Below, piece by piece: positions 1 through 29,949 of a stretch of DNA of 29,949 nt (positions within the stretch are counted from its first letter, which is position 1; every line of letters begins with the position of its first letter). Made by a program: the position numbers and the translations under genes. Location of the stretch: positions 1-29,949 of the IMG/VR virus record IMGVR_UViG_3300038393_000548, one strand, 5' to 3'. The stretch comes from a virus. Lineage: Duplodnaviria > Caudoviricetes. The notes under the pieces were generated by a model, which was not told where the DNA came from, did no database searches, and was given only the letters and a program-made list of their open reading frames with translations.

Positions 1-1065
1 GGAATCAATGTAAGGCACTTGCACCTTGTTAGGAAACCCATCAGAGTACACAGCACGTCCCCGGATTCGGCCTAGATAAGCTGCGTCAGGCAAGTCGAGT
101 ATGATCTTACTATTTGCTTCGTCGGGCGTTGAGAAGGCCAACCTAGCAAGTATATTGCCACGTATCCTTGGCTTCAGCACGTCTTTTACGTCCGGTCTTT
201 GCGAAGCGATGATTAAATGTACATCCAAGTACCCTGCGGTTTCGGCTATAAAAGTAACTTTGTCTTGAATATCTTCATTTTCAGCAAACCGCGCATACTC
301 GTCGATCACTACAAAGATGGAGTCTAAAGGATCATTCGGATACTTCTTACGGTACTCCTTCACATCGACAATATCTCCGGCTTTCTTTAGTTTTTCCTTC
401 CGTTGTTCAATCTCTGTAATCGCTGCATCCAAACATTTATTTGCTTCAGCTTCCGTTTCTGCATCATGTATCTGAGGAATATCTTTGAACATGTACAAAT
501 CAGTGATTTTATTATCAGCAAAATACAGTTTAATTTTCCCATCCGTAGCTAACATTAAATGCGTAACCAACAGCCGGAGGAACACAGATTTCCCCATCCG
601 GGAAGCTCCACCTGCAAGTAAATGGGTAGAAGTTTCATCCCCAAAGTCAATATAAATCGTTCCAAACGGTGTAAATAAAGGAATAGCTAGAGGACGTTCA
701 AAATCGATTAAATCGACTTTGTAAGCCATCTTATCATCAAATTTTGCAAAGCCGAATTTTACTTCTACCAAATTCCCGCGAATGTGTTTGTATCTTACAT
801 CACCTGCAAAAGACGCTTCGTACATATACTTGACCACTTTGACAAATTCATCTGAAGAATATCCGGCAGGTAATTTAAAGGTCGCTGTGTACACATCACC
901 TTCTCTTTCTACAGATTTGATTTGAATTTTCTGTTCCTCTTTACCAGTAGCATTGAGTGTAGTTTTTATGATAGACCGTAAAACGACTGTCGGCATACTC
1001 TTGTACATTTTATAGATCGAACCTGCTACCATGGACGCACCTATAATTGTTAACGGTTCCGGCAT
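1..1065 (-). CDS. FtsK/SpoIIIE-family ATPase (3' end runs off the window; absent from the ORF track)
   Basis: Manual translation from ATG at 1065 (SD AGGAGGGG): MPEPLTIIGASMVAG... with Walker A HLLAGGASRMGKS, Walker B IFVVIDEY, and HLIIASQRP, RGNILARLAF, GRIRGRA motifs. Open for 355 codons to base 1. Confidence 0.92.
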   Translation of the reverse strand, partial: MPEPLTIIGASMVAGSIYKMYKSMPTVVLRSIIKTTLNATGKEEQKIQIKSVEREGDVYTATFKLPAGYSSDEFVKVVKYMYEASFAGDVRYKHIRGNLVEVKFGFAKFDDKMAYKVDLIDFERPLAIPLFTPFGTIYIDFGDETSTHLLAGGASRMGKSVFLRLLVTHLMLATDGKIKLYFADNKITDLYMFKDIPQIHDAETEAEANKCLDAAITEIEQRKEKLKKAGDIVDVKEYRKKYPNDPLDSIFVVIDEYARFAENEDIQDKVTFIAETAGYLDVHLIIASQRPDVKDVLKPRIRGNILARLAFSTPDEANSKIILDLPDAAYLGRIRGRAVYSDGFPNKVQVPYIDS

Positions 1066-1084
1066 GGTATCCCCTCCTATTCCC

Positions 1085-1113
1085 AGTATATGCAGATATA
1101 TCAGCAAATATAC
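1085..1113 (-). promoter_or_regulatory. sigmaE-like (mother-cell sporulation) promoter of the FtsK gene
   Basis: Minus strand GTATATT-N14-CATATACT just upstream of the SD. Fits B. subtilis sigmaE consensus (KMATAWW-N14-CATACANT) with few mismatches. Confidence 0.6.
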
Positions 1114-1123
1114 TCATTACGTA

Positions 1124-1153
1124 TTGACGATTATACATATCACATGATATATT
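1124..1153 (+). promoter_or_regulatory. sigmaA-type promoter
   Basis: TTGACG-N18-TATATT with extended -10 TG, upstream of SD GGGAGG and ATG 1189. Palindrome ATATCA-ca-TGATAT (1137-1150) overlaps it. Confidence 0.6.
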
Positions 1154-1188
1154 AGATGTGTACATAGCCTTGGGAGGGGCGATAATCA

Positions 1189-1473
1189 ATGTTAGTTATA
1201 TTCACTAGACATGCTAGGCAACGCTGCAAACAACGTAATTTAAACATGGACGAAATGCGCTCCGTTATTAAAAAAGTACCTCCTTGTTTCGACATTATGC
1301 GCTTTGAAGTGGAGACTGATTTAATCGCCGTTTTCCATGACGTAAACGGTATCAGGTATGTAGTAACTGTCTATAGAAAGGATGAACGTTATGAGCAACA
1401 CCGTACTAACGCTAGACCCCGCAGGCAACCATGGAAAGGAAGGAGATGGAACAACAGGATGGGCGATTTTTAA
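1189..1473 (+). CDS. DUF4258-like small protein (RelE/BrnT-like fold)
   Basis: N-terminal IFTRHARQRCKQRNL and C-terminal YVVTVY motifs; good SD. Confidence 0.55.
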   Translation: MLVIFTRHARQRCKQRNLNMDEMRSVIKKVPPCFDIMRFEVETDLIAVFHDVNGIRYVVTVYRKDERYEQHRTNARPRRQPWKGRRWNNRMGDF

Positions 1474-1885
1474 AGACGGACAGTTAGTGGATTTCGGCCA
1501 TAAAAGTTCGTCGGATTATGCTACAGCAGAGGAATATTGGGATAGTATAATCAGCTTAATGATATTGAGAGTTAACTTTGATCTAGTTGTATGTGAATCG
1601 TACAAACTTTTCGGACATAAAGCCAAGCAACAATCCGGCTCCGAAATGGGTACGCCGCAGCTTATTGGATGTATACGCTTGATGCTTCATAAGGCACGTA
1701 TCCCTTTAGTTTTTCAAGACCCTAAAGACAAAGTTCGCGTGACTGATCCGATTCTTGTACATATGGGCATCTTGGAGCAGACCGAAGGCGGGCGTTATAA
1801 GGCTTTAGGCAGGCAGACAATTATTCATGAGAGAGATAGTATACGCCACGGAGTTTTTTATCATCGTTATGGGGTGAAAAAGTGA
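1391..1885 (+). CDS. RuvC-like Holliday junction resolvase/nuclease
   Basis: LTLDPAG...TTGWAIF, LVVCESY and HERDSIRHG acidic motifs of the RNase H fold. SD AAAGGA favours start 1391 over 1382. Confidence 0.75.
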   Translation: MSNTVLTLDPAGNHGKEGDGTTGWAIFKDGQLVDFGHKSSSDYATAEEYWDSIISLMILRVNFDLVVCESYKLFGHKAKQQSGSEMGTPQLIGCIRLMLHKARIPLVFQDPKDKVRVTDPILVHMGILEQTEGGRYKALGRQTIIHERDSIRHGVFYHRYGVKK

Positions 1886-1980
1886 AATTATTTAAAGCAC
1901 TAATGATCGGAGTCCCACTAGGAATTATCCTGTGGATTTTAATAATGATCGTAGCAACTTTATTATGGAGGGCAATATGA
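1882..1980 (+). CDS. 32-aa single-TM membrane peptide
   Basis: MKLFKALMIGVPLGIILWILIMIVATLLWRAI. GTGA overlap with the upstream stop and ATGA overlap with the downstream start (translational coupling). Confidence 0.7.
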   Translation: MKLFKALMIGVPLGIILWILIMIVATLLWRAI

Positions 1981-2195
1981 CTAAAGACGCTATAAATCCT
2001 GACCACTATAAGCAAGGCGGTATTGAAACGATTGATATTATGAAAGCCAAGATGACGCAGGAACAATTCGAAGGGTATCTGCTAGGTAATGTCATCAAGT
2101 ATACGACGCGCTATAATCTAAAGAATGGTACGGAAGATTTGAAAAAGGCACAATGGTATTTAAACTACTTAATAAATGAAAAAAGACCCTCTTAG
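1977..2195 (+). CDS. DUF3310 protein (T7 gp1.7 nucleotide kinase / SaV-like)
   Basis: INPDHYKQGGIETID...GNVIKYTTRYNLKNGTEDLKKAQWYL signature. SD GGAGG supports start 1977. Confidence 0.88.
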   Translation: MTKDAINPDHYKQGGIETIDIMKAKMTQEQFEGYLLGNVIKYTTRYNLKNGTEDLKKAQWYLNYLINEKRPS

Positions 2196-2209
2196 GAGAG
2201 GTCTTTTTT
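2180..2209. terminator. Bidirectional intrinsic terminator between convergent blocks
   Basis: AAAAAGACC(c)TCT-tagg-AGAGGTCTTTTTT hairpin with A and T tracts on either side. Confidence 0.8.
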
Positions 2210-2359
2210 GTGGTTTACGTAGATTCCGTAAAGTGTGATTCCGACAAGTATAATGTCTGCAATTGCATCCTGAACATCGGAACCGATTTCTACATGGAAT
2301 AAAGATTTATAAAGGACAGCGAATGCGGCAATAATTGGAAGAATAATTGTTTTACTCAT
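2192..2359 (-). CDS. Small 2-TM holin-like protein (55 aa; absent from the ORF track)
   Basis: MSKTIILPIIAAFAVLYKSLFHVEIGSDVQDAIADIILVGITLYGIYVNHKKDLS. TAATG overlap with the endolysin stop; SD GGAGG. Confidence 0.75.
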   Translation of the reverse strand: MSKTIILPIIAAFAVLYKSLFHVEIGSDVQDAIADIILVGITLYGIYVNHKKDLS

Positions 2360-3096
2360 TAAGATACCTCCTGCCCGGAAACCCGGCGCAATTCATTTGC
2401 AAGCCGATGAAACTCAGCTTGTGCTTCAGGATCATTCGAAGCCGCATAAGCAGCCGACAAGAAACCTATAATTTTATTCGCATCTTCTTTAGACATTTCG
2501 GGTTCCACCTTTTCAAATTTATTCCAAGAGCCTAGCCCTTCGAAGCCTTCATTAAGATCAACGCCGATGCCGTTAAGTATAATATCATTTTTATATTGGT
2601 AGATATGAAGTCCTTCAGACTGCATTCCATGACTCCATGCGTAAGTTTGCCAAAATCGGGAACATGCTCCAGCTTCCATAACAGATTCAATAACAGCATA
2701 AGAGCCGTATACACCTGTATTGTACTCAGGTGTAGCTTCAGATGCCCCGCGTATATACTCGATAATCGTCGGCATTTGAGCAGCCGTGGCTTCGAAATCT
2801 ACAGCAAAATAAATCGTTGATCCGGCAGGCTGGCCTACTTCTTTAGCTACTTGCGCCGCTGTATACCCATCCTTAATCCCCGCAGTTCGCCCACCTAAAG
2901 CACGATTTGCTGTTGTTTCGTAGACGGAAACGATGCTAATTCCGGCTTTATTAATCAGGTCTGCTTCATCTTCCGTTAAGGCTTTCCACCCGGACGGAAC
3001 GAGGTAACGGGCTACAAAATCGTAACCATCCACGGCAAATGCTGTAGCTGTCTTAGATGTTAATGGAGTTGCGCAATCAAAGCCCTTCTTAGTCAT
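2359..3096 (-). CDS. Endolysin, DUF1906/GH25-like glycoside hydrolase with short C-terminal helical domain
   Basis: KGFDCA, FVARYL, IYFAVDF, GVYGS, WQTYAWS and VDLN motifs; lies between two holin-like genes. Confidence 0.88.
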   Translation of the reverse strand: MTKKGFDCATPLTSKTATAFAVDGYDFVARYLVPSGWKALTEDEADLINKAGISIVSVYETTANRALGGRTAGIKDGYTAAQVAKEVGQPAGSTIYFAVDFEATAAQMPTIIEYIRGASEATPEYNTGVYGSYAVIESVMEAGACSRFWQTYAWSHGMQSEGLHIYQYKNDIILNGIGVDLNEGFEGLGSWNKFEKVEPEMSKEDANKIIGFLSAAYAASNDPEAQAEFHRLANELRRVSGQEVS

Positions 3097-3274
3097 CGGT
3101 CTTCCTCCTACGTAGGCTTGACTCTATTTTAGTCAGCCTGTCTTTTACTTCTTCTGATAGAGTATGTATAATCGTAAGATACTTCTGTATGGTTACATGT
3201 TTATCCCATATCACATAAGCAACTAAAGCGATAAAAAGACCATGCTCTTTAGCTAACTGCAAGAATATATCCAT
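3089..3274 (-). CDS. BhlA/UviB-like holin
   Basis: 61 aa; N-terminal TM (HGLFIALVAYVIW) followed by a coiled coil; directly upstream of the endolysin. Confidence 0.75.
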   Translation of the reverse strand: MDIFLQLAKEHGLFIALVAYVIWDKHVTIQKYLTIIHTLSEEVKDRLTKIESSLRRRKTDD

Positions 3275-3310
3275 AAGTCAACCTCCCAACCCTATTAAAC
3301 TCTCAATTGA

Positions 3311-3339
3311 ATTGTAACAGAGTTGGGAGTTTACAGCAA
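3311..3339 (-). promoter_or_regulatory. Lysis-cassette promoter (sigmaA-like)
   Basis: TTGCTG-N17-TACAAT with extended -10 TG. Confidence 0.55.
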
Positions 3340-3345
3340 TAAAAA

Positions 3346-6300
3346 TTACTTGTATTCAACAGGTTTTCCCATAAACGGAGCTAGTAGATCAAGGAAATCA
3401 TTTCCCTGTCCATCAAAGATATTTACAGCTTTACCTAAAGCACCTGTCTGATTCAATAGGTATCGTGTGATTCCTTCAGCTTCTTTATCTTTGTAATAAA
3501 CAGGTTGATTATTAAAGAACTGCTTATTCAAAGACAGTTCGACAGGAGCCTTAATTGTCGGAGCCGCCATACCTAAAGCAGATCGTGCTGTGTCACCTAA
3601 GCCTGTACCGAACATCCCCAAGTCATTCATCGGCAACGCCCGAACAGGAAGCCCGATATTTGTTCCTGGTAGATGGATATAGTTATCAGTCTTGTAAGAC
3701 TTATTACCATCTTTCACATCTTCGTTGAAAGCATCCATCACCTTTTTGTAAGTCGAGTAGTACCTTGGCTGCTGCATAAACTGCTGAATCTGAAGCGGTA
3801 AATTGTTCTTCGTCCACATCCAGAACGGTGCGACAGTTCGCATCACATTGTCGCCTTTACTTCGTTCCGTGTAATTAAACAAGAACTTCCGAACCATGTC
3901 TCCGGCTTTATCTAAAGAATTTGTTTGCTTGTATCCGTGTAGGAACAAAGCAAGCCGGGAGAAATCATCGATACGATCACCTACTGTACGCATACCTTTA
4001 ACAATTTTGTTATCATTGATGGCTCCGCTTATCTTCGAAAGTACATCGTCTTTAGGTTTTGTGAACTGTGAACGAACGAAATCGGAGGAAAAACCTGACC
4101 CGAAAACACCTTTATCGTAAGCCGCCTGAACGATTTTTTGTTCTTCAGTCGATAGGTTACCCAACTTCATTCGTTTAAGAAGGTCGCTGGCGGCATTGTA
4201 ACTACCCACTTTTACACCTGCCAAGGTGTTATTTGCGATATTACCGATGAAGTTGTTTACATAGTGGGCAGGAATCGCAGTCGTGACAAGGGACTTCCAA
4301 ATATTGACTACTTGGTTCATCTTATCCAGAAGGTTATTCATACCCTTATCTGTAAACAGTTCCCGGACATTTTTCATCCCTTCGAATACATCCTTATGGA
4401 TCATCGTCCCCGGTTCTAAACCTAAAGATTTAGCTTCATCAGCATTCAGTTTATGGTAACCTTCACTTCCAGCATGAACTTTCGTATGGGAAAGCTCTGT
4501 CGATGGTTTAGCTAACAGACCATCTTTTTCCATTTGGCTAAAGAGTTCAGCCATCGTGCTAGATCGAGAGGATTTATAAGCCCGGTAGCCCAAGGCATCT
4601 AAAGGATTTCGTTCGAACAGTTTCGACAATTCAGCAGCTTCATCTAATTTGCCTGCTTGTGTCAAGCCGTGAATTGCATCTTCAAGCTGTGCAAAGTTGT
4701 CGAAGCCTGTACGTGCTTTACCGAAATTGTTAGCCTGCGAACGTCCAATGATTCTGGAAAGCTGCTCTTTAGTCAGATTCGCGCTGTCTTTTGAGAGAAC
4801 GTGCGGAAAATAGTTTTCGATAAGATTCGACACGGTACCTGAAGCAAGATCGCGTTCGCCCCATTGCTTCAAAAGTGGTTTGATTTGATCCGCAGCCGCT
4901 TTTACTTTAGCTTCATTGATAGTCGTTTTATCGAAAGCCTTTGGAAAGGCATTTTCGATTGTATAAACGACTGCTTTCTTTTCGACTTCCGTGAAGTCTT
5001 TCATCGTCTTAGCTACTTTACGCAGATCATCATTCGCCTGACGAATCCGTCCATGGATTTGCGTTTCTGCGTTTCGTAAATCGCCTGCTGACTTGTTAGC
5101 CAAAGCATCAGCCGATTTGAACGTTCGGGCATCGAATGGGTTAACTTTTGAAACCATGTTTCCAAAGTCAGATTTCCCACCCATATCCTGTACAAATTTA
5201 TTCAAGTTAACTAAAGGATCATTCACAACAGGTTCGGCATCTATAACGTTACGCGGCTTAACTGCCCGCTGCGCCACGGTTCCGGCTGTAACAGAATCAC
5301 CCTCCAAAGCAAGTTTTCCTAAAATATCTTGTAAACCTTGTTCGCTGACATTTGCTGGAAGCCCTGTTACTCTTGGCACTGGAAGCTCATCAAAGACTCC
5401 TTTAGTTGCTGGAATGGTTCCATCAAAAAGTTGAGAAGCGTCCGTAAAGTATTTCGAAACATCATCAACAGGCGTATTCTTCGGAATTTTTGTCAGTTCT
5501 TCCTGTAGATGTTTTAATCCTTGTGTTGTTAAATCTGAAGCGGTATTAACACGGTAATTATTTTTTAGAACTTGAGCCATTTGATCGGAATTGAGTCCTG
5601 CTTTTTGGAATAAATCACTAACCGCTGCGGCTCCTGTGTCCCCAATCTTAGCATCCTTAATTTTGAAAAATTCAGGCTTTTGCCCGAACTGTTTAGTGAT
5701 TTTTGTAAAAGGTACATCAAAATTAATCAGTGCATTTTGGGTCTTATTACGTGCTGCGGCGGCGGCATCTGCTGCGTATTGTACAGCTTTTTCGCCTGTA
5801 AGACCTAATTTTCCAGCTTCTTTAGCCGCAATTTGCGCGGCTTTAGCTCCGGCTTTAACTGCCGAACCGCTCCCGAATGTTACTAAGTTTAGTGGATCAA
5901 AGAGAATATCCCCTTCTAAACCACCGATTTTCTCAAGGTATCCTCCCGGTTTTGCCCCAAGATTCTTTAAAGTGTCCCCGAATCCTTTACCTTCAGTACC
6001 GATGCCGTGCAGAAATCCAAATCCAGGAACGTCGCCCCAAGAAAGCTTACCGTCTGTCCAATCACCTACCTGCGCTTTTGCGCCTTGCATAAGGGATTCA
6101 GCAAAAGGAATATCTTTCCAATCTAAATGGTGGTCTGACCAGTTGGCGAATTGATTCGTTACCAATTTACCTGTAGAGGAAATGCCCTCTAAGGCTTTCA
6201 GCCATAGAGGGGTTTCATCACCGCTGCTTCCTTTACCGCCGAAAGTCATAGGGGGAATACTTGGCGCATCCCCTAAATGATCTCCGTAAACATTATGCAA

Positions 6301-6393
6301 ATCTATTGCACCATTACGAATGCCTGCACCTGCTTCAGCGTTATTTTGCCGCATTCGGGCGAAAGCCGCTGCTAAATCTGCTTGACTTGGCAT
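3346..6393 (-). CDS. Large internal virion / DNA ejection protein (1015 aa)
   Basis: Last gene of the morphogenesis block; helical, Ala/Gly/Lys-rich; C-terminal DDFSRLALF...FLFNY...PFWMW motif typical of podovirus ejection proteins. Confidence 0.65.
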   Translation of the reverse strand: MPSQADLAAAFARMRQNNAEAGAGIRNGAIDLHNVYGDHLGDAPSIPPMTFGGKGSSGDETPLWLKALEGISSTGKLVTNQFANWSDHHLDWKDIPFAESLMQGAKAQVGDWTDGKLSWGDVPGFGFLHGIGTEGKGFGDTLKNLGAKPGGYLEKIGGLEGDILFDPLNLVTFGSGSAVKAGAKAAQIAAKEAGKLGLTGEKAVQYAADAAAAARNKTQNALINFDVPFTKITKQFGQKPEFFKIKDAKIGDTGAAAVSDLFQKAGLNSDQMAQVLKNNYRVNTASDLTTQGLKHLQEELTKIPKNTPVDDVSKYFTDASQLFDGTIPATKGVFDELPVPRVTGLPANVSEQGLQDILGKLALEGDSVTAGTVAQRAVKPRNVIDAEPVVNDPLVNLNKFVQDMGGKSDFGNMVSKVNPFDARTFKSADALANKSAGDLRNAETQIHGRIRQANDDLRKVAKTMKDFTEVEKKAVVYTIENAFPKAFDKTTINEAKVKAAADQIKPLLKQWGERDLASGTVSNLIENYFPHVLSKDSANLTKEQLSRIIGRSQANNFGKARTGFDNFAQLEDAIHGLTQAGKLDEAAELSKLFERNPLDALGYRAYKSSRSSTMAELFSQMEKDGLLAKPSTELSHTKVHAGSEGYHKLNADEAKSLGLEPGTMIHKDVFEGMKNVRELFTDKGMNNLLDKMNQVVNIWKSLVTTAIPAHYVNNFIGNIANNTLAGVKVGSYNAASDLLKRMKLGNLSTEEQKIVQAAYDKGVFGSGFSSDFVRSQFTKPKDDVLSKISGAINDNKIVKGMRTVGDRIDDFSRLALFLHGYKQTNSLDKAGDMVRKFLFNYTERSKGDNVMRTVAPFWMWTKNNLPLQIQQFMQQPRYYSTYKKVMDAFNEDVKDGNKSYKTDNYIHLPGTNIGLPVRALPMNDLGMFGTGLGDTARSALGMAAPTIKAPVELSLNKQFFNNQPVYYKDKEAEGITRYLLNQTGALGKAVNIFDGQGNDFLDLLAPFMGKPVEYK

Positions 6394-6404
6394 AAGATTC
6401 CTCC

Positions 6405-8477
6405 TTATCCGATGCTGTCTGAATTATCGCCGTATCCATCCATATCATTCATATTAAATGGTTTCGGAGCATCGCCGGAATACTGAACTGTTTTACCTGT
6501 TTTGAACTTATAGATTTCACCCATCGAGTTCTGAGCCGCTTCGATCTTGCTTAATGACTGTGCATATTCTGCTGTAAGGCTTTCTTTTTGTGCATCACTA
6601 AGGTCTTTGCTATCAAGTTTCGTGCGAATGCTGCGAAGGTTACTACCTTCTTCCGTCATAATGGCTTTAATCGCATCCACTTGTTTACCAAGTTGAGCAT
6701 CATTCGCTTTAGACTTATCCAACTTCATCTTAGCTTCAAACTGAGAAGTTTGATTCTCCATTGCTTGAAGTTTGATATCCATTTCCTTATCAGTTTGGTC
6801 AATACGCGCCCAACCTTGTTTTTCCATAACAGCATTATGTGCTTGAGTGATTGCCATTTGCTGTGCTTTTTGGGAAATTTCAGCTACCATTTTACGTGCA
6901 TCTAAAGTCATATTGCCGTTTTCATCGACACCCATTACTTTAGCTACATCTAAACCATACTTCTTCCAATCTAAAGCAAGCTGTGCCGCTTTCACTTGAC
7001 CGTCTTGGTTCAGCTTATCATACTTATAAGCGTACTCTTTATCGGTTTGATACTTTTCAAAACTATACTTCATCGCATCTGAATTTGCTGTAGTTTCATT
7101 CCCCATTTTCTCTTTAAGAAGTGATTCGTAAATCTTTGCAACTTCAAGCTGAGTTTTTGACCCATCTTGAAAGAGTTTTTGGAACGCGGCGGCTTGCATT
7201 GCCGGAAGATTAAGCCCTGCAATATTCGTATTCGCTGTATTGATTTGGTCAGCGTAACGTTTATTCACATCGTTAATCGCCGCGGATTTGGTATTGTACA
7301 GATTTGCCAAGTTCTTTTGTTTAGAAAGCAATAAGCGAGTATCCGCATCACTTGCAAGACCTGATCCGGCAAGACCGCGATTGGCGATACCTTGACGCGC
7401 TTCAAGCCATTTTTGAAAGCTGTTATCTTCAATATCACTTTTAGCTGTATCTAAAGAATTGGTGATTGCTTCCAGATCATTTTTCTGCCCTGTCTTTAAG
7501 CTGTTCAGCAGATTTTGATAGGAGCCGAGTTTTGCGTCATACTCTGCTTTAGCTTGTGTCTCCGCAGCCGCTTTTTGTCCTGCCCAAACGGAACTGTTTG
7601 GATCACTGATTGCTTTTAATGATTGATCTATACGCTCCGCAAGTCCTTTTAAAAACTTTTCTTCCGGGCTTTCGTCCTTGACAATATCCTGCGTAGGCTT
7701 TACAGATGGCGTGTAAGATGATTCAGCACCATCAGCCGGGAGTCCTGCCCATCCACGTACTTTATCTGCCCAAGCATGTGCTAAAGCTTGTCTTTCTGGA
7801 TTATCTTTATTTTCTGCCCAAACTTGCTTAGCGCGTTGGACTTCCTGCGCAGCTAAAGTAGGATTGCTTGCGAATATGGCTTGTTTTTCTGCTTCTGTTT
7901 TATCCTGAAAAGATTGGTCATTTACATTATAAGAAGCATACTTACCACCGTCTGCATAATCCGCTGCGTTACTGGATGTAGGAACTAAAGTACCTGTCTG
8001 CATTGGCGGTTTATAGGAAGCATAATTCGTAACCGTTGGCGCAGAACTTGTCGGGTTTCCGTTCATGTCAAGCCCCATACCTTTAAGTACTGCCGCCGCA
8101 TTCTGATTACCATTTTTAGCTAAAGAAAGTGCGAAAATCTGTTGCGGAGTCATATCCGTAGTATCGTAAACGGTGCCGTTATTGTCGACCCAAGTATTTA
8201 GTTGCTTGTATTGGTTAGCACCTGTACGTTGTTGATTGTGAATATTTTGATAACTTTTAAATAAATCTGAAGAACCTGCAACATTGCCGATTTGATTAGC
8301 CGATCCTGTGTAGGATGTAGCAGGTGCTGTATAGGAAACTGAAGAAGATGGTGCAGTATACCCGCTTGTGATAAACGGTGTATTTGCAGTAGTCTGTTTC
8401 TGACCCCCGGTTGCTTCTTCATATGAAATATTACCTCGTATGTAATCTTGGTACTTCCCAGGAATAATTCCGCCCAT
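6405..8477 (-). CDS. Internal virion / ejection protein, coiled-coil (690 aa)
   Basis: Low-complexity S/T/N/Q N-terminus; ARQGIANRGLAGSGLA motif and long coiled coil; position after tail genes. Confidence 0.6.
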   Translation of the reverse strand: MGGIIPGKYQDYIRGNISYEEATGGQKQTTANTPFITSGYTAPSSSVSYTAPATSYTGSANQIGNVAGSSDLFKSYQNIHNQQRTGANQYKQLNTWVDNNGTVYDTTDMTPQQIFALSLAKNGNQNAAAVLKGMGLDMNGNPTSSAPTVTNYASYKPPMQTGTLVPTSSNAADYADGGKYASYNVNDQSFQDKTEAEKQAIFASNPTLAAQEVQRAKQVWAENKDNPERQALAHAWADKVRGWAGLPADGAESSYTPSVKPTQDIVKDESPEEKFLKGLAERIDQSLKAISDPNSSVWAGQKAAAETQAKAEYDAKLGSYQNLLNSLKTGQKNDLEAITNSLDTAKSDIEDNSFQKWLEARQGIANRGLAGSGLASDADTRLLLSKQKNLANLYNTKSAAINDVNKRYADQINTANTNIAGLNLPAMQAAAFQKLFQDGSKTQLEVAKIYESLLKEKMGNETTANSDAMKYSFEKYQTDKEYAYKYDKLNQDGQVKAAQLALDWKKYGLDVAKVMGVDENGNMTLDARKMVAEISQKAQQMAITQAHNAVMEKQGWARIDQTDKEMDIKLQAMENQTSQFEAKMKLDKSKANDAQLGKQVDAIKAIMTEEGSNLRSIRTKLDSKDLSDAQKESLTAEYAQSLSKIEAAQNSMGEIYKFKTGKTVQYSGDAPKPFNMNDMDGYGDNSDSIG

Positions 8478-8502
8478 TAAGCATACCTCCTATTCAATTT
8501 CC

Positions 8503-8533
8503 ATTATACTAGATTTGTAGAAACCTGTATACA
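8503..8533 (-). promoter_or_regulatory. Late-type promoter, 31-bp copy 1
   Basis: TGTATACAGGTTTCTACAAATCTAGTATAAT, identical to 15042-15072; ends in perfect -10 TATAAT. Confidence 0.8.
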
Positions 8534-8534
8534 T

Positions 8535-8566
8535 AAAAAGCAAGCCCCGCGTAAACGGGGCTTTTT
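8535..8566 (-). terminator. Intrinsic terminator after the tail-fibre operon
   Basis: AAGCCCCG-6nt-CGGGGCTT hairpin flanked by A/T tracts. Confidence 0.8.
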
Positions 8567-8567
8567 A

Positions 8568-8777
8568 TTAAACTCTGTAAGCTATGGTTTGATTGTATTC
8601 GTCTTGGGTGATCCATCCTTGAGCTAAAGCATTGTCAATTTGAGCTAAAGTATAGTTAGCGGCTGCGTACTGTTTTACAGGCTCCACATATTCAGATCGA
8701 ATGTCAGAAAACCGCTTTGTCCCATCGATGTAAATTGCTTTTGCGTAAGCGGCTGTTAATGACTGATAAATAGGCAT
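8568..8777 (-). CDS. Small XkdX/CD1375-like phage protein
   Basis: 69 aa; YAKAIY...VEPVKQY and GWITQDEY motifs; follows xkdW-like gene. Confidence 0.6.
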   Translation of the reverse strand: MPIYQSLTAAYAKAIYIDGTKRFSDIRSEYVEPVKQYAAANYTLAQIDNALAQGWITQDEYNQTIAYRV

Positions 8778-9074
8778 TTACAGCACCCCTTTAGTTATAA
8801 GTTGTTCAAACAGGTCAATGATTTGTAAAGTAGATGATGCGTTTTCGGCTTCCAAACGGGTAACTTTATCTTCCAAACTTTCTTTAGGTACAGGTGCAGG
8901 AAGGGCAAGAAAGTCTGCCCACGCCTGCTCAAGTTCTGCTTCAGTTGGTTGTGGTGCGTCTATATTCCACTGTGCAATGTACGCGCCGTTACCGTCTGAA
9001 TCGTCTTGTACGATGAAGTCAGTCATTGGCTCTGCTTCAGGAAAAAGATGCATAATGGCTAATGCTTTGTTCAT
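8778..9074 (-). CDS. xkdW: XkdW-family tail fibre assembly protein
   Basis: AIMHLFPEA...DFIVQDDSDGNGAYIAQWNIDAPQPTEAEL signature. Confidence 0.8.
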   Translation of the reverse strand: MNKALAIMHLFPEAEPMTDFIVQDDSDGNGAYIAQWNIDAPQPTEAELEQAWADFLALPAPVPKESLEDKVTRLEAENASSTLQIIDLFEQLITKGVL

Positions 9075-9087
9075 GGCTTTACCTCCT

Positions 9088-12000
9088 TTAAGCTATCCTA
9101 GTAATTCGTAGGAAATTGTATGATGTTGTTAGCGTAGAAGCTTGCGCAGTATAAATATAAATTTCAATATAATCATTTTTTGCTAATTTTACTTGTGTAC
9201 TTCCAAGCAAAATAGTACTACTAACGTTACTAGGTTGGTAACAAAGGTGATGATCTAATACACCATTTTTATAAACGGCAGAATACATCAAGCCAGTTCC
9301 ATTGGATGAAAAGTTAATGCTTGTGCTGATGTTGTAGATTCCATCACTAGAAGCAGTAAAGCGACTTGTTCCTGTTGAAAACTCATTAAGGTTATCGTAG
9401 ATTAAAGAGTTCCATGCAACTTTAGTTGCAGTAGCAGCGGAGATGGACGCTCCAGCGGTGTTATCTAGTCTGCAACCGCTTCGTGTATCTCTTGTGTTAT
9501 CTCCCCAAGGGTTGAGTACGCCAGTATTCCCATTTATAAGCGTTCCACCGTTGGCTTGTCCCCAGAAGGTTGTTCCAGTTGGAGTAGTACCGACGTAAGT
9601 CATAATTCCGCTGTTTGTTGTTACGTAAGCAAAGGTATTGCCACTTCCACTATTAGCGTTGCATTGAACTTGCGAATTGTAATCTGCTGAAACTCCGTAA
9701 TTCTTATTCGACACTGTACAACCATTAACATAAGCTTTATTATTGTACAAATAAATTCCATGATAAGTAGCTGTTGCTCCAGTAGCTATACAATTAATAA
9801 TATCAATTGCCCCACCATTAGATGCTTTAAATGCCATTTTTGTTGTTGTGGATGCAGTAAAACCGTTAATTAAAATGCGACTGCAATAACGCGCATCGAA
9901 TGAATTTATTGTAACTATCCCACCTGTGGTAACGAATGAGACATATCCACTTCCGACTTGACCCTGTATAACAATATCTTCACCATAAGTCCCTGCTGCA
10001 ACACTAATGATTACCGCATGATTAACGACTTGAGGAATGCTATCAACAGCTTTCTGAATCGTCTTTAACGGCTTCCCTGCGCTTCCGTCATTGCTGTCTG
10101 AACCGTTTGTACCATCAACATAAAGTGAAATGTCTTTAGTTGTCTTTTGCGGTACTTGATAAATCTGCCGTGCCAAGTTCTCCGCAACCCCAACACGCGC
10201 ATCAAGGTCTGCTTGACTTGTGGCGAGTGTGTCTACAATGGTTTTGATGTTGGCACTGTACTCACCGTTCACTGTTTGAAGTGAGGATGACAACAAGTAT
10301 TGGTCAAGCGGAATATACGACACTTCATAAGTTGCAGACGCATCATAATCTGCCGCAAGTATACGTGCCTGCCAATTGCCATTAGCTGAACCACTAAGAT
10401 AAACCCAACGATTATCTAATTTTCCATTTCTGTATACACCTAAAATTTTATCAGTTCTATTCCGTAATCGTGACGCTTCGTAACCTACAGACGCGCTATT
10501 TATGTGGTAGTATGTTGGTGCCGTATTGTTGAAGACAGGATTCGCCTTCTCACGTACAATAACACCCTGCCCCATTTCAATCTGATTTTGCCCCTCATGA
10601 AGTGACAAACCGCCTTCGACTTGGATTTCCTCGAATGTCGGCGTAGCTAGTTGGTAGGTGAGTTTGTACGGTAGGAATTGCAATGCTGGTGCGGTTGGCA
10701 GGGTCTGAGTTCCGTCAACAAAGTTAGTACCTGTACCGCCTAATCTTCTCGCCCATGCTTTAGTTCCTGTAGTATACGGATCAGTTGCAGGGCTTCCTAC
10801 CGCATACATCTTCCACCCATAGAAATACGCCTGAATCTCGCCTGCTGTAGGTGTGTACGTTTCACCCCAACCGCTGTCTGCGTCGGCAATGGAAAGGTAT
10901 AATGCTGCTATTTCTGCTGCGTTGGAATCGCTAGTGTAAACTTGGTCGGCTGAGAGAATGCCACCTGATGGATTAGCTAAAATCTTACCATCGTATTTAA
11001 CGACACGTTTTGTTCCTGCTATGGGTGTTGCTCCGACATTATCAATTCGAACTTGCTTTGAACCGACATTATCGGCATGATAAACCCACGCCAAACTACC
11101 ATCCAGCACCATATCCTTAAACCGCTTCTCAACAAAATACTTCCCATCACGCTTAAACACTTGGTCATAAACCGTACCGTCCAAGTTAGACGCAAGTTGT
11201 GTATTCGGGATGAATAACGTGTCATCGTTACGTGGTTTGAATGGTTTGGCTGTTGTGCCAAGGTTGAGTATGACATTAGAGAATGTATACGTTCCTGCGC
11301 CAAGCGTGTCATTACCTAAGTATACTCTTGCTTTAACGGCAGTTGATAACGCGGTAAACGTCAATGCTGTTGCACTCCAACCGTTAGCCTGAACAATATT
11401 TCCGTTTGCATCTAATTGGTCGATTCCAATTTTGCCTGTTGTCGTAGCGGATAGCGTATATTGTTGACCGCCCACAATTGGAATGTCCACATCAACGTAT
11501 TGAGTATTCGCTGTAGCGACAAATGACATCGCATAAGGTGCTGTAATTGTCATCGTTCCAGATGCTACAATCCATTCGTTAAACGTAGGCAACAAGTTTT
11601 CCCCATACTTGATTACATACGGTGCGTTAACATGTTTCACGTCATCAACGTATGGGTATTTTGCGGCGATTTGGTCGGCTGTCATAGTGTCTAGTGCGTT
11701 GTATTCTGATTGCGTGGTGATTTCGTAGATACGAACAGCATCGAAGAAAGCGTATTGCGTAGCAGCACCATTTACACCGAGAACCATAGACAAATTGTTA
11801 ATCGTGGATGCAGGGTTGTAAGCCCTCCAAGCAGGATAGAATTTATCGGTAGCCGTAATGGTATTTTGACCTTTTGTTGCAGATGCACCGTTGATGTAAA
11901 AGTTACCGTTTGTTGCATTGCCATTTTTGATGTCCATAACAGCAATATAATATTTTCCGCCAGTAAAAGAGAAAGTACGCGTTGCAACAGTGCTAGTGCT

Positions 12001-12456
12001 TCCGCTCGTAAATCCACTTGAAATGGTTAACTTGATAGAGTTATTGCCGATTGCCTTGTTGTTAGAGTCAAGCGCCTGAGTTACTTGAAAAGTACCCCAT
12101 ACACTTAAATCCTCACAATTCCCATCACGTCCAAGCAAGTTAACCAACGTGCGCCCTACGATGTTCAGGACGTTATAAGGCGTGGTTTTGGAAGCTGTAA
12201 CAACCTGTAAACCATTAACTAAAGAAAGTGCTGTCGGCGTTTCGTTTACGGAAGCTACCCCGGTAGATGCAAGTGTAACTTTATCATCCACTTGGGTCTT
12301 TGTGTAGGTATTATTGACCTTCGTATCCGTATCATTTTGAGCGACACGCAAAATATCGAAAGCCGTGTTAATATTCGTGGCGACTTGCGTATCGTCGCCT
12401 GTAACCGTTTCACCTGTTAAGAATTTATGAAGCGTTCCGCTAGGGACTTGTGCCAT
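9088..12456 (-). CDS. Tail fibre / receptor-binding protein (1122 aa)
   Basis: CBM-like repeats (NLLGRDGNCED, GENLLP), YVDGTNGSDSNDGSAGKPLKTIQKA beta-helix entry motif, C-terminal C1q-like domain (FTASSDGIYNIS...VKLAKNDYIEIY). Confidence 0.88.
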   Translation of the reverse strand: MAQVPSGTLHKFLTGETVTGDDTQVATNINTAFDILRVAQNDTDTKVNNTYTKTQVDDKVTLASTGVASVNETPTALSLVNGLQVVTASKTTPYNVLNIVGRTLVNLLGRDGNCEDLSVWGTFQVTQALDSNNKAIGNNSIKLTISSGFTSGSTSTVATRTFSFTGGKYYIAVMDIKNGNATNGNFYINGASATKGQNTITATDKFYPAWRAYNPASTINNLSMVLGVNGAATQYAFFDAVRIYEITTQSEYNALDTMTADQIAAKYPYVDDVKHVNAPYVIKYGENLLPTFNEWIVASGTMTITAPYAMSFVATANTQYVDVDIPIVGGQQYTLSATTTGKIGIDQLDANGNIVQANGWSATALTFTALSTAVKARVYLGNDTLGAGTYTFSNVILNLGTTAKPFKPRNDDTLFIPNTQLASNLDGTVYDQVFKRDGKYFVEKRFKDMVLDGSLAWVYHADNVGSKQVRIDNVGATPIAGTKRVVKYDGKILANPSGGILSADQVYTSDSNAAEIAALYLSIADADSGWGETYTPTAGEIQAYFYGWKMYAVGSPATDPYTTGTKAWARRLGGTGTNFVDGTQTLPTAPALQFLPYKLTYQLATPTFEEIQVEGGLSLHEGQNQIEMGQGVIVREKANPVFNNTAPTYYHINSASVGYEASRLRNRTDKILGVYRNGKLDNRWVYLSGSANGNWQARILAADYDASATYEVSYIPLDQYLLSSSLQTVNGEYSANIKTIVDTLATSQADLDARVGVAENLARQIYQVPQKTTKDISLYVDGTNGSDSNDGSAGKPLKTIQKAVDSIPQVVNHAVIISVAAGTYGEDIVIQGQVGSGYVSFVTTGGIVTINSFDARYCSRILINGFTASTTTKMAFKASNGGAIDIINCIATGATATYHGIYLYNNKAYVNGCTVSNKNYGVSADYNSQVQCNANSGSGNTFAYVTTNSGIMTYVGTTPTGTTFWGQANGGTLINGNTGVLNPWGDNTRDTRSGCRLDNTAGASISAATATKVAWNSLIYDNLNEFSTGTSRFTASSDGIYNISTSINFSSNGTGLMYSAVYKNGVLDHHLCYQPSNVSSTILLGSTQVKLAKNDYIEIYIYTAQASTLTTSYNFLRITRIA

Positions 12457-12470
12457 CAGTTATTCCCCCT

Positions 12471-14435
12471 CTAAGCCTTTTTAAGTTTAAATTCAAGCCC
12501 CAAACCGTAAACTTCGCAAGGGGTACTTTCATTATGTGTGAAGTTGATTTTCACACGCCGACACTTACCGTTAATCGTTGCCCGTTGTACGGATAGCTCC
12601 GCATTACCTAAAGTAGATTGTCCGACTACCCATGAACCGATTACCGTTCCTGAATAGTAATGGAAATTCGGGCTGCTGGAAGAAGTCCAAACGGTTTCCC
12701 CTGCTGAATTAATAGTAATACTGCCTGTTTCGGGAGTTAAAACAACCGCAGCATCGGCATAAACTTTTACATTTAGATTCACTGTAGCTGTAGAGAAGTG
12801 TCTTGCAATTATGTAAAGTCGGCGTAGCTTTTTATTATTAAACGACGCTGATAAATCATGTAATTTTGTCTCTACAATCATATCATACGCGTTGCCGTCA
12901 TCGTTGTAAACAGTAGAATCGTGTTTGTAGATCGTACCATCCGAAGCTAAGTTGTAAACCGTATTTGTAGATTTCGCAAACTGCGAAACGTTAAGTTTGG
13001 TTGAAGCATCCTTAACCCAAACATTCGATTCGAAGTAATATCTATAGATAACTTTCTTTTGCGGAAAGCATAACCAATATTGATTATCGTAAAACAGAGC
13101 GCAACCGTCCGTGTCTTTAGGTATCTCTGTCTTAATTTGGAAGTCAACACGCTTGACGTTCATGGTATCTAAACGATATTGGTTCGGAACTAAGCTCTGA
13201 ATACCTTCATGCGATTGGAAGATAATTTGATTCCCGATAACCGCAGCGGATCGTGGACTTGCACATCCAAGCCCGTCATGGATGAGAAATCGTTCATAGG
13301 TAGAAGGGTCTTTATTTAGAAGCGTTTGGATTGTCGTATTCGTCATTACGACTAAATACGATTGGAACCGAACCACAGTTTGGATGGGTTCCCGCTTACC
13401 TGTATCGAAGTTGATACTGTTCGTCACAGGAAAGAATCGCGGATTTTGTAGATCGGATATATACATTTGATAAGGACGTGTGCTTTCTCCATAGATCAAA
13501 AGCCTGTCCCAATGCAGTAGAATTTTTCGGCAGGTTTGGATACCTGAATAGGCTAAATCAGCCGCCGCCGCAGTTGCGTTTACAGTATATCCCGTCATTA
13601 CGTAAGGATAGGTTGTCGCCGGAACGGCTGTATCCCGAACCGTAACCCGAACATCGTACTTCATTGCTGTATCAACATTGAACGTCCACGATTTACCTGA
13701 AGAACCTGTCGTCCAATCTCTGCCCAAAATGTAGGTACCATCAGCAGATTTTTTGTACTCCCATTTATAATCTAAAGAAGCTACCCCCGCAGGCTTATTT
13801 GTGTAAGCAGTCATCGTCGTATTTGTGTTTACGGCTCCTGTCCGTGTGGAAGGCTGAATACCGACAACTTGAATCGAAGCTGCTGTACCGTCTTGAATAT
13901 AACCTGAAGGATTTGAAGCTAAAGCATTGGTTCCTATATAAATAGCTTCCATTACTGTAGGTGTGTAAGGCGTAACCGTTACCGCTGTCCACCCGCTACT
14001 GTAAGTAAGCTCTACAAGTTTTGTTCCTGTCGCTACGAAAAGGTTGCCTTGATACTGCACAGCTTCAACAGGTAGTGTCGTTTGAAACGTCCAAGGCGAA
14101 CCGCTGTCTGTAATCGGAACTTCAACTAAAGTAGATGTGCCGACTGCCATCACATATAACCGCCCGCTGATTGCTACAATCCAATCCGGCGAAGTTTGTC
14201 CGTCACGCAGAAACGGAAACATACCCTGTGCTGTCCCGGCTTGTGTCACAATTTTGGTACGCCCGGTTCGCCGCTTCGCTGACGAACGCCCGCTTAAATC
14301 CACGTTTTGCAGGATTGGAAACTCATTTGGCTTTAAGCGTTCGTTGGAGATTTCGGAGTTTAACCCGCCTGAAAAATCCATGAACGCTTCAAACTGCCTA
14401 TGCTCCGTATCCGGCGTAATATTTTGTCTAGCCAT
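12471..14435 (-). CDS. Tail nozzle (tubular protein B / P22 gp10-like) with inserted Ig-like domain
   Basis: N-terminal DFSGGLN...LQNVD...KRRTG motif; beta-rich propeller-like sequence; GCASPRS motif. Confidence 0.78.
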   Translation of the reverse strand: MARQNITPDTEHRQFEAFMDFSGGLNSEISNERLKPNEFPILQNVDLSGRSSAKRRTGRTKIVTQAGTAQGMFPFLRDGQTSPDWIVAISGRLYVMAVGTSTLVEVPITDSGSPWTFQTTLPVEAVQYQGNLFVATGTKLVELTYSSGWTAVTVTPYTPTVMEAIYIGTNALASNPSGYIQDGTAASIQVVGIQPSTRTGAVNTNTTMTAYTNKPAGVASLDYKWEYKKSADGTYILGRDWTTGSSGKSWTFNVDTAMKYDVRVTVRDTAVPATTYPYVMTGYTVNATAAAADLAYSGIQTCRKILLHWDRLLIYGESTRPYQMYISDLQNPRFFPVTNSINFDTGKREPIQTVVRFQSYLVVMTNTTIQTLLNKDPSTYERFLIHDGLGCASPRSAAVIGNQIIFQSHEGIQSLVPNQYRLDTMNVKRVDFQIKTEIPKDTDGCALFYDNQYWLCFPQKKVIYRYYFESNVWVKDASTKLNVSQFAKSTNTVYNLASDGTIYKHDSTVYNDDGNAYDMIVETKLHDLSASFNNKKLRRLYIIARHFSTATVNLNVKVYADAAVVLTPETGSITINSAGETVWTSSSSPNFHYYSGTVIGSWVVGQSTLGNAELSVQRATINGKCRRVKINFTHNESTPCEVYGLGLEFKLKKA

Positions 14436-14438
14436 TTA

Positions 14439-15014
14439 TTACCACCCCGCTTGCCAAGGATATGGCGGTTGCTGAAACATTTCGTTGACTTCCCAAATCG
14501 CTGTTATGTAATCGCCTGCCGTAGCACCTGTAGCTAAAGTAAATGTGCCGTCGCCGTTATCTTCGAACGTTGTAATTTTAACGTCGTTTTTATATACTTC
14601 CAAACGAGAGTAGCTTGTTGTATATGTATCTTTAGTTATCGTGAAAACGGTCTGATTTGCTGTAGCTGTAAACTGCTGAACATTAATGTCATCTTTGTAT
14701 CGGGCAGGCACGTCCCAATTTTCCGTAAAATCAGCTAAAGCATCTTGGAACTGTGCAAGAAAACTTTCTTTCTCCCGGATCGAAGAATCCTGCGCTTTAA
14801 TCATCGCTGCCGCATACAAGACAGGCGTTTCGTGGTATTTTTCAGGAAACACAAAAGTTCCGTCCGTCACTGTTGCCGCAAGTTGAGGGAACGAAGCCCG
14901 CGCACTTGTAGCCATTTTATTTTGACCCGCATTTAGTAAGCGGGTAGCTAAAGTAATATCAATCACATCATCTACATATCCATCAAGCATCGCTTTCATA
15001 TCCGAAAGGTTCAT
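14439..15014 (-). CDS. Head-tail adaptor (tubular protein A-like)
   Basis: MNLSDMKA...LLNAGQ...FPEKYHETPVLYAA pattern; directly upstream of the nozzle. Confidence 0.72.
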   Translation of the reverse strand: MNLSDMKAMLDGYVDDVIDITLATRLLNAGQNKMATSARASFPQLAATVTDGTFVFPEKYHETPVLYAAAMIKAQDSSIREKESFLAQFQDALADFTENWDVPARYKDDINVQQFTATANQTVFTITKDTYTTSYSRLEVYKNDVKITTFEDNGDGTFTLATGATAGDYITAIWEVNEMFQQPPYPWQAGW

Positions 15015-15041
15015 TCTACCACTCCTTTCCTTGTCTTTATA

Positions 15042-15072
15042 ATTATACTAGATTTGTAGAAACCTGTATACA
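15042..15072 (-). promoter_or_regulatory. Late-type promoter, 31-bp copy 2
   Basis: Exact repeat of 8503-8533, upstream of the adaptor SD AAGGAG. Confidence 0.8.
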
Positions 15073-15076
15073 GGAT

Positions 15077-15111
15077 AAAATCCCTCCTACTACCTAAAGC
15101 AAGAGGGATTT
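15077..15111 (-). terminator. Intrinsic terminator after the LamG gene
   Basis: AAATCCCTC...GAGGGATTT hairpin with short T tract on the - strand. Confidence 0.65.
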
Positions 15112-15117
15112 CTTATA

Positions 15118-16233
15118 TCATCTTACCACTGTTAAGGTAAGGCTTGCGCTTTTCACATCACTTACTGATCGGTATGCTTCAAATACTCCGTCATAAGAAC
15201 TACCTACAACAAGGAATGGATTTCTGCACTCGTATGTTATAGAACCGTCCCCGACAATCTGGACTTGTATAGAAAAACCTAATCCTGTTAAATCTAAGGG
15301 AAGGGTGTAAGTTCTATACCCTGCGGCAGGAGTATAATGACCCCCAATATAGGCGTTCCCTGCTGGCGTTGTTACGTTTAACTGTACAATATGGTTTGAG
15401 TCTGTTCCCGTCAAGTATTCAGCCCCGAAAGTAACCGTCTTTCCTCTAAGATAAGCTACTTCGTCGTTTGTAAATGCTTTCGATAAACCTTTATACTGCC
15501 CTATCGCTGTGTGTGTAACTGTATAATTACTAGGAAACACAGGATTGGTACCAGAAATACCATAACCACTGGATAACGGTTTAACCCAATTTTTATTAGC
15601 TTTCGTCGGCGCAGCTTTCGTTGTTCCTGCCTTCTTAACTGCCCAAGTAGCCCCTGTGATCGTGCCGTGATTATTGTTTCCGCTTGTGTCGGTAAGGGTT
15701 GTGCCTGTACCTTCGTTGCAAAGGTAATTAGCTAGCAAACCATTTTGATTTGATAAGGTTAATTGATGAACTCTTCCCTTTAAGAATGCTGTTGGTGTTT
15801 CCCCGGAATCTTGACTTGCTCCGATATATAAATCACGCGTGGATAAATCAGGAATAAGTCCGTCCATCCTACCGCTCGCTATAAGTACGTTATTTTTATA
15901 AAGATAAAGCATTTGATCGCTGTTTTTAAATGTCATTTTAAGAGTTTCCATAAATCCACTTGGAGGTGTGGACGAGGTAATGATAAAATTAGACACATTT
16001 CCATTAGCTACACCACAATAATAATTTCCGCCTGTAAGACCTAAAATAATAAAAGATGTTCCAAGTCGCCTCGATACGATCTTCATGTTAGGCATTCCTG
16101 AATAATAAGGAATTGTTACAGAAATTTCTAATGTAAACTCTGTAGAACCATCTAAAGAAGAACTTTTGTTTATCTTCGCATAATCCGTCGAATTACCATT
16201 AAATATAATCCCTTTATTAGCTTCTAGCGCCAT
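15118..16233 (-). CDS. LamG/concanavalin A-like domain virion protein (putative head fibre)
   Basis: FNGNSTDY, EFTLEI, LYIGA, FLKGRVHQL, YLCNEGTGTTLTDTSGNNNHGTITGATW LamG signature, followed by a second beta-sandwich. Confidence 0.75.
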   Translation of the reverse strand: MALEANKGIIFNGNSTDYAKINKSSSLDGSTEFTLEISVTIPYYSGMPNMKIVSRRLGTSFIILGLTGGNYYCGVANGNVSNFIITSSTPPSGFMETLKMTFKNSDQMLYLYKNNVLIASGRMDGLIPDLSTRDLYIGASQDSGETPTAFLKGRVHQLTLSNQNGLLANYLCNEGTGTTLTDTSGNNNHGTITGATWAVKKAGTTKAAPTKANKNWVKPLSSGYGISGTNPVFPSNYTVTHTAIGQYKGLSKAFTNDEVAYLRGKTVTFGAEYLTGTDSNHIVQLNVTTPAGNAYIGGHYTPAAGYRTYTLPLDLTGLGFSIQVQIVGDGSITYECRNPFLVVGSSYDGVFEAYRSVSDVKSASLTLTVVR

Positions 16234-16243
16234 TAAGACCCAC

Positions 16244-16459
16244 CTACCCTACCGACAAAATATATTCTGCCGTATCACCATTAATTTCCGCGCCTACGTT
16301 AGCTTGATTGTAGCGGCTGACAAGGCCGTGCGTAGAAAGTACAGGCTCTTCATCTGTCGGCGCGAATGCGACTTGAATCGCTTCAAGAGCGGCTTTGATT
16401 GTGGCTGATTCTTCGGCAGTCAGTTCCATAATTCCGTTAACGTGTGGTGCTTGTGCCAT
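16244..16459 (-). CDS. Hypothetical protein (71 aa)
   Basis: ORF with SD GGAGGGG in the head operon. Confidence 0.7.
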   Translation of the reverse strand: MAQAPHVNGIMELTAEESATIKAALEAIQVAFAPTDEEPVLSTHGLVSRYNQANVGAEINGDTAEYILSVG

Positions 16460-16474
16460 TGTTATCCCCCTCCT

Positions 16475-16891
16475 TTACGTTGTTAGGTAAGCCCATGCTG
16501 ACGCAGTATTTGCATTTGTTGCATCTTGGTTATATACAGAAACCTTCGCGTATCTAGCTTTTATTTTTGTCGTCCCGGCTTTTTGGAGGTTCGTATCAGA
16601 GGCAATTACATTTCGTTCAATACCATGCACAGTTGTTCCGTCATTAGACCAATGAACATCAACACGCCAGTTGTACGCACTTCCCATTTGAGCCGTAATG
16701 CTAATGTCGCTGTACCCGTTACAATCAATAAAAGTAGATGGCAACAAAGAAATAGCATTCGCCGCCACACTCACCGCATTATGTGTTTGTGTCGTAGTGG
16801 ATAAGCGGCTTTGAATATCAATAGGCTGCATAATGTCGCTATTTACTACAGAAACTTTCTTGACTCCAATATCGTAGGTATCGTTTGGCAT
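16475..16891 (-). CDS. Putative capsid-associated beta-sandwich protein
   Basis: 138 aa, beta-rich (VHWSNDG...KARYAKVSVYN); downstream of the capsid gene. Confidence 0.55.
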   Translation of the reverse strand: MPNDTYDIGVKKVSVVNSDIMQPIDIQSRLSTTTQTHNAVSVAANAISLLPSTFIDCNGYSDISITAQMGSAYNWRVDVHWSNDGTTVHGIERNVIASDTNLQKAGTTKIKARYAKVSVYNQDATNANTASAWAYLTT

Positions 16892-16893
16892 AG

Positions 16894-17046
16894 TTATCTA
16901 CCTCTCTTTACAGTAGGTACAGGTTTATCTATAACTAAAGGAGTTTCAGACTCCTTCGGAATTAATTTTTCAAGCAATTCGTTTGTCCGTTTTTGCTCTT
17001 GAAGCAGATCGTACAAAAGCTGTTCGGTGGTTGTTACAATTCGCAT
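16894..17046 (-). CDS. Small hypothetical protein (50 aa; absent from the ORF track)
   Basis: MRIVTTTEQLLYDLLQEQKRTNELLEKLIPKESETPLVIDKPVPTVKRGR; SD AAGGAG; fills the gap. Confidence 0.7.
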   Translation of the reverse strand: MRIVTTTEQLLYDLLQEQKRTNELLEKLIPKESETPLVIDKPVPTVKRGR

Positions 17047-17062
17047 AGTTTAGCTCCTTAGT

Positions 17063-17099
17063 AAAATACCTCCATAGGCTGTTACTCTATGGAGGTATT
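17063..17099 (-). terminator. Terminator/stabilising hairpin after the major capsid gene
   Basis: 13-bp stem AATACCTCCATAG / CTATGGAGGTATT; short T run, so read-through is likely. Confidence 0.75.
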
Positions 17100-17118
17100 A
17101 TTCAGATCAAGTCAGGTC

Positions 17119-18009
17119 TTATGGATTAGCTCCAAGGATACCACGGAAATCAGAGAATCCGTAAGAAAATCTCATGCGGCCTTTGTACTTCGCAACGTCC
17201 GTATCGAAGTCCGTTTCATTCTTGAACGTGAGTTTTTCACGCCAGAAAAAGTTCAGCGGGTTCATTGTGGAATCAAGCAGGAACCAGTTATCATTGTCTG
17301 TCAAGTAGTCCAGAACAACCACTTTGAATTTACCCTGCATTGGGTTGATATCATTGTAGTTGTTACCTGGAAGCTGAACAGATTTGATGATTTTTTCGGC
17401 TGTATATTCAAGTGCACGAGGCACGATCAATGTATCGGGCATCATTTGAATTTTTACACCGCGCTCGTCCACTTGATCCGCAGCAAGTTTCATTGCTGTT
17501 TCAAGGTTAGCTTCAGAAAGGGCAAGCGCACCAATCAAGTTGGTAGCGGAACCGCCGTCAGAGCGAACATGGGAAGCGGAAACTAAAGCAACGCTATCGA
17601 AACCACCTGCTGTGGAGAATGCATTGTTCAGAACCGAAGCGGCTTTTGTTTCAATTGTTGCACGTGCAACGCGGGCAAGTGCTTTAGCTGCTTTATTGAT
17701 TTGACTGTACTGCTCATCATCAACCAGCTCTTTTTCGACTTGGAAGCCTTTGGAGTAAGTTGTATGTTTGTATGTAGTGGTGTCCAGCTTAGTGAGGTTT
17801 TCATACTCTGTGGAATCCAGTGTACCTTTTTCATTCCACAAGGAGAAACCGCCCAAACGAGCATCCGTTTCAATTGCTTTTTTAGAATCTAAGATGTTAA
17901 ATACTTTAGAATACTGCTCGGCTTTTTCTTTATATGTTTCAAAGAAAATCTTACGCAGCCCCGGCTCAAGTAATTTACCATAGTTCTGTAGACCTTGGTT
18001 AATAGGCAT
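17119..18009 (-). CDS. Major capsid protein (Mu gpT-like, HK97 fold)
   Basis: LLEPGLRKIF, YSKGFQVEKELVDDEQY, PDTLIVPRAL, DYLTDNDNWFL, RFSYGFSDFRG motifs. Confidence 0.9.
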   Translation of the reverse strand: MPINQGLQNYGKLLEPGLRKIFFETYKEKAEQYSKVFNILDSKKAIETDARLGGFSLWNEKGTLDSTEYENLTKLDTTTYKHTTYSKGFQVEKELVDDEQYSQINKAAKALARVARATIETKAASVLNNAFSTAGGFDSVALVSASHVRSDGGSATNLIGALALSEANLETAMKLAADQVDERGVKIQMMPDTLIVPRALEYTAEKIIKSVQLPGNNYNDINPMQGKFKVVVLDYLTDNDNWFLLDSTMNPLNFFWREKLTFKNETDFDTDVAKYKGRMRFSYGFSDFRGILGANP

Positions 18010-18027
18010 TGTATGAGTCCCCCCTTA

Positions 18028-18441
18028 TTACACGAATTGACGTGCTGTAATTTGTACGTATGGTTTGCTGTTTACTACTGCAACAATCTTCACGATCAGA
18101 ACAGTTGTATCAGCCGTATCCATTCTGGATGCACCGTCGATACCGTAAGCTGTACCTACAGTAAGTGCACCTGCGCCGACATATTCAGCTTCATAAACTG
18201 CATCGCCGGAAGTATGAACTTTACCTTTAGTCGGATTCACACCGATTCCATCAAAGCTAAGTCCAGCCAATACACCCGCTACAGTTGTATCACCCGTTAC
18301 AGCAAGAATCAGGTTGCCGGAACCGTTAACTTTTACAACATCGCCCACTTTAGCTGTAGCAGCGTAAGTGGCATCTAAAGGAAAATCCGGGGCGGGAATT
18401 ACACTGTCGCCGCTTGCATTTCTACGGTAATGGAATGCCAT
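18028..18441 (-). CDS. Capsid decoration/cement protein
   Basis: 137 aa, Gly/Ala/Val-rich (KVGDVVK...VAGV); between scaffold and capsid. Confidence 0.7.
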   Translation of the reverse strand: MAFHYRRNASGDSVIPAPDFPLDATYAATAKVGDVVKVNGSGNLILAVTGDTTVAGVLAGLSFDGIGVNPTKGKVHTSGDAVYEAEYVGAGALTVGTAYGIDGASRMDTADTTVLIVKIVAVVNSKPYVQITARQFV

Positions 18442-18447
18442 GGGTTA

Positions 18448-19281
18448 TTACCTCCATTTTAGATATTCTTCTTCGGTTAGACCCATCTGCTTTGCGACGT
18501 ATCGTTCTGCGTCCGTAAGGGTTTCTGTTGGAGTAGCTTTGCTTCCTTGCGGCGGAAGTGCTGATTGTTTACGTCCTGAAATTTCTGCCAAGGCTTCGTT
18601 TTTAGCCGCTTGTTTGAGTGATTCTGTGATCTTTGCTCCATGTAAAGCGAAAACGGCTTGAGCTAAAGGAATGTCAGGGTTTCTTACAGTGTCCAACATA
18701 TACTGGCTTGCGGCCTGCAAATCGTCATCCGAAAGCATCGGGTACTGCTTTTTGAGTTCAACACTCTCCGTTTGAACACGGGTTTCCCATAATTGGAACT
18801 GAGTTCGAATTAACTCCTGTTGCGCGTCAGCAGCTTTCTTCTGCTCAGTTTCTATTTGCTGAATATGCTCTACAGGCACATTCTGTTTTTCAGCGATTTG
18901 CTGGATTCGAGCTTGATTGATACGCTCCTGAATTTGTGCAATCGGCATTCCATACATTTCTTCCAGAATCTTAGCCGTCTGAAATGCAGGATCGGATGCC
19001 TTCAGCTTTTCGAGTTCGGCTTTTGCGCGTTCCTCTGCTTGCCGCTGACGACGCTCTTCGGCAAATTTCGCATTTTCCTCAGGCGTTTGCACCTTCTTCT
19101 CAGGCTTCGAATCTTCTTCCTCAGTTTCGGGAGCTTGTTCTTCCGATTCTTCGGTTTCGGTTTCAAGTTCCTTCGTTTCAGGTTCTTGGGCAGTTTCAGG
19201 TTCAGCGGAAAAGTCCAAATCTTCTATACTAGCATCAGGTTGTCCACCGTTTTGCGTTGCTTCAAATTCATCGATATTCAT
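18448..19281 (-). CDS. Capsid scaffolding protein
   Basis: Acidic N-terminus, QTPEENAKFAEERR coiled coil, C-terminal LTDAERYVAKQMGLTEEEYLKW. SD AAGGAG supports start 19281 rather than 19371. Confidence 0.85.
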   Translation of the reverse strand: MNIDEFEATQNGGQPDASIEDLDFSAEPETAQEPETKELETETEESEEQAPETEEEDSKPEKKVQTPEENAKFAEERRQRQAEERAKAELEKLKASDPAFQTAKILEEMYGMPIAQIQERINQARIQQIAEKQNVPVEHIQQIETEQKKAADAQQELIRTQFQLWETRVQTESVELKKQYPMLSDDDLQAASQYMLDTVRNPDIPLAQAVFALHGAKITESLKQAAKNEALAEISGRKQSALPPQGSKATPTETLTDAERYVAKQMGLTEEEYLKWR

Positions 19282-19382
19282 GCGTATCTCTCCTTTGACT
19301 TTTTGCGCTGTCAGGCGTATGTAGTGAGGGTAGTTTGTATGGGCTGTACGTAGCCACCGATAAACATACAATCTACAAATCT

Positions 19383-19411
19383 AGTATACCTTAACTAGTA
19401 AACTTTGTAAA
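19383..19411 (-). promoter_or_regulatory. Promoter of the scaffold-capsid operon
   Basis: TTTACA-N17-TATACT on the - strand. Confidence 0.65.
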
Positions 19412-19421
19412 TAGATTTATA

Positions 19422-19451
19422 GTATAAATGATTACAAGAGCGGGCATACTG
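19422..19451 (+). promoter_or_regulatory. sigmaF/sigmaG-like (forespore) promoter
   Basis: GTATA-N15-GGGCATACTG matches sigmaF consensus GYATA-N15-GGnnAnAHTR; also reads GTATA-N18-CATACTG for sigmaG. Confidence 0.7.
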
Positions 19452-19468
19452 TATCTAAAGAAAAGGGG

Positions 19469-19828
19469 GTGGTTGCGTTCAATGCTCGTATTCATTTAGG
19501 ATTCGGATTAATGCTATACTGTCTTTTCCTAGCTAATGGAACGGTTTTCAATCCTGTATTCTATTTCATTGGATGTATATTAATGGACGGAGATCATCCC
19601 CACGCTCCAATTAGTTTATTGTTTCCGTTTTGGCGATTGGGTTTTAAACACCGTGGCGGGACGCATACACTCTATTTTGTCGTGGCTGTATGGTTACTGG
19701 TATGGATACTATTTAGTTGGTGGTCTGCGATTTCGATATTCGTCGGGTTGATGACGCATTTGGTTATGGATTCCGCAACACCTTCAGGCGTGTATTGGTT
19801 CGGAAGAAAAAAGGCTACCCGAAGGTAG
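19469..19828 (+). CDS. YdjM/DUF457-family membrane-bound metal-dependent hydrolase
   Basis: RIHLGFG, ILMDGDH, HRGGTHTL and THLVMDSATPSGV motifs with TM helices; antisense to the surrounding structural genes. Confidence 0.85.
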   Translation: MVAFNARIHLGFGLMLYCLFLANGTVFNPVFYFIGCILMDGDHPHAPISLLFPFWRLGFKHRGGTHTLYFVVAVWLLVWILFSWWSAISIFVGLMTHLVMDSATPSGVYWFGRKKATRR

Positions 19829-19838
19829 CCTTGTTTTT
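19807..19838. terminator. Bidirectional intrinsic terminator
   Basis: AAGGCTACC-cgaa-GGTAGCCTT (C-UUCG-G loop on the - strand) with flanking A/T tracts. Confidence 0.85.
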
Positions 19839-20040
19839 AATTTCGTGCAATCGCGGCGTTTGCCCACATAATTGCCGTTTCAAGATTCGTCATAGCAACG
19901 GACTTTTCACGACTATTCGGGCAAGATTCTTCAATCAAGTAAGCCAATTCTTTAGCTTTTTCTCGTAACTCATGATACGCTTGAATTTGTTCAGGTGAAG
20001 GTGCATGATACCTAAAATTGTTTTCGATTTGTGGATTCAT
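19837..20040 (-). CDS. Acb2/Tad1-like helical hairpin protein (candidate immune-signal sponge)
   Basis: NNFRYHAP...CPNSREKSVAMTNLETAIMWANAAIAR resembles the SRE-x-x-x-A-x-T-x-(L/V)-E-x-A-x-MW hairpin shared by Tad1/Acb2. Confidence 0.68.
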   Translation of the reverse strand: MNPQIENNFRYHAPSPEQIQAYHELREKAKELAYLIEESCPNSREKSVAMTNLETAIMWANAAIARN

Positions 20041-20043
20041 GGT

Positions 20044-22029
20044 TTACATTCCCCTATTCATATTATTCATCGCTGCGCCTGCACTTATTGGTGCATCTTG
20101 GCCTGCTGCTGCGGGAGCCTGTCCAGTACCGGGAGCGACGTTCAAACCGTTGTCAGTATGTTCCAAAAGCATTTGATTATCGATCTGCTTTTGAGCAAAA
20201 GCCTGTTGCATAATCTGTTCCAAAGTTTGGTAAATTACGCCTTGGTCTTTGCTGTTCATCGTGAAGCTGATTTCACCGTTTGGCATGATTTTAGGCGGCT
20301 GCTGTGCTTCACGCTGTGCAAGAATAGCGGCATCCTTCTTCATCCGAGCTAAGATTTCCGGCGCGATGGAGAAGTTTTTCATGCGAATCCATTCCTGCGG
20401 AGTCATTACGGCAGGCTGGAAGTTGAATTGTCCTTGCATCTGCATAAGGTTATCGGCTTCTTGACTTTTAAGTGCCTGCGTCATCGGTGCCACGGCATAG
20501 GTATCGCACTTAACCAACCATTCCAAGTTATCCGCATCCAAATCTTTGATCGGTTCAAAATCTACATACTCTACGGTACCGTCCGGCTGTGGGATAGCTA
20601 AAGGGCGTGCATCTTTCCATTTACGGAGAATAAAGTGCATAATCAAATTGGAAATTTGTTCGACGAAATCATCGACCTGAAGCATTTTATCTTTGTCACG
20701 GACGGTTGCTCGTTCAATCAGCGCATTCACGCCAGTGGATGTGGTGAGTGATCCGACACTTTGACCCGTATACGCTTCATTGATTCCAGCCATATCTTTA
20801 ATATCAGCTTTCATTCTGTCGCTAATCTCCATCAACCCGCGCGGGATTTCAGGCGGCTGTACGTTGTGGATGGATTGGCTAGGGTCTTCGTTGGAAGTCC
20901 AAACTTTCCCCGGCATCGTCCCGGTGCGCGCCAATTCCTGAGCATTGATACCTGAAGATCGAGAAACGACTTTCTGCGGGTTTTGGTGCATTGTTGCGAT
21001 GATGGAAGCTGTTTGGTCTGATTTATTAAGAACCTTTTGATTTTCTAAGGCATCCATCGCTATAGAAGTACCCCAAAAATCTTGGTCTTCTTCTTCATCG
21101 TAATAAACTGCGAACGGATAAATATTTGGCTTTACATCTTCCAGACGGAGAAGGAACCAGTTATTGTTTTTTGTGTAATAACTTACATCCAAATGCCAAC
21201 GACCATCTTCACCTAAATAACGTTCCCAATGTGTGTGTAGCGTTACCATTTCATCCCCGCGAATACGTGCCAAATTGTTATTCGGCTTGTTGTCACGGTC
21301 AAGGTAGGAACCATCTGCTGCGTCTTCTTTATCCGTTTGGTCGCCATGCATTTCATCAAATGCTTTCAGACCTAAAGGATGATTTTCTTTCACGTATTTT
21401 CGGAAAGCCTTATTGTTACGAATGGAGCTAAAGGGAAGTAATTCTGTCGTATCAATCCACTTACAGTCTTGTAAACGGTAAGCATCCGGGTCAGGGAAGA
21501 AGTTGTAAATCGGATACTGCTTGACGCAAATTTTACCTTGAAATAATTTGTTTTCAGGATCATTTTCACCCTTGTATGTACCACCTACGTATGTATCATC
21601 TTCGTATACATAAGCGATGGATGTTCCTAAAAGTCCGGCGCGGTCAATACAGCGGCGAATCGTCTTTGGAACTTTTTCCCAATGCCATACATGCTCGTAG
21701 CCTTTTTTAAGCTGATCCATAATTTGCTTGTAGCGGGTATCTAAAGGAGAAATTTGCACCATCGGAATGGAGCTTGCAAGGTTCGCCCGCTTTGTTGTGC
21801 GGAGAAAACGGATCATATTCGTAACAGGCTTCGGTACCCATGGCGGGATGTTGGAGTTTTTCCACTGTTCTCCACGATCAAAAGTATCCAGTAGTGTCCA
21901 TTTTTGCTGCTTTCCGACTACGCCCTGCTGCGCCGAACGGAATCTTGTAAAATACTGGTTTACAAGCTGTGCGGGACGGTCTTTCTCCTGAGCCTGCTCG
22001 TTGACTACCGTTTGTGCCGGACTGCTCAT
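20044..22029 (-). CDS. Portal protein (P22/podovirus-type)
   Basis: 661 aa; GEQW...KPVTNMIR, FFPDPDA, YPFAVY...FWGTS, MAGINEAYTG motifs; Q/M-rich tail; follows TerL. Confidence 0.9.
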   Translation of the reverse strand: MSSPAQTVVNEQAQEKDRPAQLVNQYFTRFRSAQQGVVGKQQKWTLLDTFDRGEQWKNSNIPPWVPKPVTNMIRFLRTTKRANLASSIPMVQISPLDTRYKQIMDQLKKGYEHVWHWEKVPKTIRRCIDRAGLLGTSIAYVYEDDTYVGGTYKGENDPENKLFQGKICVKQYPIYNFFPDPDAYRLQDCKWIDTTELLPFSSIRNNKAFRKYVKENHPLGLKAFDEMHGDQTDKEDAADGSYLDRDNKPNNNLARIRGDEMVTLHTHWERYLGEDGRWHLDVSYYTKNNNWFLLRLEDVKPNIYPFAVYYDEEEDQDFWGTSIAMDALENQKVLNKSDQTASIIATMHQNPQKVVSRSSGINAQELARTGTMPGKVWTSNEDPSQSIHNVQPPEIPRGLMEISDRMKADIKDMAGINEAYTGQSVGSLTTSTGVNALIERATVRDKDKMLQVDDFVEQISNLIMHFILRKWKDARPLAIPQPDGTVEYVDFEPIKDLDADNLEWLVKCDTYAVAPMTQALKSQEADNLMQMQGQFNFQPAVMTPQEWIRMKNFSIAPEILARMKKDAAILAQREAQQPPKIMPNGEISFTMNSKDQGVIYQTLEQIMQQAFAQKQIDNQMLLEHTDNGLNVAPGTGQAPAAAGQDAPISAGAAMNNMNRGM

Positions 22030-22337
22030 TGTTCAAATCCCCCTTGATCTTGCCACATTTGTTTTTGTAAACTCATCCATTCAATCTCTTCTACTGTTAA
22101 ATCAGGTGTTGCCGACTTAACTTCTTTAGCCTTTTTTGGCTCCGGCTTCTGACGGATGACTGCCCTCATATCGTGAACGTTCATAATACCTATAGAACTG
22201 TCTACGATAAAATTCTCGATTTTCCGCTGCATCGCGTGAAGAATCAGTTTGTAATCATCATTAGTTAGTTCGAAAATCAGATAACTGCCGTCGCGGTAGT
22301 AAATTGCGTAAGGGTTGGTTACTTTTTTAGTTGCCAT
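22026..22337 (-). CDS. Hypothetical protein
   Basis: 103-aa ORF coupled to the portal start. Confidence 0.7.
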   Translation of the reverse strand: MATKKVTNPYAIYYRDGSYLIFELTNDDYKLILHAMQRKIENFIVDSSIGIMNVHDMRAVIRQKPEPKKAKEVKSATPDLTVEEIEWMSLQKQMWQDQGGFEQ

Positions 22338-22341
22338 AAGA

Positions 22342-22614
22342 TCAGTCCTTTTGATTCTGACATGTAATTTGCGTACCTTGAGTCCAAGGAATAAAGTCTT
22401 TTCCTAAAGTGCGCTGATACTCTGTTAGTTTAAATGATTGCACAGGTTGAAGACCAAAAAGGCGTTCGGCTTCCTGTAAAGCCTTTATAATATCGGGAAA
22501 GGCTTCGAATGTAATTGTTGTACCTAACACATCACCGAACCAAAGTTCGATTGTGCTATTATTACATTTTTTAATTTCAAAACCATCTATACCAATTCGA
22601 TTTATTTTAGACAT
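22342..22614 (-). CDS. Hypothetical protein
   Basis: Start MSKINR at 22614 with SD AGGAGG, overlapping the TerL stop. Confidence 0.65.
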   Translation of the reverse strand: MSKINRIGIDGFEIKKCNNSTIELWFGDVLGTTITFEAFPDIIKALQEAERLFGLQPVQSFKLTEYQRTLGKDFIPWTQGTQITCQNQKD

Positions 22615-24115
22615 AATCGAGAAAACCTCCTTTAGATTCTTCATCTTCGTATTCGTATTCGTCGTCGGTCTTTAGGTTGTAGCGTTTAGGCGGCGCGAAA
22701 GCGTCGTTTTTCAGATCGTCGGGATTCTCAGGTAAACGCATGAGGTTATACCTCAAGCTGTCCATCGCGTGATCGTCTTTTTTGACAGGCTTTTCGTCCA
22801 AGTTTTTGTTCGTATCATCCATGGTAATTTCAGGAAATTTATAATTAAGACCTTCTTTAATCGTATTTACGCAGGATCGGAAAATTTTCAGTTTACCACG
22901 TTCGATGTACGAGTTTACACGCAAAATTCCGGCTTCAATCTCATTATTTGCGGGCTGAAAGAATAGATCGTACTCTGCATAAAGAGCTTGGACACTTTTA
23001 CCGTTGATCGGATCGGATTTATTCTTAGCTGAAGGATCGATAACCATATGCCGGATCAATCCCGCAGGGATTTCGTTGATTGTTGGCTTGATACCTTGAG
23101 CATGTTCGGGAACTAAAGTATTAGGTTTGTAGTATTCCTTGTAGAGATAGGCTATACCTTCCTTCGGATCAATCGCAAGGTACGTAACAGCCGTTGGATT
23201 TCGTAAACCATGGTCTAAAGCAATCCCACGTTCCCATGTTTTTGCTATTTTGTCGAAATCAGGTATGTCATCAATAATCGCATTCATGAAATTTGGGTAA
23301 ACCATACCTTCGCTGTGTTCAAAACTTCCTTGCAGGAAGCGTTTTATCCACCAAAGCGGCTTCCCTTTACTGTTGATTTCGATAAAGTTACGCGGCAGGT
23401 ATTTATTCAGGTGCGTTGCCCATACAAAAGTGGTTACGAATGGGTTGTAATCTTCATGTTCAGGGTGCTTTGGATTACGACGAAGGTCGTTATCAGGGAA
23501 AATCTCTTTAATCCACCCTAAATCCGGGTTGGAGCAAACCATAAACAGCTTATTTTTGACGAATGGATCGCGTAAACGGGTTAAGATTTGATCGTAGATC
23601 GTCCGTTTTATCCCTGACGCTTCCTCCATATGGCAGATACCTGCATTAATAGATCGGAGTTTTTCCTCATCATCTGACGGGATCGTATAAAAGACAAATC
23701 CATTGATAAGCTCAATCTCTCCATCAGACTTATTATAACGTTCAATAAGAGGGGGAGGACAAACCTCATTAAAGAATGTTTTGAGAGTCGTTCGTTTAAG
23801 TTGTTGGAGAGTCGGAGCAGTAAGTAAGCCAGTACCTTTTGGATTTTCAAGCGCACGTATTAAAACCTCCGTTAAACTTGATCTCGACTTACCCGAACCG
23901 TATCCCCCGAAGGCTCCCACGATTTGTGTATCGATTTCCCATTGTCCTGTATCTTCGTTGAAGGATTCTGTGTATTCAACTTCATGGATTCCCTCCTGAT
24001 AATCCTGCGGAGTATAAGTAAGTTCAATAGCTCCACAGTCCGGGCATTGAAGGTATGCAGGATGATTATTTGCCGGGGGCTGCATGTAGCCTACGTGACA
24101 CTGAAGACATTGCAT
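22607..24115 (-). CDS. terL: Terminase large subunit (PBSX/terminase_3-like) with N-terminal Zn ribbon
   Basis: Walker A GGYGSGKS, Walker B CHMEEAS, motif III CSNP, nuclease IALDHG...IDPSA...DDHAMDSLRY. Confidence 0.95.
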   Translation of the reverse strand: MQCLQCHVGYMQPPANNHPAYLQCPDCGAIELTYTPQDYQEGIHEVEYTESFNEDTGQWEIDTQIVGAFGGYGSGKSRSSLTEVLIRALENPKGTGLLTAPTLQQLKRTTLKTFFNEVCPPPLIERYNKSDGEIELINGFVFYTIPSDDEEKLRSINAGICHMEEASGIKRTIYDQILTRLRDPFVKNKLFMVCSNPDLGWIKEIFPDNDLRRNPKHPEHEDYNPFVTTFVWATHLNKYLPRNFIEINSKGKPLWWIKRFLQGSFEHSEGMVYPNFMNAIIDDIPDFDKIAKTWERGIALDHGLRNPTAVTYLAIDPKEGIAYLYKEYYKPNTLVPEHAQGIKPTINEIPAGLIRHMVIDPSAKNKSDPINGKSVQALYAEYDLFFQPANNEIEAGILRVNSYIERGKLKIFRSCVNTIKEGLNYKFPEITMDDTNKNLDEKPVKKDDHAMDSLRYNLMRLPENPDDLKNDAFAPPKRYNLKTDDEYEYEDEESKGGFLDYV

Positions 24116-24298
24116 TTACATCACTCTTTCTCCGATGCGGTAAAAGTGTCCATCGTCACCGCGACAGATTAAAGGTTGACCACATTTATTACAGTTATAG
24201 AAACCTGTTTTTGTATCATTCCAATCTTCAGCCATAAGATCAATCAAATGTTCGCCACATGGACAGCTTACGTAGATATATTTGCTGATCAGTTTCAT
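24116..24298 (-). CDS. Small zinc-finger protein
   Basis: CPCG and CNKCG; SD GGAGTG supports start MKLISK at 24298. Confidence 0.65.
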   Translation of the reverse strand: MKLISKYIYVSCPCGEHLIDLMAEDWNDTKTGFYNCNKCGQPLICRGDDGHFYRIGERVM

Positions 24299-24302
24299 AA
24301 AA

Positions 24303-24830
24303 TCACTCCGTTGAAGGTTGTTCGGCTTGCTGTAGTTGGGATTCATGCATTTCCTGTTGTTGGATAATGTTATTGTCGTGTTGTTCTTGTGCCTGCGCTG
24401 TTTGCTGTTGGTGGGTTTGTTGTTGCTGTTCCATTTGTTTAACTAAAGCAAGCTGTTCAAGTCCGACCCGCTGTTCGTCGGCTTCAGCTTTGCGACTCTC
24501 CAAATGAAGCTTATGCTCCATTTGTTGCTTTTCTAACTGCTGTTCAAACTGCTGCGCCATAATATCTAAAGCATGTTGATGATGCATCTTTTGCCGTTCA
24601 ATTTCAAGTTGCGCTGCCGGATCGGATTGCGCTGCGCGGGCTGTTCGTGACTGCACCATCCCGGTATGAAGGGCTTTAAAGACTTCCGATAGCGGGGCAA
24701 GAGCTTTTGTCGCTTCGAACGTGCTTTGACTTTGATTGAGAACCAAAGACATTTTTGTTAAAACATCATTGACGACAACCGCGATGTGTTTTTCGGTCAG
24801 CTCTAGTGGGTCTTGTGGGTTGTTTATCAT
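24303..24830 (-). CDS. Gln/His-rich coiled-coil protein
   Basis: 175 aa; C-terminal half Q-rich; coupled to its neighbours. Confidence 0.7.
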   Translation of the reverse strand: MINNPQDPLELTEKHIAVVVNDVLTKMSLVLNQSQSTFEATKALAPLSEVFKALHTGMVQSRTARAAQSDPAAQLEIERQKMHHQHALDIMAQQFEQQLEKQQMEHKLHLESRKAEADEQRVGLEQLALVKQMEQQQQTHQQQTAQAQEQHDNNIIQQQEMHESQLQQAEQPSTE

Positions 24831-25177
24831 TCCATTACCTCCGATTTAAAGCTGTCACAAACTGCCTTGAATAAAGAGTCTTTTGTGCGCTGATATTTCG
24901 GCAATTCGTCATAGCGCATAATACAAGGATGTGTCTTTAGTTCGGGGTTCTTTTCTTTGCCGTAAACCCAACCTTCTTCTAACTTCTGCTTCAGCCAGTT
25001 TTCGTGCGACATTTCAGGTGTTACATCGTTTTCTAAATGAAATTTCACACCGTTTATTGCGCTGCTTTTCTGCCATTCGGGAGCATCTTCCCAAGCAGGC
25101 TGTGAGTGATCGTTTTGTGAGATGCAATAAGCTCGATTAACTTCATGACAAATTTTTGCAATTAATTCAAGATTCAT
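24827..25177 (-). CDS. Stand-alone RyR (ryanodine receptor repeat) domain protein
   Basis: SHENWLKQKLEEGWVYGKEKNPELKTHPCIMRYDELPKYQRTKD is the RyR domain signature (H-x-x-W...GW-x-YG...K-x-HP...Y-x-x-LP...KD). Confidence 0.88.
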   Translation of the reverse strand: MNLELIAKICHEVNRAYCISQNDHSQPAWEDAPEWQKSSAINGVKFHLENDVTPEMSHENWLKQKLEEGWVYGKEKNPELKTHPCIMRYDELPKYQRTKDSLFKAVCDSFKSEVME

Positions 25178-25398
25178 ACTGGCGATACCTCCTTAAAATG
25201 GGTGAAAAGATGTTCCCACCGGGAAGCGGGGTTGTTTATGTAGCTACCTACGAGAAGTACGGGCGTATCTGAAGAGTACCCTCTCAGCATGTCGCCATGA
25301 TACACGTAAGGGCATTGGGCGCGATCAAGTTCTTCTTCGGTGATATATTCCACATATTCCCTAAAATTACCTGCAATAATAATCATTTTAGGTTGCAT
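25174..25398 (-). CDS. Hypothetical protein
   Basis: Probable start MQPKMIIIAGN at 25398, overlapping the upstream stop. Confidence 0.6.
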   Translation of the reverse strand: MQPKMIIIAGNFREYVEYITEEELDRAQCPYVYHGDMLRGYSSDTPVLLVGSYINNPASRWEHLFTHFKEVSPV

Positions 25399-25634
25399 CA
25401 AAACACCGCTTTCCCTATGAAAATGAGGATTAGTAGTCGTGCGATAATTCCTATAGCAAAACCCCATGCATTTCGGTCTTCTTTCCGAAATTTTTCGAGT
25501 ATATAAGCTAAAGCATCGGATGTGCTTGTTAATATTAAAGCAACTTTAAGGAATATTAGCATCATCCCCAAATACACCACCCTACGCAAATTCCTAAACC
25601 AAAAGTAAGTTCTCCATAGAGAATCCATGCCCAA
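25398..25634 (-). CDS. Small membrane protein (start uncertain, possibly 25565)
   Basis: Two hydrophobic segments; in-operon position. Confidence 0.5.
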   Translation of the reverse strand: MGMDSLWRTYFWFRNLRRVVYLGMMLIFLKVALILTSTSDALAYILEKFRKEDRNAWGFAIGIIARLLILIFIGKAVF

Positions 25635-25652
25635 AATGGAACTTCTTTAGTT

Positions 25653-26081
25653 TTAAACATCAGCGGCTTCCTCCTGTGGGCGTGGTTTGATTTTTGGGCG
25701 TTGGATTTGGTGCAAGACGATCACTTTGGAGTTATCTTGTTGATTGAATATTCCGGCGAGTTCGTTGATCTGTTTTGCTGCCGTGGTGTCGCCTAACATA
25801 GCTTCTTTTTGCAGGGCTGTGAACGCTTTCCGGGACGCGATTTGTGAGTTAAATGCCATCTGGCTTTTTATGTAAGACTGAACGGTGTCCATCTGAAGAA
25901 ACTGCTGCCAAAGGTCTTTGTTTCCGATTTGAAGTTTTGCCGTCAACTCGATAGGGCTTAAATGTAACGCGAAATCATTAGTATCAAATTCATCTGCTAA
26001 ACGTAAAAATACGTCTTGTTTCTCTCCTGCTAAAGTCTGAAAAGTGCTGCTATTTTGCAGCATTGCTATTAATTGAGCCAT
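25653..26081 (-). CDS. Putative terminase small subunit
   Basis: 142 aa, helical; ALQKEAMLGDTTAAKQINELAG oligomerisation-type helix pair and C-terminal VIVL strand; upstream of TerL. Confidence 0.5.
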   Translation of the reverse strand: MAQLIAMLQNSSTFQTLAGEKQDVFLRLADEFDTNDFALHLSPIELTAKLQIGNKDLWQQFLQMDTVQSYIKSQMAFNSQIASRKAFTALQKEAMLGDTTAAKQINELAGIFNQQDNSKVIVLHQIQRPKIKPRPQEEAADV

Positions 26082-26590
26082 ATCCCATTCTCCTTTCGGA
26101 AAGTTTCTACAGCTTTGCTTGCATCTTCTAAGTCTCCGTAATATCCAAGATCATTGTAAGTACCGTGTAATGTAACGGCTGCTCTCCACATCGATCTTAC
26201 TCTATCCCAAGTAACATTTCTTACACCTGAGGAATTTCTTGTATCTGCCTTACCTTTTCGATTATGACCATTTTCGGAATAGTTTACCAAACGTAAATTT
26301 TCTAAACGGTTATCTAAAGGATTATGATTCCGATGGTCAACTAACTTTGATTCAGGGGCATCTGTTAACCAACGATGAAACATTACATTTTGTTGTTTAT
26401 ACTTTCCGATTTTAAGTCCACCTGAAATATAATAAGTATCAGAAGCTTTAATATGTCGAGCAAACCAAGTATACGGAAATTCGTTTGCTTTATTTAACAT
26501 CTTTGTGTCAATTAAACATTCAAGTATTTGCCCTTTGCATTTTACGTAAATTATAGTAATATCTCCATCTACATAAAAATCATTTTTCAT
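26069..26590 (-). CDS. HNH homing endonuclease with AP2 domain
   Basis: FHRWL...VDHRNHNPLDNRLENLR...N; SSGVRNVTW...WRAAV...LGYYGDLEDA. Confidence 0.92.
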   Translation of the reverse strand: MKNDFYVDGDITIIYVKCKGQILECLIDTKMLNKANEFPYTWFARHIKASDTYYISGGLKIGKYKQQNVMFHRWLTDAPESKLVDHRNHNPLDNRLENLRLVNYSENGHNRKGKADTRNSSGVRNVTWDRVRSMWRAAVTLHGTYNDLGYYGDLEDASKAVETFRKENGIWLN

Positions 26591-26913
26591 AATATTTTAC
26601 CTTCCTTACGAAGTCTGCTGAGCTTATTTCGGATGGATTTTTCGGTTCTAGGAGGTTGGAGCTTCGCTCCAATCTCCTTAGCTGTAACGTTCGTGTTGTT
26701 GTAAAGGTCAATGATGGTCAGAATGTCGGTTTCGGTCAGCTTAGGCCGCGTACCGACGCGATCAGCCGGGGTCATACTATAAGGCGTACGCCGGACGTTG
26801 ATACCGTCTGTACACAGCGGGCAAAACGGCTTCTTTCGGGTGGTCGGTGTCCAATAAATGGTAAACATCACCCGGCAGTCGTAGCAATAGTATTTAGTTG
26901 CGCTTCTTGCCAT
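26587..26913 (-). CDS. Zn-ribbon plus HTH DNA-binding protein (candidate transcription regulator)
   Basis: CYDC...CPLC followed by TAKEIGAKLQPPRTEKSIRNKLSRL; SD GGAGG supports start 26913. Confidence 0.7.
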   Translation of the reverse strand: MARSATKYYCYDCRVMFTIYWTPTTRKKPFCPLCTDGINVRRTPYSMTPADRVGTRPKLTETDILTIIDLYNNTNVTAKEIGAKLQPPRTEKSIRNKLSRLRKEGKIL

Positions 26914-27109
26914 AGTGTTTGGGCTTCCTCCCGGATTTGGAGATAGGTTGGTCACTTGTTATCTGAAGGAAATGGTTGCGGGCTTCGTCTTCAGTTTTAA
27001 ATGTTTTCGAGTGTTGCGGAATGCCGTTTCGTGTAAATCGAACTTGAAAAGTACCGTGTCTTGTTATGAAATATCCTCTAGGGTGTGGGTATTTGTATTC
27101 GAATGCCAT
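26894..27109 (-). CDS. Small AP2-like DNA-binding protein
   Basis: RGYFITRHGTFQVRFTRNG...SKTFKTEDEA pattern; SD AGAGGG. Confidence 0.55.
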   Translation of the reverse strand: MAFEYKYPHPRGYFITRHGTFQVRFTRNGIPQHSKTFKTEDEARNHFLQITSDQPISKSGRKPKHYGKKRN

Positions 27110-27140
27110 CGAATCACCCTCTTTGATAATCTATGATTCT

Positions 27141-27169
27141 AGTATACTGCTATCTGGAAGATTTATCAA
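27141..27169 (-). promoter_or_regulatory. sigmaA-type promoter heading the late/packaging operon
   Basis: TTGATA-N17-TATACT. Confidence 0.7.
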
Positions 27170-27195
27170 GAGCTAGATTAGGGCAAAAAGAAGCC

Positions 27196-27318
27196 CTATT
27201 CGGGCGATTTTCGGGCTTTGTCCTTACGAAGTTTGCGGACTATCCATATTGACTGAAGTTGACCACCGATTAGGCCGATGGTGGATAAGACGATTACGTC
27301 GAGCAGAGTTAGGTTCAT
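27196..27318 (-). CDS. 40-aa hydrophobic peptide with basic tail (absent from the ORF track)
   Basis: MNLTLLDVIVLSTIGLIGGQLQSIWIVRKLRKDKARKSPE; SD AAGGAG; terminator-like AAGCCC...GGGCTT plus T tract at about 27185-27218. Confidence 0.6.
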   Translation of the reverse strand: MNLTLLDVIVLSTIGLIGGQLQSIWIVRKLRKDKARKSPE

Positions 27319-27319
27319 T

Positions 27320-27398
27320 TTGGGGAGTCTCCTTTTTTGTTTATTATGTGTTTACAAGTTGGGGATTATGCTGTATTTGGGGATAGGAAATTTGGGGA
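27320..27398 (+). repeat. Four direct TTGGGGA repeats
   Basis: Copies at 27320, 27359, 27377 and 27392. Confidence 0.7.
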
Positions 27399-27604
27399 GA
27401 TGCAAGGCAAAATGCATGTGTTCCCCCGCGCAGGTTCGCCTGTCGTGGGCGGGACTCCTTTTCGGGCGTACCCCATACCCCTCCCCCGTCACCAATTTAA
27501 TTGCACACAATACAATTATTGGCCTTCAAATCAAGTCAAATCAAATCGCTCACCCATTTACCCATGCTTGTTTACAGGTTGTTTGGGTATTTGTAAAATA
27601 GTTC

Positions 27605-27633
27605 TTGACTTTCTTGTTTACCTGTTATAAGAT
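27605..27633 (+). promoter_or_regulatory. Early sigmaA promoter P1
   Basis: TTGACT-N17-TAAGAT. Confidence 0.7.
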
Positions 27634-27638
27634 TAAGA

Positions 27639-27714
27639 CATCAACAAGAGGTGCTACCGCAGGGTTAACAGTGACTAGGTTGATGCCGATCAAAAGGCCG
27701 GGTTGGTCGCCTGC
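27639..27714 (+). ncRNA. Putative structured RNA cassette 1
   Basis: CATCAAC/GTTGATG stem starting at the predicted TSS; CGATCAA/TTGGTCG hairpin; possible GCAGG/CCTGC pseudoknot; no ORF. Confidence 0.4.
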
Positions 27715-27738
27715 TAGAATATGTAAACAAATTAACGC

Positions 27739-27768
27739 TTGACACGTAAACGGGTTTTATGGTATGAT
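27739..27768 (+). promoter_or_regulatory. Early sigmaA promoter P2
   Basis: TTGACA-N18-TATGAT with extended TG. Confidence 0.85.
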
Positions 27769-27775
27769 GGTTTCA

Positions 27776-27877
27776 GTAAGGCGAACACGGCAGGACTCGA
27801 CGGAAAGGTCGTCTTCATCCAAAACGTTAGCCACAGTCATAGCTAGAGACAATGGAACGCATACCGCATCGCCTTAC
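27776..27877 (+). ncRNA. Putative structured RNA cassette 2
   Basis: Terminal 9-bp stem GTAAGGCGA/TCGCCTTAC starting at the predicted TSS; internal CGAC/GTCG, TCCA/TGGA and TAGC/GCTA helices. Confidence 0.55.
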
Positions 27878-27892
27878 CAGTAAACAAATTGC

Positions 27893-27921
27893 TTGACAAT
27901 CAGTAAACAGTGTGGTATGAT
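27893..27921 (+). promoter_or_regulatory. Early sigmaA promoter P3
   Basis: TTGACA-N17-TATGAT with extended TG. Confidence 0.9.
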
Positions 27922-27929
27922 GAAATCAA

Positions 27930-28023
27930 GGTAAGGCGATGGATACATAGCGGAGCAATCGAATCAGTTGCCCAGAATGGTATAACGGATTGCGCGTATC
28001 GGTGACTAACGAAGTGCCTTACC
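27930..28023 (+). ncRNA. Putative structured RNA cassette 3
   Basis: Terminal stem GGTAAGGC/GCCTTACC with nested GATAC/GTATC and GCAATC/GATTGC helices (rod with internal loops). Confidence 0.55.
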
Positions 28024-28267
28024 ACGCTTCAAACGCATTACATGTATCACGTGTCATGAAAGCAGGCGCTATATTATCTCAGTTATTACAATGCTGTGGA
28101 GGCAGGAGTCGCTCATAACTCCTATATCAAATGAGAGGCGATTCGACTACATAACGCACTCGTTGTGGCGTAGCGAAGTGGCTAAGGCTTTGAAAGGCCA
28201 TTAAAGGGCTTAGGATCAATCCTGAGCGTTTTAATGGCAAGTCAAATCTAATAACTAAGGGAGATGT

Positions 28268-28579
28268 TTGATTATGATTAAAAACGTAACGATGAAAATG
28301 GATGCAATGAGCAACGTTCACTTGGTAGCTGACAAACATGAGATGTTGGTTATGGTATCTTGGGAATGGAATGACTATAGCAACGAATGGTATGGACGCT
28401 ATTCCGTAAAAACAACGCTTGACTTCGCTGCAATCGGGGATCGTTGGGACATTGAATACAAAGCGCGTGAACATAAGCATGAAAATCTGATTAAAGTTTT
28501 AGTTCTCATGGCTACACAATTATTAGACTTGCACAAACCAGCAGCTAAAGAAGTCCAAACTGAGGAAGCGTCCGAATAG
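28268..28579 (+). CDS. First early protein, hypothetical (start may be 28274)
   Basis: SD AAGGGAG; 103-aa ORF. Confidence 0.8.
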   Translation: MIMIKNVTMKMDAMSNVHLVADKHEMLVMVSWEWNDYSNEWYGRYSVKTTLDFAAIGDRWDIEYKAREHKHENLIKVLVLMATQLLDLHKPAAKEVQTEEASE

Positions 28580-28589
28580 GACGCTTTTT
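28566..28589 (+). terminator. Intrinsic terminator
   Basis: AAGCGTCC-gaata-GGACGCTT followed by TTT. Confidence 0.75.
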
Positions 28590-28603
28590 CCATCTAAAGG
28601 AGA

Positions 28604-28906
28604 GTGTATCTAATGAACCGATTCCGCAACTTTATCACGAATCAAGAAGGGCAGCACGTATCCATTATGATGATTGATGGTCGCATTGTAGAAGGTAAAG
28701 CGATTCTTGTCCCTTGTTTTGATAGTTCCGAACCGTTCATTGAAGAAAGTGATGGTGTATGGGTGCAACCTTTGGATGATTCCAAAATGGTGCTTGTATG
28801 GCCTAAGTACAACCGCAAATGGGTTGATGCTATCGAATATGGTGACAATGCTTTCTACGATTTAGACGGATCACGGCAAATGGCTTTCATTAATAGTTGT
28901 GAATAA
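28604..28906 (+). CDS. Early hypothetical protein
   Basis: SD AAAGGAG; 100-aa ORF. Confidence 0.75.
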   Translation: MYLMNRFRNFITNQEGQHVSIMMIDGRIVEGKAILVPCFDSSEPFIEESDGVWVQPLDDSKMVLVWPKYNRKWVDAIEYGDNAFYDLDGSRQMAFINSCE

Positions 28907-28959
28907 CATGTATACTGATTCTCAAAAATGTGTATACTATAACTAAAGGAGTGATTCGA

Positions 28960-29079
28960 TTGAAAAATGCTTATAGCATCATGCTTACATTGAACCGTCG
29001 TTTAACTAAGGAGCAGTTTAAAGCGGAATATTGCCGAATTAGATTGTATATCCAACGAAAGGAGGGCTTATATGTTTAA
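28960..29079 (+). CDS. Small early protein (39 aa; absent from the ORF track)
   Basis: TTG start, SD AAAGGAGTG; MKNAYSIMLTLNRRLTKEQFKAEYCRIRLYIQRKEGLYV. Confidence 0.6.
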   Translation: MKNAYSIMLTLNRRLTKEQFKAEYCRIRLYIQRKEGLYV

Positions 29080-29215
29080 TCGTGAAGAGTTATTCATTAT
29101 CCTTCAGCTTGCCTCTGAAGCTGCTCAAAATGATCCAAGTGACATTAATGCAGCAAAACTAGCTGAAAAGATTCGCACAGAGCTTGGAATAACAACTATA
29201 ATTAAGGAGAAGTGA
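29072..29215 (+). CDS. Small early protein (47 aa; absent from the ORF track)
   Basis: SD AAAGGAGG; MFNREELFIILQLASEAAQNDPSDINAAKLAEKIRTELGITTIIKEK. Confidence 0.7.
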   Translation: MFNREELFIILQLASEAAQNDPSDINAAKLAEKIRTELGITTIIKEK

Positions 29216-29219
29216 TATT

Positions 29220-29432
29220 ATGAAAAAGCCAATCGCGGGATGGGTTATCAGCAACACAGGCAGCTTACTTGTGTGGGATATGCACAATGATGAATCAATG
29301 TTAGTCGGTATCAACGATGATACGCCGGAATGGTGCGAAATTCAACACGCTATCGATGGGGATGAAGAAGTTTACTCCTACATTGACTTTCACGGCTCCG
29401 AATGGCGGCTTGATGGATGTATGCGATTCTAG
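29220..29432 (+). CDS. Small acidic early protein
   Basis: SD AAGGAG; 70 aa, D/E/W-rich. Confidence 0.75.
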   Translation: MKKPIAGWVISNTGSLLVWDMHNDESMLVGINDDTPEWCEIQHAIDGDEEVYSYIDFHGSEWRLDGCMRF

Positions 29433-29485
29433 GACGAAACGCCCCAAAACGGGCGTCCAGCCGTTAAGCGGCTGCTGACGAGTCC
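29432..29485 (+). ncRNA. Type II hammerhead ribozyme
   Basis: GGAC-GAAA-CGCCC(caaaac)GGGCG-UC^-CAGCCG(uuaag)CGGCUG-CUGACGA-GUCC. Complete catalytic core with perfect stems I, II and III; cleavage predicted after C29457. Confidence 0.93.
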
Positions 29486-29511
29486 AATATCTAAAGGGAG
29501 AGTGTTCTATT

Positions 29512-29775
29512 ATGACAACAAAACAAATTATCGCTAATTTCGTAAACGGTGCAACTAAAGGAAAAGCTTCTTCTGTCGAGATTGCAGGCGACCGCCTGTA
29601 CAACTATGCAACGGTTATCGCTCAGCGCATCAACGGTTGTATCCATATTAATACCACTCGCTATAGCATGACCACAACCAAACATCAAAACGTGCTTCGC
29701 CGGGAGATGCCAAATGCACCTACTGTGGACGATGTGCCACGCGGAACAGGCGATTTATCCAGATATATACAATAA
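29512..29775 (+). CDS. Early hypothetical phage protein
   Basis: SD AAAGGGAG; LYNYATVIA...YSMTTTKHQ motif of a recurrent small phage protein type. Confidence 0.8.
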   Translation: MTTKQIIANFVNGATKGKASSVEIAGDRLYNYATVIAQRINGCIHINTTRYSMTTTKHQNVLRREMPNAPTVDDVPRGTGDLSRYIQ

Positions 29776-29801
29776 ACTTGTAAACAGGTTGCCCAAAAAT
29801 G

Positions 29802-29828
29802 CCGGGAAATAAATTGTGTATTTCCCGG
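29802..29828. repeat. 10-bp inverted repeat
   Basis: CCGGGAAATA-N7-TATTTCCCGG in an AT-rich non-coding stretch. Confidence 0.7.
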
Positions 29829-29949
29829 ACAATATTCTGACAAATAGAACAAGTGTACCCCAAAAAATAGGAACAAGGGTTCTGTTTACAAAATGTTGTT
29901 TACAAAAGTTAGTCAAAATTTTTGAGAGATGGATATATGCTTATAGGGA

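Follow-up and report, generated by a model that had tools for sequence, protein, structure and literature searches.

Duplicated early promoters ahead of a structured leader in an uncultured podovirus, one of a clade with swappable leader RNA modules

The DNA analysed here, called the window, is a stretch of 29,949 nucleotides that makes up a linear virus record estimated to be 62% complete. Genes for the terminase, portal, capsid, internal virion protein, tail, endolysin and FtsK are located on its minus strand, and small ORFs of no assigned function run on the plus strand from 28268. The virus belongs to a clade of uncultured podoviruses whose terminases are 51-73% identical to that of the window. 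Among cultured phages of the phage collection, the nearest terminases belong to the Paenibacillus podoviruses API480 and SV21 (38%), and a search of the genome collection with the terminase gave two distant matches only. In API480, no promoter array of the kind described below was found. AP-20-A, a podovirus reported on Sinorhizobium, is described with terminase, portal and FtsK proteins of the same PHROG families (PMC13299392); the search of the phage collection did not bring it up. No phage RNA polymerase was found among the 31 proteins tested from the incomplete record of the window, and a PADLOC search of seven nearby proteins left the five early ORFs among them without a defence match. 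Window DNA was found in soil and rhizosphere sequencing runs, and the runs listed with it include no RNA run. Eight of 11 DNA runs were examined; in these the sequence was near-identical, without listed variants or joints, so the window itself yields no covariation data.

On the packaging side of the locus, an HNH endonuclease gene (26069-26590, minus strand) has been inserted beside the putative small terminase gene. Further along lie a divergent promoter-like site pointing to the packaging genes (27141-27169, minus strand) and a GC-rich patch (27400-27490) that includes a C-rich run and by eye occupies the same place in many relatives. The divergent site and the patch are a candidate packaging or end signal. 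The features of the early region are collected in Table 1.

Table 1. Features in and around the early leader of the window, and folded RNA elements in the leaders of related phages
Feature	Position	Strand	Remarks
Zinc-ribbon protein, possible C-terminal helix-turn-helix	26587..26955	-	PF14369 below cut-off
Six GTAAACA boxes	27349, 27569, 27615 (-); 27723, 27880, 27903 (+)	- and +	Six of the 18 window copies
Weaker fourth promoter-like site	27571..27599	+	10/12 consensus match; just 5' of P1
Promoter P1	27605-27633	+	9/12 consensus match
Unit C1	27640..27718	+	Weak 6-7 bp arm at predicted start; 53% GC
Promoter P2	27739-27768	+	11/12 consensus match; TG (extended -10)
Unit C2	27776..27879	+	9-bp closing helix from predicted start; interior without homologue
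Promoter P3	27893-27921	+	11/12 consensus match, with TG; duplicate of P2 unit
Unit C3	27930..28024	+	9-bp closing helix; 5' arm also pairs with C2 3' arm
Imperfect palindrome	28036..28058		Like the spacer of the last early promoter in L090 and L005
H-type pseudoknot, predicted	28104..28135	+	6 + 5 Watson-Crick pairs; A-rich third loop
Strongest leader fold	28140..28250	+	z -6.4 to -6.5; inverted repeat
First early ORF	28268..28579	+	Closes the leader; no PHROG match
Type II hammerhead ribozyme	29434..29488	+	RF02276, 29 bits (cut-off 37), E 0.004
Hairpin module M1 in relatives	L005 470-540; L090 2714-2780; L115 5995-6056	- (all)	Covariation in three phages
H-type pseudoknots in relatives	L125 1813-1855; L126 1756-1798; L143 1-43; L123 about 5080-5119	- (all)	About 150-200 nt before first early gene; covarying in L125 group

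The early region opens with three promoters in tandem, P1 to P3, each followed by a non-coding unit, C1 to C3. The preliminary description of this DNA had called the promoters strong; all three hold up as consensus promoters. P2 and P3 are the top two among the 27 promoter sites scored in 20000-29949. Several tandem host sigma70/sigmaA promoters thus open the early region, as in the A1-A3 array of T7. The word GTAAACA occurs 18 times in the window, and six of the copies fall within 590 bp around the promoters, where 0.35 would be expected. These boxes are mostly located just 5' of a -35 box or within a promoter spacer. By eye, relatives have different repeats of their own at the matching promoter positions, which suggests that the boxes are operators, and a phage protein likely binds them. 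As a lead only, the nearby zinc-ribbon protein is a candidate for this binding; its atlas neighbours carry a helix-turn-helix at 0.86, under the 0.9 bar. An alignment of the P2 unit with the P3 unit extends from the upstream box to the end of the 5' arm of the closing helix. The array would therefore have arisen by local duplication of a promoter-operator unit plus its flanks, which would explain why C2 and C3 share arms and cross-pair. The imperfect palindrome beyond C3 has no good -35 or -10 box here; it could be the remnant of a promoter, or else another operator.

The gene-free leader behind P1 comprises 630 bases and extends to 28273, past the range first described. The array had been said to hold no ORFs. 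Only short frames of 25-45 aa and the end of a 97-aa frame (27337-27630) overlap it, and no ribosome-binding site was seen before the short ones. The units are GC-rich (49-53%) compared with the promoter stretches (32-33%). No cassette ends in a terminator, and the scanner found no terminator-like site in 27605-28200. The PeSL cassettes of T4-type phages are likewise repeated strong promoter units, able to recombine and shuffle the DNA between them (PMC2839356). However, the PeSL stem-loops are described as terminators in or beside the promoter, preceding ORFs (PMC2839356), whereas the inter-promoter DNA of the window is non-coding and free of terminators. In the absence of such a site and of any credible ORF, membership in this family was rejected.

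The arms of the units start 0-2 nt past the predicted transcription starts. In C2, 27776-27784 pairs with 27869-27877 (nine Watson-Crick pairs); in C3, 27930-27938 pairs with 28015-28023 (eight Watson-Crick pairs and one G-U). Both arm pairs contain GTAAGGC and GCCTTAC, and both units end in ACCA. Helices of this quality begin at 3 of 3000 random window positions. In shuffle tests the arms gave p = 0.005 (C2) and p = 0.02 (C3), values that are not independent because C2 and C3 are copies of one unit. The C1 arm (27639-27645 with 27679-27685) gave p = 0.01 in the strict test and 0.12 when bulges were allowed, and the fold of C1 as a whole is no better than chance (z = 0.03). An arm at each predicted start, as had been proposed, is thus found beyond chance at C2 and C3 and weakly at C1. 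The units had also been called self-closing, which applies to C2 in an RNA that ends before about 27930 and to C3 in an RNA started at P3. It does not apply to read-through RNA. The 3' arm of C2 (27867-27878) and the 5' arm of C3 (27930-27941) are an exact 12-bp complement, as the preliminary description stated, and in read-through RNA this cross helix is predicted with a probability of 0.99-1.0, displacing the units' own stems (0.0) in the kind of alternative fold that had been foreseen. In RNA 27775-28030, the 5' arm behind P2 is predicted to pair with the 3' arm of C3 (0.99).

The interiors of C2 and C3 are unrelated, as claimed; 341 of 500 shuffles align equally well. They had also been thought to fold independently. 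Without the arms, the sense strands gave z values of -0.4 (C2) and +0.3 (C3), no better than shuffles. Two inner hairpins are predicted within C2. C2 is stronger on the opposite strand (-4.2 versus -2.6 for the whole unit; antisense interior -2.5), and where the antisense strand has G-U pairs in the extended C2 helix, the sense strand has A-C mismatches. As DNA, C2 folds on both strands (z -3.0 and -4.0). This folding fits a reading of the stretch as a transcription-primed replication origin or a genome-end DNA element, with GTAAACA as initiator or terminase sites. The strand switch and the minimum of the cumulative GC skew are located here, and in AP-20-A, whose gene set is similar, the terminase genes are preceded by a 442-bp non-coding locus given as a putative oriC (PMC13299392). 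However, that oriC is a prediction in its paper (PMC13299392), and a gene-strand switch alone also gives a skew switch. The boxes occupy promoter-specific positions, and the M1 module of relatives (below) folds as sense-strand RNA and not as DNA. We consider an origin or end element highly improbable.

No known RNA family accounts for the units. Rfam gave no match at E<=10 in 27620-28270 and no family for C1-C3 in searches of the window and its relatives. The preliminary description had suggested CsrA, type III antitoxin or retron mimicry, for which C1-C3 offer no support. GGA motifs number 0, 3 and 3 in C1, C2 and C3 against 1.7, 1.7 and 2.0 expected (p 0.22 and 0.31), so the several GGA motifs noted in the interiors are at chance level, and a CsrB/RsmZ-like sponge was rejected. 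No pseudoknot was found in C1-C3, and no tandem family of 34-50 nt, as in type III antitoxins, was present among the 20 largest of at least 60 direct-repeat families. A likeness of the C1 3' end to a CptI repeat, seen by eye, was judged chance on a rough estimate. ARAGORN predicted no tRNA genes, and a tRNA or tRNA mimic was set aside. Retron ncRNAs have msr hairpins and a long msd hairpin and go together with a reverse transcriptase of their own. The closing helices of C2 and C3 fit an a1/a2-type terminal helix, which is not specific to retrons; there is no long interior hairpin, and no reverse transcriptase was found among the 31 proteins of the incomplete record.

A scaffold of conserved arms with swapped interiors had been expected in related phages, and neither part recurs. 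The arm pair of C2 and C3 was present in 0 of 33 related records, and single-sequence covariance models of the two units matched only themselves in 35 sources (493 kb). A -35 box together with a closing arm was present in none of 31 viral matches to the -10 box plus 5' arm. Searches with blastn against phages and plasmids gave nothing or weak matches in the promoter region (E at least 0.2). Shared 9-mers with relatives numbered 16 against 10.9 +/- 4.4 expected, and the best-tile p values of C1-C3 against relatives were 0.46-0.93. The candidate shared words CACGGCAGG and CCCAGAATG, with GATTGC-CGTA and TAGCGA, were at chance, and a two-word pattern search matched L002 only, its own source. In one sub-clade, the leaders of L146, L152 and L153 (minus strand) have a recurring word, GGGAACTAAG, in several copies per phage.

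The promoter array itself has counterparts in the clade. At least two promoters were found in 10 of 25 non-redundant leader regions, hand-picked from loci with enough upstream DNA (a weak second site in L131 was dropped); five had no scored promoter. Four close relatives have 2, 2, 2 and 3 promoter copies at a spacing of 84-94 bp. The duplicated promoters of L109, L125 and L143 are separated by spacers with 29-41% GC and no closing duplex. Arrays with unstructured spacers and variable copy number mean that a promoter array needs no RNA cargo; the clade builds its arrays via tandem duplication, at times with unstructured spacers. Such arrays would allow the arms and interiors of the window to be duplication relics or decaying inverted repeats, with selection on the promoters and operators only. 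Nothing in C1-C3 is conserved, and the A-C mismatches of the extended C2 helix are in keeping with decay. However, start-anchored helices of 9 bp are rare at random sites, the arms were retained while the interiors diverged to chance similarity, and leaders of relatives show compensatory change. We regard the relic reading as very unlikely.

The leader continues beyond C3 with further predicted structure; its pseudoknot and long hairpin, together with a hammerhead farther on, are the window's strongest folds and fall outside the range first described. Its H-type pseudoknot has a short first loop, and similar ones occur in a similar place in L090 and in L125, L126 and L143. A loose pseudoknot scan showed no enrichment (16 versus 7-17 in eight shuffles); a strict descriptor found 3 against a shuffle mean of 0.2 and was defined after the matches of the loose scan had been seen. 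A long hairpin (28189-28246) lies within the strongest fold, just 5' of the first ribosome-binding site, and is predicted with a probability of 1.0 in long transcripts. It includes a terminator-like hairpin at 28208-28227 and is a candidate RNase III site or weak terminator. By eye and without a control count, hairpins also precede the first ribosome-binding site in L002, L146, L152 and L153. Across the stop of the first early ORF, a hairpin followed by T residues (28566-28590, plus strand), which was not in the scanner list, is likely a terminator. The predicted hammerhead has a full catalytic core and three stems and lies between early ORFs. It scores under the Rfam cut-off and is otherwise like the type II hammerheads known in phage intergenic regions (PMC3088659). 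The Rfam hammerhead model gave one more match in 1 of 33 related records. A pattern search of 14 loci found one hammerhead in L002 (467-528, minus strand) and three in L133 (about 8617, 8296 and 7009, minus strand), all with complete cores between early ORFs and either below the Rfam cut-off or missed by it.

Folded RNA directly behind early phage promoters is known from HK022, whose put RNAs are described as two-stem elements of about 70 nt downstream of both early promoters (PMC9378689). The promoter-proximal folds of the window could accordingly be put-like cis elements that bind the elongating polymerase and read through terminators of the early region; C2 with its two inner hairpins and the terminator-like hairpin near the end of the leader would suit such a role. 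However, putL and putR have sequence in common, whereas the interiors of C2 and C3 do not, and membership was rejected on this ground. The window also differs from HK022 in its long-range closing helix and in the lack of conservation within the clade. A conserved target should hold its ligand conserved, yet no word stood clearly above shuffle maxima among 17 leaders, and relatives have additional promoters further downstream. A put-like function is unlikely.

Among the relatives, folded modules were found in leaders. A comparison of leader segments gave 2 significant pairs out of 528. The hairpin module M1 has an equal predicted fold in L005, L090 and L115, with an invariant internal loop that contains two G-G oppositions. 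Double changes occur at 9 of its 18 pairs (0 of 500 shuffles), a count from three sequences whose structure came from the same alignment and whose inner helix is loosely aligned. A model of M1 matched 2 of 33 whole records, both used in building it. Of 73 matches in a pattern scan, only the three already known loci looked real, and a look-alike in L125 was not recovered by model R1. In the window the model found no M1 (best E 0.38). One of five queries, the segment 28101-28123, is similar to the L005 copy of M1 at its 3' end (best-of-tiles p 0.03); this segment overlaps the pseudoknot and may be an M1 that has been truncated. In L090, M1 sits behind a small ORF, away from the 5' end; this placement and the invariant loop point to protein binding over end protection.

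Other leader elements change between close relatives. The leaders of L125 and L126 differ by two compensatory and two one-sided changes, none of which breaks the fold, and in the pseudoknot of L125, L126 and L143 double changes affect 3 of the 11 pairs, a level reached by 19 of 500 shuffles. A 53-nt start-anchored hairpin in L098 is missing from L131 behind a near-identical promoter. The first units of L107 and L146 (minus strand) share a second leader module (E 0.006 among 528 pairs), for which no convincing common fold was found. In G022, just past the terminase gene (24566-24641, equal to L099 7188-7263, minus strand), a consensus promoter is directly followed by a lone 37-nt self-closing abiF-like RNA (29.4 bits, cut-off 37; E 4.9e-5). 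It is the single such match in 34 records apart from one other weak match (E 0.08), and no Abi_2 gene was found in the 81%-complete record of G022. This RNA is a candidate antitoxin mimic. The idea of modular early RNAs is thus supported at the level of the clade, through the covariation of M1, the pseudoknot, the gain or loss of the 53-nt module and the abiF-like RNA of G022. The leaders of the clade are a fast-evolving site at which folded modules are gained and lost whole.

With moderate confidence, we favour as the best reading of the window a T7 A1-A3-like array that feeds a 5'-protected, processed leader. The preliminary description had named T7-like promoters with 5' stems as the mundane alternative, and it fits the window best. 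Three tandem host-polymerase promoters would give strong immediate transcription into the leader. Helices at the predicted starts of two of the three transcripts would hide the 5' ends from decay enzymes, and cleavage or attenuation of the leader would take place at the long hairpin preceding the first gene. A phage protein at the GTAAACA boxes would likely shut the array off later. Transcription would yield three RNAs that overlap, are protected at the 5' end and share their 3' region, as from T7 A1-A3, and not three terminator-bounded small RNAs; discrete species of about 100 nt would require cleavage in the A-rich linkers and trimming to the stems. The leader would act mainly in cis to keep early output high and stable, and hammerheads would punctuate the message downstream. 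The start sites, 5' protection, repression and processing are steps that we infer from the sequence.

The T7 leader is released as short overlapping RNAs. The window shares with T7 the three tandem host-polymerase promoters, a non-coding leader and a long hairpin before the first gene. It differs in its long-range closing helices, duplicated start arms, operator-like spacer boxes, pseudoknot and downstream hammerhead, and in the lack of a phage RNA polymerase among the proteins tested. Overlapping 5'-clamped RNAs and a processed leader are favoured because T7 entry is driven by host-polymerase transcription from A1-A3 (PMC13128918), RNase III cleaves the polycistronic RNA of T7 (PMC6938266), and RppH of B. 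subtilis requires at least two unpaired 5' nucleotides, with 5' structures stabilising RNA (PMC3997798). The argument from RppH and RNase J is conditional on the host. Tandem early starts with putative small RNAs have been described in another phage (PMC9163698).

Several points count for the protected leader: the lack of a terminator from P1 to 28200, the position of the arms at the predicted starts, the promoter arrays of relatives, the early-region hammerheads and the genome plan, with packaging and structural genes on the minus strand and early ORFs on the plus strand. Others count against it. For protecting a 5' end, a local hairpin would be simpler than a helix whose arms lie 100 nt apart. 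According to the predicted folds, C2 and C3 would lose their own stems in read-through RNA, though the 5' arm behind P2 would then be paired to the 3' arm of C3. Helices anchored at the start are no general trait of the clade; a duplex at p<=0.05 was found at 3 of 35 promoters in relatives (combined p 0.08). The antisense fold of C2 is the stronger one, and the features of M1 point to protein binding.

Protein binding is central to another possibility, in which the units are processed to stable trans decoys of about 100 nt for host RNA-binding defence proteins and the interiors vary as hosts vary. We place this second, as possible but doubtful. The GC content of the units, the covariation of M1 in three phages, the L107/L146 module and the gain and loss of whole modules are consistent with it, as is the lone abiF-like RNA in a record without an Abi_2 match. 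The abiF-motif RNA is described as an antitoxin that neutralises AbiF in trans (bioRxiv 10.1101/2025.04.15.648962), the pseudo-ToxI of phiTE is a precedent for antitoxin mimicry by a phage (PMC3475682), and the dimensions of the 28104 pseudoknot resemble those of CptI (PMC4627078). Type III antitoxins and their mimics are alike in the idea of a phage ncRNA, in one predicted H-type pseudoknot outside C1-C3 and in the abiF-like RNA of one relative. Against decoys, the window has no tandem repeats, no pseudoknot in C1-C3 and no Rfam match, its sense interiors are without homologues and unstructured beyond chance, GGA is at chance, terminators are lacking, and M1 was not found. The abiF-like match is below the cut-off and nearly alone among the records, and abiF-motif RNA (RF03085) has no match in the window's own genome. 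Tentatively, and at the level of the clade, the early leader could be a swappable RNA counter-defence module in which each duplicated promoter launches a stem-clamped RNA released as a decoy. Phages would then gain, lose and replace leader RNAs like small anti-defence genes, and M1, the pseudoknots and the abiF-like RNA would be uncatalogued members of this repertoire. A literature search, mostly without subscription papers, returned no account of such leader RNAs in the clade.

To conclude, the feature is real and had been partly over-read. Early promoters have been duplicated here ahead of a structured leader, and the leaders of the clade carry RNA modules that are swappable and uncatalogued. 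If the leader acts in cis only, an uncultured podovirus clade has rebuilt a T7-like early plan by means of RNA parts (5' clamps, a pseudoknot and hammerheads), and a few uncatalogued structured RNAs are added. If the modules are decoys, they would form a fast-evolving phage RNA anti-defence repertoire at the first-transcribed locus. New defence proteins that bind RNA would then come to light with leader RNAs as baits, and the orphan abiF-like RNA would offer a first example, open to direct testing, of AbiF being countered by RNA mimicry.
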